Assembly (NCBI GenBank): GCA_963851265.1
Contig: CAWKNZ010000008.1
Location: forward strand, 160,001-224,000
Direction: 5' to 3'
Source: an uncultured Gemmatimonadales bacterium
GTDB taxonomy: Bacteria > Gemmatimonadota > Gemmatimonadetes > Gemmatimonadales > Gemmatimonadaceae
DNA length: 64,000 bases
Part shown: positions 1-64,000 of the stretch, one piece after another
Position numbering within the stretch: the stretch's first letter is position 1
Layout: every line of letters begins with the position of its first letter
Position numbers and translations under genes: made by a program
Notes under the pieces: model-generated
Seen by the model: only the letters and a program-made list of their open reading frames with translations
What the model was told of the DNA's origin: nothing
Databases searched by the model: none

Positions 1-2308
1 CGCTCGGGTTGGGCTCGAGCACGCACCCCGCCCGCGCCCCGTACAACAGCGCGAGCCGCTGCCGTACGCCGCGCAGCCCCGCCCCGCTCCCCACGCCGCC
101 GGTGCCTGGCTGCGCCGCCGGCTGCGCCGCCGGCTGGGCCGCGCCCCTCGGACCACCCGACCGCGACGCGGCCGGCGTCGCGGCGCAGACTCCCACGCCG
201 TCGTCCGCCACGAGGAGTTCGAGTGCGGGGCCGGCGCGGCGCGCGCGGATCGCGAGCCGGCCGCCGCCTCCACGCGGCGCGATCCCGTGGCGCACCGCGT
301 TCTCGACGAGCGGCTGCAACACGAGGTGCGGCACGGCGGCGTCCGCGACGTCGGGCGCGACGTCCCACACCACGGCGAGCGTGCCCCCCGACGCGCCGAG
401 ACGGGCCCGCTCGAGCGCGAGGAACGGCTCGAGGCCCGCGACCTCCTCGTGCAGGCTCACCTCCTGCACGTCGACCCACGCGGCCGCCTCGCCGGCCAGC
501 GCGGCCAACGCCGCGAGCAGTCGGCCCGCCGCCTCGGGAGCGCTCCCGACCAGCGCCGCAGCGGTATGCAGCGCGTTCCCGACGAAGTGCGGGTTCATCT
601 CCGCCTTGAGTGCGCGCAACTCGCTGCGTCGGCGCCGGTCGGCGTGCGAGCGGTGCGCCGCTCGCGCTTCGGCCACGATCTGCGCCGTCCGCCTGTGCTC
701 GCCGCTCAGTGTCACCACGCGTGCGATCGTCACGAAAATCGCGTAGAGCACGAACGCCGCCAGCACCCGCGAGATGAAGTCACCCGCCGTGATCGGCGCG
801 ATTCCGGGCATCAGGGACGCCCGCACCGCTGCCCGGAGCGCGGTCGCCAGGGCCGAAATCCCGAGCCCGATTCCGACGGTGGTTGGGAGCGCGTGGGCGA
901 CCCGATCGGCCGCGCCGAGCGGCCACCGGCGTGCCACCGTGACGGCCGCCGCGCAGATGAGCCCCTGCGTGATCGCGACGTTGCCGATGACGAGGAGCAC
1001 GACGCCCGAGGTCCATGCCATGCCGTAGTGCGACGCCGTGTAGGCCCACTGCAGCACGACGTACAGCGCGCACAACCCGGCCACGATCCCCGCATCCCAC
1101 GCGTCGCCCGACGCGGGAGGGGCGTGACCCGTGGTGGCCAGCACCCACTCCTCGAACACACGCTCGCGCGGGTCCGCCGGCGCCCCGCCGGGCGCGACCG
1201 GCTGTTCGTCGAGCAGAAGCGGGAGGCGAAGGCGGACGTGCGGATCACCTGCTGAACTCGCCGTGGTGGCGAACTGCCACCGCCCGGCGTCGCCGTAGAA
1301 ATGGTCGAGCAACCGACCGAGCGCCACCGCGGACCGGGGCGCGACCCCCGAGACGTCGAGTTCGAGCCACCGTTCGCCGTCGAGCGACACGGCCGTGCCG
1401 CGCAAACTCACCTCCCCCGCGCCGCGCACGCTGGCGAGCAGCGCGGGAACGACGAGATGCGGCACGAGCACCTCTCGGACGTCGTCGTCCACGACGTAGC
1501 GCACCGCGCCCGGGTTCATGGGTTCTGGCGCGCTCGGGCCGCCCCGCTCCTCGGCCCCGCGCTCGCGCGCCGCGTCGACCTCCTCACCCAGCGTGACGGC
1601 GTCGGCGGCCGCGCCGGCGACGGCTTCGCGCATCAGGAGTCCGAGCTCGACGACGACGCGTTCCGCGGAGGCCGGATCGGTGTGGACGAGCGCCTCCGCC
1701 GTCGTCAGCGCGTTCGCGATGAGCACCGGGTGGAGCTCGGTCTTCACCGCCCGCAGCTGCGCGGTCACCTGGTCGCGTCCGGCCCGCTCGACCGCGCGGA
1801 GCACGTGCAGGTGGACGGCACGCGCGCGGCGCACGCGCGTCGCGAAGACGCGCGCGTGCGCGACGACAGCCCACAACGCGTACCAGATCAGCCCCTCCGC
1901 CAGAAGGGTCGTCGCCTGCCGTGCACTCGGCCGCGCGACGAACGCCTCCGACGCGCCTTCGGCCGTCGCCGCCAGCAACGCCGCGACGGCGCCGACTCCC
2001 ACGTGCGCCCGCAGCCGCTCCTTCCAGCGCCGCCCCATGACGGGCCGGCGGTACGACGTGGTGAACGCCGCGAACACCGGCACGCCAAGGCTGACGCCCA
2101 GGAGCAGCGCGCGGAGTGCCTCGACCCATCCGAATGCGTGCCGCCCGGGCGGCATGCGGTCCCAGATCTCGGCGACGCCCACGAGCCCGGTCGCGCCGAA
2201 CAGCGCCGGCGCCCACGGCCCAGGGCGGCGGCGCGCTGCTGGTGCATTCGAGTGGGCCACGGCCGTAGGAGGTGGGGGTGACGGCGCGCAGTGGTCTGCG
2301 TGTAGCAC
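1..2308 (-). CDS. Membrane sensor histidine kinase, LytS/YehU type, with an additional degenerate N-terminal kinase module; 3' end outside the window
   Basis: Absent from the ORF track because there is no stop in the window. Read by hand as one open minus frame from GTG 2308 (start uncertain, 2260 possible). Contains ELRALKAEMNPHFVGNALH (~560-625), VPHLVLQPLVENAVRHGI (~280-335), GLRGVRQRLALLYG near the edge, and hydrophobic segments. Confidence 0.85.
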   Translation of the reverse strand, partial: MLHADHCAPSPPPPTAVAHSNAPAARRRPGPWAPALFGATGLVGVAEIWDRMPPGRHAFGWVEALRALLLGVSLGVPVFAAFTTSYRRPVMGRRWKERLRAHVGVGAVAALLAATAEGASEAFVARPSARQATTLLAEGLIWYALWAVVAHARVFATRVRRARAVHLHVLRAVERAGRDQVTAQLRAVKTELHPVLIANALTTAEALVHTDPASAERVVVELGLLMREAVAGAAADAVTLGEEVDAARERGAEERGGPSAPEPMNPGAVRYVVDDDVREVLVPHLVVPALLASVRGAGEVSLRGTAVSLDGERWLELDVSGVAPRSAVALGRLLDHFYGDAGRWQFATTASSAGDPHVRLRLPLLLDEQPVAPGGAPADPRERVFEEWVLATTGHAPPASGDAWDAGIVAGLCALYVVLQWAYTASHYGMAWTSGVVLLVIGNVAITQGLICAAAVTVARRWPLGAADRVAHALPTTVGIGLGISALATALRAAVRASLMPGIAPITAGDFISRVLAAFVLYAIFVTIARVVTLSGEHRRTAQIVAEARAAHRSHADRRRRSELRALKAEMNPHFVGNALHTAAALVGSAPEAAGRLLAALAALAGEAAAWVDVQEVSLHEEVAGLEPFLALERARLGASGGTLAVVWDVAPDVADAAVPHLVLQPLVENAVRHGIAPRGGGGRLAIRARRAGPALELLVADDGVGVCAATPAASRSGGPRGAAQPAAQPAAQPGTGGVGSGAGLRGVRQRLALLYGARAGCVLEPNPS

Positions 2309-2585
2309 AACGGCGGTCGTAGGGTAATCGGTGCCCGGGCGATCGCGCGCGGGCAGTTGCCGCGCGAGCGCCAGCGCCGCCCGTCAGGACGCGTCGGAAC
2401 TGCTACCGTGAACCCGCACCTCCGCCCGCGCCGCGCACGCCTCCGGCGGTCTGGAGCGCGGGTGCGATCCCAAGACGCTTGCGCGATCCGGGCGTCGGCC
2501 CCACCGTCGCGCACGCCCGGGCCACGCCCGATGCGCAGAGCCGTGGCGCGACCCGAGATGTCCCCTTCACCCAGCGGAGTGTCCG

Positions 2586-2921
2586 ATGGCGGATTCAGAG
2601 CACGGCGGCCAAGGCGGCGACGCCGGGGGCCCGAAGAGCGTGGAAGCGCGGCTGACCGAGCTGGAAAACGCCGTGCGACAGATGACCGGTGGTGGCGCGG
2701 GTGGCGCTGCGGGCGCGGCGGCACCGGCCGCGCAGGGCGTGACCTGCAACACCTGTCACGTGTGCGCGATCGCGTGTCACGTGTGCGTCGTGTGCAGCGT
2801 GTGCCACGTGTGCCAGGTCTGCCAGGTGTGTCAGGTCTGTAGCGTGTGTCGGGTCTGCCACGTGTGCCAGGTATGCGCCGAATGCACCTGCGGACCGGCC
2901 AGCCCGCCGGGCGGGGCGTAG
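2586..2921 (+). CDS. Cys-rich RiPP precursor peptide with Cys-x-x repeat core
   Basis: 111 aa with GGAG upstream. Helical leader VEARLTELENAVRQM, Gly/Ala linker, then 17 Cys in residues 54-102. Directly upstream of YcaO and SagB genes. Confidence 0.85.
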   Translation: MADSEHGGQGGDAGGPKSVEARLTELENAVRQMTGGGAGGAAGAAAPAAQGVTCNTCHVCAIACHVCVVCSVCHVCQVCQVCQVCSVCRVCHVCQVCAECTCGPASPPGGA

Positions 2922-2933
2922 TGGCGCCGTCGC

Positions 2934-2966
2934 TGCCGCGGGGGGCGCGCGGCGCGCCCCGCGGCA
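2934..2966 (+). terminator. GC-rich stem-loop between the precursor and YcaO genes
   Basis: TGCCGCGGGG (2934-2943) pairs perfectly with CCCCGCGGCA (2957-2966). No clear U-tract, so it may be an mRNA stabiliser or attenuator. Confidence 0.5.
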
Positions 2967-2990
2967 CGCCCCTTCCCTCCGCCTAACGCC

Positions 2991-5435
2991 ATGGCGCGGG
3001 TCCGCATCAGTCGCGCGGTGGGCGTGACGTTCACGCCCGACGCGGCACTCCTGCGTTCCGACCTCGGCACCGTCGCCCTCGACGGCAGCGACGTCGTCCC
3101 GTTCCTCGCGCGCCTCGTCCCGCTGCTCGACGGGACGCGCGACCTCGACGGGATCGCGGACGCGCTCGCGCGCGAGTACACGCGCGCGAGCGTCGTCGGA
3201 CTCGTCGGGATGCTCGCGCGGCGGGGCCTCGTCGAGGACGTGCCCGACGCGGGCGACGCCGCCGCCGGTGGGGGCGAGGCGCGCTTCGCCGGGCAGCTCG
3301 ACTATTTCGCACAGTGGACCGACGACCCGGCGGCCCCCCTCCGCCGGCTGCGCGACGCGCACGTCGCCGTGGTCGGGCTCGAACCGTGGGGGGTCGGCGC
3401 GGCGGTCGAACTCGCGGCGTCCGGCGTGGGCGCGCTGCACCTGATGGACGACGCGCCGGTCACCGACGACGACCTGCTCGCGGCCCGCGCGCTCACGCCC
3501 GCGCACGTCGGCCGCCCGCGCGCCGCCGCGCTCGCCGCGGTGCTCGCCGAGGCCGCGCCGTGGACGCGCGTCACGCACGGCCCCATGGCGCTGAACGACG
3601 CGCACGAACTGGCGCTCCCCGCCGAGCCGTGGGCCCTGGTGCTCGCCGCCGCGGCGGTCGACGACCTGGCCTTGCTCGACGCGGTCGCGCGTGCGACCCA
3701 CGCGCGCGGCATTCCGTCGGTGTACGCGCACCTCGACCTGCTCGAGGCGGTGGTCGGGCCACTCGTGATTCCGGGCGAGACGGCCTGCTGGAACTGCACG
3801 CGGCTGCGGCACCTCGCGACGAGCGACACGGGCGCGCGCGCCCACCAGCTGCAGCACGCCCTGCTCCGGGCGCCGCTGCGCGCTCCGCCCGACGACCCGG
3901 CGCGGCCGCGGCGGCGCACCTACCTGGCGCCGATGGCGGGGCAGCTCGCCCACCTCGTCGCGCTCGAAGCGGTCAAGTTCCTGTCGGGCTACGTCGTGAG
4001 CACGCTCGTGGGGCGCGTACTCACGCAGGACCTGGTCCGCCTAACGACGAGCTGGCACACGGTCGTGCGCATGCCGTGGTGCCCGGTGTGCGGCGGCGCG
4101 GACGGCGCGGACGGCGCGGGAGCCGGGGGCGCCGCGCGTCCGCTCGACGACGCGGGCTCGCCCGAGGCGCTCCGCGAGCGCCTCGCCGGCTGGGTGGACG
4201 CGCGCGTGGGCGTCGTCCGGTCCCTGCACGTGAACGTGGCCGAGATCGACGAGCCCGAGCTGCCGATCACGACCACGGCCCTGCTCGCCGACTACACCGA
4301 GGGGGACTTCCGCGCGCGCGACCCCGAGCTGGGCTCGGGCAAGGGCCTCACCGCGGTGGAGGCGATGATCGGCGCCGTGGGCGAGGCCGTCGAACGCTAC
4401 TCGGCGGCGCGCGTCCCCCCCGGCCGCCTGCGCCGCGCGCGTGCCGCCGCGCTCGCCGGCGAGGCCGACGTGCTCGACCCCGCGCGCCTCGCGCACTACA
4501 GCGACGCGCAGTACGCGCACCCGGGGTTCCCGTTCGTGCGCCCCGACCCGGAGGGGCCGATCGACTGGACGCTCGGCCGCTGGCTGGGCGGCGACGCGCC
4601 GGTGTGGGTGCCGGCGTTCCCGACCTACTACAACCTGCACGTGCCGCGCGCGGAGCGCTTCTGTCAGGTCAGCTCCAACGGCCTCGCGGCGGGGGCGAGC
4701 CGAGCGGACGCCGCGATGCGCGCCACGATGGAGCTGGTGGAGCGCGACGCGTTCACGCTCACCTGGCTCGCGCAGCTGCCGGGCCGCCGCCTGCTGCCCG
4801 ACGACGCACTCGACGTCGGCGCGCGCGAGGTGCTGCGGCAACTCGAGCTCTGCGGCGCGCGCGTCGAACTCTACCTGCTCGACGCCACGCTCGGCGTGCC
4901 GGCGGTGCTCTGCCTCGCGCTCGGCGACGGCGTGCGGTGGCCCGGCGCGACGGTGGCGCTGTCCGCGCACCCCAACCCGCGCCACGCGGCGCGGAAGGCG
5001 TTGCTGGAGCAGGGCCACGTGGGGCCGTTCGTGCGGCGCCTGATGCGCGGCGGTACGCAGCGCGTGCCCGAGACGCCCGACGACGTCCGCTCGCTGATCG
5101 ACCACGCGATGTACTACGTGCCGCGCGAGCGCCAGGCGGCGTTCGACTTCCTGCGCCGGGGCGGCGGCGATCCCGTGCCGGTCGGCGACCTCGCCGTGCG
5201 CGACGCCCTCACCGAGGGCGAGTGCGCGGCGCTGTTCGCGCGCGAGGGCGTGCGGGTGGCGATCGCCGACGTGACGTCGCCCGACGTGGCGGCGGGGCCG
5301 TTCCGGGTCGCCCGCGCGTTAGGCGAGGACGTGCAGCCGATCCACTTCGGCCACGCGCTCGGGCAGGTCGCCAACCCGCGCCTCGCGCGCCGCCTGGCGC
5401 GCGGGCTGCACCCGCACCCGCACCCCCTGGCGTGA
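2991..5435 (+). CDS. Fused leader-binding/E1-like (ThiF-like) + YcaO cyclodehydratase
   Basis: N-terminal RRE-like segment; ThiF-like VAVVGL motif with CWNC and CPVC; YcaO motifs GKG, GEAVERY, SSNGLAAG, ELVERDA; Pro-rich C-terminus HPHPHPLA typical of azoline-forming YcaOs. Confidence 0.93.
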   Translation: MARVRISRAVGVTFTPDAALLRSDLGTVALDGSDVVPFLARLVPLLDGTRDLDGIADALAREYTRASVVGLVGMLARRGLVEDVPDAGDAAAGGGEARFAGQLDYFAQWTDDPAAPLRRLRDAHVAVVGLEPWGVGAAVELAASGVGALHLMDDAPVTDDDLLAARALTPAHVGRPRAAALAAVLAEAAPWTRVTHGPMALNDAHELALPAEPWALVLAAAAVDDLALLDAVARATHARGIPSVYAHLDLLEAVVGPLVIPGETACWNCTRLRHLATSDTGARAHQLQHALLRAPLRAPPDDPARPRRRTYLAPMAGQLAHLVALEAVKFLSGYVVSTLVGRVLTQDLVRLTTSWHTVVRMPWCPVCGGADGADGAGAGGAARPLDDAGSPEALRERLAGWVDARVGVVRSLHVNVAEIDEPELPITTTALLADYTEGDFRARDPELGSGKGLTAVEAMIGAVGEAVERYSAARVPPGRLRRARAAALAGEADVLDPARLAHYSDAQYAHPGFPFVRPDPEGPIDWTLGRWLGGDAPVWVPAFPTYYNLHVPRAERFCQVSSNGLAAGASRADAAMRATMELVERDAFTLTWLAQLPGRRLLPDDALDVGAREVLRQLELCGARVELYLLDATLGVPAVLCLALGDGVRWPGATVALSAHPNPRHAARKALLEQGHVGPFVRRLMRGGTQRVPETPDDVRSLIDHAMYYVPRERQAAFDFLRRGGGDPVPVGDLAVRDALTEGECAALFAREGVRVAIADVTSPDVAAGPFRVARALGEDVQPIHFGHALGQVANPRLARRLARGLHPHPHPLA

Positions 5436-5446
5436 GGCGCGGCGCC

Positions 5447-6205
5447 ATGACGCACGACGACGACCCGGACGTCGCCCGCATCTTCCACCTGCACTCGTCC
5501 AACGTGCGGCAGCGCGTGGTGGAGCTCGCGCTCGACCACGACCGGCACCCGTTCCGGTTCCGCACGTACCCGGGCGCGCCGCGCGTCGCGCTCCCGGGGC
5601 GGGATTTCGACGGCCTCGACGTTCCGCTCGCCGAGCTGCTCCGCCGGCGCACGTCGTCGCGCGCGTTCTCGACCGCGGCCACGCTGCCCGTCGCGTCGCT
5701 CGGCCGCCTGCTGTACGCGAGCTACGGCCTCAACGGGCAGCGCGAGATCGACGGCCAGCGCCTCCACGCGCGCCCCGCGCCGTCGGCGGGCAGCCTCTAC
5801 CCCATCGAGCTCTACGTCGCGGTGCAGCGCGTGGACGGTGTGGACGACGGCCTGTACCACTACGACGCGCGGGCGCACGAGCTGGAGCTGCGCCGCCCGG
5901 GGCGCGTGCACGCGCAGCTCGCCGACATGACCATCGGCCAGACGATGCTCGCCGACGCGAACGTGGTCGTGTTGATGACGGCCGTGTTCGCGCGGACGAT
6001 GTGGAAGTACAAGCAGCGCGGCTACCGCTACGTGTGGCTCGACGCGGGCCACGTCGGCCAGAACCTCTACCTCGTGGCCGACGCCCTGGGGCTCGGGGCC
6101 GTGGCGGTGGGGGGGTTCTACGACCGCGAGCTTCACCGCCTGCTCGCGCTGCCGGACGCGGAGGAGGCGGTGGTGTATCTGGTGTGCGCGGGCGTGCGTG
6201 CCTAA
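5447..6205 (+). CDS. SagB/ThcOx-family FMN-dependent azoline dehydrogenase
   Basis: True start is ATG 5447 within track ORF 3314..6205. Motifs RRTSSRAF, PSAGSLYP, WKYKQRGYRY (Lys-Tyr pair), DAGHVGQN. Confidence 0.92.
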   Translation: MTHDDDPDVARIFHLHSSNVRQRVVELALDHDRHPFRFRTYPGAPRVALPGRDFDGLDVPLAELLRRRTSSRAFSTAATLPVASLGRLLYASYGLNGQREIDGQRLHARPAPSAGSLYPIELYVAVQRVDGVDDGLYHYDARAHELELRRPGRVHAQLADMTIGQTMLADANVVVLMTAVFARTMWKYKQRGYRYVWLDAGHVGQNLYLVADALGLGAVAVGGFYDRELHRLLALPDAEEAVVYLVCAGVRA

Positions 6206-6292
6206 CGCTGCGTCAGGCCACGGGCCGAGAGTTCGTGCCGGGGCGCGGCATGGAGCCTGGAGCCGCGCCCCTGCACGTGACCGTCGCGGCGC

Positions 6293-7831
6293 CTACCGCC
6301 CGGCGCGCGCCGCGGCCGCCGAGCCGCGGTAGCGCGCGTACGGGGCGGCGTAGGCGCGCGCCGCCGCCGCGTCGGGCGCCTCGGCGGCGCCGCGCGTGAG
6401 CGTGGCGCGCGTCGCGGTCGCGAGGTCCGGGTAGGCCCCCGCGCCCACGGCCGCGAGCAGCGCCGCCCCGTACGCCGGGCCCTCCTCGCGGTTCACCGTC
6501 CGCACCGGCACGCCGTACACGTCGCGCTGCAGGCCGCGCAGGAACGGACTCCGCGCGCCACCACCGGTCAGCAGCACCTCCGCCGGCGCGAGTCCCAACT
6601 CGCGCAGAATCTCGACGCTGTCGCGCAGCGCGAAGCACACGCCCTCGAGCACGGCCCGCGTCAGGTGCGCCCGCGTGTGCGCGAGACTCAGGCCGAGAAA
6701 CGCGCCGCGCAGGGCGGCGTCGCGGTGCGGCGTGCGCTCGCCCTGCAGGTACGGCAGGAACGTGACGCCGTCGGCGCCCGGGGCGACCCCGGCGGCCTCC
6801 GCGTCCAGGCGCGCGTCCGCGTCGGGCGCGCCGGCGAGGTCGCGCGCGAGCTGCGCACGGTACCACGCGAACGCGCCGCCCGCGGAGAGCACCACGCCCA
6901 TCACGTACCACACGCCGGGCGCGACGTGGCAGAACGTGTGCGCGCGCAGCGCCGGGTCCACGCGCGGCTCGGCCGTGGGCGCGAGCACCGTCCCCGAGGT
7001 CCCCCAGCTCGCCACGGCCTCGCCGGGCGCGACCACGCCTACTCCGGCCGCGCCGCACGCGTTGTCCGCGCCGCCGCCGACCACCGGCGTCCCCGCCCGC
7101 AGCCCCGTCGCCCGCGCCGCCTCGGCGGTCACGGCGCCCAGCACCTCGGCCGACCCGCCGACGTCGGGGAGCAGCGTGCGCGGCACGCCCACCGCGGCGA
7201 GGAGCTCGTCGCTCCAGCCGAGCCGCGCGGGGTCGAACATCAACGTCCCCGACGCGTCGGACGGCTCGGTGGCGAGCGCGCCCGTGAGGCGGAAGCGCAC
7301 GAAGTCCTTGGCGAGCAGCACCGTCGCGAGTCGCGCGTACGCCGCGGGCTCGTGCGCGCGGAGCCAGAGCACCTTGGGCAGCGTGAAGCCTTCGAGCGCG
7401 GGGTTCCGCACCCAGTCGCGCAGCCGCGCCTCGCCGCCCGCGGCGCGCGTGATCTCCGCGCACTCGGCCGTCGTCCGCCCGTCGCACCAGAGCAGCGCCG
7501 GGCGGATCACCTGCCCCGCCCGGTCGAGGAACACCGACGAGTGCATCTGCCCCGAGACGCCCACCGCCGCGACCCGCGCCGCCGCGTTGGGCACCTCCGC
7601 GAGCACCGCGCGCGTGGCCGCGGCCACGGCGTCCCACCACGCGTCCGGGTCCTGCTCGGCCCACCCCGGCTCGGGCGTCGCGAGCGCGAGCGGGACGGTG
7701 GCCGCCGCGCGCACGTCGCCGCCGCCCGCCCCGCTCCCGACCCCCACGAGGATCGCCTTCACGCCGCTCGTGCCGACGTCGAGGCCGAGCACGAGCGCGT
7801 CGGCCGTCCCGCCGCCCAACGCGTCCGCCAC
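6293..7831 (-). CDS. xylB: Xylulokinase
   Basis: FGGY kinase motifs GLDVGTSGVKA, SGQMHS, PYLQGERTP; abuts xylA. Confidence 0.93.
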   Translation of the reverse strand: MADALGGGTADALVLGLDVGTSGVKAILVGVGSGAGGGDVRAAATVPLALATPEPGWAEQDPDAWWDAVAAATRAVLAEVPNAAARVAAVGVSGQMHSSVFLDRAGQVIRPALLWCDGRTTAECAEITRAAGGEARLRDWVRNPALEGFTLPKVLWLRAHEPAAYARLATVLLAKDFVRFRLTGALATEPSDASGTLMFDPARLGWSDELLAAVGVPRTLLPDVGGSAEVLGAVTAEAARATGLRAGTPVVGGGADNACGAAGVGVVAPGEAVASWGTSGTVLAPTAEPRVDPALRAHTFCHVAPGVWYVMGVVLSAGGAFAWYRAQLARDLAGAPDADARLDAEAAGVAPGADGVTFLPYLQGERTPHRDAALRGAFLGLSLAHTRAHLTRAVLEGVCFALRDSVEILRELGLAPAEVLLTGGGARSPFLRGLQRDVYGVPVRTVNREEGPAYGAALLAAVGAGAYPDLATATRATLTRGAAEAPDAAAARAYAAPYARYRGSAAAARAGR

Positions 7832-9013
7832 CTAGCGCACCCCGAGCAGCACCTCGACCGTCAGCTGGTCGAGCCGCTCGTACGCGTAGCCGCTGGCGCG
7901 GATGGCCGGCAGGTCGAGCGCGCGCGCCTTGAGCGCGTCGGCCGCCTCGGGGCTGAAGCGCAGCGGCCCGGCGTCCGCGCCGCCGCGCGCGCGCAGCTCG
8001 CCCAGCAGGCCCTGGATCTCGGGGTCCGCGTTCCACCGCGCCGCCTTGTCCTTCAGGATGAGGTACGTGCGCATGCACCCGCGCGCGAAGTCCCACACGC
8101 CGTCGGCGTCCTCGGTGCGGTAGGCGTGGGCGTCGAAGTGGCGCATGCCGTCGTACCCGGCGTCCTCGAGCAGCTTGACGAGGAAGAACGCCCCCTTGAT
8201 GTCCTCCGCGCCGAACCGGTGATCCTGGTCGTAGCGCCCCGGCTTCTGCCCGTTGAGGTCGATGTGGAACAGCTTGCCGGCGTCGAGCGCCTGCGCCACG
8301 CCGTGCGCGAAGTTGAGGCCGGCGATCGTGTCGTGCGCCACCTCGGGGTTCACCCCCACCATGTCGGGGTGGGCGAGCGTCTGGATGAACGCCAGCGCGT
8401 GCCCGATGGTCGGCAGGTAGATGTCGCCGCGCGGCTCGTTGGGCTTGGGCTCGAGCGCGAAGCGGTAGCCGTAGCCCTGCGCCACGTTGTACTCGCACAG
8501 GAAGTCGAGCGCGTCGCGGAACCAGCCGAGCGCGTCGCGCGGGTCCTTGGCCCCGTCGGTCTCCGTGCCCTCGCGCCCGCCCCAGAACACGTACGTCTCG
8601 GCGCCGAACTCCTTGCCGAGGTCCATCGAGCGCATCGTCTTCTGCAGCGCGTAGCGGCGCACGCGGCCGTCGTTGCTCGTGAACGCGCCGTCGCGGAACG
8701 CCGGGTCGGTGAACAGGTTGGTCGTCGCCATCGGGACCTTGAGGCCCGTCTCGTCGAGTGCCGCCCGGAACTCGCGGACGATGCGGTCGCGCTCGGCGGG
8801 CGTCGCGTCGCGCGGCACGAGGTCCTCGTCGTGGAAGTTCACGCCGTAGGCGCCGAGCGGGGCGAGTGCGCGGACGATCGTGGGCGCGTCGAGGGGCGCA
8901 CGCACGGGCTCGCCGAACGGGTCGCGGCCGACGTTGCCCACGGTCCAGAGGCCGAAGGTGAAGTGGTGCTCCGGGCGCGGGGCGTAGGCGTCGGTCGGGG
9001 TCGTGTTAGGCAT
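7832..9013 (-). CDS. xylA: Xylose isomerase (short, Streptomyces/Thermus-like class)
   Basis: [43 protein letters not shown]. Start placed at ATG 9013 (MPNTTPT). Confidence 0.95.
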
Positions 9014-9104
9014 GGTGGCGTTGGAGGTGGGGTGGCGTGCCGCGTTCGGCAGCAAGCGGCGCACCGGGACGGTCGTCACGCGCCGTGCGGTGGCGGTGCG
9101 CCGC

Positions 9105-11343
9105 TCAGGGCACCGCGTCGCAGCGCGGCTTCCGCGGGTCGGGCGGACAGCGCAGGCGTTCGTAGTAGTCCAGCGGGTGCGCCGCCGGTTCGAGCCCCGC
9201 CGGGAACGGGCGGCGGGAGAACTGCTGGAAATACTGCGTCGCCGCGTCGCGCCACCAGCGCGCCTCGCGCTCCTGGATCGCGAGGAACTGCTGGACGTCA
9301 CGGAAGCGCTCGGCGTCGACCCGGCCCTCGAGCGCGTTCCACGCCCGCTGCATGCCGCGGACCGTGTCGACCCCGGCCTGGTAGCGCAGGGCGAGCTCGT
9401 CCCAGAGCGTGCGCCCGCTCGCGAGCCGCGCGCCCCACGGCACGTGGTGGAACCACAACAGCAGCGAGTCGGGCGTCGTCGCCGGGTCCGCGAAGCGCCG
9501 CCGGAGCGGCTCCGCGTACTGGGCGACGGCGTCGCTCCCCGTCGCGGTCCGGTCGAACCCGAGCCCGAGCGTGTCGGCGCGGTGGTAGTAGCGCGGCGTC
9601 CAGTCGGGCCGGCCGGCGTCGGCCCACGGGCCCGGGCCGTAGTGGTGCCCGGTGGCCATGATGTGGGCGAGGCCTAACGGCGTCATGTAGTTCACCACGG
9701 CCTCGCGCGAGGCCATCATCATGCGCACGATCGGCGCGGCCACCGCGGTGTCGGGCGACCAGGTCATCCGCGCCCAGTCGTCGGCGATCGCGCGCGCGTC
9801 GGCCGCGGGGTCCCACGCCAGCCGTCCGAAGGCGTACCAGTTGGCCTGGTTGAACTGCGAGCCCGTCCAGTCGCGGTCGGTGCCGACGTTGGCGACGCCG
9901 GCGATCCCGGTGAGGCGGTGGCCGTCGAGCGACCCGTCGACGACGCGCGCGACGGTCGCCCCCGGGCCGCCGCGGTACGTGTCGGCGCGCAGCACCTCCG
10001 AGAAGTACGGGCCGAGGTAGACCGAGGTGGGTGTCCTGGCCGAGGTACTCCTTGGTGATCTGGAACTCGATCATCAGGGGCGTGTGCGGCATCGCCCCGA
10101 ACAGCGGGTGGAACGGCTCGCGCGGCTGGAAGTCGAGCGGCCCGCTCTTCACCTGCACGATCACGTTGCGGCGGAAGCGGCCGTCGAGCGGGACGAACTC
10201 GTCGTACGCCTGGCGCACGCGGTCGCGCGGCACCTCGTGGCTGTAGACGAAGGCGCGCCACATCACGATGCCGCCGTGCGGCGCGACCGCGTCGGCGAGG
10301 GCGTTGGCGCCGTCGGCGTGCGTGCGGCCGTAGTCCTGGGGGCCGGGCTGCCCCTCGGAGTTGGCCTTGACGAGGAAGCCGCCGAAGTCGGGGACCGCCG
10401 CGTAGACGGCGTCGGCCGTGGCCTTCCACCACGCGCGCACGCGCGGGTCGAGCGGGTCGGCCGTGGGCAGGCCGCCGACCTCGCGCGGCGCGCTGAAGCG
10501 CGCGGTCAGGTAGACGCGCACGCCGTAGGGCCGCAGCACGCCGGCCACCGCGGCCACCTTGGCGAGGTACGGCGGGGTGAGCGCGCGCGCGTCGGCGTTC
10601 ACGTTGGTGAGCACGGCGCCGTTGATGCCTAACGATGCCGCGGCGCGCGCGTAGTCGCGGTAGCGCGGCGAGAGCGCGGGCAGGCTGTCCCACGCCCAGA
10701 TCGACCGCCCCGCGTAGCCGCGCTCGACGGTGCGGTCGAGGTTGTCCCAGTGGTCCAGCATCCGGCGCTGCACGCGCGGCGCGTCCGCGACGGCCAGCCC
10801 CGCGAGCGGGCGCCCGGTCTGGACGAGGCGCAGCAGTCGGAACGCGCCGTAGAGCACGCCGACGTCGCGGTTGGCCGCGACGACGATCGCCGGGTGGCCG
10901 CCGAGGGTCGTCGAGCGGATGACGTAGCCCTCGTCGCCCGCCGCGCGCAGCGCCGTGCCGAGCCCGAGCGAGGCGACGAGCGGCGAACTCGCCGGCGTGC
11001 CGGCGACGAGCAGCGCCGCGTGTCCCGCGCCCGCCGCGCTCGCCACGGGAACGGGGCTCCCCAACAGTCCGCCGAGGGCGGTGACGAGCTCGTCGCGCGC
11101 GGCCTGCAGCGTGGGCGAGGTGCCCTGCACGACGATCGTGCCCACCGCCTCGCGGTCGCGGCGCCGGAGCGCCGTGTCGGGCAGGGGGCGGTACCGCAGC
11201 CAGAGGTCGTAGCCGTCGTCGGCGCGCGCGGCGCGCGCCGGGTATGCGCTCGCCGCGACCGTGAGGGCGAGCGCCAACGGCCGCAGCGCGCAGGTCAGGC
11301 GGCCGTTGACGTCGCGGACGGGGGGAAGCGCGCGGCGGGGCAC
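9105..11343 (-). pseudogene. aguA: GH67 alpha-glucuronidase with a 1-bp frameshift (real or assembly error)
   Basis: Signal peptide, DGYDLWLRY, LDHWDNLDRTVERGYAG, GPLDFQPREP, KEYLGQDTHL. One extra base at 10022-10023, then VYLGPYFSEVLRADTY continues in the frame of ORF 9105..9995. Confidence 0.88.
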
Positions 11344-11370
11344 GAGAGGGGCGGGATGCAGTCTGAGCGC

Positions 11371-11475
11371 GGACGGGACGGGCTCGCACGGGACGGGCCC
11401 GCACGGGACGGGCCCGCACGGGACGGGCCCGCACGGGACGGGCCCGCACGGGACGCGCCCGCACGGGACGCGCCC
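11371..11475. repeat. Tandem repeat, 7 x 15 bp (GCACGGGACGGGCCC)
   Basis: Read directly; no spacers; lies in the divergent GH67/GH115 intergenic region. Confidence 0.9.
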
Positions 11476-11539
11476 GCGCGCGGCGGGTCCGCACGGATGG
11501 CGGAGGTCACGACGCGGCTGGCGGACCGCTGCGTCATCA

Positions 11540-11554
11540 ATTCATCTTATCACT
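11540..11554. promoter_or_regulatory. Candidate operator copy 1 (ATTCATCTTATCACT)
   Basis: Matches the palindrome AGTCAT-N3-ATGACT also seen at 29002 and 32926. Confidence 0.55.
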
Positions 11555-11602
11555 CTGCACGTCAAGTGGGACCCGTCCGGCCGACCGCTCGCCCACCGCC
11601 CG

Positions 11603-14602
11603 ATGTCTCTTCGTTCACTGCGGCGCACGGCCCTCGCCGCGCGCCGTGCGCTCGCCGCGTCCGCGCGGACAGTCGTGCTCGCCGCGCTCGCGCTCGCCGC
11701 CCCGGCCGCGCGCCTCGCGGCGCAGGAGCCGACGCAGGAACCCTACGTCGCGGCCGCACCCGGCGCGGGGCGGTTTCCGCTCGCCGCGGCGGGGGGGGTG
11801 GCCCCGATCGTCGTCGGGGCCGACGACGAGCCGGGCGTCGCGCGCGCCGCCCGCGACCTCGCCGCGGACCTCGGCCGCGTGACCGGCACGCCCGCGGCGG
11901 TGACGACCGGCGCGCGCCCCGCCGGCGCCCGCACCCTCGTGATCGTCGGCACGTTAGGCCACAGCGCCCTCCTCGACTCGCTCGTGCGCGCGCGGGCGCT
12001 CGACGCGGCCGGGCTCGCCGGCAAGCGCGAGACGTTCGTCGTGCAGCCGGTGGAGCGCCCGCTGCCGGGCGTCGACCGGGCGCTCGTCGTCGCGGGGAGC
12101 GACCGACGCGGGACGATCTACGGGCTGTACGACGTGTCCGCGCAGGTCGGCGTGTCGCCGTGGGCGTGGTGGGCCGACGTTCCCGTTAGGCACCGGCCGG
12201 CCCTCTACGTGCTCCCGGGCCGTCACACGGCGGGCGAGCCCGCGGTGCGGTACCGCGGCTTCTTCATCAACGACGAGGCACCCGCGTTCTCGGGGTGGGC
12301 GCGCGAGAAGTTCGGCGGCGTCGACCACCGCGTCTACGCCCGCGTCTTCGAGCTCCTGCTCCGCCTCAAGGGCAACTACCTCTGGCCGGCGATGTGGGGC
12401 AACGCGTTCGCGGACGACGACTCGCTCACCGCGCCGCTCGCCGCCGAGTACGGGGTGGTGATGGGCACGTCGCACCACGAGCCGATGACGCGCGCGCAGC
12501 AGGAGTGGCGCCGCTACGGCCGCGGCCCGTGGAACTACGAGCAGAACGACTCGACGCTCCGCGCCTTCTGGCGCGCCGGCATCGCGCGCATGCGCGGCCG
12601 CGAGAACGTCGTGACCATCGGCATGCGCGGCGACGGCGACATGCCGATGACCGAGGGAAGCAACGTCGCCCTGCTCGAGCGCGTCGTCGCCGACCAGCGC
12701 CGGATCATCGCCGACGTGACCGGCCGGCCGGCCGCGGACACGCCGCAGCTCTGGGCGCTCTACAAGGAGGTGCAGGACTACTACGACCGCGGCATGCGCG
12801 TGCCCGACGACGTCACGCTGCTCTTCTCGGACGACAACTGGGGCAACCTGCGGCGCCTCCCCGGGGCCGGCGACCGCGCGCGCGCGGGCGGCTCCGGCGT
12901 CTACTACCACTTCGACTACGTCGGCGGGCCGCGCAATTACAAGTGGATCAACACCAATCCGATCGCGCGCGTCTGGGAGCAGATGCGGCTCGCGTACGAG
13001 GCGGGCGCGGACCGCATCTGGATGGTCAACGTCGGCGACATCAAGCCGATGGAGTTCCCGCTGCAGTTCTTCCTCGACTACGCGTGGAACCCGCGCGCGT
13101 GGCCGGCGTCCCGCCTCCCCGAGTACGCGCGCCGTTGGGCCGCGCAGCAGTTCGGCCCCGAGCACGCGGCCGAGATCGCCGACGTGGTCACCACCACGCT
13201 CCGGTACGACGCGCGCCGCAAGCCCGAACTGCTCGACACGGCCACGTACTCGCTCGTCAACTACCACGAGGCCGAGCGCGTCGTCGCGGACTGGCGCGCG
13301 CTCGAGGCGCGCGCCCGCGCGCTGTCGGCCGCGCTCCCCGCCGACGCGCGCGACGCGTACTACGAGCTGGTGCTGCACCCGGTCGAGGCGGCCGCCAACC
13401 TGCAGGACCTCTACGTCACGGTCGCGCGCAACCGCCTGTACGCGCGCGAGGGGCGTGCCGCGACCAACGCCCTCGCGGACCGGGCGCGCGCGCTGTTCGC
13501 GCGGGACGCCGCCATCTCGCGGTACTACAACGACTCGGTCGCGGGCGGGAAGTGGCGGCACATGATGGACCAGACGCACATCGGCTACACCTACTGGCAG
13601 GAGCCGCCGCGCAACGTGATGCCGCGCGTCGACGTCATCCAGGTGCCCGACGCGGCCGCGTTGGGCGTGGCGTGGGAGGGGCAGGCGCCGCCCGGGCCGC
13701 GAACCGCCGCGGGACCGCTCGGCGCGCCGCGCGCGCCCGAGCTGCCCGAGATGGACGGCTTCCGTCGCAACACGCGCACGATCGACGTCTACGACCGCGG
13801 CGCCGCGCCGCTCGCCTACCGCGTGGAGAGCGGCGCGCCGTGGCTGCACGTGACGCCGGCGGCGGGCACCGTCGCCGACGAACGGCGCCTCACGGTGAGC
13901 GTCGACTGGGACCGCGCGCCGGTCGGCCGCACGCGCGTGCCCGTGACGATCGTGGGGCCCGGCGGGGTGTCCGGTGGCGCGCCGGGCGGCGGCCGCGTGG
14001 CGGTGCAGGCGGTCGTGCGCAACCCGGCGCCGGCCGAGCGCGCCGCGGCCGTGGGGTTCGTCGAGGGCGACGGGTACGTCGCGATCGAGGCCGAGCACTA
14101 CGCGCGCGCGGTCGCCCCGCCCGGAGGCGCGTGGGAGCGCATTCCGGACCTCGGCCGCACGCTCTCGGGGATCACGGCCACGCCGGTGACGGGCCCGAGC
14201 CGCACGCCGGGGGGCGACGGACCGCGGCTGGAGTACCGGATGACGCTCGCCGACAGCGGCGAGGTCGCGGTCCAGGCGTACGTCTCGCCGACGCTGAACT
14301 TCGCCGGGCGGCGCGAGGGGCTGCGCTACGCCGTCTCGTTCGACGGCGAGGCCCCGCGGGTGGTGAACGTGCTCGCCGACAGCTCCAACGGGGCGTGGGA
14401 GCGCGGGGTGGCCGACAACGTCCGGGTGTCGAGCACCACGCACACGATCGCGCACCCGGGCGTACACACGCTGACGTTCTGGCTCGTGGACCCGGGGGTG
14501 GTGCTGCAGCGGATCGTCGTGGACGCGGGCGGCGTTAGGCCGAGCTACCTCGGGCCGCCGGAGAGCTGGCGCGCGGGGGCGGGGGCGACCGCGGCGCGGT
14601 GA
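11603..14602 (+). CDS. GH115 xylan alpha-glucuronidase, secreted
   Basis: ATG 11603 with signal peptide; YRGFFINDE, GNYLWPAMW, GTSHHEPM, LYKEVQ, YYHFDYVG, NVGDIKPME. Confidence 0.93.
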   Translation: MSLRSLRRTALAARRALAASARTVVLAALALAAPAARLAAQEPTQEPYVAAAPGAGRFPLAAAGGVAPIVVGADDEPGVARAARDLAADLGRVTGTPAAVTTGARPAGARTLVIVGTLGHSALLDSLVRARALDAAGLAGKRETFVVQPVERPLPGVDRALVVAGSDRRGTIYGLYDVSAQVGVSPWAWWADVPVRHRPALYVLPGRHTAGEPAVRYRGFFINDEAPAFSGWAREKFGGVDHRVYARVFELLLRLKGNYLWPAMWGNAFADDDSLTAPLAAEYGVVMGTSHHEPMTRAQQEWRRYGRGPWNYEQNDSTLRAFWRAGIARMRGRENVVTIGMRGDGDMPMTEGSNVALLERVVADQRRIIADVTGRPAADTPQLWALYKEVQDYYDRGMRVPDDVTLLFSDDNWGNLRRLPGAGDRARAGGSGVYYHFDYVGGPRNYKWINTNPIARVWEQMRLAYEAGADRIWMVNVGDIKPMEFPLQFFLDYAWNPRAWPASRLPEYARRWAAQQFGPEHAAEIADVVTTTLRYDARRKPELLDTATYSLVNYHEAERVVADWRALEARARALSAALPADARDAYYELVLHPVEAAANLQDLYVTVARNRLYAREGRAATNALADRARALFARDAAISRYYNDSVAGGKWRHMMDQTHIGYTYWQEPPRNVMPRVDVIQVPDAAALGVAWEGQAPPGPRTAAGPLGAPRAPELPEMDGFRRNTRTIDVYDRGAAPLAYRVESGAPWLHVTPAAGTVADERRLTVSVDWDRAPVGRTRVPVTIVGPGGVSGGAPGGGRVAVQAVVRNPAPAERAAAVGFVEGDGYVAIEAEHYARAVAPPGGAWERIPDLGRTLSGITATPVTGPSRTPGGDGPRLEYRMTLADSGEVAVQAYVSPTLNFAGRREGLRYAVSFDGEAPRVVNVLADSSNGAWERGVADNVRVSSTTHTIAHPGVHTLTFWLVDPGVVLQRIVVDAGGVRPSYLGPPESWRAGAGATAAR

Positions 14603-14608
14603 ACGGCC

Positions 14609-15349
14609 CTACCCGACCGGGTGCTCCTCCGGGTCCCACCGCGCGACCGCGTCGTACACCTCCTGCAGGTGCGCCCGCATCCGCTCCACCGCCAACCCCG
14701 GATCGCGCCGCTCCAGCGCGTCCAGGATCTCGAGATGTTCCTGGTGGTCCCGCTCGCGCGACCCGAAGATGCCGAGGATGAGGCGCTGCTCCTCGACGAA
14801 CAGCTCGCTCACGACCCCGAGCAGCTGCGCGAGGACGCTGTTCGCCGAGGCGATCCCGATCACGCGGTGGAAGTTCGTGTTGGTCGTGCTCAGGAGTTCG
14901 TCGTTGGCGAAGCTCTCGCCGGCCGTCGTCAGCAGACGCCGCATCTCGGCGAGCTGTTCGTCGGTCGCGTGGCGCGCGGCTTCGGCCACCGACTGTGCCT
15001 CGAGCGCCATGCGCGTCGACACGAGATCGAGCAGCAACTTCTTCGTGACGGTCCCCGCATAGTCCCGGCTCGCCAGCACGAGCACGTCCTCGCTGCGGCC
15101 CACGTAGACTCCGGACCCGTGCCGGATCTCGACCACGCCCACGGCCTCCAACTTCTTGAGCGCCTCGCGGATGGTCGGGTGGCCGACGCCGAAGCGCCTG
15201 GCCATTTCCATGATCGTCGGAAGCCGGCTCCCGGCCTGGTAGTCGCCACGCTGGATCATGCGGCGGATCTGCCGCGCGAGCCGGTCCGACAGACTTTCCT
15301 TGGTGACCGGGGTAAACGTGTCCTCCGAGGGCGCCGGTGTGGACGTCAT
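14609..15349 (-). CDS. GntR/FadR-family transcriptional regulator
   Basis: Winged HTH (RLPTIMEMARRFGVGHPTIREAL..L...G.V.IRHGSG) plus FCD domain (FH, EHLEILDAL). Confidence 0.92.
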   Translation of the reverse strand: MTSTPAPSEDTFTPVTKESLSDRLARQIRRMIQRGDYQAGSRLPTIMEMARRFGVGHPTIREALKKLEAVGVVEIRHGSGVYVGRSEDVLVLASRDYAGTVTKKLLLDLVSTRMALEAQSVAEAARHATDEQLAEMRRLLTTAGESFANDELLSTTNTNFHRVIGIASANSVLAQLLGVVSELFVEEQRLILGIFGSRERDHQEHLEILDALERRDPGLAVERMRAHLQEVYDAVARWDPEEHPVG

Positions 15350-15514
15350 GCCGGGACGTTATCTCCCCATCGTCCGGCGCGCGACCGCCCGCACCGGCTG
15401 GTCTGCGGTGTGCGGGAGAATGCAGCGACCCTCACCACCATCGGCGCGCCGTGGCGCGGCCCGCGCCGGCCGCACGCTCGCGCACGGATGGGACCCTCAC
15501 CGGGAGGTCACGCG

Positions 15515-16072
15515 ATGACCACCTCCTGTCTCCGTGGTTCCCGTACGCGCTCGCGTACGCGGTCGACGACGTTGCTGCTGGTCTCGGCGCTCGCGCCGGC
15601 GATGGGCACATCGCTGCCGGCGTGCGCCAGCGGCGGCCGGGCCGCCGCCGCAAACGCGACGACGCCCGTCGCGCGCCCGTCGCGCGACCTCACGCGCACG
15701 CAGATGGTCGACGCGGGCTACACGAGCCTCTACGCCGCGATCGAGGCGCTGCGCCACCACTGGCTCCTCACGCACGGCGTCGACAGCTTCGCCAACCCGG
15801 GGCAGGTGGTCGTGTACGTGGACGAGATGCGGGCCGGCGGGGTCGACGTGCTGCGCGCGATCCCGCCGGCCGCGGTCGCCTACGTGCGCCGCTACTCGGC
15901 CGTGGAGTCACAGTCGCGCTGGGGAGTCGGGCACACCCAGGGCGTGATCTTCGTCGCGCTGCTGAGCGACGAGGAGGTCGCGGGCACCCGCACGGGACGC
16001 GCGGCGCGCATGCCGCGCGCCGGCGCGGATTCCAACCGCTCGACTCCCTTCTCGGAGCAGGGCGCACCATGA
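15515..16072 (+). CDS. Putative lipoprotein with a stand-alone TonB-receptor plug-like domain
   Basis: GGAGG RBS; lipobox-like LPAC; VVYVDE...LRAIPPAAV...RWG....GVIFV resembles the plug segment of the SusC in this window. Confidence 0.6.
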   Translation: MTTSCLRGSRTRSRTRSTTLLLVSALAPAMGTSLPACASGGRAAAANATTPVARPSRDLTRTQMVDAGYTSLYAAIEALRHHWLLTHGVDSFANPGQVVVYVDEMRAGGVDVLRAIPPAAVAYVRRYSAVESQSRWGVGHTQGVIFVALLSDEEVAGTRTGRAARMPRAGADSNRSTPFSEQGAP

Positions 16073-16122
16073 CGCGGTTCCCATGACGCGGTTCCCATGA
16101 CGCGCCTCACATGACGCGGCCC
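16067..16122 (+). repeat. 4 x 14 bp tandem repeat (CCATGACGCGGTTC) of the stop/start junction
   Basis: Read directly; each unit contains ATGA. Confidence 0.85.
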
Positions 16123-17685
16123 ACGACGCGGCGCACGCGGCGGTGCGTGCTCCCGCTCGCCCTGCTCGTCGCGGCGCGGGCCGCGGCCCAGGCACCCGCG
16201 GCGGCGCCGGCCGGGTGGACCGCCGAGCAGGACCACCAGCAGATGATGGACCAACTCGGCGTCCGGCGGCTGCGCCCGGGGCCGAGTGGTGACGAATCGG
16301 CGCCGAACCACGCCAACTACGACGAGGCCCGCGCCAACCCGCACCCCGCCCTCCCCGACGTGCTCACGCTGCGCGACGGGCGGCGCGTGACCACGCCCGC
16401 CGTGTGGTGGGCGCGGCGGCGCCCCGAGATCGTCGAGGACCTCGAGCGCGAGGTCTACGGGCGCGTGCCGCCTAACGTTCCGCGCGTGACGTGGACGGCG
16501 ACGGTCTCGGAGCGCGAGTTCGTCGGCTTCACCCCGGTGATCGCGCGGCGGCTCGTCGGGCACGTCGACAACAGCGCCTACCCGGCCGTCGCCGTCGACC
16601 TCGCGATGACCGTCGTCGTGCCCGCGAACGCGCGCGGCCCGGTGCCGCTGCTGATCATGTTCGGCCGAAGCGCGCTCCCGGCCCCGGTGCAGCCCACGCC
16701 CGAGGCGCTCGAGAAGATCAACGCGGCGCTCAAGCAGCTGCTGGTCGCGCGCGACTCGTCGCTCCGCGCCATCTTCGAGCAGTACCCGGCGTACGAGCCC
16801 GTCGGGCGCATGGCCGCCGCGCTCCCGCCGTTCGGCGCACCGGCGGCGACCGCGGGCGGCGATCCGCCGCCCGCGCAGCAGCTGATCGCCGCGGGATGGG
16901 GGTACGCGCTCCTCGACCCGACGAGCGTGCAGGCCGACGACGGCGCGGGGCTCCGGCGCGGCATCATCGGCCTCGTCAACCGGGGGCAGCCGCGCAAGCC
17001 CGACGACTGGGGCGCGCTCCGCGCGTGGGCGTGGGGCGCCGGGCGCGCGCTCGACTACCTCGAAACCGACCCGGCCGTCGACGCCCGGCGCGTCGGGATC
17101 GAGGGGGTCTCGCGCTACGGGAAGGCGGCGCTCGTCACGCTCGCGTTCGACCGGCGTTTCGCGGTCGGGCTCATCGGGTCGTCCGGCAAGGGCGGCACGA
17201 CGCTGCACCGGCGCGTGTGGGGCGAGGCGGTCGAGAGCCTCGCCTCCACGGGCGAGTACCACTGGATGGCCGGCAACTACCTCAAGTACGCCGCGGCCGA
17301 GGGGGCGTTCGGCAGCCGCGACGCCGGGGCGCTTCCGGTCGACTCGCACGAGCTGATCGCGCTCTGCGCGCCGCGCCCGGTCTTCATCAGCTACGGCGTC
17401 CCCGAGCACGGCGACGCGAAGTGGCTCGACCAGAAGGGCAGCTTCGTGGCCGCGGTCGCCGCGGGCCCGGCGTTCCGGCTCCTCGGCGCGCGCGACCTCG
17501 GCGTGCCCGACGACTACCGCACCGCGCAGCCGCCGCCGGTGAACGCCGGCCTGCTCGACGGGTCGCTCGCGTGGCGGCAGCACGACGGCGGGCACACCGA
17601 CGCGCCCAACTTCCGGTACTTCATCCCCTGGGCGGACCGGGCGTTGCACGCCGCGCCGCCCCCGCGAGGCACGGCGGATCGTTAG
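16111..17685 (+). CDS. CE15-like glucuronoyl esterase, secreted
   Basis: Signal peptide; WGALRAWAWG, nucleophile motif GVSRYGK, LPVDSHELIALCAPRP, HDGGH. Confidence 0.82.
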   Translation: MTRPTTRRTRRCVLPLALLVAARAAAQAPAAAPAGWTAEQDHQQMMDQLGVRRLRPGPSGDESAPNHANYDEARANPHPALPDVLTLRDGRRVTTPAVWWARRRPEIVEDLEREVYGRVPPNVPRVTWTATVSEREFVGFTPVIARRLVGHVDNSAYPAVAVDLAMTVVVPANARGPVPLLIMFGRSALPAPVQPTPEALEKINAALKQLLVARDSSLRAIFEQYPAYEPVGRMAAALPPFGAPAATAGGDPPPAQQLIAAGWGYALLDPTSVQADDGAGLRRGIIGLVNRGQPRKPDDWGALRAWAWGAGRALDYLETDPAVDARRVGIEGVSRYGKAALVTLAFDRRFAVGLIGSSGKGGTTLHRRVWGEAVESLASTGEYHWMAGNYLKYAAAEGAFGSRDAGALPVDSHELIALCAPRPVFISYGVPEHGDAKWLDQKGSFVAAVAAGPAFRLLGARDLGVPDDYRTAQPPPVNAGLLDGSLAWRQHDGGHTDAPNFRYFIPWADRALHAAPPPRGTADR

Positions 17686-17715
17686 GCGCGCGGCGCGGCG
17701 CCCTCGCGCCTAACG
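17680..17715. terminator. Inverted repeat between convergent genes, built from two octamer copies
   Basis: CGTTAGGCGCG (17680-17690) and CGCGCCTAACG (17705-17715); each arm includes one gene's TAG stop. Confidence 0.55.
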
Positions 17716-18915
17716 CGTGCCCGTCTCGCCGCGGCCCGCGACCGCGACCACCGCGTCGAACGCCGGCTTGGGCCGGCCCCGGCGGTCGAACAGCAGCGGG
17801 TAGCTCGTCCGCCCCCGCACCGGCCAGTCGTTGAGCCACGACTCGCGGTCGGTCACGTTCCAGAACGTCACCCGGTCGATCACGTCCCGGTGCTTCAGGA
17901 AGACCCCGAACAGCTCCGCGTAGCGGCGCGCGAGCGCCTGCTGCACCGAGTCGGGGAGCCCCGCGGCGTACGGGTCCAGCTCCGAGCGCCGCTCCGCCCG
18001 GAGCGTGACCTCGGCGCCCTGACTCCGCGTCGCGGCGGGCAGCACGTCGACGTCGAGTTCCGTCACGTTCACGCGCACCCCGGTCGCCGCGAGCGCGGTG
18101 ATCGTCGAGTCGACGGCCGCGACGGTCGGCCACACCATCTTGTCGTGCTCCTGCGTGCCGATCGCGTGGATCGGCACCCCGGCGGCCTTGAGGCGTTGGA
18201 CGAGCGCGACCGCGCCCGCGCGCTTGGGCGCGTTCTCGAGCGCGTAGTCGTTGTAGTAGAGCTGCGCGCTGGGGTCGGCCTCGTGCGCGAAGCGGAACGC
18301 GTACACGAGGAAGTCGTCGCCGATGATGCGCCGCCACGGGCTCTCGCGCAGCGTCCCGTCCTCGGCCAGCGCCTCGTTCACCACGTCCCACCCCTTGATC
18401 CGCCCGCGGTAGCGGCCGACCACGGTGCGGATGTGCTCGCGCATCCGCGCGAGCAGCGTGTCGCGCGACACGGGGCCGCCGGCCGCGTCCCGGAACACCC
18501 ACGGCGGCGTCTGGTTGTGCCAGACGAGGTTGTGCCCGATCACGAACATCCCGTTCCGCTCGCCGAACGCGACGTAGCGGTCGCCCGCGGCGAAGTCGTA
18601 CACGCCCGGGCGCGGGTGCACGACCTCCCACTTGAGCACGTTCTCGGGCGAGACGCTGTTGAACTGCGCGCGGACGATCCGCACCGCGGCCGTGTCGCGC
18701 CCCGCAGCCTGCGCGTCGTTGACCGCCACGCCGACGAGGAACGCGCCGCGGAAGACGTCCTTGAGCGCGGGCGCCGGCGCGGCGCGGCGGGGCACGTGAG
18801 GCGCGGCCGCGGTCGCACCCGCAACGGCGACGACGGCGCCGAGGACGGCGAGCGGGCGGAATGCGCGGCGGGCGGCGGAGCGCGCCGGGGCGGAACGCGG
18901 CTGGAGCTGCCTCAC
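17710..18915 (-). CDS. GH10 endo-1,4-beta-xylanase
   Basis: GTG 18915 overlaps the transporter stop (GTGA); ENVLKWE, GHNLVWH, WDVVNEA, YYNDY, VTELDV. Confidence 0.93.
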   Translation of the reverse strand: MRQLQPRSAPARSAARRAFRPLAVLGAVVAVAGATAAAPHVPRRAAPAPALKDVFRGAFLVGVAVNDAQAAGRDTAAVRIVRAQFNSVSPENVLKWEVVHPRPGVYDFAAGDRYVAFGERNGMFVIGHNLVWHNQTPPWVFRDAAGGPVSRDTLLARMREHIRTVVGRYRGRIKGWDVVNEALAEDGTLRESPWRRIIGDDFLVYAFRFAHEADPSAQLYYNDYALENAPKRAGAVALVQRLKAAGVPIHAIGTQEHDKMVWPTVAAVDSTITALAATGVRVNVTELDVDVLPAATRSQGAEVTLRAERRSELDPYAAGLPDSVQQALARRYAELFGVFLKHRDVIDRVTFWNVTDRESWLNDWPVRGRTSYPLLFDRRGRPKPAFDAVVAVAGRGETGTR

Positions 18916-20384
18916 GGTGTGACCGGGACGGGGGTGTGCGTGAACTGCTCGCGCCGCGCGGCGAGCTCGCCGCTCATGCGGAACTCGGTCGCGCGGTCGA
19001 TCCTGTAGAACAGCAGGCAGAGCCCGCTCACGAGGAAGCCGAGCGCGGGGAAGAGGCTCACCGACAGGCGGATGCCGTCGAGCGCGTGGGCGCTCTGCGC
19101 GACGTTGGGCACGTAGCCGTAAGCCGACAGCACGTAGCCGCCGATCGCGCCGCCGACGCCGAGGCCCGCCTTGAGCGCGAAGACGATCGCGGAGAACACC
19201 ACGCCCGTCGCGCGGCGGTGGTTCTTCCACTCCGAGTAGTCGGCCACGTCGCCCATCATCGCCCAGAGCAGCGGGATGGTGAAGCCGTACGCGAACTGCC
19301 GCACCATCTCGGCCGCCATGATCGCGGGCACCGCCGTCGCCGGCAGCAGCGCGAACACCGCCGTGCACGCCGCCGTCGCGTACAGCCCGTACATGAACAG
19401 GTTGCGCTTGCCGAGGCGCACGGCGAGCGAGCGCGAGAGCAGCACGCCGACGATCGTCGACCCGGTGCCGAGCCCGTTGAAGAGGCTGAACAGGTCCTCG
19501 CGCCCGACGAGGTACTTGAAGTAGTAGAGCATCACGCCGCCGCGCAGCGCGAGCGTCACGAAGAGCACGAGCGTGAGCGCGAACATCGCGAGCCAGGGCC
19601 GGTTGCGCGTGAGGTCGCCGAAGTCCTGGCCGATCGTCGAGTGCTGGCCGGGCGCGGGACGGACGCGCTCCTTCGTCGTCGCGAAGGTGACGACGAAGAA
19701 CACGACGGCGAGCGCGCCGAACGTCGCCATCGTCAGCTGGTAACCCCGCGCGTTGTTGCCGCCGCCGAACGCGTGCACCATCGGCAGCGCGGCCGTCTGG
19801 ATGACGAACTGCGACAGCATCGCGAGCACGAAGCGGTACTGCGACAGGCTGGTGCGCTCGGCCATGTCCCCCGTCATCACGCCGCTCAGCGCGGAGTACG
19901 GCAGGTTGTTGGCGGAGTAGACCATCATCAGGCCGATGTAGGTCACGTACGCGTACGCCAGCTTGCCCGACGCGCCGAAGCTCGGCGTGGTGAAGGTGAG
20001 CACGGCCATAATCCCGTACGGGACCGCCGTCCACAGCACCCACGGGCGGAACTTGCCCCACCGCGTCTCGGTGCGGTCGGCCACCACGCCCATCATCGGG
20101 TCGAACACCGCGTCGAACACGCGGACGACGAGGAAGAGCGTGCCCGCCGCGACCGCGGTGATGCCGAACGTGTCGGTGTAGAAGGCGAGCTGGAAGATCA
20201 CCATCGTCTGGAAGACGAAGCCCGCGGCCGCGTCGCCCAGCCCGTAGCCGACCTTCTCCACCACGCTCAGTCGCTCGACCGGCGCGGTCGACCGCGACGC
20301 GACGGCCGCCGCCGGATCGCCCGTCGCGCCCGCCGCGGGGTTCAACGTCGCGCCGGCTCCGGCGCGTACGCTCGCGCCGCTCAC
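18912..20384 (-). CDS. GPH-family (MFS) glycoside-cation symporter, probably for xylo-oligosaccharides
   Basis: GTG 20384 overlaps the GH3 stop; EKVGYGLGD, FDAVFDPMMG..ADRT..RWGKFRPW, NLPYSAL, DVADYSEWK. Confidence 0.92.
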   Translation of the reverse strand: MSGASVRAGAGATLNPAAGATGDPAAAVASRSTAPVERLSVVEKVGYGLGDAAAGFVFQTMVIFQLAFYTDTFGITAVAAGTLFLVVRVFDAVFDPMMGVVADRTETRWGKFRPWVLWTAVPYGIMAVLTFTTPSFGASGKLAYAYVTYIGLMMVYSANNLPYSALSGVMTGDMAERTSLSQYRFVLAMLSQFVIQTAALPMVHAFGGGNNARGYQLTMATFGALAVVFFVVTFATTKERVRPAPGQHSTIGQDFGDLTRNRPWLAMFALTLVLFVTLALRGGVMLYYFKYLVGREDLFSLFNGLGTGSTIVGVLLSRSLAVRLGKRNLFMYGLYATAACTAVFALLPATAVPAIMAAEMVRQFAYGFTIPLLWAMMGDVADYSEWKNHRRATGVVFSAIVFALKAGLGVGGAIGGYVLSAYGYVPNVAQSAHALDGIRLSVSLFPALGFLVSGLCLLFYRIDRATEFRMSGELAARREQFTHTPVPVTP

Positions 20385-22750
20385 GGCGTCACCGTGAGCG
20401 TCAGGGTGGCCAGGTCCTCGTCGCGCGACGACGTGCCGACCATGATCGAGAACTCGCCCGGCTCGACGACGTACCGCATGTCGAGGTCGTGGAAGGCGAG
20501 CGCGTCGCGGCCGACGTCGAGCGCGACGGTCGTCGACTCGCCGGGCGCGAGCCACACCTTGCGGAACGCCTTCAGCTCCTTGACCGGCCGCGTCACGGAG
20601 CTGACCCGGTCGCGCACGTAGAGCTGCACGACCTCGGTACCAGCGCGCTTGCCGGTGTTGGTCACGGTCGCGAGCACGCGCGTCGCGCCGTCGCGGCCGA
20701 TGGACGCCTGCTCGAGCCGCACGTCGCGCACCGCGAACGTCGTGTAGCTCAGCCCGTAGCCGAACGCGTAGAGCGGCGAGGCGTCGGCCCACAGATACCC
20801 GCGCCTCGCCGACGGCTTGTGGTTGTAGTACGCGGGGATGTGACCCACGGACCGCGGCACCGAGATCGGCAGCTTCCCCCCGGGCGTGTGGTCGCCGAAC
20901 AGCACCTCGGCCACCGCGCGCCCGCACTCCTGGCCGAGGTACCAGCACTCCAGGATCGCGGGGACCTCCGCGTCGAGGTCCGTCACCGAGAGCGGCCGGC
21001 CGTTGAACAGCAGCGCGACGACGGGCCTCCCCGTGCCCAACATCGCGCGCACGAGTTCGTCCTGCCGGCCGACGAGGTCGAGCGTCGTGAGGTCGCCCAT
21101 GTGCGCGCGCGACCACGCCTCGCGCGACGTCTGCTCGTTGCCGCCGATGGCGAGCACGATCACGTCGGCGTCCTTCGCGACCTCGACGGCCTCGGCGATC
21201 TGCCGGCGGTCCTCGTCGGCGTCGGGCTGTTCGACCGGGTCCTCGTACCACGTGCCGCCGCGCGTGATCTTGCACCCCTCGGCCGTGACCACGCGCACCC
21301 CGTCGCCGAGGCGCGCGCGGATCCCTTCCAGCACCGTGACGTTGTACTTCGGCACGCCGCTGTAGCCGCCCAACAGCGCGCGGTCCGCGTTGGGCCCGAT
21401 CACGGCGACCGTCTTCAGCCCCGACGGGTCGAGCGGCAGCAGCCCGCCCTCGTTCTTGAGCAGCGTGATCGTCTCGCGCGCCGCCCGCAGGGCCAGCTCG
21501 CGGTTCGCGTCCGACGCCACGGTGCGCTCCGCCACCTCCGGGTCGACGTACGGGTCGTCGAACAGGCCTAACTGGAACTTGGCCGCGAGCATCGGCGCGA
21601 CGAGCGCGTCGAGGTCGGACTCGGCGAGCGTGCCGTCGCGCACGAGGTCGAGCAGGTGCGCGTAGCAGTCCGGCTCGGGCAGCTCGATGTTGACGCCCGC
21701 GCGCACGGCGAGCGCGCACGCCTCGCGCTTGTCGGCGGCCACGTGGTGCCCGTGCGTGTCGGGGCGGTCGTGCAGCTCCCAGATCGCGTAGTAGTCCGAG
21801 ACGACGAAGCCGCGGAAGCCCCAGTCGCGGCGCAGCACGTCGCGCAGCAGCCAGCGGTTGGCGTGCGAGGGCACGCCGTCGACCTCGTTGTACGAGGCCA
21901 TCACGCTCGCCGCGCCCGCCTCCTGCACGGCGGCCTTGAACGGCGGCAGGAACACCTCGTACAGCTCGCGCATCGACACGTTCACCGGCGCGCAGTTCTG
22001 CCCGCCCTCCGGCTGCCCGTGCGCGACGAAGTGCTTGAGCGTCGCGAGCACGCGCTTCTTGTCGGCGTACGTGTTGTCGCCCTGGAAGCCGCGCACGGCC
22101 GCGACGCCCAGCCGCGAGACGAGGTAGGGGTCCTCGCCGAAGGTCTCCTCGACGCGCCCCCAGCGCGGGTCGCGCGCCACGTCCACCACCGGCGTCAGCG
22201 CCTGGTGCGTGCCGCGCGACCGCGCCTCCTCGGCGACCATCGCGTACAGCGCCTCGACGAGGGCGGGGTCGAAGGTCGCCGCGAGCGCGATCGGCTGCCC
22301 GAAACTCGTGGCGTCGATCGCGGCCTGCCCGTGCAGGCACTCCTCGTGGAAGATCACCGGGATGCCTAACCGGCTCTCCTCGAGGAAGAAGCGCTGGATC
22401 GCGTTGGTCAGCTCCGCCTGCTCGCGCGCGTTGCGCCCCTTGTGGACCTGGATCCCGCCGCCCCCCGACCCGCTCCCGCCCGCGTCGCTCGGCCGCCCGA
22501 CCTGGCCCAGCCCGTGCCCGTCCTTGAACGCGGCGCGGGCCTTCTCGAGGTCGAACTGCCCGTCGTCGCCGACGAGCATCTGCGTCTTCAGCTGCCACAC
22601 GCCGACCATCTGCGCCGCCTTCTCCTCCAGCGTCATCCGCGCGAGGAGGTCGGCGACGCGTGCGTCGACGGAGCGCGAGGGGTCACGGTACGGCGGCGCG
22701 GCGGTCACCCCGCCGCCCGCGCGCGGGCCCGATTCGGACAGGATGGTCAT
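20381..22750 (-). CDS. GH3 beta-glucosidase/beta-xylosidase (no signal peptide)
   Basis: RDPRWGRVEETFGED, KHF, VSDY, FGYGLSYT, C-terminal Fn3-like domain. Confidence 0.93.
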   Translation of the reverse strand: MTILSESGPRAGGGVTAAPPYRDPSRSVDARVADLLARMTLEEKAAQMVGVWQLKTQMLVGDDGQFDLEKARAAFKDGHGLGQVGRPSDAGGSGSGGGGIQVHKGRNAREQAELTNAIQRFFLEESRLGIPVIFHEECLHGQAAIDATSFGQPIALAATFDPALVEALYAMVAEEARSRGTHQALTPVVDVARDPRWGRVEETFGEDPYLVSRLGVAAVRGFQGDNTYADKKRVLATLKHFVAHGQPEGGQNCAPVNVSMRELYEVFLPPFKAAVQEAGAASVMASYNEVDGVPSHANRWLLRDVLRRDWGFRGFVVSDYYAIWELHDRPDTHGHHVAADKREACALAVRAGVNIELPEPDCYAHLLDLVRDGTLAESDLDALVAPMLAAKFQLGLFDDPYVDPEVAERTVASDANRELALRAARETITLLKNEGGLLPLDPSGLKTVAVIGPNADRALLGGYSGVPKYNVTVLEGIRARLGDGVRVVTAEGCKITRGGTWYEDPVEQPDADEDRRQIAEAVEVAKDADVIVLAIGGNEQTSREAWSRAHMGDLTTLDLVGRQDELVRAMLGTGRPVVALLFNGRPLSVTDLDAEVPAILECWYLGQECGRAVAEVLFGDHTPGGKLPISVPRSVGHIPAYYNHKPSARRGYLWADASPLYAFGYGLSYTTFAVRDVRLEQASIGRDGATRVLATVTNTGKRAGTEVVQLYVRDRVSSVTRPVKELKAFRKVWLAPGESTTVALDVGRDALAFHDLDMRYVVEPGEFSIMVGTSSRDEDLATLTLTVTP

Positions 22751-22756
22751 CGCGTG

Positions 22757-24031
22757 CTACGGAGCCTGAGGGGTGAACAGCGCGAGGTCGATCGCGTCGG
22801 CCATGACGCGGTAGCCGGCCTCGTTGGGGTGCAGGTGGTCGCCGCCGTCGACCTCCGGCCGGAGCCGCTCCGGCCGCGCCGGGTCGCGCATGGCGGCGTC
22901 GAAGTCTATGACGGCGTCGAACGCGCGGCCGGTCCGGATCCAGGCGTTCACGGTCTGGCGCGCGCGCTCGTGGTCCGGCGTGTCGTACGCCGCGCCGCCG
23001 AACGGGAGCACGGTCGCGCCGTAGACGCGGAACCCGCGGTCGTGTGCTCGCGCGATCATCCGCCGGTACGCGGCGACGAGCGCGGCGGCCACCGAGTCCG
23101 ACGCGCCGGCCGTGCGCGCGCCGCCGATGTCGTTGACCCCCTCGCTCACGACCAGCCAGCGGGCCCCGGCCTGCGCGAGCACGTCACGGTCGAAGCGGTC
23201 GACCGCCGCGGGCCCGAGGCAGGCCCGCAGCACGCAGTTGCCGCCGATGCCCTGGTTGAGCACGGCGACCGGCGCCGTGCGCGAGTCGCCCTGCAGGCGG
23301 CGCGCGAGGTCGTCGGGCCAGCGGTTCTGCCGGTCCGTCCCCGAGCCACGGCCGTCGGCGATCGAGTTGCCGAGCACGACGACCGCCGCCCCGCCCGGGC
23401 GCGCGACGTCCACGCCCGAGACCAGGTACCAGTGCTCGACACGCGCGGCGGCGGGGAGGGAGTCGGCGGCGACCACGTCCCCGGCCTGCAGGTACGACGT
23501 CGTGCGCGAGCCCGGGTGCCCCGTCACCGCGGCCGGCGCGTCCGCGACGTGCACCGACAGCGCGAGGTCCGTCACGGGCGCGACGTCGTACGCGACGGCG
23601 TCCGACACGGCCGCGCCGCCGGCCGGGATGGTGATCCCCGGCCGGCCGGCGAAGGTGAGCGCCCGGTCGCTCCCGGTCGCGATCGCGCCGCCCCCGCGCG
23701 AGCGCGCGACGTGGGCCGCCGTGATCGTGAGCGGCCCGTCGCCGAACGCGTTGGACAGCCGCAGGCGGAGGCGCGAGCCGCCGAGCGAGACGTGGACGAT
23801 CTGCCGCAGGGTGCTGCCGGCGAGGCCGGGCGCGGGTGGCAGGTTGCGCGGTTCGGTGAGCTGCGGCGCGGCGGCCCAGGTGCCGACCCAGGTGAGAGCG
23901 CCCGCCGGCGGCGCGGCGGGCGCCGGCCGCGCCCGGCCCGCGCACGCCGCGACGCCGCCTAACGAAGCCGCGCCGAGCGCGCGCACGCCCACCGCGCGCG
24001 CGCGGGCGCGCCGCGGAACGCCGCCCGTCAC
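22757..24031 (-). CDS. SGNH/GDSL esterase, putative lipoprotein
   Basis: GNSIADG, NQGIGGN, EGVND, DHLHPN; lipobox-like VAAC. Confidence 0.88.
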   Translation of the reverse strand: MTGGVPRRARARAVGVRALGAASLGGVAACAGRARPAPAAPPAGALTWVGTWAAAPQLTEPRNLPPAPGLAGSTLRQIVHVSLGGSRLRLRLSNAFGDGPLTITAAHVARSRGGGAIATGSDRALTFAGRPGITIPAGGAAVSDAVAYDVAPVTDLALSVHVADAPAAVTGHPGSRTTSYLQAGDVVAADSLPAAARVEHWYLVSGVDVARPGGAAVVVLGNSIADGRGSGTDRQNRWPDDLARRLQGDSRTAPVAVLNQGIGGNCVLRACLGPAAVDRFDRDVLAQAGARWLVVSEGVNDIGGARTAGASDSVAAALVAAYRRMIARAHDRGFRVYGATVLPFGGAAYDTPDHERARQTVNAWIRTGRAFDAVIDFDAAMRDPARPERLRPEVDGGDHLHPNEAGYRVMADAIDLALFTPQAP

Positions 24032-24035
24032 GCGC

Positions 24036-25727
24036 TCAGTAGCCCGGGTTCTGCGGGAACGCGCCAGCGCCCCCGGTGGTGCGGTCGATCTGCTCCTGCG
24101 GGATCGGGCGCAGCGCGTGGTACGCCTTGACGTTCGGCGCGGCCGTCGGGTTGTACGCCTGGATCCGACTGAGGAAGTAGTTCTTGCCGCCCGCGTTGGT
24201 GAGGCGGGCCAGGGTGTACCAGCGCATCTCCTCCCCGGCCAGCTCGCGCTCGCGCTCGTCGAGCAGGAAGTCGATCGGCGAGCTGCCGAGCGACGCGAGC
24301 TCGGCGGTCGAGAGGTCGTTGACCTGCCCGGCTCTGGCCGCGCGTCGGCGCAGCACGTTGAAGTCCGGGATCGCCGCGCTCACGTTGCCGTTGCGGATGT
24401 TCGCCTCGGCGCGCATCAGGTACGCGTCGGCCAGGCGCCACACGAAGCGGTCGCGCCCGCCGACGATGCTCTGCACGCCGTTGCGCGTCTGGTCGAGCCA
24501 CTTGCGCAGCGTCGGGAACCGGTCGGCGGTGTAGTCGTTCTCCCCGAACGCCTTGTACCGCTTGCCCGTGAGGTATTGCGGGGGGACGGTGGCCGTGCCG
24601 GGGAGGAAGATCGCGGTGTCGCGCACCCCCGACGACGACGCCCACATCGTCTGGAAGCTCGCGTCGTAGCGCGAGTCGGTGGTGCGGTTCCACAGGTCGA
24701 GCAGGTGCCGCGTGGGCCGCAGCCGGCGGTACGGGCGGCCGTACTCCAGGGTGCGCGCGAGGCTGGGCCCGCCCTGGATGTCGTATCCCATCGTGTAGAA
24801 CAGGTGCAGCTGGTCGCCGTACTGGTCCGTGACCCCGTCGCCGTTGAACTGCACCGCCCAGACGAACTCCTTGTTCGTCTCGTTGGCGGGGTTGAAGTCG
24901 CAGGCCGAGATCACCACGCCGCTCACCCCGTCGGTGCGGTCGGGACCGCAGAACAGCGAGCGGAAGTCGGCGTTGAGGGTGAACGCCCCCGAGCCGATCA
25001 CGGCGGTGGTGAGCGCGACCGCCTGGTCGAGGTCGCCGGGGGCGCCGCGCGTCAGGTACACCTCCGCCAGCAGCATCTGGGCGGCGTACTTGGTGGCGCG
25101 CCCGACCTGCGACGCGGTGGTCGGCAGGTTGGCGACCGCGTACTGCAGGTCGGGGAGGACGAGGTTGGCGTAGACGTCCGCGGCCGGCGTGCGCGAGGCC
25201 GTGGTCGTCGGCGCCGTGGTCGGCGCGGTGTCGACCGCGACCGCGCCGTAGGTGCGCACGAGGTCGTGGTAGTACAGCGCGCGGAGGAAGCGCGCCTCGG
25301 CCGTGCGCGCCGCCCTGTCGGTGCTCGACAGCGGCGCCTGGGCGACGGCGGCGATGGCCGTGTTCGCGGTGTTCACGCCCGCGTACCAGGCCGCCCAGGT
25401 GTCGCGGTTCGTCGTGACGCTCATGTTCGCCGAGAGCACCGCGGAGTAGTCGCCGAACCCGGTGTTGTCGGTGGTGCCGTTGCCGCGGTCCCAGCTGTCG
25501 GTCCCGAGCTGCCCGAGCGAGATCTCGGGCTCGCGCCCGTAGAAGTTGCGCAGGTTGGAGTACGCGGCGGTCACGGCGGAGTTGGCGCCGTCGACGGTCT
25601 GGTAGTACTGGCCCGTCACGCCGGTGACCGGAACCTCCTTCAGGTCGGAGCAGCCGGCGCCGAGCAGGGCGCCGCCGAGGGCGAGGCCCGAGGTGGCGAG
25701 GGCGCGGACCGCGGTCGTGGTCGTCAT
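24036..25727 (-). CDS. SusD/RagB-family outer-membrane glycan-binding lipoprotein
   Basis: Lipobox GAGC; EARFLRALYY, RLADAYLMRAEA, ERERELAGE, QNPGY C-terminus. ATG 25727 has an RBS. Confidence 0.93.
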   Translation of the reverse strand: MTTTTAVRALATSGLALGGALLGAGCSDLKEVPVTGVTGQYYQTVDGANSAVTAAYSNLRNFYGREPEISLGQLGTDSWDRGNGTTDNTGFGDYSAVLSANMSVTTNRDTWAAWYAGVNTANTAIAAVAQAPLSSTDRAARTAEARFLRALYYHDLVRTYGAVAVDTAPTTAPTTTASRTPAADVYANLVLPDLQYAVANLPTTASQVGRATKYAAQMLLAEVYLTRGAPGDLDQAVALTTAVIGSGAFTLNADFRSLFCGPDRTDGVSGVVISACDFNPANETNKEFVWAVQFNGDGVTDQYGDQLHLFYTMGYDIQGGPSLARTLEYGRPYRRLRPTRHLLDLWNRTTDSRYDASFQTMWASSSGVRDTAIFLPGTATVPPQYLTGKRYKAFGENDYTADRFPTLRKWLDQTRNGVQSIVGGRDRFVWRLADAYLMRAEANIRNGNVSAAIPDFNVLRRRAARAGQVNDLSTAELASLGSSPIDFLLDERERELAGEEMRWYTLARLTNAGGKNYFLSRIQAYNPTAAPNVKAYHALRPIPQEQIDRTTGGAGAFPQNPGY

Positions 25728-25759
25728 CGGAAGTCTGTACCTCACGGGTGCGGTCCGGG

Positions 25760-28700
25760 TCAAAAGCCGAGGTCGAGGCCGAACAGGAACGTGCGGAACG
25801 CCGGGCCGCCGACGTCGAGCTGCGACGCCTGGCTGTTGCCGTTGTAGCCGGCGCCGCTCGGACCGCCGTTGAAGCCGGATTCGGGGTCCCAGCCGCGGAA
25901 CTTCGTGAAGATGAACGGGTCCTGGACCCGCCCGTAGAGGCGCGCCCGCGTGACGCCCGCTCGGCCGAACACGGCGGCCGGCATGGTGTAGCCGAGCGTG
26001 ATGTCGCGGACGCGCCAGTTGGAGGCGTCCTGCAGCGCCATCGCCGAGGCGTAGTTGCCGATGCCGTTGACGTTAGGCCGCGGGAAGTCGTTGCTCGGGT
26101 TCTCGGGCGTCCAGTAGTTGACGTTCAGGTTGTTGAACCGGCCCGCGAGGTTGTTGTACGCCGAGAGGAACGGGCTGTACACCGTGTAGCCGGCGCGCGC
26201 CGTGACCAGCACCGAGGCGTCGAGGCGGCGGAAGCGGAAGCGGTTGTTGAGGCTCCCCTGGAACTTCGGGAAGTTGAACGCGTTGCCGACGAACGTGCGG
26301 TCGTTGCCGTCGATCTTGCCGTCGCCGTTGATGTCGGCCACGCGGATGTCGCCGGGCTTGAAGCCGTACGACCGCGCGAGCGCCGAGTCGGCGGTCTGCC
26401 AGATCCCGACGAACTTGTAGTTGTAGTTGACGTTGATCGGCTGGCCGACGAACCGCGCGTTGGCGACGTCGGAGAGCGCGCCGCCGGCGAGGGCGACGAT
26501 GCGGTTGCTGTTGTGCGAGACGTTGACGTCGGTCGTCCACCCGAGCCCGCGCCGTCCGCCCTGGTCGCCGCGCAGGTTGACCGTCGAGACCGACAGCTCG
26601 ACGCCGGCGTTGCGCGTGGCGCCGACGTTCTGCAGGAAGCTGCCGTAGCCGGTGGTGTACGGCAGCGCCCGCGTGAGGAGCAGGTTGTTGGTGTTCTCGT
26701 GGTAGACGTCGACCGCGCCGCTGATGCGCTGGTCGAACACGCCGAAGTCGAGGCCGAGGTCGAATTTGTCGGTGGTCTCCCACTTCAGGTCCGGGTTGGG
26801 GATCGACCCGGGCCCGTAGCCGAGCACCGCCGGCGCCGAGCTGCCGTAGGTGTACCAGGCGGTGGCGAGCTGGCCTAACGTCTGGTACGGGCCGACGGCG
26901 GCGTTGCCGACGCGGCCGTAGCTCGCGCGCAGCTTCAGCTCGCTCAGCGCGGTGATGCCCTTGAAGAACGGCTCGTCGCCCAGCTGCCAGCCGAACGCGG
27001 CGGCCGGGAAGAACTCGTACTTCTTGCCCGGCGACAGCACGCTCGAGCCGTCCACGCGCCCGACGAGGTTGAGCGTGTAGCGGTCGTGGAACGTGTAGAC
27101 CGCGCGCGCCATGTACGACTGGAGCGTGTACTGCGAGAGCCGGCTGTTCAGGTTGTAGTTCTGCCCCGAGCCGAGGTTGTACCAGAGCTGCGACGGGTAG
27201 GGCAGGTTGGTCGCGTAGGTGCTGTCGAACGACGTGCGGAACTGGGCCAGCTCGTAGAGCAGCGTGCCCTGGAGGTGGTTCCCGGCGCCGAGCTGGCGGT
27301 CGTACGAGAGGTAGTTGCTGAACGTGTAGTTCGAGTTGCGCGCGTTGTCCTGCCCGGCCTCGGGCTGCACCGCGCCGCGGTTGAAGGCCGTGTTGGTGCC
27401 GACGAAGTAGCCGTCCTCGCTCAGCGTGAACTGCGGGCCGAACACCGAGTTGAAGCGCAGGCCCGGCGCGAGCGCCACCGCCGCGTTCAGCGTGCCGAGC
27501 ACGTTGGTGCGGCGGATGGTGTGGACGTTGTTCAGCGCGTTGAGCACCGGGTTGACGCGCAGCGCGTCGGCGGTGGGGAGCAGCTGCAGCTGACCGGTCG
27601 TGTCGTAGGGCGCGCCGAGCGGGCTGTTGTAGAGCGCCTCGTTCCAGATGTTCATGCCGGCGCCGCCGTCGCGCAGGCTCTGGTTGACGAGGGCGCTGGC
27701 CTGGATGTTCACGCGGCCCAGGTCGTGGGTCACGCTGAGCGTCCCCGACTTCTGGCCGTACCCCTGCGTGATCGCGACGCCGTTCTGCCCCACGTAGTTG
27801 AAGCTGGCGCGGAAGCGCGTGTTCTCGCCCCCGCCCGCGGCCGCGAACTCGTAGTTCTGCAGGTTGCCCGTGCGCGAGACCATCTTCTGCCAGTCGGTGT
27901 TGACGCCGCCGGCGAGTCCGGCCCGCATCTGCGGGTCGAGCGCGACGAGGTCGCAGGCCGCCGTGACCGAGGCGCTCGCCGTCGGGCTCCAGGTCGCACA
28001 CGCGCCCGCCGCCGTGCCCCCGGCCGCGCGGTACGACTCGCGCCGGAAGTTGGCGAACTGCGTGCCGTTCATCATGTCGACCTCGCGCGACAGGGCCGAC
28101 GCGCCGGCGGTCGTGTTGACCGTGTACTCCGTGCGCCCGGCGCGGCCGCGCTTGGTCGTGATGAGCAGCACGCCGTTGGCGCCGCGGCTGCCGTAGACCG
28201 CGGTGGCCGCCGCATCCTTGAGCACGTCGATGCGCTCGATGCTGTTCTGGTCGACGTCGCGCAGGTCCCCGGTGATCGGCACGCCGTCCACCACGAACAG
28301 CGGGTTGTTGTTCGCCGTGATCGAGCGCGCGCCGCGGATCTGGATGGTCGTCGCGGCGCCGGGCTCGAAGCTCGACGACGTCACGTCGACGCCGGGCAGG
28401 CGCCCCTTGAGCGCGTCGGCCGGGTTGGTCGTGGTGATCTGCGTGATGTCGGCGGCCCGGATGCTCGACACGGCGCCGGTGACCTCGCGCCGGGTCTGCG
28501 TGCCGTAGCCCACGGCCACCACCCCCGAGAGCTGCACCGCCTGCGCGGTGAGCTGGACGTTGAGCGACACCGCCTGCCCCGCGACCACGGTCACGGCCAG
28601 CGTGGTCGGCGCGAAGCCGATGCGCTGGGCCCGCACCTGCTGCGGGCCGGCAGGCACGTTGTTGAGCGTGAACCGGCCGTCGGGTCCGGTCGCGGCCCGC

Positions 28701-28849
28701 ACCGCCGTGCCGACCACGCTCAGGTTGACACCGGCCACCGGCTGCGAGCCGGGGCTCACGGTCACGATGCCCGTGACACGTCCCGTTTGCGCCCGCGCCG
28801 TGCCGGCCGCAGCGACGAGAAGTGCAGGGACGATCACCGCGCGTTGCAT
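25760..28849 (-). CDS. SusC/RagA-family TonB-dependent transporter
   Basis: VVAVGYGTQ, PLFVVDGVP, IDVLKDAAATAVYGSRGANGVLLITTK, NPDLKWETT; C-terminal Phe. Confidence 0.95.
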   Translation of the reverse strand: MQRAVIVPALLVAAAGTARAQTGRVTGIVTVSPGSQPVAGVNLSVVGTAVRAATGPDGRFTLNNVPAGPQQVRAQRIGFAPTTLAVTVVAGQAVSLNVQLTAQAVQLSGVVAVGYGTQTRREVTGAVSSIRAADITQITTTNPADALKGRLPGVDVTSSSFEPGAATTIQIRGARSITANNNPLFVVDGVPITGDLRDVDQNSIERIDVLKDAAATAVYGSRGANGVLLITTKRGRAGRTEYTVNTTAGASALSREVDMMNGTQFANFRRESYRAAGGTAAGACATWSPTASASVTAACDLVALDPQMRAGLAGGVNTDWQKMVSRTGNLQNYEFAAAGGGENTRFRASFNYVGQNGVAITQGYGQKSGTLSVTHDLGRVNIQASALVNQSLRDGGAGMNIWNEALYNSPLGAPYDTTGQLQLLPTADALRVNPVLNALNNVHTIRRTNVLGTLNAAVALAPGLRFNSVFGPQFTLSEDGYFVGTNTAFNRGAVQPEAGQDNARNSNYTFSNYLSYDRQLGAGNHLQGTLLYELAQFRTSFDSTYATNLPYPSQLWYNLGSGQNYNLNSRLSQYTLQSYMARAVYTFHDRYTLNLVGRVDGSSVLSPGKKYEFFPAAAFGWQLGDEPFFKGITALSELKLRASYGRVGNAAVGPYQTLGQLATAWYTYGSSAPAVLGYGPGSIPNPDLKWETTDKFDLGLDFGVFDQRISGAVDVYHENTNNLLLTRALPYTTGYGSFLQNVGATRNAGVELSVSTVNLRGDQGGRRGLGWTTDVNVSHNSNRIVALAGGALSDVANARFVGQPINVNYNYKFVGIWQTADSALARSYGFKPGDIRVADINGDGKIDGNDRTFVGNAFNFPKFQGSLNNRFRFRRLDASVLVTARAGYTVYSPFLSAYNNLAGRFNNLNVNYWTPENPSNDFPRPNVNGIGNYASAMALQDASNWRVRDITLGYTMPAAVFGRAGVTRARLYGRVQDPFIFTKFRGWDPESGFNGGPSGAGYNGNSQASQLDVGGPAFRTFLFGLDLGF

Positions 28850-29001
28850 TCAGCCAACCCTCGGGTGCGGGCGTGAAGGAGCGGCCGGGTCGACGATGCG
28901 CGGGGGACCGCGGTCGCACGAGGCCGCATGGACGTGACGCGGACACGGGAGCGTGGTGTCCGGCCGGCGGGCACCGACCCTCGCGCCGGCGCGAGCAGTC
29001 A

Positions 29002-29054
29002 AGTGACCTTATGACTTGGCTGCCCGATGCTAATGCCGGGACCGGCCGTGTCAA
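29002..29054 (-). promoter_or_regulatory. Sigma70-like promoter for susC plus candidate operator copy 2
   Basis: Minus strand TTGACA (29054-29049), 16 bp, TAGCAT (29032-29027); AGTGACCTTATGACT at 29002-29016 inside a CAAGT...ACTTG inverted repeat. Confidence 0.6.
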
Positions 29055-29106
29055 GAGGCGTCACGAACCGGTACGACGCGGTTCGAGTCCCCGCGATCCG
29101 TTCGGC

Positions 29107-30915
29107 TCAGCGGTACGGGTACAGCGTGACGCGCTGCACGCCGAACGATTCGGCGCCCAATCGGATGTGCCGCCCCTGGTGCGTCTGATCGCCGTTGAGC
29201 CAGCGTCCGCCCACCCACCGACCGCCGGCGTAGTGCCCTTCCTGCGCACGCAGAATCCCGGCGCTCGGCGCGCCCGGCACGTTGGAGGCGAACGTCACCG
29301 TCAGCCCGCTCCCGGCGATCAGGAACTCGTTGGGCGCGAGTGCGACGACGATCCCGCCACCGGTGCGCGCCTGGATCCCCGCGCCCGCCCCGGGCGCTCC
29401 ACCGGTCCCAACACCGGCCGGTGCGCCGGTCGCGTTGAAGAAGATTGGCACCCCACCCGGCATCGACGCGCCGGGCGGTGCGCCGGGCGACGCCCCGGGC
29501 GGCGCGCCCGCCGGCGCCGGGGTGGCGCCCCGCGACGGCGTCTGGAACGTCACCGTGAACGTGTAGTCGCCCAGCCGAAGCACCTGGGCCGAGTCGTTCA
29601 CCACGCCGTCGAAGGCGACGGGCGGCAGGACGCCCGTCATCGTGCCACGCCCCTGGTGCGCGAGAATCACCGGCGCGAGCTGCGCGAGGAGCGCGTAGCT
29701 CTCTGCCAACGGCACCGCCGTCGGGTCCGCCGCCTCGATCGCGAACGGGCTGAAGCCGATCGCGTCGTGCCGCCCGAACGCGTAGAGCGCGTTCACGGCG
29801 GCCTGCGGGTTCAGAATCGCTTCCGGCACGAACAGCGGGTTGCCGGACCGCACGTACCGGCCCGTCCACTCGGCGAAGTTCGGGAAGTAGATGTCCGGCG
29901 CGATCAGGTCGAGCGACGGCGCCGCCGCGCGCCACACGTCGATCAGGTGCGGGAGCGGGCCGGCGCTCACGTACCGCCCCGGTTCGTAGCCGGGCCGGAT
30001 CAGCGCCGCGTTCGCGTACATCGGCAGTGGGTACTCCGCCTTGCCGGCCGCGGTCACGGCCTCGGTGAACCGGGCGAAGTGCCACGCCATGAACAGCTCC
30101 TCCGTCGCGGGACCCGGCCCGAACACCTCCTCCCAACTGCCGGCCGTCCGCCCGCCCCGCGCGCGCCACCGCGCGCGCAGTTCGGGCGCCAGGTGCTCGC
30201 GGTGGGCCTCGAGGTACGCCGTCAACGCGGCCGGCACCGGGCCGGCATACAGCGAGTCGGCGAGCGCGCTGTGGTCGCGCGCGGTGGGGATCATGCCGAC
30301 CTCGTTCTCCACCTGCACCATCAGCACCGTGTGCCGGGTTCCGTCCACCAGGCGCAGATGCCGCATGAGCGCGCGGAACGCCCGGGCGTCGACCTCGCGC
30401 GTCGCCGCCGCGTACGGCGCGAGGATCTCCTGTCCGGTACCACGGGTCGACTCGGTGCGCGGGTACCGCGCCTGGTTCGTCTTCACGTACGCCGGCGGGT
30501 AGGTCGACATGCTGTTCTTCCAGGTGCCGAACCAGAGCAGCACCAGGCGCATTCCGTTGGCGCGCGCGTCCCCGATCAGACTGTCGACGCTCGCGAACTC
30601 GAAGCGCCCCTCGGCCGGTTCGACCAGCTCCCAGTAGACGGGGGCGATCACCGTGTTGAGGTGCAGCGCGCGCAGCTTCGGCCAGATCGGCCGCATCTCC
30701 GCCGCGCTCGACGCGGTGGAGTTCCCGAGCTCCCCACCGAGGACGAGGAACGGCGCGCCGTCGACGACGAGCTGCGTGGCGGTGCCCTGCCGGCGCAGGT
30801 GCGGGATGCCCGCGTCGGGCACCTGCGCGCGCGCGACCGCGGCCAGGGCGGCCAGGGCCACCCCCGCGCCGCCGGCGCGCGCGGCGGTCAACGACGCGCG
30901 TCCGCCGACGACCAC
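29107..30915 (-). CDS. GH35-like glycoside hydrolase with DUF5597-type C-terminus
   Basis: LGGELGNS, PVYWELVEP.EG.F.F, LWFGTWKNS, MVQVENE, APDIY, WLNGDQT. Start uncertain. Confidence 0.8.
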   Translation of the reverse strand: MVVGGRASLTAARAGGAGVALAALAAVARAQVPDAGIPHLRRQGTATQLVVDGAPFLVLGGELGNSTASSAAEMRPIWPKLRALHLNTVIAPVYWELVEPAEGRFEFASVDSLIGDARANGMRLVLLWFGTWKNSMSTYPPAYVKTNQARYPRTESTRGTGQEILAPYAAATREVDARAFRALMRHLRLVDGTRHTVLMVQVENEVGMIPTARDHSALADSLYAGPVPAALTAYLEAHREHLAPELRARWRARGGRTAGSWEEVFGPGPATEELFMAWHFARFTEAVTAAGKAEYPLPMYANAALIRPGYEPGRYVSAGPLPHLIDVWRAAAPSLDLIAPDIYFPNFAEWTGRYVRSGNPLFVPEAILNPQAAVNALYAFGRHDAIGFSPFAIEAADPTAVPLAESYALLAQLAPVILAHQGRGTMTGVLPPVAFDGVVNDSAQVLRLGDYTFTVTFQTPSRGATPAPAGAPPGASPGAPPGASMPGGVPIFFNATGAPAGVGTGGAPGAGAGIQARTGGGIVVALAPNEFLIAGSGLTVTFASNVPGAPSAGILRAQEGHYAGGRWVGGRWLNGDQTHQGRHIRLGAESFGVQRVTLYPYR

Positions 30916-32045
30916 CCCGGCGCGCGTCCGTTAGGCACGGGCGCGAGGCGCTCCACCGCCTGCATCGCCGCGCGCATGTACCCCAGGGCGTACGCCATCC
31001 CCGCGTGCCACGGCGCGCCGCACGTCATCTCGGGCGTGTGGTCGGGGATCAGCACCCCGTCGTACCCCACGTCATCGAGTGCGCGCACCACGCGGATCAT
31101 GTCGAGGTCGCCCTCGTCCACGAACACCTCCTCGTAGCGCGGCACCTTGCCGCGCACGTTGCGGAAGTGCACGTAGCCGATCTTGCCCTGCCGCCCGTAA
31201 TCGGCGATCGCGTCGTACACGGTCTCGTCCCCGGGCATCTCCTGCAGCGTGCCGAGGCAGAACTCGAGTGCGCTCGCGGGGCTCGGCACGAGGTCGAGCA
31301 TGCGCTGGTATTTGTGCGCCCGGTTCACGAGCCGGGCCGTCCCGCGCAGCCGCTCGGTCGGCGGGTCGTCGGGGTGCAGGGCCATGCGCACGCCGTTCTC
31401 CTCGGCCACGGGCAGGATCTCGCCGAGGAACCAGCGGAGGCGCTCCCACAGCTCGGCGTCCGAGACCGGCGGCACGATGCCCGGCGCGGCGTCCGGGTCG
31501 TACACCATGTTCCAGACCATGCCGTTAGGCATCGGCAGCTGCGGGTCGATGGCCGCCTCGTCGTAGACGAGCGCCTTCGCCCCGCCGCGCCCCCAGGGTC
31601 CCTTGGTCCACCCCCAAACCCCGGCGATCGAGAAGTTGTAGCCCATGATCGGGATCCCGGCGCGCCCCACGGCCTCGATCGTCCGTTTGAGCCCCTCCAT
31701 CTGCCGCCGCTTGGCGGGGCCGTCCAGGAGCACGTCCGACCAGTGCGACGGGTCGAAGTTCTCGATCGCCTCCCACGTCAGCCCGTTGGCCTCGATGTCG
31801 CGCTTGATCGCGGCCAGTTCCTCGTACGTCCAGGGCCGGTCCTGGTTGCGCGTCACCCCCCAGCCGAGCGTGGGCGGCCCGCTCGTGAGCGAGGGCTCCG
31901 CGCCGGCGAAGTAGTCGACGAGGTGCACGACGAGGTGGGTGACGCCTGCCTGCTTCGCGAACTGGTAGTTGTCGCGCGTGAGGAGCCCGCGATAGAGACC
32001 GAGACCGAGCTTCATGGACGGGAGTGGGCGGGCGTCAGACGCCAC
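30888..32045 (-). CDS. uxuA: Mannonate dehydratase
   Basis: GIPIMGYNF, ILPVAEENGVRMALHPDDPP, YVHFRNV, LIPDHTP, YALGYM. Start is GTG 32045 or ATG 32015. Confidence 0.88.
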   Translation of the reverse strand: MASDARPLPSMKLGLGLYRGLLTRDNYQFAKQAGVTHLVVHLVDYFAGAEPSLTSGPPTLGWGVTRNQDRPWTYEELAAIKRDIEANGLTWEAIENFDPSHWSDVLLDGPAKRRQMEGLKRTIEAVGRAGIPIMGYNFSIAGVWGWTKGPWGRGGAKALVYDEAAIDPQLPMPNGMVWNMVYDPDAAPGIVPPVSDAELWERLRWFLGEILPVAEENGVRMALHPDDPPTERLRGTARLVNRAHKYQRMLDLVPSPASALEFCLGTLQEMPGDETVYDAIADYGRQGKIGYVHFRNVRGKVPRYEEVFVDEGDLDMIRVVRALDDVGYDGVLIPDHTPEMTCGAPWHAGMAYALGYMRAAMQAVERLAPVPNGRAPGWSSADARR

Positions 32046-32865
32046 TGAACGCGCTGAAACCGCCGTCGACGGGAAGGACGACGCCGGTCACGAACGACGC
32101 GGCGTCGCTGGCGAGAAAAACGAGGGCGCCGACGAGCTCCGACGGCTCGCCGAAGCGCCCCATCGGGGTGCGGGCGATCACGGTCCGCGCGCGCTCGGTG
32201 TACGAGCCGTCGGCGTGCACGAGCACGGCGCGGTTCTGGTCGGCGAGAAAGAATCCGGGCGCGATCGCGTTCACGCGCAGGCCGGGGCCGCAGCGGCGGG
32301 CGAGGTCCACGGCGAGCCAGCGGGTCGCGTTGTCGACCGCGGCCTTCGCGGCCGAGTAGCCGAGGACGCCGCTGACGGCCTGCGCCGCGGCCATCGACGA
32401 GATGTTGATGATGGCGCCGCGGCCGACCGCGGCCATCGTCTCGCCGAAGACGAGCGAGGGGGCGATGGTGCCGTGCAGGTTGAGGCGCACCACCTCGTCG
32501 AACGCGTCCATCGGCATCGCGAAGGGCGGCACGCCGTCGGTGCGCGCGCGCGCGACGTTGCCGCCTGCCGCGTTTACCAGAATGTCCACGCGCCCCCACG
32601 CGCCGACGAGCTCGTCGCGCGCCGCGCGGAGCGCGCCCTCGTCGAGCACGTCGGCGACGAGCGCGCGCGCGTCGGCGCCGGCCGCGCGCAGCTCCGCGGC
32701 CCGCGACTCGGCGGCCTCACGCCGCCGCCCGAGGATCGCGACGCGCGCGCCGGCCGCGGCCAGTCCCGCCGCCATCGCCCCGCCGAGTACGCCGGAGCCG
32801 CCGGTCACGACGGCCACGCGACCGGTCAGGTCGTAGCATCCCGGTGGCAGCGGATCCGACTCCAT
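32035..32865 (-). CDS. SDR oxidoreductase, probable D-mannonate oxidoreductase (UxuB-like)
   Basis: TGGSGVLG, NAAGGN, YSAAK, NAIAPGFF, VDGGFSAFSGV; coupled to uxuA. Confidence 0.85.
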   Translation of the reverse strand: MESDPLPPGCYDLTGRVAVVTGGSGVLGGAMAAGLAAAGARVAILGRRREAAESRAAELRAAGADARALVADVLDEGALRAARDELVGAWGRVDILVNAAGGNVARARTDGVPPFAMPMDAFDEVVRLNLHGTIAPSLVFGETMAAVGRGAIINISSMAAAQAVSGVLGYSAAKAAVDNATRWLAVDLARRCGPGLRVNAIAPGFFLADQNRAVLVHADGSYTERARTVIARTPMGRFGEPSELVGALVFLASDAASFVTGVVLPVDGGFSAFSGV

Positions 32866-32925
32866 GGCTCATTCATTCCGGTGTGCCCACCACGCGCCCG
32901 CTTCACTGGGGACGGCGTGAGAGCA

Positions 32926-32980
32926 AGTCATATTATGAATCGCGCGCCGGCAGACTAGGAACGGCGCTCCCCGCCGTCAA
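32926..32980 (-). promoter_or_regulatory. Sigma70-like promoter for the SDR-uxuA operon plus candidate operator copy 3
   Basis: Minus strand TTGACG (32980-32975), 17 bp, TAGTCT (32957-32952); AGTCATATTATGAAT at 32926-32940. Confidence 0.6.
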
Positions 32981-33013
32981 GAGCGGCAGCAACGGCTCCA
33001 CCCAACGCCGAGC

Positions 33014-35716
33014 GTGTTCGTGACGTCGATGACGCGCGCCTGTCGCGCCGCCCTGCTCTACCTCGCCGCCGGCACCGCCGCCGGTACGGCTGCGGGCGCC
33101 ACCGCGCACGCGCAGGCGCCCACCCCCGCATCGACCCCGGCGCCCGCCCGCACGCCGCCCTACCAGGACCCGGCGCTTCCGTTCGAGACGCGCGTCCGGG
33201 ACCTCGTCGCGCGCATGACGCTCGAGGAGAAGGTTTCCCAGATGCAGGACGTGGCCGTGGCGATCCCGCGGCTCGGCGTGCCGGGCTACAACTGGTGGAA
33301 CGAGGCGCTGCACGGCGTCGCGCGCGCGGGGCTCGCGACCGTCTTCCCGCAAGCCATCGGCATGGCCGCGACGTGGGACACGGCGCTCGTCCGGCGCGAG
33401 GCGACGGTGATCTCGGACGAGGGGCGCGCCAAGTACCACGAGGCGCTGCGCCACGACAGCCGCGAGCGCTACCAGGGGCTGACCTTCTGGTCGCCCAACA
33501 TCAACCTGTTCCGCGACCCGCGCTGGGGACGCGGCCAGGAGACCTACGGCGAGGACCCGTTCCTCACCGGCACGCTCGCCGTCCCGTTCATCCGCGGGCT
33601 GCAGGGGGACGACCCGCGCTACCTCAAGACCGTCGCCACCGTCAAGCACTTCGCCGTGCACAGCGGCCCCGAGCCCGAGCGCCACGCCTTCGACGCCGTG
33701 GTGAGCGAGCGCGACCTGCGCGAGAGCTACCTCCCGCACTTCGCGCGCGGGATCGGCGCGGGCGGCGCGTACTCGCTGATGTGCGCGTACAACCGGGTCG
33801 ACGGCGCGCCCGCGTGCGCCAACGACCCGCTCCTGCGCACCATCCTCCGCGGCGAGTGGCACTTTCCCGGCTACGTGGTCTCGGACTGTGGCGCGATCGA
33901 CGACATCTACCTGCACCACAGGACCGCGCCCAACGCCGCGGCCGCCGCCGCGGCCGGCGTGCGCGCGGGCACGGACCTCGACTGCGGCCGCGTCTACCCC
34001 AACCTCGTCGACGCCGTCCGGCAGGGCCTCGTCGCCGAGGCGCAGGTCGACACCGCCGTCCGGCGCCTGTTCCTCGCCCGCTTCAAGCTCGGGATGTTCG
34101 ACCCGCCGGACCGCGTGCGCTGGGCGAGCATCCCGTACGCGGTCGTCGACGCGCCCGCGCACCGCGCGCTCGCCCGCGAGGCCGCGCGCGAGTCGATGGT
34201 GCTCCTCAAGAACGCCGCCGGCACCCTCCCGCTGCCGAAGACGCTCGGCACGCTGGCCGTGATCGGGCCTAACGCCGACCAGCCCCGCGTGCTGCTCGGC
34301 AACTACAACGGCGAGCCCGCCGACCCGGTCACGCCGCTGCGCGGGCTGCGCGAGGCGCTGCCGAACACGCGCGTGCTCTACGCGCGCGGCGCCGACCTGG
34401 CCGAGGGCGTCCCGGTGCTCGACGCCGCGGCGCCGGGCGTGTTGACGGGACCGGACGGCGCGCCTGGACTGCTGGCCGAGTACTTCGGGGAGCGCGCGAT
34501 GCAGGGCGCGCCGCGGTTCACCGCGCGCGACAGCGTGGTGCGCGCCAACTGGGGCGACGGCGCCCCGCGCCCGGACATGAACCCCGACGATTTCGGCGTC
34601 CGCTGGAGCGGCAGCTTCCGCCCGTCGCGGTCGGGCACGTACCGGCTCGGCCTGGCCGGCACGATGAAGGTGCGGCTCTGGCTCGACGACAGCCTCGTCG
34701 TACAGTCGACGTACGCGCAGCACGACGGCGAGACGCCCGACGCGCGCCTGTGGCAAAGCGCGGCGCTGCGGCTCGAGGCCGGGCGGAGCTACCGCGTGCG
34801 CCTCGACGCGCAGGAGTCGTACGGCGACGCGCAGGTCCAGCTCCTCTGGTCGACGCCGCCGGAAGCGCTCGACGACGAGGTCGACCGCGCCGCCCGCACC
34901 GCCGACGCCGTCGTCCTCGTGCTCGGCCTCACGCCCAACCTCGAGGGCGAGGAGATGCCCGTGCAGGTCCCCGGCTTTCGCGGCGGCGACCGCACGCGCC
35001 TCGACCTACCGGCGCCGCAGCAGCGCCTGATGGAGCGCGTCGTCGCGCTCGGCAAGCCGACGGTGCTCGTCCTGCTCAACGGGAGCGCGCTGGCCGTGAA
35101 CTGGGCGCAGACGCACGTGCCGGCGATCGTCGAGGCGTGGTACCCGGGGCAGGCCGGCGGCGCCGCACTCGCCGACGTGCTGCTCGGCGACTACAACCCG
35201 GGCGGTCGCCTGCCGGTGACCGTCTACCGCGACGTCGCCGACCTTCCCGCGTTCGAGAACTACGCGATGGCGGGGCGCACGTACCGGTTCTTCGGCGGCA
35301 CGCCGCTCTACGCGTTCGGCCACGGGCTGAGCTACACGACGTTCGCGTACGCGCGACTGCGCACCAGCGCGCCGCGCCTCACGCCGGCGGGGCGCGTCAC
35401 GGTCAGCGTCGACGTGAGCAACACCGGCGCGCGCGCCGGCGACGAGGTGGTGCAGCTCTACGTGCGGCACCTCGGCTCGCGCGTCGCGCGGCCGGCGAAG
35501 GAGCTGCGCGGCTACCAGCGCGTGGCGCTCGCCCCGGGGCAGACGCGCACGGTCGCGTTCCCCGTCGACGCGGCCTCGCTCGCCTACTGGGACCCCGCGA
35601 CGCACGCCTGGACCGTCGAGCGCGACACCGTCGAGTTCCAGGTCGGGGCGTCGTCGGCCGACGTCCGCGCGGCGCGGCGCGTGCCCGTCGACGGACGCCG
35701 GGGGTCAGCGCGTTAG
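33014..35716 (+). CDS. GH3 beta-xylosidase with PA14 insertion, secreted
   Basis: WWNEALHG, RDPRWGRGQETYGED, KHFAVHSGPE, VSDCGA, PA14-like DDFGVRWSG, LEGEE. Confidence 0.92.
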   Translation: MFVTSMTRACRAALLYLAAGTAAGTAAGATAHAQAPTPASTPAPARTPPYQDPALPFETRVRDLVARMTLEEKVSQMQDVAVAIPRLGVPGYNWWNEALHGVARAGLATVFPQAIGMAATWDTALVRREATVISDEGRAKYHEALRHDSRERYQGLTFWSPNINLFRDPRWGRGQETYGEDPFLTGTLAVPFIRGLQGDDPRYLKTVATVKHFAVHSGPEPERHAFDAVVSERDLRESYLPHFARGIGAGGAYSLMCAYNRVDGAPACANDPLLRTILRGEWHFPGYVVSDCGAIDDIYLHHRTAPNAAAAAAAGVRAGTDLDCGRVYPNLVDAVRQGLVAEAQVDTAVRRLFLARFKLGMFDPPDRVRWASIPYAVVDAPAHRALAREAARESMVLLKNAAGTLPLPKTLGTLAVIGPNADQPRVLLGNYNGEPADPVTPLRGLREALPNTRVLYARGADLAEGVPVLDAAAPGVLTGPDGAPGLLAEYFGERAMQGAPRFTARDSVVRANWGDGAPRPDMNPDDFGVRWSGSFRPSRSGTYRLGLAGTMKVRLWLDDSLVVQSTYAQHDGETPDARLWQSAALRLEAGRSYRVRLDAQESYGDAQVQLLWSTPPEALDDEVDRAARTADAVVLVLGLTPNLEGEEMPVQVPGFRGGDRTRLDLPAPQQRLMERVVALGKPTVLVLLNGSALAVNWAQTHVPAIVEAWYPGQAGGAALADVLLGDYNPGGRLPVTVYRDVADLPAFENYAMAGRTYRFFGGTPLYAFGHGLSYTTFAYARLRTSAPRLTPAGRVTVSVDVSNTGARAGDEVVQLYVRHLGSRVARPAKELRGYQRVALAPGQTRTVAFPVDAASLAYWDPATHAWTVERDTVEFQVGASSADVRAARRVPVDGRRGSAR

Positions 35717-37213
35717 GCGCTCGGCCGGGGCGGGCGGCGGCGGCTCCGCGCCGCGGACGAGCGCGTCGAGCCACGCGGTCGAGCGGGTCACGTACGGCTG
35801 CTGCGCGCGCGGCGACGCGAGGTTGTTGTGCGGCGAGTCGACGAGCGGCACCGCCTCCTTGGGCCCGCGGATCCCGTTGAACACCGACCAGATCCCGGCC
35901 GGCGTCGCGACGTCGTCGATGAACCCCATCGCGACGAGCGAGCGCGCCGTGATGCGCGGGGCGAAGTTGGCCGCGTCGAAGTAGCGCGCCGTCTCGCGCA
36001 CGTCGGGGCGCGAGACGTCCCAGTTGGGATAGCTCTTTGCGCGGCCGTGCAGCGCCGCGGTGACGTCGGCGCCCGCGGGCACGTCGACGATGAGCGCGGT
36101 CACGCGCGGGTCGAGCCCGGCCGCCGCGAAGCTCTGCTGCCCGCCCATGCTCGTGCCCATCACGACGACCGTCTTGCCGTCCCAGTCGGGGCGCGACGCG
36201 AGATACTCGATGGCGCGGTACGCGCCGAGGTACATCCGGAGGAAGTAGCTCTCGTCGCGGCTGTGCTGGCCGATGGTCGCGTAGTTCTTGATCAGGGCCG
36301 GGAGCGCGTCGTAGAACGCCTGCGGCATGTCGGCGGGCACGTCGTGCGGCTCGATGTTGAGCGCGAGCCAGCCCGAGGCCGCACGGTCGGTCACCCACGC
36401 CTTCTGCAGCGGGTACGGCGGGCTCGCCCACTGGTAGATGAGGAGCGCCGGGAACTTGCCCGCGCGCGCCGGCTTGGCGAGCTGTCCGTACACATGCGCG
36501 CCGTCGATGTTGTTCATCCGCACCGTGGCGTACTCGACGCCGGAGCGGCCGCTCTCGCCGGGGGTGACCACGGCACCCATCGGCACGGCGGCGAGTGCCG
36601 CGAGCTTCGCGGCCCAGAAGCTGTCGAAGTCGGCCGGCTTGGGTTCCGAGGGCTGGATCGCGGTCGGCGCGACCGCGGCGCCGAGCAGGATGCGCCCCGG
36701 CCCGCCCGTGGCGCGGCTGCCGAACGTCGTGTCGCGCGTCGCCGGGTGCACGTCGACGACGACCATCGCCGGCTCGGCGAGCGAGGTCTCGATGCGCCCG
36801 CGGCCGCGTCGCAGGTCGACCACGCCCGCGCCCACGCTGTCGCCGCCGTTGCGGCGCACCGTGTATGCGTAGGGCGCCCGCGGGCGCGCGCCGGCCGGCG
36901 CGGTGACGGTCCAGCCGACGCGCTCGCCGACCGCGTAGATGCCGCTCGGGTGGTCGGGCGTGAAGGTCGGCTGCGGTGCAGCGGGCGACGTAGCGGAAGG
37001 GGGGGGCGCGGCGGGCGGCGCGGCGGGCGGCGCGGCGGGCGGCGCGGCGGGCGGCGCGGCGGGCGGCGCGGCGGGCGGCGCGGCCGCGACCTGCGCGTCG
37101 AGGCGCGCGGCCGAACCGGCGAGGGCGGCGCCGGCGAGCGTGGCGCACGCGATGGCGGCGCACGCGAGGGCCAGGGACGCGCGGCGCGTGTGGCGGAGCA
37201 CGGGGCGAATCAT
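35705..37213 (-). CDS. CE7-like acetyl xylan esterase, secreted
   Basis: Signal peptide, AAPP linker, KPADFDSFW, GTSMGG nucleophile motif. Start ATG 37213 preferred over 37258. Confidence 0.8.
   Translation of the reverse strand: MIRPVLRHTRRASLALACAAIACATLAGAALAGSAARLDAQVAAAPPAAPPAAPPAAPPAAPPAAPPAAPPPSATSPAAPQPTFTPDHPSGIYAVGERVGWTVTAPAGARPRAPYAYTVRRNGGDSVGAGVVDLRRGRGRIETSLAEPAMVVVDVHPATRDTTFGSRATGGPGRILLGAAVAPTAIQPSEPKPADFDSFWAAKLAALAAVPMGAVVTPGESGRSGVEYATVRMNNIDGAHVYGQLAKPARAGKFPALLIYQWASPPYPLQKAWVTDRAASGWLALNIEPHDVPADMPQAFYDALPALIKNYATIGQHSRDESYFLRMYLGAYRAIEYLASRPDWDGKTVVVMGTSMGGQQSFAAAGLDPRVTALIVDVPAGADVTAALHGRAKSYPNWDVSRPDVRETARYFDAANFAPRITARSLVAMGFIDDVATPAGIWSVFNGIRGPKEAVPLVDSPHNNLASPRAQQPYVTRSTAWLDALVRGAEPPPPAPAERLTR
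37003..37084. repeat. 12-bp tandem repeat (GGCGGCGCGGCG), about 6-7 units, encoding an AAPP linker
   Basis: Read directly. Confidence 0.85.
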
Positions 37214-37353
37214 GAGCACGGGTGAGGAGATTCGGGCCGAATTTATTGCGCGAGACACGCGCGTCCGCCGCTCTGGACATCGGTGCCGGGCGGGGCGTAC
37301 GTTGGCGCACCCAGCCGGCCGCGCTTCGCGAGCCGCCCCCCGAGAGGTGCGAC

Positions 37354-39533
37354 ATGGTCCACGCCCGCCCCCGCCCCCGCGCGTTCACCCTCGCCGCCGG
37401 GCTCCTCGCCGCGCTCGCCGGGGCCCACGTCGCCGGCGCGCAGCCCACGGCGCGCAGCCCAGCGGCGCGCAGCCGCATACCGTCCCGACCTTCGCGCAGT
37501 GGATCGGCCTGCGCTCGGTCGGCGCCCCGGCCATCTCGCCCGACGGGCGGAGCGTGGCGTGGACCGTGGCGTCCGCGGATTGGGAGGGCAACCGTTTCGC
37601 GCAGGAGCTCTGGCTCGCGCGTCCGGGCGAGGCGCCCATCCGCCTCACGAGCGGCGGGCGCGGCACGCTCGCGCCGCGCTGGTCGCCCGACGGGCGCTGG
37701 CTCGCCTTCGCCGACGACCGCGGCGACGGGCGGCAGCTCTATCTCCTGCGCGCGGCGGGCGGCGAGGCGCGGCGCCTCACGCGCGTCAAGGACGGGGTGG
37801 GCGACTTCGACTGGTCGCCGCGCGGCGGGCGCCTCGCCTTCACCGCCCCCGAGCCCGAGGACACGGCGATGGCGGTGCGCCGCCACGCGTACGGCGAGTT
37901 CACCGTCGAGGCGCAGGACTTCCGCCGCGACGCGCTCTGGGTCGTGCCCGTCGACACCGCCGACGACCCGCGCCCCGACTCGACCGCCGAGGCAGCCGCC
38001 GGCCGTGCACCCGGCGCGCGCGTGCTCGCGTCGCGCACGCCCACCCCGCGCGCGCTCACCGCGGGACGCGGCCTGCACGTGCACGACTTCGCCTGGTCGC
38101 CCGACGGCACGCGCCTGGCCTTCACGCACACGCCCGACCCGCTGCTCTCGTCGGGCGACCGGGCCGACATCTCGGTGGTCGACGCGCCCGGCGGCGCGGC
38201 GCCGGCGGCCGTGCGCCCGCTCGTGACCACGCCCGGGCCCGACGGCAGTCCGGTGTGGTCGCCCGACGGCGCGTGGGTGCTGTTCAGCACCGGCGCGGGC
38301 GACACCGCCACGTTCTTCTACCGCAACAGCCGCCTCGCCAAGGTGCCCGCGGCGGGCGGGCCGGTCACCGTGCTCACCCGCGCGTTCGACGAGATCCCGT
38401 CGAGCGTCACGTGGACGCGCGCCGGCGTGCGCTTCCTCGCCCAGGAGGGGACGGCGCAGCACCTGTACGCGCTCGACCCGGCGACGGGCGCGACGCGCGT
38501 CGTGCTCAACACGCCCGCCGTCGTGCGCGCGGTGAGCGTCTCGGAGGACGGCCGCGCGGCCGCCTACGTGGGCGAGGACGCGGCCGCGCTCCCCGAGGTC
38601 TACCGCGTCGCGTTAGGCACCGGCGCCGCCGCGGCGGCGCGCCCCGAGCGCCTCACGCGCATGACCGCGCAGACGGCCGGGTGGACGCTCGGCACGCGCG
38701 AGGTGGTGTCGTGGACGAGCACCGACGGCGCGCGCGTGGAGGGCGTGTTGTTCAAGCCGAGCGACTACGACCCCGCGCGCCGCTACCCGCTGCTCGTCGT
38801 CATCCACGGCGGGCCGACGGGCGTGTCGCGCCCGGTGTTGGGCGGCGGGTACGTGTACCCGGTCGTGCAGTTCCTGGCGAAGGGCGCGGTGGTGCTCATG
38901 CCCAACTACCGCGGCTCGGCCGGCTACGGCGAGAGGTTCCGCGCCCTCAACGTGCGCAACCTCGGCGTCGGCGACGCGTGGGACGTGCTCTCGGGCGTCG
39001 ACGCGATGGTCGCCCGCGGTATCGCCGACTCGACCCGGCTCGGCGCGATGGGGTGGAGCCAGGGCGGCTACATCTCCGCCTTCCTCACCACGACCACCAC
39101 GCGGTTCAAGGCCATCTCGGTCGGCGCGGGGATCTCGGACTGGATGACGTACTACGTGGCGACCGACATCCACCCGTTCACGCGCCAGTACCTGCAGGCC
39201 ACGCCGTGGGCCGACCCGGCGATCTACGCCAGGACGTCGCCGATCACGTACGTGAAGCAGGCGCGGACCCCCACGCTCATCCAGCACGGTGAACTCGACC
39301 GCCGGGTGCCGATCGCCAACGCGTACGAGCTCTTTCAGGCGCTGCAGGACGTGGGCGTCCCGACCAAGCTCGTCGTGTACAAGGGGTTCGGGCACGGCAT
39401 CACCAAGCCGCGCGAGCAGCTGGCGGCGACCTGGCACAACTGGCAGTGGTTCTCGCAGTACCTGTGGGGCGAACGCGTCGCGATGCCGGCCGACGGCGCC
39501 GTGGCGGTCGGGAGCGCGACGACGTCGCGGTAG
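37354..39533 (+). pseudogene. S9-family (prolyl oligopeptidase/acylaminoacyl) peptidase with a 1-bp frameshift after the signal peptide
   Basis: GAGAGG RBS and ATG 37354 give signal peptide MVHARPRPRAFTLAAGLLAALAG. One base is missing at 37447-37448 in a GAQP repeat. Then WSPDG propeller repeats, IHGGP, GWSQGG, HGELDRRV, GHG. Confidence 0.82.
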
Positions 39534-39632
39534 GGCGCCACAAACGCCTGTTCGTCTTGTGCGCTCTGAGCGCCGCCCCTATGGTAGCGCGACGGCTACG
39601 GCCCAGCGCCGACCAGGGGGAGGACCCTGCGC

Positions 39633-42600
39633 ATGCACCCGCGCACCGCACCGGCGGACCCACCGGACGACACCCCGGCCATGCCGGGCGCCGACGGACG
39701 CTCCGTCGAATTCGCGGCCGTCCTGCGCCACGAACTGACCGCGCTCGGACGGCTGCGCGAGACGGGCGAGCCTGTGAACGGCGCGAGCGCGAACGGGGTG
39801 AGCCCGAGCGGCGCGCACGCGATCGTCCCGCCGCCGACCGGCATCAGCTTCAATCGCAACGCGCCGGGCGAGACCGCCGCGGGTGACCCCGCCGAGCTGC
39901 GCGCGCTCTTTCACGCCGTCGGCCGCCTCGACGACGCGCACGCGCTCTCCGCGCTGTGCCTGTCGGGCGGCGGCATTCGCAGCGCCACCTTCAACCTCGG
40001 CGTCGCCCAGGCCCTCGCGCGCGCCGGGCTCCTCGGGCGATTCGACTACGTGTCGAGCGTGTCGGGCGGCGGCTACATCGCGGGATGGCTCAAGGCGTGG
40101 ATGCGCCGCGAGGGCACCGCCTCGGTGATCGCGCGCCTCGCGCACGCGCCGGGCAGCGCCTCGCCCGACCCCCTCGCGCCCGAGCCCGCGCCGGTCGACG
40201 GGCTTCGCGAGTACAGCAACTATCTCACGCCGCGCCTCGGCCTGTTCTCGCCCGACACGTGGGCCGCGGGCACCATCATCATTCGCAACCTGTTGCTGAA
40301 CTGGCTCGTGATTGTGCCGATACTGGCGGCCGTGGTCGCGGTGCCCCAGTTCGCGCTCATCATCGCGGCCACGCGCGAGCACCGGACCGTCGGCGCGCTG
40401 TCGGCCGCGCTGGCCACCGCCGCCGAATTCTTTGCGAGCTGGACCGTCCACCAGTACCGCAAGCGCAGCCTGGACGGCGCCGGACGCGCCACCGAGGGGC
40501 GCGTGGCGCGGTGGAGCGTGCTGCCGCTCTATCTCGCCGCGGTGCTGCTCGCACAAGCCGGCCTGTGGTGGCTGCCCTGGACGGCGCCGACGTGGTGGCC
40601 GTTCTCGCCCCTGCTCGGCGCGTGGGCCTTCGCGCTCGGCTGGTGCGTCGTGGTGCCGACCGCGACCTGGCTCTTCCACATCCCGCGCGGCCGAGCCCTC
40701 GTCGAACTCGGCGCGCTGCTCGGCTCGGGGGTCGTCGGGGCCGCGCTGCTCGTGTGGCTCATGCTCGTCGCCGGGCCCGCGCTCTTGCTGCGCCCGACGC
40801 TGTACGTCGTCGCCTCGCTCCCCATACTCCTCGCCGTGTACCTCGTGTCGCGCATGCTCTTCGTCGCGATCGCGAGTCGCGCGGACGCGACCGCCCGCGC
40901 GGCGCGCGGTGCGAGGCGGCGGGCGGCCAACACGCCGGTCGAGGCGTCCGACGCGCTCGACCGCTCGGACCACGACCGCGAGTGGTGGGCGCGCTTCACC
41001 GGCTGGGTGCTCGCGCTCGCGATCGTCTGGCTCGTGGTCAGTGCGGTGTGCGTGCTCGGCGGCTACGCCCTCGACGAGGTGCGCGACCGCTACGCCAGCA
41101 CCGTCGTCGCGGCGCTCGGGGGCGTGAGCGGGGTGACCGCGGCGCTGCTCGGGCGGAGCGCGAGCACCGACTCGGGGCGCGTGGCGACCAGTACGCCGCC
41201 CCTGTCCTTCCTCCGCCGCGCCGCCCTCGCCGCGGCCGTTCCGCTCTTCTGCATCCTGCTCGTCGTGCTCGTCGCGCGCGGCAACACGCTCGCCGGCCGT
41301 CTCGCGACGGGCGACCCCACGCTCCTCTGCGTACCCGGCAATCTCGCGCGCGTGGCCCCGTGTGCGGCGACCGGCGCGCACGCCGGCCCCGCGGCCGCGG
41401 CGGCCCGCGCGTCGCGCGCGGCGCGCGACCAGGACGTCGGCGGGATCCCCGGCGTGCTCGCCCGCGCGGGGGTCGCCGACCCCGACTGGCGCCGCGCGCT
41501 CGCCTTCCTCGTCGTGCCCGCCCTGCTCGTCGCCGTCGGGGCGACCGCGGGCATCTTCGTCAACCCGAACCGCTTCTCGCTCCACGGCTTCTACCGCAAC
41601 CGGCTCGTGCGCGCCTATCTCGGCGCGTCGCACGTGCGGCGGCGCCCAGACCCGTTCACGGGGTTCGCGGCGAACGACAACCTGCGGCTGTACGACCTGT
41701 GGCACCCATCCGGCGCCGGCGCGAACGCCGCCGTCGACTGCACGCGGCCGCTTCCGATCGTCAACGCCACGCTCAACCTCGTCTCGGGCGAGCGGCTGGC
41801 GTGGCAGCAGCGGCGGGCGGAGTCGTTCTCGATGACGCCGTTCTACTGCGGCAACTACCGCGAGGGCTTCCGCGTGAGCCGGCGGTACGGCGACGAGGGT
41901 GGCATCACCCTCGGCACGGCGATGACGATCTCGGGCGCGGCCGCTAACCCGAACATGGGCTACAACTCGTCGCCGCTCGTCACGTTCCTCATGACGCTGT
42001 TCAACGCACGCCTCGGCGCGTGGTTGGGCAACCCCAACGCGCACGGCGATGCGACCTACGCCCAGGCCGGGCCGCGCTGGGCCGTCGGCCCGATCTTCAA
42101 CGAGTTGCTCGGCCGAACCACCGACCGCAACCCGTACGTGAACCTCTCCGACGGCGGCCACTTCGACAACCTCGGCCTCTACGAGGTGGTGCTCCGCCGG
42201 TGCCGCCACGTCGTGGTCTGCGACGCGGGGCGCGACCCGGCGTGCGGCTTCGGCGACCTCGGCAACGCGATCCGGAAGATCCGCATCGACTTCGGGATCA
42301 ACATCACGTTCCGCGACCAGATCGCCATCCACTCGCGCGACGCGGGCACGCCGGGCCTGTACTGCGCGATCGGTGCGATCGACTACGCGGCCGTCGACGG
42401 CGCCGACGTGGCGCCGGGATGGCTGCTGTACGTCAAGCCCGCGCTCGACGGCGAGCTCGCGCCGGTGCCGTACGACGTGTACAGCTACGCGCAGGAGTCG
42501 AAGACCTTCCCGCACGAGACGACCACCGACCAGTGGTTCGACGAATCGCAGTTCGAGAGCTACCGCGCGCTCGGGGAGCACATCATGTCGCGCATCGCGC

Positions 42601-42833
42601 GGGGCGACCGCGAGGCGTGCGTGCGTCTGGATTCGCTCGCCGCGCTGCGCGACGCCGCGGGCGCGTACCTGCGGAGCGTGCGCGACGCCACCGCGCGCAC
42701 GACGCCCGCGCCCGGCGCTCCGACGCCGGGCGGGCCGACATCCGGCGGTCCGGCGCCGGGCGGCGCGGCGCCGGGCGGCGCGGTGCCGGTCGCGGCGCCC
42801 GCGATCGCCGCACGCCCGACGGCGAACGCCTAA
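39633..42833 (+). CDS. Patatin/cPLA2-like phospholipase-domain protein with a multi-pass membrane insertion
   Basis: LSGGGIRSA, SSVSGG and a distal SDGGHFDNLG, separated by many hydrophobic segments. Confidence 0.8.
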   Translation: MHPRTAPADPPDDTPAMPGADGRSVEFAAVLRHELTALGRLRETGEPVNGASANGVSPSGAHAIVPPPTGISFNRNAPGETAAGDPAELRALFHAVGRLDDAHALSALCLSGGGIRSATFNLGVAQALARAGLLGRFDYVSSVSGGGYIAGWLKAWMRREGTASVIARLAHAPGSASPDPLAPEPAPVDGLREYSNYLTPRLGLFSPDTWAAGTIIIRNLLLNWLVIVPILAAVVAVPQFALIIAATREHRTVGALSAALATAAEFFASWTVHQYRKRSLDGAGRATEGRVARWSVLPLYLAAVLLAQAGLWWLPWTAPTWWPFSPLLGAWAFALGWCVVVPTATWLFHIPRGRALVELGALLGSGVVGAALLVWLMLVAGPALLLRPTLYVVASLPILLAVYLVSRMLFVAIASRADATARAARGARRRAANTPVEASDALDRSDHDREWWARFTGWVLALAIVWLVVSAVCVLGGYALDEVRDRYASTVVAALGGVSGVTAALLGRSASTDSGRVATSTPPLSFLRRAALAAAVPLFCILLVVLVARGNTLAGRLATGDPTLLCVPGNLARVAPCAATGAHAGPAAAAARASRAARDQDVGGIPGVLARAGVADPDWRRALAFLVVPALLVAVGATAGIFVNPNRFSLHGFYRNRLVRAYLGASHVRRRPDPFTGFAANDNLRLYDLWHPSGAGANAAVDCTRPLPIVNATLNLVSGERLAWQQRRAESFSMTPFYCGNYREGFRVSRRYGDEGGITLGTAMTISGAAANPNMGYNSSPLVTFLMTLFNARLGAWLGNPNAHGDATYAQAGPRWAVGPIFNELLGRTTDRNPYVNLSDGGHFDNLGLYEVVLRRCRHVVVCDAGRDPACGFGDLGNAIRKIRIDFGINITFRDQIAIHSRDAGTPGLYCAIGAIDYAAVDGADVAPGWLLYVKPALDGELAPVPYDVYSYAQESKTFPHETTTDQWFDESQFESYRALGEHIMSRIARGDREACVRLDSLAALRDAAGAYLRSVRDATARTTPAPGAPTPGGPTSGGPAPGGAAPGGAVPVAAPAIAARPTANA

Positions 42834-42891
42834 CGCGGCGGGCGCGGACGGCGGCGGGCGCGCGGGCGCACCCGGAAGGCGGGGCCGCGGC

Positions 42892-42947
42892 TTGACATCT
42901 GGACTGAAACGTCCATAATACGGGCGATGGTGGACGACACCGTCCAC
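42892..42947 (+). promoter_or_regulatory. Sigma70 promoter with two TGGAC-N6-GTCCA operators
   Basis: TTGACA 42892-42897 and CATAAT 42914-42919; inverted repeats at 42900-42915 and 42930-42947; GGAGGT RBS downstream. Confidence 0.75.
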
Positions 42948-42975
42948 TTACACCCGTTCCGCCGGAGGTGACCGC

Positions 42976-43452
42976 ATGTACCCCGCCACCCACCCCGCGC
43001 TGCCCGCCGCGGGGTCCACCCGGGCGACCGCGCCGGTCCCGGTCCCCGCGCGCCGCGACGCCGTCGCCCGCCGCGCCCTCGCCCGCCGCGCCACCGAACT
43101 CGCGCTCGCCCTCGTCTTCGTCGGCGCGGGTGCGGCCAAGCTGGCCGCCGCGCCAGCGATGCTCGCGCTCTTCGGCACGCTCGGCAACGTGACGGGCGTC
43201 GGCTCGTGGTTCCGCCCCGCGGTCGGCCTCGCCGAAGTGCTCGGCGCCGTGCTCCTCTGCGTGCCGGCGCTCGCCGGCGTCGGCGCGGTCGCGCTCGCGA
43301 CGATCATGGCGGGCGCGATCGTCGTCCACCTGGGACTGCTGCACACCACACCGGTCGCGCCCGCGGTGCTGCTCGCCGCCCTCGCCGCGGTCGCGTACGC
43401 CAACCGCGCGGGGCTCGCCGCCGCCGCCGCCGGCCTGGAGCGCAATCTGTGA
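42976..43452 (+). CDS. DoxX-family membrane protein
   Basis: Four hydrophobic segments; F..AG.AKL, GLAEVLGAVLL, MAGAIVVH. Confidence 0.82.
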   Translation: MYPATHPALPAAGSTRATAPVPVPARRDAVARRALARRATELALALVFVGAGAAKLAAAPAMLALFGTLGNVTGVGSWFRPAVGLAEVLGAVLLCVPALAGVGAVALATIMAGAIVVHLGLLHTTPVAPAVLLAALAAVAYANRAGLAAAAAGLERNL

Positions 43453-43461
43453 GGCGCGTCC

Positions 43462-43506
43462 GGTAGCGCGCGTGCGGGTAGCGCGCGTGCGGGAAGCGCG
43501 CGTGCG
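43462..43506. repeat. 3 x 15 bp tandem repeat (GGTAGCGCGCGTGCG)
   Basis: Read directly; intergenic. Confidence 0.8.
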
Positions 43507-43644
43507 GGACGACGGCCCACCGCGCCGCGCCGTGCCCGCCGTCCCACACCGCCCGCCTCCCGCGCGGGGAACCCCGCGCGACCGCCCGCCGTCTACCCGG
43601 CGGCCGCCCTACGCCGTTCGCCTTTTCGGACCATCGAGGTCCCC

Positions 43645-44862
43645 ATGCACCGCCAGCTTACCCCCCGCGCGCGCGGTCTCGCGCGCGCGGGGCGCAGCGC
43701 CGCCGTCGGAACCGCGGCCGCCCTCGTGCTCGCCGCCTGCCAGCAGGCCAAGCCGGCGCCCCCCGCCCCGCCGCCGCCCGAGGTCGCGGTACTCACCGTC
43801 GCGCCACAATCCAGCGAGGAGCCGCTCGAGTTCGAGGGACAGGTGCGCGCCTTCCGCACCGTGCAGGTGCGCGCCCAGGTGAATGGCGTCATCACCGCGC
43901 GCCCGTTCACCGAAGGCGCGCCGGTGCACGCGGGTGAGGTGCTCTACCGCATCGACCCCACCACCTACGACGCCGACTACCGCGGCGCCCTCGCCCGCGC
44001 CGCGCAGGCCCAGGCGCAGCTCGCCAACGCGCAGACGAGCGTCGGCCGGCTGCGCCCCCTGCTCGCCGACAACGCGGTCGCGCGCCAGGACGTCGACAAC
44101 GCGGACGCCACCGTCAAGCAGTACGCCGCCGCCCTCGCCGACGCGCGCGCCACCGTCGACCGCACGCGCAAGCTCCTGAGCGAGACCACCGTGTACGCCG
44201 AGATCTCGGGGCGCGTCGGTCGCGCCCTGCTCGACCTCGGCACGCGCGTCACGGGGCCCGCCGACGTGCTCACCACGATCGACGTCGTCGACCCCGTGTA
44301 CGTCAGCTTCCGTCCGGCCGCGCGCCAGCTGCTCGCCTGGAAGCGCGACCCGTCGCTCGCGCACGCGATCCGCCCCGGCGGCGACGCGCGCGTGCAGGCC
44401 GTGCTCGCCGACGGCCAGCCGTTCCCCGGCGACGGCCGCATCGGGTACGTCGACCCGGTCGTCGATTCGGCGACGGGCACACAGGAGTACCGCGCGACGT
44501 TCCCGCACCCCGGCCAGCTCCTGCTACCCGGGCAGTTCGTCCGCGTGCGGCTGCGCGGCCTCACGCGGCACGACGTCATCCTCGTGCCGCAGCGCGCCGT
44601 GGTCGAGCAGATGGGACGGCAGACGGTGTTCGTCGTCGACTCGGCGAACAAGGTCGTCTCGCGCAACGTCACCGCGACCGGGTGGTCGGGCGCCAACTGG
44701 CTCATCGAGGACGGCCTCCGGAGCGGCGAGCGCGTCGTCGTCGACGGCCAGCAGAAGATCGGGCCCGGCGCCACCGTGCGCCCCGTCCCGCTCGCCCCCG
44801 ACACCGCCGCCGCCGCCCCGCGCGTCGCCGCCGTCACCCCCGCCGCGTCGGGGGGCCGATGA
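43645..44862 (+). CDS. RND efflux periplasmic adaptor (AcrA/MexA-like lipoprotein)
   Basis: Lipobox LAAC; VRAQVNG, LYRIDP, AEISGRVG, LLPGQFV, VPQRAV. Confidence 0.93.
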   Translation: MHRQLTPRARGLARAGRSAAVGTAAALVLAACQQAKPAPPAPPPPEVAVLTVAPQSSEEPLEFEGQVRAFRTVQVRAQVNGVITARPFTEGAPVHAGEVLYRIDPTTYDADYRGALARAAQAQAQLANAQTSVGRLRPLLADNAVARQDVDNADATVKQYAAALADARATVDRTRKLLSETTVYAEISGRVGRALLDLGTRVTGPADVLTTIDVVDPVYVSFRPAARQLLAWKRDPSLAHAIRPGGDARVQAVLADGQPFPGDGRIGYVDPVVDSATGTQEYRATFPHPGQLLLPGQFVRVRLRGLTRHDVILVPQRAVVEQMGRQTVFVVDSANKVVSRNVTATGWSGANWLIEDGLRSGERVVVDGQQKIGPGATVRPVPLAPDTAAAAPRVAAVTPAASGGR

Positions 44863-47800
44863 CCACACCGGCCGCCAACGGAACGCACGTCGACAGCACG
44901 CACGTCGACGGCTCGCACACCAACGGTACGCGCGCCAACGGCGCGAACGGCGCCACGCCGGCCGTGCCCGACGCGCCGGCGGAAGGAGGGCGCGAGTACT
45001 TCTTCGTCCGCCGCTCCGTCCTGGCCATCGTCATCTCGGTCGTCGTCACGCTGCTCGGCGCGATCGCGATGGTCGCGCTGCCCATTAACCGCTACCCCCA
45101 GATCACGCCGCCGTCGATCCAGGTCGTCGCCGTCTACCCCGGCGCGAGCGCGCAGGACGTCGCCACCTCCGTCGCCGGCCCGATCGAGCAGCAGCTCAAC
45201 GGCCTCAACGGGCTGCTCTACTACAAGTCGTCGAACTCCAGCGACGGCGTGATGAACCTGTCGGTCACCTTCGACATCGCGCGCGACCAGGACCTCGCCG
45301 CCGTCGACGTGCAGAACGCGATCTCGGTCGCGAGCCCGCAGCTTCCCGCGGCGGTGCGGCAGAACGGCATCACGGTGACCAAGGCCAACGCCGACATCCT
45401 CATGGTCGGCGCGCTCACCTCGAGCAACGCGCGCGACGACGCGGCCTACCTCACCAACTACGGCAAGCTGTACATCGAGAACGAGATGAAGCGCCTGCCC
45501 GGCGTGGGCGACGCGAGCTTCTTCTCGCCGCTCGACTTCTCGATGCTCATCAGCCTCGACCCCGAGAAGATGGCGCAGCTCGGGATCGCCGTCGACGACG
45601 TGCAGGCCGCCGTCCAGCAGCAGAACGCGACCCAGCCCGGCGGCCGACTCGGCCGCGAGCCGTCGCCCTCCGGCACGCAGCTGACCATCCCGGTGGCGAC
45701 CAGCGGGCAGCTGACCACGCCGGACCAATTCGGCGCGATCATCGTGCGCGCGCTGCCCAACGGCTCGGTCGTGCGCGTGCGCGACATCGCGACCGTCCAC
45801 CTCGGCTCCCGCCAGTACGACATCTCGGGGCGCCTCAACGGCAAGGAGACCGCGCTGTTCGGCGTGTACGCGCGCCCGGGCGCCAACAACCTCGCCGTCA
45901 AGGCCGCGGTGGTCGCGCGCATGAACGAGCTGGCGAAGGCCTTCCCGGCCGGCGTGCGCTGGACGATCCCGTTCGACACCACCCCGTTCATCAACGAGAG
46001 CATCCGCGAGGTCATCATCACGCTCGCCGAAGCGATGGCGCTGGTGACGCTCGTCGTGTTCGTCTTCCTGCAGAGCTGGCGCGCGACGCTCATCCCGGTG
46101 CTCGCCGTCCCGGTCAGCATCATCGGCACCTTCCTCGGCATCTACGCGCTCGGCTTCACGATCAACACGCTCACGCTCTTCGGCATGGTGCTCGCCATCG
46201 GCATCGTCGTCGACGACGCGATCGTCGTGATCGAGAACGTCGAGCGCATCATGTCGACCGAGCACGTCTCGGCGCGCGTCGCGACCAACCGCGCGATGGG
46301 GCAGATCTCGGGCGCGCTGATCGCGATCGTGCTCGTGCTGTGCGCGGTGTTCATCCCCGTCGCCTTCGTGCCCGGCATCACCGGGGCGATGTACAAGCAG
46401 TTCGCCGTGACGCTCGTCTTCGCGGTGCTGCTCTCGGGCATGGTCGCGCTCACGCTCACGCCGGCCCTCTGCTCGCTCCTGCTCAAGGAGACGCCCGCGG
46501 GCGCGACGCGCGGCCGCTTCTTCGCCTGGTTCAACCGGCGGTTCGCGGCGCTCACCAACCGCTACGTGCACGCCGCGGGCGGCGTGGTGCGGCGCCCGCG
46601 CGTGTGGTATCCGGTGTTCGCGGTGGCCGTGGTGCTCATCGGCCTGCTCTTCCGCCGCGTGCCGAGCGGGTTCGTGCCGAGCGAGGACAAGGGGTACTTC
46701 GCGGTGAGCGTGCAGCTGCCCGACGCGGCGTCGCTGCAGCGCACGATCGCCACCGTGCAGCAGGTGGAGCAGATCGCGCGCGCGGAACCCGGAGTCAGGG
46801 ACGTGGTCGCGATCGCCGGGCTCGACCTGCTCACCAGCTCCAACCAGACCAACCGGGCGACGATGTTCATCGGGCTCAAACCGTGGAGCGAGCGCGGGCC
46901 GGGGAACGACGTCGAGAGCGTACTCGGGCGCGTCAACGGCAAACTGTTCGCGATGCGGCAGGCGATCGGCTTCGGCTTCAACCTGCCCGAAATCCCGGGT
47001 CTCGGCACCACCGCCGGACTCGAGATGAACCTGCAGCAGCGCTCGGGCACCGACATCGGGGCGTTCGGGGCCGCGGTGCACGCGTTCGTCGAGGATGCCA
47101 ACAAGGTCGCCACGCAGGGCGCCAACGGCGGCGTGCGCACCGACGTGCCGCAGCTCTTCGTGCACGTCGACGAGGACGCGGCGCGCGCGCGCGGCGTCGG
47201 CACGGCGCCGATCTTCGCCACGCTGCAGACGATGCTCTCCACCCTCTACATCAACGACTTCACCCTGTACGGGCGCCCGTACCGCGTCCAGGCGGAGGCG
47301 CAACAGCGGTTCCGGCAGAAGCCCGAGGACGTCGGCCGCTTCTACGTGCGGAACGCGGCCGGCGCGATGATCCCGGTCTCCGCGCTGGTCACCACCGAGA
47401 TGCGCAGCGCGCCGAGCCTGCTCACGCGCTTCAACGGCTTCCCGTCGGCCACCATCACCGGCACGCCGCGGCCCGGGGAGAGCTCGGGGCAGATGCTGAC
47501 CGCGGTCGAGAAGCTGCTCAACGACAAGTACGCGTCGCAGGGCATCGGCTTCGCGTACAGCGGCGAGAGCTACCAGGAGCAGACGTCGGGCGGCACGAGC
47601 AGCAAGGTGCTCGCGCTCGCGCTCGTGCTCGTGTTCCTCGTCCTCGCCGCGCAGTACGAGAGCTGGGCGGTGCCGTTCGCCGTGCTCCTCGGCGTGCCGT
47701 TCGGGTTGCTGGGCGCCGTGCTCGCGGTCTGGGTGCGCGGGATGCCCAACGACGTGTATTTCCAGGTGGGGCTGTTCGCGGTGATCGGGCTCGCGGCCAA

Positions 47801-48197
47801 GAACGCGATCCTCATCGTCGAGTTCGCGACCGAGCAGGTCGCGGCGGGCGCGTCGGTGCGCGACGCCGCGCTCGAGGCGGCGCGCGAGCGCTTCCGCCCG
47901 ATCCTCATGACCTCGCTCGCCTTCATCCTCGGCGTGTCGCCGCTCATCATCGCGAGCGGCGCGGGCGCCGGCAGCCGGCATTCGTTGGGCACGAGCGTGT
48001 TCTTCGGGATGCTCGGCGCCACGGCGCTCGGCATCTTCTTCGTCCCGCTGTTCTTCAGCACGATCCGCGGCTTCGTGGCGCGGCGCGCCGAACGCGGCGG
48101 CGCGCGCCCGCCCGACCCCGCGCCGGCGGCCGTGCCGGGTGCCGTGCCGGATGCCGCGCCGGCGCCCGCCTACGCCGCCGCCCGGGGGACCGCGTGA
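44859..48197 (+). CDS. RND efflux permease, HAE1 (AcrB/MexB-like)
   Basis: ATGA overlap at 44859; YPQITPP, GIVVDDAIVVIENVER, GLAAKNAILIVEFA, RFRPILMTS. Confidence 0.95.
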   Translation: MTTPAANGTHVDSTHVDGSHTNGTRANGANGATPAVPDAPAEGGREYFFVRRSVLAIVISVVVTLLGAIAMVALPINRYPQITPPSIQVVAVYPGASAQDVATSVAGPIEQQLNGLNGLLYYKSSNSSDGVMNLSVTFDIARDQDLAAVDVQNAISVASPQLPAAVRQNGITVTKANADILMVGALTSSNARDDAAYLTNYGKLYIENEMKRLPGVGDASFFSPLDFSMLISLDPEKMAQLGIAVDDVQAAVQQQNATQPGGRLGREPSPSGTQLTIPVATSGQLTTPDQFGAIIVRALPNGSVVRVRDIATVHLGSRQYDISGRLNGKETALFGVYARPGANNLAVKAAVVARMNELAKAFPAGVRWTIPFDTTPFINESIREVIITLAEAMALVTLVVFVFLQSWRATLIPVLAVPVSIIGTFLGIYALGFTINTLTLFGMVLAIGIVVDDAIVVIENVERIMSTEHVSARVATNRAMGQISGALIAIVLVLCAVFIPVAFVPGITGAMYKQFAVTLVFAVLLSGMVALTLTPALCSLLLKETPAGATRGRFFAWFNRRFAALTNRYVHAAGGVVRRPRVWYPVFAVAVVLIGLLFRRVPSGFVPSEDKGYFAVSVQLPDAASLQRTIATVQQVEQIARAEPGVRDVVAIAGLDLLTSSNQTNRATMFIGLKPWSERGPGNDVESVLGRVNGKLFAMRQAIGFGFNLPEIPGLGTTAGLEMNLQQRSGTDIGAFGAAVHAFVEDANKVATQGANGGVRTDVPQLFVHVDEDAARARGVGTAPIFATLQTMLSTLYINDFTLYGRPYRVQAEAQQRFRQKPEDVGRFYVRNAAGAMIPVSALVTTEMRSAPSLLTRFNGFPSATITGTPRPGESSGQMLTAVEKLLNDKYASQGIGFAYSGESYQEQTSGGTSSKVLALALVLVFLVLAAQYESWAVPFAVLLGVPFGLLGAVLAVWVRGMPNDVYFQVGLFAVIGLAAKNAILIVEFATEQVAAGASVRDAALEAARERFRPILMTSLAFILGVSPLIIASGAGAGSRHSLGTSVFFGMLGATALGIFFVPLFFSTIRGFVARRAERGGARPPDPAPAAVPGAVPDAAPAPAYAAARGTA

Positions 48198-49726
48198 CGC
48201 CCCGCCGCCCCCGCCGCTCGGCGTCCACCGCCGTCGCCCGCGCCGGCACCCTCGCCGCCGCGTGGACCGTCGCCGCCTGCGCCGTCGGCCCGTCCACCCG
48301 CGTCAACACCGCCGTCGCGCCCGTCGTCTCGTACGACGACGCGACGCCGGCCGGCACGCGCGCGGTGCTCGACTCGCTCGCCGTCGTGCGCACCGACGAG
48401 CACACCGGCGCCGGCCCGCGGGCGTCCGACCCGTCGCGCCAGGTCTGGACGCCCGCGCGGCTCGTCGTCGACAGCGCCCGCGACCTCCGCTGGCTCGACG
48501 TGCTGCGCGACCCGCAGCTCGTCGCGCTCGTCGGCGACGCGCTCGGCAACAACCGCGACCTGCGCGTCGCCCAGGCGCGCGTCCGCGAGTACCGCGCCGA
48601 CCTCGCCGCGGCGCGCGGCGCCTACTTCCCGCAGGCCACCGCCGACCTCACGCGCAGCAGCAACCGGACCGTCTTCGGTCCGTTAGGCTTCAAGTACAAC
48701 GCCACGCAGATCGTCGGCAACGCCTCGTGGGAGCTCGACCTCTGGGGCCGCGTGCGGCGCGGGGCCGAGGCGGCGCGCTACGATCTCGGCGCGCAGCAGG
48801 AGGACGTGCGCGCGACCACGCTCAACCTCGTCGGCGACGTCGCGACCGCGTACCTGCAGATCCGCGAAGTCGACGCCGACCTCGCGCTCTCCGACTCGAC
48901 GCTCGCCTCGCGCCGCACCACGCTCGACATCGCGCGGCGGCGCTTCCAGCAGGGGGTGACGTCCGAACTGGACGTGCGCACGTTCGAGTCGGAGCTGGCC
49001 GACCCGGCCGCGCGCGGGGCCGCGCTGGCGCTCCAGCGCGTGCAGCTCGCCAACCAGCTCGCGCAGCTCGTCGGGCGCGCGCCGGTGGCGATCCCGCGCG
49101 GCGGGCCGCTCACCGACGCCGTACGCGCCGTGACGGTTCCCGACTCGATTCCGGGTGCGCTCGTCGCCGAGCGGCCGGACGTGCGGGCCGCGGCGCGCAC
49201 GCTGCAAGCGTCGGTCGCGCGCGTCGGCGTGGCCGTCGGCAACCGCCTGCCCACGCTCTCACTGAGCGGCGAGTACGGCACGCTGCAGCCCGGCTACAGC
49301 CACTTCTTCAACAAGGCGGGCGAGCTGTACGTCGCGCAGGCCGGCATCTCGGTGCCGCTGTTCACCGGCGGCCGGCTCGCGGCAGAGGAGCGCGCGGCGC
49401 GGGCGCGGGTCGACGAGGCGCGCGGGCAGTACGAGCAGACCGTGCTCACCGCGGAGCGCGAGGCGAGCAACGCGCTCGCCGGCGTACGGCTCGGCCGCGA
49501 CCAGCTCGTCGCGCAGGCGACGCAGGTCGCGGCGCTGCAGCGCGCCTTCGGCATCGCGCAGGCGCGCTACCGGAGCGGCATCTCGAGCTACCTCGAAGTG
49601 CTCGATGCGCAGCGGCAGCTGTTCGCCGCACAGCTCGCGCTCGTGCAGGACCAGCGGCAGTATCTGGTCTCGACCGTGGACCTGTACCGCGCGCTCGGCG
49701 GCGGGTGGAACGTGGGCGGGCGCTGA
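48194..49726 (+). CDS. Outer-membrane efflux lipoprotein (OprM/NodT-like)
   Basis: GTGA overlap; lipobox VAAC; SWELDLWG, RPDVRAA, YLEVLDAQR, LYRALGGGW. Confidence 0.92.
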   Translation: MTPRRPRRSASTAVARAGTLAAAWTVAACAVGPSTRVNTAVAPVVSYDDATPAGTRAVLDSLAVVRTDEHTGAGPRASDPSRQVWTPARLVVDSARDLRWLDVLRDPQLVALVGDALGNNRDLRVAQARVREYRADLAAARGAYFPQATADLTRSSNRTVFGPLGFKYNATQIVGNASWELDLWGRVRRGAEAARYDLGAQQEDVRATTLNLVGDVATAYLQIREVDADLALSDSTLASRRTTLDIARRRFQQGVTSELDVRTFESELADPAARGAALALQRVQLANQLAQLVGRAPVAIPRGGPLTDAVRAVTVPDSIPGALVAERPDVRAAARTLQASVARVGVAVGNRLPTLSLSGEYGTLQPGYSHFFNKAGELYVAQAGISVPLFTGGRLAAEERAARARVDEARGQYEQTVLTAEREASNALAGVRLGRDQLVAQATQVAALQRAFGIAQARYRSGISSYLEVLDAQRQLFAAQLALVQDQRQYLVSTVDLYRALGGGWNVGGR

Positions 49727-49756
49727 CGCCGCCGGGGCCGCTGCCTAACGTGCGCG

Positions 49757-50470
49757 TCAGGACGCGGCCGCGGCGCCCCGGCCGCGCGTGCAGCGCGCCT
49801 CCGCCCGCAACAGGTAGCCCGCGACCACGTCGTTCAGGCCGCGGATGAGCGTCGCGCGCTGCGCGGCCGGCATGCCGCCCGCAACGCTCATGATGCCGAG
49901 GACGGCGGCGAACAGCGTGAGCGCGCGCGCGCGGCACTCGGCCGGCCGCACGCCCGGCAGGCGCGCCGCGATGATCCGCTCGGCCTGCTGCAGGTGCAGC
50001 GCCTCCAGCCCCGAGCACCGCGCGGCGTCATGCCCCCACGTGGAGTCCGCGGCGAGGATCAGCAGCAGGTCGGGGTGCTCGTCGAGGTACGTGCGGAACG
50101 GGTCGAGGTACCGGTCCACCGTCTGCTCGAGCGTGAGGCGCGACCAGTCGACCGGCTCGTTCAGGCGCAGCAGGTCGCGCTCGAGGATGTTGGAGATGTG
50201 CCGCTCCGCGAGCGCGCGGACCACGTGCGCGCAGTCGGGGAAGAAGTGGTACATCGAACTCTTGGACGTCCCCGACCGCCGCGCGATCGCGTCGACCGTG
50301 AGCCCGGCGGTGCCCTCCTCGACGAGAATCGCGCTCGCCGCGTCGAGGATCGCGTCGACGCGCCGCCGCCCGCGCTCCTGCTGAGGGGCGCGCGCCTCGC
50401 GCGACGCGTCCGCACCCGCCCGCGGCCGCGTCGCCGCGTCCGCGTCCTGGTTCAGCGTCAGCGCCTTCAT
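49757..50470 (-). CDS. TetR/AcrR-family regulator
   Basis: PQQERGRRRVDAILDAA, IARRSGTSKSSMYHFFP. Start ATG 50470. Confidence 0.9.
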   Translation of the reverse strand: MKALTLNQDADAATRPRAGADASREARAPQQERGRRRVDAILDAASAILVEEGTAGLTVDAIARRSGTSKSSMYHFFPDCAHVVRALAERHISNILERDLLRLNEPVDWSRLTLEQTVDRYLDPFRTYLDEHPDLLLILAADSTWGHDAARCSGLEALHLQQAERIIAARLPGVRPAECRARALTLFAAVLGIMSVAGGMPAAQRATLIRGLNDVVAGYLLRAEARCTRGRGAAAAS

Positions 50471-50772
50471 GTGCGTGGATGTAGTCACAGTTTGGGCCCA
50501 ATCGCAAACATACACGCCCACACCGCGCCCCGTGTTGCGCGCGCGGTCGCCGCGACGTCTCTGTGGACCCGTCGCGACAGCCGACCTCGACTGTTGTAGC
50601 AGCGTCGCCACGCGCTGACGCGGTCGCCGCCCGCACCGGTGCGGTGCCTGGCGCGTAAGTCCAAGCGGCACAGGCTGTTAGCGGCAGAGCCGCAGACGCG
50701 CGGGGGCGGCAGACGGGTTGCATTCGGGCCTCACACCCGCGCAGGTCCCGCCACGCGACACCGCCCACCGAC

Positions 50773-51984
50773 ATGCCCGCACTCTCCGCCCCACCACGGC
50801 CCGCGACGTCGGCCGACCGCGCGACCAACGCCGGCCCGCTCCGACAGTACGAGCTCGATTGGCTGCGCCTCGCCTCCGTGCTCGCCGTCGTCGTGATGCA
50901 CGTGGCGCAGACGTACGCGCGGCCGACCGACCCCGCCGCCCGGTGGAGCGCGCAGTCGGAGACGTTAGGCAGCTTCCTGGCCCTCACCGGCTACTGGCGC
51001 ATGCCGCTGCTGTTCTGCATCGCGGGCATGGTCGCGACGCACACGCGCGGTCGGCGCGGGCTGGGCGAGTACGTGCGCGCGCGGGCCGAACGCCTGCTGC
51101 TCCCGCTCGCGGCGGGCCTCGCGCTCCTGGGACCGGCACAGTACGCCCTCGAAGCCGTGCTCGTCGGCGCGCCCGGCCTGCACTTCGCCTGGGGCTACTT
51201 CTGGTTCCTCGGCGCGCTCGCCGGAGTCACGGTGCTCACCCTTCCTCTCGGCGCGTGGCTCGCGCGCCCGGGGGTGCGTCGGACCCTCGCCCCGCTCGCC
51301 GAGCACGGCGGCACGCTCGTCGTCCTCGGCGCGTTGCCGATCGCCGCGACGCTGCTGCCGTACCGCCTGCTCGGCACCGCGCCCGTGCTGGGACACGTCG
51401 ACCTCAAGACGCTGATCGGCTACGGCGGTGACTTCGTCGCCGGCATGGTGCTCGGCAGCGCTCCGGCGTTCCGCGCGACCGTGATCGGGCGGCGGCGCGC
51501 GGCGCTGCTCGCGTGGGCGGGCGCGGCGGCGCTGCAGGTGGTCGGCACGCGGGCGGGGTGGGACGCGCACGTCGCCGTGGTGGCCGAGGGCGTGGCGAGC
51601 TGGGCGTGGGTACTCGCGTGCTACGGGTTCGCCGCACACCACCTCGCGACGCCGTCCCCCGTCCTGATGCGGTGGGCGTCCCGGGCGCTGGCCATCTACA
51701 TCCTGCACGGGGTCCCGCTCGCGGTCGCGCGCAACATCGTGCTCCCGCCCGAACTGCCGCTTCCGCTCCAGGTGGTGCTACTCGTCGCGATCACGGCGGT
51801 CATGGGACTCGCACTCGTACGGCTGGCGGAGGGGTTCGCGGGCACGGCTCGGCTGCTCGGCATGCGGCACGCGCCGATCTCGCCGGAGCCGGTGAGCGTG
51901 CACCTCGCCCACGCGGTCCGGCAGTTGGCCGTCGTCATACGGCCGAGCGCGGCGCCACACGTCGAACTCGGCGGCATCTCCTGA
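50773..51984 (+). CDS. Acyltransferase family 3 (OpgC/MdoC-like) membrane protein
   Basis: RQYELDWLR, WRMPLLF..AG, RAERLLLP, WFL, AIYILH. Confidence 0.85.
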   Translation: MPALSAPPRPATSADRATNAGPLRQYELDWLRLASVLAVVVMHVAQTYARPTDPAARWSAQSETLGSFLALTGYWRMPLLFCIAGMVATHTRGRRGLGEYVRARAERLLLPLAAGLALLGPAQYALEAVLVGAPGLHFAWGYFWFLGALAGVTVLTLPLGAWLARPGVRRTLAPLAEHGGTLVVLGALPIAATLLPYRLLGTAPVLGHVDLKTLIGYGGDFVAGMVLGSAPAFRATVIGRRRAALLAWAGAAALQVVGTRAGWDAHVAVVAEGVASWAWVLACYGFAAHHLATPSPVLMRWASRALAIYILHGVPLAVARNIVLPPELPLPLQVVLLVAITAVMGLALVRLAEGFAGTARLLGMRHAPISPEPVSVHLAHAVRQLAVVIRPSAAPHVELGGIS

Positions 51985-52002
51985 TCGCGCGCCGCGCGGC
52001 CG

Positions 52003-52521
52003 CTACTGCACCCCGGCCAGTTTGACGCGGAATACCAGCACCGCGTTCTGCGGGATCCCCGGCGGCGAGCCGGCGCCGTAGCCGAGCGCGGGCGGGACGA
52101 CGAGCGTGCGCGTTCCGCCGACGCGCATGCCCTCCATCCCCTCGTCCCAGCCTTTGATGACCTCGCCGCGACCCACGACGAAGGCGAGCGGCCGGCCGCT
52201 CGCCTTCGTCGAGTCGAACGTGGTCCCGTCGGTCAGGAACCCGGTGTAGCGCACCAGCACCCCGCGACCCGTCGTCGCGACCGCCCCCCGGCCGACCACG
52301 TCGTCGCGGACGTACAGCCCGCTCGGCCGCCGCGTGAATTTCGCGAGCGCGATGCCGAGCGCCGGCGCGTAGGTGACGGTCGCGGGGTCGGCGATCGGCG
52401 GGGACGCGGCGGCGGCCGGGGCGGCCGCCGCGGCGGAGTCACGCGCGGGCTCGGCACCGGGGCGGCACGCGAGGGCGAGTAGGGCGGCCGCGAGCAGGGC
52501 GGCGGGATGGCGGCGGCGCAT
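52003..52521 (-). CDS. FKBP-type peptidyl-prolyl isomerase, lipoprotein
   Basis: Lipobox ALAC; YTG.L.DG..FDS, VIKGWDEG, LGYG. Confidence 0.93.
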   Translation of the reverse strand: MRRRHPAALLAAALLALACRPGAEPARDSAAAAAPAAAASPPIADPATVTYAPALGIALAKFTRRPSGLYVRDDVVGRGAVATTGRGVLVRYTGFLTDGTTFDSTKASGRPLAFVVGRGEVIKGWDEGMEGMRVGGTRTLVVPPALGYGAGSPPGIPQNAVLVFRVKLAGVQ

Positions 52522-52601
52522 GGGCGCGACGGATCGACGGGGGCGGGAGAGCGCGGAGTGGCGAGCTTACCCGCGCGCCGCAGCGCCGGCAACCGAGCGC
52601 C

Positions 52602-53225
52602 TCACACCAACTCACGCGCGGCCGACGCGCGCAACACCCCGCGCGCGACCTCGTGAAATGCCGCGTCGACCTGCACCGGCGTGGCGGCGGCCGGGTGGTC
52701 CTGCCACCACCGAATCGCCTCCATGAGGGCGCCCGCCAGCATCCGCGCGACCAGCGCGCGCGGCATGTCCGGCGCGCTGCCGCCCGCGTGTCCGAGCCGG
52801 CGCGCGATCATGCGCGCCGCGTGGTCCGCGCACAGCGCCCACATCTCGTCCAGCAGGCCGTCGCGCCGCAACGCGTCCACGAGCGCCGGCTCCTCGCCGA
52901 CGTGCGCGAGGAACTCGGCGACCGGAAAGAGGCGCGGTCCGGCGGGCGACGGCCGCTCGACGAGCGGCGCAAGCCAGGCGAACACCCCCTCGTAGCTCGA
53001 GAGGAGCACGTCCTGCTTGTTGCGGTAATGCGCGTAGAAGGTCGCGCGGCCGACCCCCGCCCGGTCGAGGATGTCCTGCACCGTGATCGCGTCGAACTCG
53101 CGCTCCTTGATGAGCCCGATGAGGGCGCGGGCGAGCGCGCGAGTGGTGCGGGCGACCCGCGGGTCGACCTCGTCGTCGGCCCGGACGGCGGGTTTCCGAA
53201 CACGTGCGGGAGAGTCGTTCGGCAT
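52602..53225 (-). CDS. TetR-family regulator
   Basis: DPRVARTTRAL, ITVQDILDRAGVGRATFYAHY. Confidence 0.92.
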   Translation of the reverse strand: MPNDSPARVRKPAVRADDEVDPRVARTTRALARALIGLIKEREFDAITVQDILDRAGVGRATFYAHYRNKQDVLLSSYEGVFAWLAPLVERPSPAGPRLFPVAEFLAHVGEEPALVDALRRDGLLDEMWALCADHAARMIARRLGHAGGSAPDMPRALVARMLAGALMEAIRWWQDHPAAATPVQVDAAFHEVARGVLRASAARELV

Positions 53226-53254
53226 CGGGGGCGGGGACGGCGGGAAGACGCGAT

Positions 53255-53274
53255 GTTCGGCGCGTACGCCGGAC
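53255..53274. promoter_or_regulatory. Imperfect inverted repeat, candidate TetR operator
   Basis: GTTCGGCG-CGTA-CGCCGGAC (7/8 match) in the short divergent intergenic region. Confidence 0.35.
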
Positions 53275-53297
53275 CACGATCACTCCCCGCGCCGCCG

Positions 53298-54044
53298 ATG
53301 TCCACCGCCCCACGCACGGCAGTCAGCAGCCTACCTGCCGACCGTCCCCAAGTCGACCGCCCCGCGGCCGACCACGTCGCCGCCGCGCTGCTGGCGGTGC
53401 CCGCGCTCCTGACCCTCGTCCTCCTCCTGCATCACCCAGCTCTGCACGGGCGACACGGCGTGGCCGACGTCGCGGCCGGCGTTCAGGCGATCGCCCCCAT
53501 GACCCGGTTCGTCCACGGCAGCATCGTCGCGATGTTCGCCCTGCAGACGCTCGGGTTCCTGCGCTTCTCCGCCTCGCTCGGCTGGAGGCGCCCCGCGGTC
53601 GGCGCGGCGTTCCTCGCGTACGGCGCGGGCGTCGTGCTCTCGGTCATCCCCGCCATGCTCGACGGCTTCGTGGCGCCGGACCTCGCCGCGGCCTGCCTCG
53701 GCACGTCGGCGGGATGCGGGCCGGCGGACGGCGGCGCGTTCCGTCTGGTCGCGGTGATGATCCAGGCGTTCACCAAGGTCGCACTCGTCGCGATGTCGGC
53801 CGGGACGTTCGGCTGGGCGTGCGCGCTGCTCGCCGACGCGGGCGCGGGCCGGCGGCTCGCGGGCGCGGGCGGACTCGTCTGCGCGGTGGTCCCCGTCGCC
53901 ATCCTCCTCCGCTCGGACGTGTACCTCAGACCCGGCAACCTGGCTGGCATGTTCGCGGCCCAGGTGGTCTGGACGCTGCTCGCGGCGGCGGTGGTGGCCG
54001 GCAGGCCGCGCGCCGCCTCACGCCATGCCCGACGTATCGCCTGA
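53298..54044 (+). CDS. Hypothetical integral membrane protein
   Basis: ATG 53298; about six hydrophobic segments; divergent from the TetR gene. Confidence 0.7.
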   Translation: MSTAPRTAVSSLPADRPQVDRPAADHVAAALLAVPALLTLVLLLHHPALHGRHGVADVAAGVQAIAPMTRFVHGSIVAMFALQTLGFLRFSASLGWRRPAVGAAFLAYGAGVVLSVIPAMLDGFVAPDLAAACLGTSAGCGPADGGAFRLVAVMIQAFTKVALVAMSAGTFGWACALLADAGAGRRLAGAGGLVCAVVPVAILLRSDVYLRPGNLAGMFAAQVVWTLLAAAVVAGRPRAASRHARRIA

Positions 54045-54084
54045 CGCGGTGTCCTCCCCCACGTCGACGTGGCGAAGACGCCAT

Positions 54085-55716
54085 TCAAGGCGCGCACGTG
54101 GAGTTGGGCACCGCGTCCGGCGGGTCGAGCTCGACCGCGCCGCCGGCCCCGCGCGCGAGCGTACCGGAGTACGGGCCGACCAGCTCGCGCGCCCACCAGC
54201 GCCCGGTGGCCCGCCGCTCGGCGCGCGTGGTGAAGCGGTAGCGCCAGAGCACCGTCCGCACCGCGGCCGGCGGCACGCCCACAAACGGGTCGCCGCGGAA
54301 GAGCGCCAGCACGGGCGGGCTCCCCTCCAGCAGGCGGAGTTGCGCGCGCACCACCCACGGCGACGCGCGCCAGGGCCCGAGCGAGGCGAACCACAGGTTC
54401 CAGTCGAAGCGCGGCTGGTACGGCGCGTAGATCCCCGGCGCCTCGCGCGGGTCCTGCGGCTTGTAGCGGAACGGGTAGGCCGCCCACGTCCGCCCGTCGC
54501 GCGTGCCCTGGAACTCGATCTCGCACTCCGCGGGCGTCATCGTGGCGAACAGCCCGTACGTGTTGGCGACGCGGAACGGCGCGAGCAGCCGCTCGGGCTC
54601 GGTGAGCGGCGCGGGCAGCACGGGTTCGAGCGTGGCGACGAACGTGAAGGCGAGCACGGCCGCGCTCGCCCATCCGCGCCAGGTGACCGGGCGCCACGGC
54701 GGGGCCGGGGTGTCTAACGACACGTCGCCTAACGGATCGTCCGCCGCCGCGCGCCGGCGCGCCAGGCGCCGCGCCCACGCCGCGACCGGCGCGAGCGCGC
54801 GGTCGTCGAGCAGAAACACGCCGAGCAGGAGGACGAGGTGGTTGAGGAAGGCGTAGTTGGCGGTCGCGATGATGCCGAGCTGGAACAGCGTGACCAGGAC
54901 GCAGCAGGCGATGCGCGCGCGTCGCCCGAGGAAGAGCGCCCAGACGAGCACCAGTTCGAACACGAGCGTGACCACCACCGTGCCGGCGTGGTACCAGTGC
55001 GGGAGCTGCTGCACGTACCAGCCCGGCCACGACGGGAGCGGGCTCGTCTCGTAGTAGCGGTCCATCGCCGTGAGGTCGCGCCAGTGCGGGTCGCCGCTGG
55101 CGAGCTTGACCACGCCGCTCTCGAAGTAGATGCGGAACCACTCCCACTGGAGCAGGAAGACGCTCGCGCGCGCCGGGGGGCTCCCCGCCCCGAGCCCCGG
55201 CCGGCGCCCGGGCGGCGCGAGGAAGCAGGCCAGGAAGCCGGCTTCGAGCAGCATGCCGTCGCTCTGGTAGCCCGAGAAGTCCTGCAGGACGCTCACGAGC
55301 GAGAGGAAGCACACGACGCAGGCGACCACGGCGAGCCGCGGCACACGGTTGAGGGCGAGCAGCCCCGACGCGACGAGCCCGGCGGCGGCGACGGCGAGCA
55401 GCGCGCCGTCGTTAGGCCCCGCCCAGAGGACCGTGGGCGCGAGCCAGAAGTGTTCGAGCCCGGGCGCGGCGCGCGCGACGTCCGGCAGGTACTCGGCCGC
55501 GGGCAGGACCCCGCGCGCGCCGACGAGGCCGCGGACCTGGCCGGCGAGCGCGTAGAACGCGGAGCCGAAGACGAGCCCGAGCGCGCGCAGGAAGATCCAC
55601 CGCGGCCACAAGTAGCCCGGCGGCCGCGCGGGCTCCCGGGCGGGCTCCCGGGCGGGCGCCCGGGCGGGCACCCGGGCGGGCTCCCGGGCGGCCTCGGCGG
55701 CTGGCCGGTCGCTCAC
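54085..55716 (-). CDS. Lipase maturation factor (LMF1) family membrane protein
   Basis: GTG 55716 overlaps the RES stop; LRALGLVF..AF, QSDGMLLEAGF, SGVVKL, TANYAFLN, PYQPRFDWNLWF. Confidence 0.88.
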   Translation of the reverse strand: MSDRPAAEAAREPARVPARAPAREPAREPARPPGYLWPRWIFLRALGLVFGSAFYALAGQVRGLVGARGVLPAAEYLPDVARAAPGLEHFWLAPTVLWAGPNDGALLAVAAAGLVASGLLALNRVPRLAVVACVVCFLSLVSVLQDFSGYQSDGMLLEAGFLACFLAPPGRRPGLGAGSPPARASVFLLQWEWFRIYFESGVVKLASGDPHWRDLTAMDRYYETSPLPSWPGWYVQQLPHWYHAGTVVVTLVFELVLVWALFLGRRARIACCVLVTLFQLGIIATANYAFLNHLVLLLGVFLLDDRALAPVAAWARRLARRRAAADDPLGDVSLDTPAPPWRPVTWRGWASAAVLAFTFVATLEPVLPAPLTEPERLLAPFRVANTYGLFATMTPAECEIEFQGTRDGRTWAAYPFRYKPQDPREAPGIYAPYQPRFDWNLWFASLGPWRASPWVVRAQLRLLEGSPPVLALFRGDPFVGVPPAAVRTVLWRYRFTTRAERRATGRWWARELVGPYSGTLARGAGGAVELDPPDAVPNSTCAP

Positions 55717-56195
55717 CGGCGGGCGGGGTCGAGCAGCCGCGGCTCGAACACGTAGGGGATCGTCTCGACGATGGTACAACGCGCCGCGTCCGGGTGCGCG
55801 GGGTTGAGCAGGACGTTCTCGGCCAGCGGCACCACCGCCGACGGCACCCGCAGCACGGCCGCCGCGCCGCCCGCGAGCCACGCCGCGCCCGCCGCGAGGC
55901 ACCCGGGCGACGCCGCACGACGCCAGTCCGGGTCGGCGCGTTCGAGTTCGGCGCGCGTCACCGCGGCCACCGCGACGTCGTCCGGCACGGCGACGCGCAG
56001 GAAGACGAGCGCGTCGGGCAGGTCTTCGGGGTCGCGAACGTGTACGAGGTACTCGGCCACGGCGAGTGCCGGGTGGTCGCCGGCGTAGACCACGGCCGCC
56101 CCGCGCGGGTTCCAGCGCCCGCCCGCGCGGCGCGCCCCCTCGCCCGAGAGGTCCGCGTACCTCGGCGTCGTGAGCCGCCAGGCGACGAGCGCCAC
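55713..56195 (-). CDS. RES-domain toxin (ParT/MbcT-like)
   Basis: SGEGA...GGRWN, ALAVAE, VPSAVVP, NVLLNP.H. Confidence 0.9.
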   Translation of the reverse strand: MALVAWRLTTPRYADLSGEGARRAGGRWNPRGAAVVYAGDHPALAVAEYLVHVRDPEDLPDALVFLRVAVPDDVAVAAVTRAELERADPDWRRAASPGCLAAGAAWLAGGAAAVLRVPSAVVPLAENVLLNPAHPDAARCTIVETIPYVFEPRLLDPARR

Positions 56196-56228
56196 CGCGC
56201 GCGCTCCGTTAGGCGTGCGCGGCGCGCC

Positions 56229-56666
56229 CTACGCCAGGTCGCCGCTCGCGATGCGCGTGAGCTCGTCCTCGACGAGCCGCGCGCCGTCGGAGGTGACGAC
56301 GAGCGCGAGCGGAACCTCGCCGCGCAGCACGCGGCTCGGGCGGCGCAGCCATCGCCCGGCCTTCGCCGCGCTCCCGAAGCTCTCCCCCGCGACGGCCAGC
56401 ACGCGGGCCACGCGCGCCAGCCGGTCGGACTCGTCGACCGTGAGCCGCTCGCCGCGCGCACGCCGGTGCGACAGGGTGCGGCGCGGCAACACGAGGCGGT
56501 CGACCTCGTCGGCCGTGAGCAGCCCGCGCGCGAGCAGGTCGTCGACCGCGGCCGTCGGCAACCCCGCCTGTACGGCGTCGACGAGGTCGTAGTCCGTCGC
56601 GATCGGGCCGACGACGTCGTCGCCGCCGAGGTAGGCGCCGACCTGCGGGGCGAGTGCGGTAGCCAT
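56229..56666 (-). CDS. Xre/ParS/MbcA-type antitoxin
   Basis: RTLSHRR, LT.DESDRL.R, A.RWLR.P...L.G..PL; upstream of the RES gene. Start ATG 56666. Confidence 0.88.
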   Translation of the reverse strand: MATALAPQVGAYLGGDDVVGPIATDYDLVDAVQAGLPTAAVDDLLARGLLTADEVDRLVLPRRTLSHRRARGERLTVDESDRLARVARVLAVAGESFGSAAKAGRWLRRPSRVLRGEVPLALVVTSDGARLVEDELTRIASGDLA

Positions 56667-56705
56667 GGTGGTGAGGCGAAGCAGCCTGAGCGGCAAGATG
56701 CCGCG

Positions 56706-57668
56706 CTATTCTGGCAATATTGCCACGGCCCTCGTTCCCGTCAACGCGCGGCGACGTGTGCCACGGCGCCGCGCCTCCGCGGCGAGCAGCTCGAGGAACG
56801 CCCGCGCCGCCGCGCTCGGCCGGCGGCGAGCCATCGACAGCCGGTTGAACGGGCGCGTGATCCGGAGCGTGCGGACCGGGACGACCGTCAGCCGCCCGAG
56901 CGCGAGCTGCTCGACCACGGTCGCCCGCGACACGACCGCGATCCCGACGCCTTCCGCGACGAGCCGTTTGATCACCTCCGTGCCGTCCACCGCCATCGTG
57001 CGCGCGGGCGCCACGCCGCCGGCGGTGAGGCCGTGCAGGACGAGGTCGCGCGTCCCCGACTCGGGCTCGCGCAGGATCAGCAGTTCCTCGTCGAGCGCGG
57101 CGGGCGGCACGGGCCCGTGCGCCGCCGCCCGTCGGGCGAGCGGGTGCGAGGGCGCGGCCACCACGACCATCTCGTCGGTGATCCAGCGCGTGACCGTGAT
57201 CCGTGGGTCGGTGACCGGCGCCTCCGCGAGCGCGACGTCGATCTCGTAATTGCGCACGAGGGGCACGAGCACCCGCGTGTGCACGGACGACAGCCGCAGG
57301 TCGATCTCGGGGTGCGCCCGCGCGAACGCCCCGATCAACGGCGGTAGCTCGTACGTGGCGATCGTCGTGCTCGCGCCGATGTGCAGTGTGCCCCGCATCA
57401 GGCCGCGCGCCGCCGCCATCGCCTCCTCGGCCGCGCGCTCGGCCGCGGCCACCGCCTGCGCGTGCTCGAACAGCTCGAGGCCGGCCGCCGTGGGGTGCAC
57501 GCCGCGCGCGCTGCGTTCGAGCAGCTCGACGCCGAGGTCGCGCTCCAGTTCGGCGATCGCGCGCGACACCGCGGGCTGGCTGACGAGGAGCGCGCGTGCG
57601 GCCGCGCCGACGCCGTCGTGGCGCACCGCCGCCGCGAACATGCGGAGTTGGTGAAGGTTGAGGGCCAT
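56706..57668 (-). CDS. LysR-family transcriptional regulator
   Basis: LNLHQLR.F, SQPAVSRAI.ELE, GASTTI, REPESGTR. Confidence 0.93.
   Translation of the reverse strand: MALNLHQLRMFAAAVRHDGVGAAARALLVSQPAVSRAIAELERDLGVELLERSARGVHPTAAGLELFEHAQAVAAAERAAEEAMAAARGLMRGTLHIGASTTIATYELPPLIGAFARAHPEIDLRLSSVHTRVLVPLVRNYEIDVALAEAPVTDPRITVTRWITDEMVVVAAPSHPLARRAAAHGPVPPAALDEELLILREPESGTRDLVLHGLTAGGVAPARTMAVDGTEVIKRLVAEGVGIAVVSRATVVEQLALGRLTVVPVRTLRITRPFNRLSMARRRPSAAARAFLELLAAEARRRGTRRRALTGTRAVAILPE
56712..56725. promoter_or_regulatory. Perfect 14-bp palindrome TGGCAATATTGCCA, candidate TA autoregulatory operator
   Basis: AT-rich palindrome 46 bp upstream of the antitoxin start, inside the last codons of the LysR gene. 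Confidence 0.5.
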
Positions 57669-57684
57669 AACGAAAGCTGATGGC
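57664..57684. promoter_or_regulatory. LysR T-N11-A box
   Basis: GCCAT-N11-ATGGC overlapping the lysR start codon in the divergent region. Confidence 0.55.
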
Positions 57685-57786
57685 TAAGACGCGCTGTATC
57701 CAGCTGTGAGCGCCGGCCCGGCCACCTAGTATCCGCAGCGTCCGCATCCCGCGCGGCCCCACGTCCGCCCCTGCCCCGCCCGCCGT

Positions 57787-60700
57787 ATGTGGCTCGTCCG
57801 ACTCGCGCTCCGCCAGCCGTACACGGTCGCCGTCTTCGCCGCCGTGCTCGTGCTCATGGGCGTGCTCGCCATGAAGAGCATGCTCGTCGACCTGTTCCCC
57901 AACATCGACATCCCGGTCGTCGCCGTCGTCTGGAACTACAACGGACTCTCGGCCGAGGACATGGAGCGGCGCGTCGTGCTGCTCTCCGAGCGCGGCCTGT
58001 CGAGCACGGTGAACGGGATCCAGCGCATCGAGTCGCAGTCGATCCCCGGCATCGGGCTGGAGAAGATCTACTTCCAGCCCGGCATCGACGTCGGCAACGC
58101 GATCGCCCAGATCGCCGCGTCGTCGAGCACGTCGCTGCGCGCGATGCCGCCGGGCATGACGCCCCCGTACATCATCCAGAGCAACGCGTCGAGCGTGCCC
58201 GTGGCGCAGATGACGCTGTCGAGCAAGTCGATCGACGAGGCGAAGATCTCCGACTACGGGCAGAACTTCCTCCGCCTCCGGCTGTTCACGATCCCCGGCC
58301 TCTCGACGCCGGCGCCCTACGGCGGGAAGACGCGCGAGATCACCGTCGACGTCGACCCCGCCAAGCTCGCCAACGCGGGCCTCTCGCCGAGCGACGTCGT
58401 GCAGGCGATTCAGAGCTCGAACGTCATCATCCCCGCCGGCACGGCGCGCCTCGGCGACCGCGAGTACAACGTCGCGCTCAACTCGAGCCCGTCGGCGGTC
58501 GCCGACTTCGCCCACATCCCGATCAAGGTCGTGCGCGGCGCGCCGATCACCGTCGGCGACGTCGCCACCGTGAACGACGGCTACGCCGACCAGACCAACA
58601 TCGTCCGCGTCAACGGCCGGCGCGCGGCGTACCTCTCCATCCTCAAGAAGGCCGACGCGTCGACGCTCACGGTCGTCGAGAGCACGAAGGAGCTGCTCCC
58701 CACGCTGCGGAAGATCGCGCCTAACGGAATGGAGCTGAACCTCGACTTCGACCAGTCGACGTTCGTGAAGGCGGCCGTCGCCGGCGTCGTGCGCGAGGCG
58801 TTCATCTCCGCGCTACTCGTCTCGCTCATGATCCTGTTCTTCCTCGGATCGTGGCGCTCGGTGGTCGTCGCGATCGCGTCGATCCCGCTCGCGCTCGCCT
58901 GCTCGATCATGGCGCTCAAGGCGACCGGGAACTCGTTCAACATCATGACGCTCGGCGGGATCTCGCTGTCGATCGGGCTCCTCGTCGACACCGCGACGAT
59001 CACCGTCGAGAACATCCACCGCAACCGCGGGATGGGGAAGCCGCTCACCGTCTCGATCCTCGACGGCGCGCAGCAGATCGCGCAGCCGGTGATCATGGCG
59101 ACGCTCGCCATCTGCATCGTGTTCTTCCCGGTGGTGCTGCTCGTCGGCCCGGCGCGCTTCCTCTTCGTGCCGATGGCCCTCGCGGTGGTCACGGCGATGC
59201 TCGCGGCGTGGCTACTCTCGCGCACGCTCGTCAAGACGCTCGCGCGCATGCTGCTCGCCGGCGAGCGCGCGCACGGCCAGGGGCACGACGCCGAGGTGGA
59301 CCTGCCGCACGCGAGCGGCTTCTCGCGCCTTTCGCACGCCTTCAACGTGGCGCGCGACCGCTGGTTCGGCCGCTTCCAGGACCGCTACACGGCGGCCCTG
59401 CGCACGCTCGTCGCCCACCGGGCGGTCACGCTGCTCGCGTTCACGGGGCTCGCGGTCGTCAGCTTCTGCCTGCTCCCCCTCGTGGGCCAGGACTTCTTCC
59501 CGAGCACCGACGCCGGGATGATGAAGCTGCACTTCCGCGCCCCGCCGGGGACGCGCATCGAGAAGACCGACTCGCTCGTCGCCGACGTCGAGCGGCACAT
59601 CCGCGCCCTCGTTCCCGCGGGGCAGCTGGAGACGATCAACTCGATGATCGGGCTGCCGTCGCCGCTCTCGCTCGCCTTCGTCCCCACCGACAACACGAGC
59701 GCGATGGACGCCGAGATCCTCGTCGCGCTGAAGCCCGGGCACGCGCCCACCGCGGAGTACGTCGCGAGGATCCGCGACGACCTCGCGAGGAGCTTCCCGG
59801 GGAGCACGGCGTACTTCCAGACGGCCGACATCGTCAGCCAGGTGCTCAACTTCGGACTCTCGGCCCCGATCGACGTGCAGGTGCAGGACAACGACCTGCA
59901 GCAGGGCTACGCCATCGCCAGCCGGCTGGCGACGGCCATGCGGACCGTGCCCGGCGCGGCCGACGTGCACGTCAAGCAGTCGCTCGACTACCCGACGCTC
60001 CGCGTCGAGGTGGACCGCGAGCGCGCCGGCGTGCTGGGGCTCTCGCAGCGCGACGTCGCCAACAGCATGCTCACCTCGCTCTCGTCGAGCGCGGTGGTCG
60101 CGCCGAGCTACTTCATCAACCCGGCCAACAACGTCAACTACCTGGTCGCGGTGAAGACGCCGCTCGCCAACTTCCAGAGGACGTCGGACCTCCTCTCGAC
60201 CCCCGTCACGCCGCAGGGCGGCGGCCTCGGGCAGGGCGCGACGGCGGGGGGCACGCTCGACCGCGCGCCGCAGCCGCTCGACCTGCCGTCCGCGCCCACG
60301 CAGACGCTCGGCAACGTCGCGACGGTGAGCACCCGCGCGGTGCCCAACGAGATCGACCACTCGACCGTGCAGCGCGTCGTCGACGTCGACGCCAACGTCG
60401 AGGGGCGCGACCTCGGCTCCGTGGTCGCCGGCATCCAGGACCGGATCGCCGGGCTCGGCGCGCTCCCGGCGGGTGTCTCGATCGTGGTCCGCGGGCAGGG
60501 CGAGGTCATGCACCAGGCCTTCTCGTCGCTCGCGCTCGGGCTCGTGGTCTCGATCATCCTGGTCTATCTGCTGATGGTGATCATGTTCCAGAGCTGGCTC
60601 GACCCGATCATCATCATGATCGCCGTGCCGGGGGCGCTCGTCGGGATCCTCTGGGCGCTCGCGATCACGGGGACGACGATCAACGTCGTCTCGCTCATGG

Positions 60701-61146
60701 GCTCGATCATGGCCGTCGGGATCGCGGTCTCGAACTCGATCCTGCTCGTCAGCTTCGCCAACGACCAGCGCGTCGAGCTGGGGATGGACGCCGTCTCGGC
60801 CGCGATCGAAGCCGGACGGACGCGCCTCCGCCCGGTGCTGATGACCGCGCTGGCGATGGTCCTCGGCATGCTGCCGATGGCGATCGGCACGGGCGAGGGC
60901 GGCGAGCAGAACGCCCCGTTAGGCCGCGCGGTGATCGGCGGACTCGTCGTCGCGACGATGGTCACGCTGCTCGTCGTCCCGGCGGCGTACGCCGCGCTGC
61001 GCAAGGCGATCCCCGGCAAGCACCTCCTCGAGGCGCGGTTCCGCGCCGAGGCCGACGGGCGCGAGGGCGACGGCGCCGACGCCGCCCACGGCGCGTCCGG
61101 GCCGCCGCGCGAGCCGCACGGCGGGCTCGTGCCGGCCGCCGCCTGA
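57787..61146 (+). CDS. RND efflux permease (AcrB/CzcA superfamily)
   Basis: DLFPNIDIPVV, GLLVDTATITVENI, RLRPVLMTA, NAPLGRAVIGG. Confidence 0.93.
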   Translation: MWLVRLALRQPYTVAVFAAVLVLMGVLAMKSMLVDLFPNIDIPVVAVVWNYNGLSAEDMERRVVLLSERGLSSTVNGIQRIESQSIPGIGLEKIYFQPGIDVGNAIAQIAASSSTSLRAMPPGMTPPYIIQSNASSVPVAQMTLSSKSIDEAKISDYGQNFLRLRLFTIPGLSTPAPYGGKTREITVDVDPAKLANAGLSPSDVVQAIQSSNVIIPAGTARLGDREYNVALNSSPSAVADFAHIPIKVVRGAPITVGDVATVNDGYADQTNIVRVNGRRAAYLSILKKADASTLTVVESTKELLPTLRKIAPNGMELNLDFDQSTFVKAAVAGVVREAFISALLVSLMILFFLGSWRSVVVAIASIPLALACSIMALKATGNSFNIMTLGGISLSIGLLVDTATITVENIHRNRGMGKPLTVSILDGAQQIAQPVIMATLAICIVFFPVVLLVGPARFLFVPMALAVVTAMLAAWLLSRTLVKTLARMLLAGERAHGQGHDAEVDLPHASGFSRLSHAFNVARDRWFGRFQDRYTAALRTLVAHRAVTLLAFTGLAVVSFCLLPLVGQDFFPSTDAGMMKLHFRAPPGTRIEKTDSLVADVERHIRALVPAGQLETINSMIGLPSPLSLAFVPTDNTSAMDAEILVALKPGHAPTAEYVARIRDDLARSFPGSTAYFQTADIVSQVLNFGLSAPIDVQVQDNDLQQGYAIASRLATAMRTVPGAADVHVKQSLDYPTLRVEVDRERAGVLGLSQRDVANSMLTSLSSSAVVAPSYFINPANNVNYLVAVKTPLANFQRTSDLLSTPVTPQGGGLGQGATAGGTLDRAPQPLDLPSAPTQTLGNVATVSTRAVPNEIDHSTVQRVVDVDANVEGRDLGSVVAGIQDRIAGLGALPAGVSIVVRGQGEVMHQAFSSLALGLVVSIILVYLLMVIMFQSWLDPIIIMIAVPGALVGILWALAITGTTINVVSLMGSIMAVGIAVSNSILLVSFANDQRVELGMDAVSAAIEAGRTRLRPVLMTALAMVLGMLPMAIGTGEGGEQNAPLGRAVIGGLVVATMVTLLVVPAAYAALRKAIPGKHLLEARFRAEADGREGDGADAAHGASGPPREPHGGLVPAAA

Positions 61147-61177
61147 CCGCGCCCCCGCCGTCCAACACCCGCCCGCC

Positions 61178-62386
61178 ATGATCGAGCCCGTCTCCATCCA
61201 GCCCCGGCGCGCGCCCACCCCGCGCGGCCTCGTCTTCGGCAGCGTCGCGCTCGTCGGGGTCGCCGCCGGGACCGTCGTCCTCATCGCCGCGCGCCGGAAC
61301 GCGAGCGTGCACCGCGAGGCCACCGCGCGCACCGCGGACGTCGCCCGCGGCGTCGTGGTGCGCGCGGCCGCGGTGACCACCTCGCCCGCCGTGCGCCACC
61401 TCGCGCTCATCGGCGAGGCGCGGCCGTACGCGGAAGTCACGCTTTACGCCAAGGTGAGCGGGTACCTGCAGAGCATCCGCGTGGACCGCGGCGACCGGGT
61501 GCGCGCGGGCCAGGTGCTCGCCACGGTGCAGAGCCCCGAGACCGACCGGGCGCTGGCCGGGGCGCGGGCGGAGTTCGAGCAGAAGAACGTGACCTCGCAG
61601 CGCATGGGCCAGCTGCTCGCGCAGCAGTTCGTGTCCAACCAGGAAGCCGACCAGGCGCGGGCCGACGCCGAGGTCGCGCGCCAGCGGATGAACGCGCTGG
61701 CCGAGGAGCGCGGGTACGAGACGCTGCGGGCCCCGTTCGACGGCACGGTGACGGCGCGCTTCGCGGACCCGGGCGCGCTCATGCAGAACGCGGCGTCCTC
61801 GCAGACGGCCGCGCTCCCCGTGGTCACCGTGAGTCAGCTCGACCGCTTACGGATCTTCGTCTACCTCGACCAGGCCGACGCGGCCGCGCTGCGCACCGGC
61901 GCGCTCGCGACGATCACCGAGAACGACCGCCCCGGCGTGCAGGTTGCGGCGCGCGTCACGCGCGTGAGCGGCACGCTCGACCCGCGGACGCGCAAGATGC
62001 TCGCCGAACTCGACCTCGACGACCGCAACGGGCAGATCGTGCCGGGCGCGTTCGTGCAGGTCACGCTCGACCTGCCCACCGTTCCGCACCCCGAAGCGCC
62101 GGTGGACGCGCTGATCACGCGCGGCACGGCGAGCTACGTCGCGCTCGTCGACAGCACGGCCGGCGCGAGTGGCGCGGGCGGCCCGGCCGCGGACGGCACG
62201 GCCAGCGCGCGGCTGCACCTGGTGCCGGTGACCGTGGCCGGCAACGACGGGAAGCTGGTCACGTTCTCGAGCGGCGTGGCGGCGGGGCAGCGGGTCGCGC
62301 TCAACGCCGCGTCGCTCGCCGACGGCGCGCGCGTGCAGCTCGCGCGCGACAGCACCGCGGTCGCGGCGCGCGGGACGACGCCGTGA
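61178..62386 (+). CDS. RND periplasmic adaptor (MFP)
   Basis: LYAKVSGYL, VDRGDRV..GQVLA, LRAPFDGTV. Confidence 0.9.
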   Translation: MIEPVSIQPRRAPTPRGLVFGSVALVGVAAGTVVLIAARRNASVHREATARTADVARGVVVRAAAVTTSPAVRHLALIGEARPYAEVTLYAKVSGYLQSIRVDRGDRVRAGQVLATVQSPETDRALAGARAEFEQKNVTSQRMGQLLAQQFVSNQEADQARADAEVARQRMNALAEERGYETLRAPFDGTVTARFADPGALMQNAASSQTAALPVVTVSQLDRLRIFVYLDQADAAALRTGALATITENDRPGVQVAARVTRVSGTLDPRTRKMLAELDLDDRNGQIVPGAFVQVTLDLPTVPHPEAPVDALITRGTASYVALVDSTAGASGAGGPAADGTASARLHLVPVTVAGNDGKLVTFSSGVAAGQRVALNAASLADGARVQLARDSTAVAARGTTP

Positions 62387-63942
62387 GGGCGCGCCGCATG
62401 TTGGGCGCGGCGCGCGGCGCGGCACTGCTCGCGCTCGGCGTGCAGGCGTCGCGTGCGGTCGCGCAGGCCGCGCCGCGGCCCGCCGCGCAGGGTGCCGTCT
62501 CGCCGGCCGCGGCGCGGGTCGTCGGCGCGCCCGGCGACACGCTGCGCGTCACGCTGGAGCAGAGCGTCTCGACGGCGCTCACGCGCGCGACGCCCGTCCT
62601 GACGGCGCAGGAGGACGAGCGCGCCGCGGCGGCGACCGTGCTGCGCGCCTACGGGCAGTTCCTGCCCACGCTCTCGGGGATCGGCAGCACGTATTCCGAG
62701 ACGGGCAACCCGCTGCTCTCGTCGACCGCGCTCCTGCCCACCAACACCACGCTGTACGGGCTCAACGTCGGCCTGTCCACGACCTACACGCTGTTCAACG
62801 GCACGCGCGACCGCGCCGCGCTGCGCGCCGCCGTCGCCCAGCGCGAGGCCGCCGGCCTCACGCTGGGCCGCGCGCGCCAGGAGATCGCCTACGACGTCAC
62901 GAACGCGTACTACCAGGTGGTACTCGACGACCGGCTCGCGACCGTGGCGCGGACGACGCTCGACCTCTCGCGCAGCCGCGAGGCGCAGCTGACGGCGCAG
63001 GTGCGCGCCGGCATGCGGGCCCCGCCCGACCTCTACCGCCAGCAGGCGCAGACGCGCGCCGACGAGGCGGCGGTGATCGCCGCCGACAACCGCGGCGACG
63101 CGGACCGCATCGCGCTGCTGCGGCGGTTGCGGTTCGACCCCGCGCGGCCGGTGGCCGTCTCGCTCCCGCCGGTCGCCGCGGACGGCACGCCCGCGCCGTT
63201 CGCGGCGAACGCGGCGCCCGGCGCCCGGCCCGACGCGGTGCCTGACGGGTCCCCGGCCGGCGCGACGACGCCCCCCGTGGCGACCGCGGCCGACGTCGCC
63301 GCGCTCGAACGCGAGGCGCTCGCCGCGCGCCCCGACCTCAGTGCCGCCGCGGCGCGGCACCGCGCGGCGGACCAGCAGCTCCGCTTCGCGCACGGCGAAC
63401 GCCTGCCGTCGATCGGCATCGAGTTCGACCTCGTCGACCAGGCACGCCTGTTCGGACGCGCGGTGCAGAACGGCCAGAACCTGCTCGCGCCGGGACAGCG
63501 GAGCCCGTTCTCGCAGCTCGGCTCGCAGGTGGCCGGGCTGCTCTCGCTCGGCGTGAACCTGCCGATCTTCGACCGCCACCAGGCGCGCGCCGACGAGGAG
63601 CGCGCCCGGGCCCTCGAGGAGCGGAGCGAGGTGGCCGAGGCGGACGTGCGGGACCGCATCGTGGGCGAGGTCGCGCAGGCGGCGGCCGACATCCGCGCGG
63701 CCGACCTCACGGCGCAGGCCGCGGCCGCGCAGGTGGCCGCGGCGGACAAGGCGTTCGCCGCCGTGAGCGGTCGCTACGAGGTCGGGATGGCGAACTTCAT
63801 CGACGTCGCGAGCGCGCAGACGGCGCTCGCGCAGGCCCGCGTCCAGCGCGAGCAGGCGACGGTCAACCAGTCGCTCGCCCGCGCCCGCCTCGGCCTCGCC
63901 ACCGGGCGCGGGGTGGCGGGCGCCGGGCGGGCGGCGCCGTGA
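62383..63942 (+). CDS. TolC-family outer-membrane efflux protein
   Basis: Signal peptide; helical repeats, RPDL.AA, LPIFD, RYEVG. Confidence 0.88.
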   Translation: MRARRMLGAARGAALLALGVQASRAVAQAAPRPAAQGAVSPAAARVVGAPGDTLRVTLEQSVSTALTRATPVLTAQEDERAAAATVLRAYGQFLPTLSGIGSTYSETGNPLLSSTALLPTNTTLYGLNVGLSTTYTLFNGTRDRAALRAAVAQREAAGLTLGRARQEIAYDVTNAYYQVVLDDRLATVARTTLDLSRSREAQLTAQVRAGMRAPPDLYRQQAQTRADEAAVIAADNRGDADRIALLRRLRFDPARPVAVSLPPVAADGTPAPFAANAAPGARPDAVPDGSPAGATTPPVATAADVAALEREALAARPDLSAAAARHRAADQQLRFAHGERLPSIGIEFDLVDQARLFGRAVQNGQNLLAPGQRSPFSQLGSQVAGLLSLGVNLPIFDRHQARADEERARALEERSEVAEADVRDRIVGEVAQAAADIRAADLTAQAAAAQVAAADKAFAAVSGRYEVGMANFIDVASAQTALAQARVQREQATVNQSLARARLGLATGRGVAGAGRAAP

Positions 63943-63974
63943 CGGCGCGCGTGACGGCGCGCGTGACGGCGCGC
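63939..63974 (+). repeat. 3 x 12 bp tandem repeat (GTGACGGCGCGC) at the TolC stop
   Basis: Read directly; each unit begins with GTGA and may start the next, truncated gene. Confidence 0.75.
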
Positions 63975-64000
63975 GCGCCCGCGATGCGCTGCTTCACCGT

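Follow-up and report, generated by a model that had tools for sequence, protein, structure and literature searches.

Architecture of the locus

The window comprises 64,000 nt of an uncultured Gemmatimonadales bacterium (Gemmatimonadaceae; assembly GCA_963851265.1, contig CAWKNZ010000008.1, positions 160,001-224,000, forward strand). Three adjacent genes on the same strand, encoding a Cys-rich peptide, a fused cyclodehydratase and a dehydrogenase, are flanked by a divergent and a convergent gene:

2..2308, minus strand: LytS-type sensor kinase, divergent flank (Pfam His_kinase and HATPase_c)
2576..2579, plus strand: ribosome-binding site GGAG of the precursor gene (sequence; GGAG likewise stands ahead of the ATG in the Gemmatirosa locus L002)
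2586..2921, plus strand: precursor peptide gene, 111 aa (P0001; ORF, family profile)
2640..2684, plus strand: leader helix, residues 19-33, heptad V19/L23/L26/V30/M33 (AlphaFold)
2649..2666, plus strand: R-hxxhE motif RLTELE within the leader helix (sequence motif)
2745..2891, plus strand: core, 17 Cys, (x-Val-Cys)n (9-bp period, 73% matches, varied wobble bases)
2880..2897, plus strand: family end motif, here ECTCGP (family consensus ECxCGPC)
2991..5435, plus strand: fused cyclodehydratase RRE-E1-YcaO, 814 aa (curated profiles, domain matches)
5447..6205, plus strand: SagB-type FMN dehydrogenase, 252 aa (TIGR03605)
6005..6010, plus strand: Lys187-Tyr188 of SagB (alignment with the KY of CyaGOx/ThcOx)
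6293..7831, minus strand: FGGY sugar kinase of a xylose/xylan locus, convergent flank, right boundary marker

The precursor displays 17 Cys between residues 54 and 102, a span of 49 aa, with a Cys-Cys spacing of three in 14 of 16 intervals and Val preceding 12 of the Cys, so that the x-V-C core proposed in a preliminary description of this DNA is borne out by the ORF at 2586-2921. The core, with 17 Cys, 14 Val and a single Gly per 53 aa, is approximately neutral (1 Arg, 1 Glu, 4 His) and, unlike the Gly-rich leader linker, poor in Gly. The calculated mass of the unmodified peptide is 10,790 Da, or 10,659 Da once Met is lost. In the end motif, Ala replaces the last Cys, a residue near-invariant in the relatives. 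The AlphaFold model (mean pLDDT 55.7) is confident for the helix alone, comprising residues 19-33, with a pLDDT of 88 at residues 21-30. Over the 20 leader codons PKSV...MTG, a hand count against the Gemmatirosa locus gives 12 synonymous and no non-synonymous differences, the protein being identical, and the precursor has no Pfam family match.

A DNA-microsatellite artefact as the source of the repeat is ruled out by the wobble variation and the conservation of the family. In the six-frame translation of the 4.6-Mb genome, period-3 runs of at least six Cys occur twice, in the precursor and in one low-complexity run. Since bare xVC repeats arise by chance in other frames, the case for a precursor rests on the leader, the tail and the neighbouring genes and not on the repeat. 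The precursor profile matched 10 other genomes among 400 in a search of the phylum, and in 9 of these 10, dropped as low-complexity matches without leader and tail, chance xVC matches were the sole kind.

The cyclodehydratase comprises (i) an N-terminal RRE at about residues 1-90, which matches the PbtF RRE (8t19) over residues 23-82 with an E value of 1e-5; (ii) a ThiF/E1 domain at residues 117-356, with CxxC pairs at 266/269 and 364/367; and (iii) a YcaO domain at residues 449-775, the protein ending in HPHPHPLA. The best solved relatives are TruD (E 5e-23) and LynD (E 6e-18), with which the ATP-binding motifs GKG..EAVER and SNG..ELVERD align. The protein scores 219.8 bits on TIGR03604 against a cut-off of 219.25, a margin of just 0.55 bit, and 69.2 on TIGR03882 (cut-off 36.9), whereas SagB reaches 161.9 on TIGR03605 (cut-off 78.4). 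The preliminary description, in which the N-terminal RRE was not mentioned, had called a minimal azole-peptide cassette with a fused E1-like/YcaO protein carrying a Pro-rich tail and a SagB with a KY pair; the three adjacent same-strand genes, the three curated cut-offs passed, the PHPHPLA end and the aligned K187-Y188 agree with each of these points.

No macrocyclase gene lies within the cassette. The FGGY sugar kinase is not a cassette member, and the sensor kinase probably also lies outside, as homologous loci are without the same gene. A lanthipeptide island with NHLP peptides, LanM and an NHLM transporter is located about 6.5-25 kb upstream. Elsewhere in the genome, a second YcaO on contig C2 scores under the TIGR03604 cut-off, and tblastn found no further RRE-E1 partner protein. 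A promoter and terminator scan of the locus gave no signal exceeding shuffled sequences, and no RNA sequencing run containing the locus is listed, against one DNA run with a small share.

Precursor family and conserved neighbourhood

The family profile gathers 211 precursor clusters, with no NCBIfam or Pfam match, each built from a helical leader, a repeat region of the form (x-Val/Ile-Cys)n and a terminal ECxCGPC. ECxCGP is present in 122 of 123 family sequences and the full ECxCGPC in 121, Val or Ile precedes 792 of the 1581 family Cys, and the mean Gly content is 5%. The phmmer search returned 24 matches, of which 11 without leader and tail were dropped; P0020, with the leader and a variant tail, enters one alignment only, P0013 is counted only via the 211-cluster profile, and P0006 was dropped. 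The precursor pattern gave no match in viral contigs, and an ESM Atlas search returned two clusters at 0.80, a lead only.

The expectation that homologous precursors would stand next to YcaO genes holds from both directions, with E1, YcaO and SagB neighbours found in relatives. Starting from the precursor, 20 of 31 metagenomic pattern matches are true precursors; RRE-E1 follows directly downstream in 15 of them, the other five having at most 307 nt of downstream DNA, and before the contigs end nine loci reach YcaO and eight reach SagB. Starting from the enzyme, all 28 clade loci (L002-L029), which are not independent because 19 are from Sorangium, have upstream a Cys-rich precursor whose heptad leader is related. 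In an all-against-all comparison of called genes over 29 loci, with a crude gene caller that may miss genes, the cyclodehydratase and SagB alone recur across genera; genes for a protease, an exporter or immunity are not common to several genera, and metal genes are not conserved as neighbours either, with one occurrence each of VIT1 and Cu/Zn SOD.

In the YcaO tree, five precursor-type groups need four changes, the minimum possible, against a shuffled mean of 19.3, a label test that shows clustering only, since kin share labels. YcaOs with the C-terminus HP[LMVI]A cluster together relative to eight reference YcaOs (SH-aLRT 97). The YcaO of L077, a short match, was left out of both trees, and 16 near-duplicate rows out of the second.

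Predicted product and possible functions

The cassette very probably constitutes a complete minimal LAP/TOMM system, its predicted product being a linear poly-thiazole peptide. As judged from genes and motifs, the pathway would comprise (i) supply of the 111-aa precursor by its own gene, which is present; (ii) binding of the helical leader by the RRE of the fused enzyme; (iii) cyclisation of Cys onto the preceding carbonyl, mostly of Val, by the YcaO and ATP, for which the motifs are present, giving thiazolines as in TruD and LynD; (iv) oxidation of these to thiazoles by SagB and FMN, as in ThcOx, every ring formed lowering the mass by 20 Da, to a maximum of 340 Da if all 17 Cys react; and (v) removal of the leader by host enzymes, TldD/PmbA domains being encoded on contig C4, or its retention. 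Removal by the host or retention would be expected because the cassette is not accompanied by genes for a protease, export or immunity. The product would be a rigid (x-Val-thiazole) chain, x being polar or cationic, with a length that varies among relatives, and the end motif, in which Glu precedes Cys, may escape modification.

As to function, a cell-retained product that binds metals or buffers redox state is tentatively preferred over an antibacterial one. Val/Ile-thiazole cyanobactins bind copper, and sonorensin is antibacterial. Against the metal reading, cyclisation removes the thiolates that a metal sponge would use, a conserved metal-gene neighbour is absent, the cores of 103 of 123 relatives are net positive, as in ribosome-binding phazolicin, and the heterocycloanthracin clusters, likewise with three conserved enzymes, include sonorensin. 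By the same chemistry, a cleaved and exported phazolicin/sonorensin-type antibacterial, binding rRNA or DNA via stacked thiazoles and cationic side chains, is possible if somewhat doubtful. Phazolicin likewise combines an azole every third residue with cationic residues, Arg occupies the position two before Cys more often than any other residue (366 of 1581 Cys), and the distribution is patchy, with 3 of 301 family genomes including the present one; the peptide could be cut at the TGG after the leader helix and exported via general pumps or the TIGR03796 peptidase-ABC transporter encoded about 21 kb upstream of the cassette (C8:139090-141228). However, no exporter or immunity gene is conserved, whereas the phazolicin cluster has an export pump, the core at this locus is approximately neutral, the double-Gly site is missing in most relatives, and the flanks of L002 differ. 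A function outside both readings is rather unlikely.

The leader itself could belong to the product. The R-hxxhE motif, described as a specifier of parallel trimers (PMC3653964), is present in 111 of 123 leaders against 2.7 in shuffled leaders (maximum 8 in 500 shuffles), in a g-a-d-e register where position a is mainly Ile and position d mainly Leu, so that an uncleaved trimeric product is conceivable, in which a retained coiled coil would bundle three (x-Val-thiazole)n strands of tunable length into a cell-retained, metal-binding polyazole rod; the lack of a protease in the cassette fits. This is nevertheless quite unlikely: the count is partly circular, as the 123 sequences were gathered by searches using the leader of P0001; of 11 close-clade precursors examined, 7 lack the motif while keeping the heptad; the helix comprises just about two heptads; R-hxxhE occurs in dimers and antiparallel trimers too (PMC3653964); and RRE binding alone could account for its conservation. 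The predicted complex between RRE-E1 and residues 10-53 of the leader (score 0.02, mark 0.32) was counted for neither side. Still less probable is a metallothionein-like thiolate protein with few or no azoles, for which the dense CxxC spacing, the His content and the missing exporter speak, while the strict coupling of the peptide to an azoline-type YcaO and a KY-type oxidase in every testable locus, the strong Val/Ile bias before Cys and the lack of a Pfam family match argue against it. That YcaO and SagB act on the three NHLP precursors from the upstream island, the Cys-rich ORF being incidental, has next to no likelihood. Fused cyclodehydratases are known to pair with NHLPs (PMC2887384), and the NHLPs lie nearby, but they have at most one Cys per core and their own LanM alongside; they match TIGR03793, a nitrile-hydratase-like leader profile with no match in P0001, NHLP and LanM genes occur in none of the other 27 loci compared, and the Cys-rich gene keeps its place immediately ahead of the enzyme in different phyla.

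Relation to known azole-peptide systems

Anabaenasin is a TOMM enzyme group named bioinformatically from 11 genomes, cyanobacterial ones among them, by Cox, Doroghazi and Mitchell (2015; PMC4603692), where no product is characterised, cluster architecture is given as not conserved, and D proteins are linked at a BLAST E value below 1e-54. The YcaO scores 415 and 405 bits against the Sorangium loci L025 and L028 (E 1.5e-143 and 1.9e-139 at a database size of 1e7), assigned to rows of the published table by eye from their precursor sequences, and by sequence it joins anabaenasin under that rule. It shares 52-53% identity with the enzymes of Sorangium So ce56 and So0157-2, the precursors of which appear under anabaenasin in the table, and falls in the same tree group as a Paracoccus denitrificans enzyme; the helical leaders are related, the Paracoccus precursor matching the family profile with an E value of 3e-10. 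In contrast, the anabaenasin cores in that table are Gly/Cys-rich, whereas here (x-Val-Cys)n with one Gly in 53 residues leads to an ECxCGP end, and discrete C and D proteins are described for the group, whereas here RRE, E1 and YcaO form one 814-aa chain. The two Sorangium members are fused too, as an RRE-less E1-YcaO with a separate RRE-E1 protein, and the Paracoccus locus has an extra radical SAM gene. Culturable carriers include Sorangium So ce56, Paracoccus denitrificans and Roseovarius albus.

The suggestion of a distinct, possibly undescribed family goes too far: the Val-Cys, Gly-poor core and the fused enzyme differ from the anabaenasin group, but by the published grouping rule the YcaO belongs to it, and a Roseovarius precursor with the family motifs CGINDC and ECSCGPC is present in Table S2 of Travin et al. 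(2020; PMC7136475). Related precursors are thus present without discussion in two supplements, and the searched passages of both main texts hold no discussion of a Val-Cys core. The literature searched, which leaves most subscription papers outside its scope, yielded no described product or chemical study of the family, no use of the name anabaenasin outside Cox et al. 2015, and no published ECSCGPC, CGINEC, ECTCGPC or (V)CRVCRVC. PMC7298704 and PMC10352776 deal with other clusters. On sequence grounds, the cassette is not a new class but a Val-Cys variant of the anabaenasin enzyme clade.

The 211 precursor clusters would represent a much larger, Val-Cys-core branch of that clade, with the present cassette, three genes in 3.6 kb and a predicted loss of up to 340 Da, as its simplest test case. 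Near-complete conversion of the Cys would make the product exceptionally rich in thiazoles for a ribosomal peptide, and a single enzyme lineage that accepts Val-Cys, Pro-Cys, Gly-Cys and Ser-Cys repeats would be of use in building polyazole backbones. With neither exporter nor protease present, the cassette also allows one to ask directly whether certain azole peptides work within the cell that makes them; if the trimer existed, a ribosomal peptide with its leader as a structural part would occur in several phyla with only three genes.

Compared to heterocycloanthracin/sonorensin (TIGR03601; Haft 2009, PMC2674419), the cassette shares a Cys-Xaa-Xaa repeat core and only three conserved enzymes. 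The precursor, however, is not Gly-rich and has no TIGR03601 match at E <= 0.1, and the RRE is fused to the cyclodehydratase and not carried by an F protein beside an N-terminally truncated enzyme, which upholds the earlier separation of the two. A Sorangium relative scores 20.3 on TIGR03601, below 35 and through the repeat only, and the F-dependent Brevibacillus reference YcaO is 27% identical and lies outside the clade. With phazolicin and klebsazolicin (reviewed in Travin et al. 2020, PMC7136475), the predicted product shares linearity and, with phazolicin, an azole every third residue, a spacing therefore already known. Those clusters carry an export pump, absent here, and phazolicin comprises 27 aa with Cys- and Ser-derived rings, whereas the present peptide is longer and Cys-dominated with a hydrophobic repeat. 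The RRE-E1-YcaO layout and the KY oxidase pair resemble cyanobactin TruD/LynD and ThcOx/CyaGOx; unlike in cyanobactins, the leader is different and the PatA/PatG proteases are absent, the flanks being a sensor kinase and a sugar kinase, so that no macrocycle is expected. The genetic hallmarks of LAP/TOMM systems are present: a leader and Cys-rich core adjoining the enzymes, a PxP-tailed azoline-type YcaO, an E1 with RRE, and SagB.

The cassette and its genomic surroundings

The cassette comprises three genes, whose placement in the preliminary description is confirmed by annotation:

Genes of the cassette (positions in the window)
2586-2921: precursor gene; 111 aa, with 17 Cys within residues 54-102
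2991-5435: fused cyclodehydratase; 814 aa, with an RRE, an E1/ThiF-like domain, a YcaO domain and a PHPHPLA C-terminus
5447-6205: SagB dehydrogenase; Lys187-Tyr188 aligned with the CyaGOx pair

The RRE of the 814-aa protein matches that of PbtF (E 1e-5), and the protein scores above the cut-offs of TIGR03882 and, by a narrow margin, TIGR03604; among solved proteins, TruD and LynD are the best relatives. The cassette is bounded by a LytS-type kinase gene, divergent, and a sugar kinase gene, convergent. In the precursor, P0001, 14 of the 16 Cys spacings are three residues and Val precedes 12 Cys. Because only synonymous change separates the leader codons from those of the Gemmatirosa homologue (20 conserved codons, 12 synonymous and 0 non-synonymous differences, our own count), the small ORF is a real gene.

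A separate peptide island lies ~5-25 kb before the window (G000:C8:142000-161999, L001, minus strand, and C8:135878-141228). It comprises three precursors with NHLP leaders and Cys-poor, hydrophobic cores, short double-Gly peptides, a LanM of 1095 aa (TIGR03897) and another, LanM-like ORF of 997 aa, recognised by eye. An HlyD-like gene, an NHLM peptidase-ABC transporter and a sigma-54 activator are also present, as is a LytTR regulator whose partner is the sensor kinase of the window. Within the window, a xylan/xylose locus (GH115, xylose isomerase-like gene, FGGY kinase, GntR) includes a GH67 alpha-glucuronidase (9105-11343, minus strand) split over two frames near 9995-10030, one ORF holding the N domain and the middle domain, the other the end of the middle domain plus the C domain, a frameshift or assembly error; a 15-bp tandem repeat (11373-11496, 8.3 copies, 91% matches) separates the divergent GH67 and GH115 genes. 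A second YcaO of this genome (G000:C2:380135-381214, L077) occupies an open frame of 909 codons and scores below the TIGR03604 cut-off; no convincing precursor was found nearby.

The precursor family and its coupling to the enzymes

P0001 has no match in Pfam or NCBIfam, and none of 15 close relatives exceeds any NCBIfam cut-off. A profile from 16 sequences retrieved 211 precursor clusters at E <= 0.001, the best 120 of which show no Pfam domain and no informative name. Counted over 123 sequences (15 seeds and 108 new matches), precursors contain 10-19 Cys, with a spacing of three in 1007/1458 Cys intervals and Val or Ile before 792 of 1581 Cys. ECxCGP is present in 122, a Gly-rich FxxF/L tail in 104 and a CGINEC-like N-terminal cap in 89; P0001 belongs to a shorter-leader subgroup with neither cap nor tail.

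Working from the peptide, we ran a degenerate DNA pattern on metagenomes and obtained 31 matches, 20 of them true precursors (including L057, L063 and L064, near-copies within the set); 11 were dropped, ten without a profile match and one a chance match. RRE-E1 lies directly downstream in 15 of the 20, the other five having <=307 nt of downstream DNA; YcaO is reached on nine contigs and SagB on eight, and the gene order never varies: precursor, cyclodehydratase, dehydrogenase. Working from the enzyme, 28 of 29 genome loci belong to the clade of the window's YcaO, and each of the 28 is preceded by a Cys-rich precursor whose heptad leader is related. The refuting case named by the preliminary description, homologues mostly lacking YcaO/SagB, is not what these loci show. 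Core types cluster on the YcaO tree: Gemmatimonadota have Val-Cys cores, Thermoanaerobaculia and Endozoicomonas have Pro-Cys mixtures, and Sorangium has Gly-, Ser-, His- or Arg-Cys. Among called genes of the 29 loci (crude gene caller; 27 genes annotated, mostly neighbours), only cyclodehydratase and SagB recur across genera. In the host family the cassette is sporadic (3/301 genomes searched, including the window's).

At L055 (6940-7722), two precursors stand in tandem ahead of one enzyme pair; their leaders are nearly identical, their cores differ. The Endozoicomonas precursor (L029:4685-5707) runs ~280 aa after its likely start, with >50 Cys in CGPVQCVTCLQ-type repeats. Sister Sorangium clusters (L003-L007, L009, L013-L015, L018-L026, L028) have an E1-YcaO that lacks the RRE, and SagB is followed by a separate RRE-E1 gene, so that within this clade their layout resembles that of heterocycloanthracin. 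Their cores are hypervariable, among them (CS)n, (GGC)n and (HC)n; L003 holds two tandem precursor-enzyme pairs.

Proposed maturation and function

Gene content, catalytic motifs and precursor-enzyme coupling are the observed part of the mechanism. By analogy with established YcaO/SagB chemistry (Haft 2009, PMC2674419; Travin 2020, PMC7136475), the leader would be captured by the RRE of the cyclodehydratase; ATP would then drive cyclodehydration of Cys onto the carbonyl before it, and oxidation with FMN would yield thiazole, a mass change of up to -340 Da. The cassette has no dedicated leader-removal gene, and the peptidase-ABC transporter ~21 kb upstream is part of the separate NHLP/LanM island. 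The host genome encodes four TldD/PmbA domains; TldD/PmbA has a role for microcin B17.

A helix with a heptad pattern (residues 19-33) is predicted for the conserved leader, which carries R-h-x-x-h-E in g-a-d-e register. This motif has been described as a determinant of parallel coiled coils with three strands and also occurs in some dimers (PMC3653964). Its occurrence in 111/123 precursors, against 2.7 in shuffles, together with the period-three core and a cassette devoid of a protease, would suit an uncleaved leader and a trimeric product. We regard this as a real possibility but an improbable one: the 123 sequences were gathered with this very leader, the motif is missing in 7/11 close-clade precursors, and RRE recognition would keep the same stretch conserved.

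As to function, we lean slightly, and tentatively, towards a cell-retained, metal-binding product, because exporter and immunity genes are absent across several phyla. The same absence speaks against an antibacterial product, a possible and close alternative, although heterocycloanthracin clusters are as lean in gene content and 103/123 cores are net positive.

Relation to known azole-peptide systems

By every genetic test the cassette appears to be a linear azole-peptide (LAP) system and should work like one, a precursor with a YcaO-type cyclodehydratase and a dehydrogenase being the minimal LAP cluster as defined by Travin 2020 (PMC7136475). The membership tests applied indicate that it is not heterocycloanthracin, as suggested previously, nor cyanobactin or NHLP. 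Cox et al. 2015 (PMC4603692), grouping YcaOs at E < 1e-54, named 'anabaenasin', a group of 11 whose product is uncharacterised. The precursors of the Sorangium loci L025 and L028 match two anabaenasin rows of their Table S2; against the enzymes of these loci the YcaO domain of the window reaches 415 and 405 bits, respectively, far past that rule. The same list includes Paracoccus denitrificans, the best plasmid match, whose YcaO has HPLA at its C-terminus and joins the clade (SH-aLRT 97; quick tree, 8 reference YcaOs), and whose precursor reaches E 3e-10 on the family profile. This precursor is identical by eye, letter for letter, to an Acidovorax 'NHLP-Burk' row in the Cox table, which may be misplaced. 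In the Paracoccus cluster (L078:2029-7493), an additional gene for a B12-binding radical SAM protein separates the precursor from the C protein.

Table S2 of Travin et al. 2020 (PMC7136475) holds the So ce56 precursor and one from Roseovarius albus with a CGINDC cap and an ECSCGPC end; the main text names neither Sorangium nor Roseovarius. In the literature searched, 'anabaenasin' occurs only in Cox et al. 2015, and no main text contains the family motifs; subscription papers or bioRxiv supplements, beyond that scope, could hold a description.

On sequence grounds, the cassette sits in the anabaenasin enzyme clade. Whereas anabaenasin is described with a discrete enzyme and a Gly-rich precursor, the window's enzyme is fused and its precursor is not Gly-rich; since both descriptive features fail, we file it as a putative new Val-Cys variant, not a typical member. 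The earlier proposal of a possibly undescribed family goes too far: the YcaO falls inside a group named in 2015, and related precursors are listed in supplementary tables. The family is real, widespread, chemically unusual and readily testable, but it varies a class already known and belongs to a named, unstudied group.
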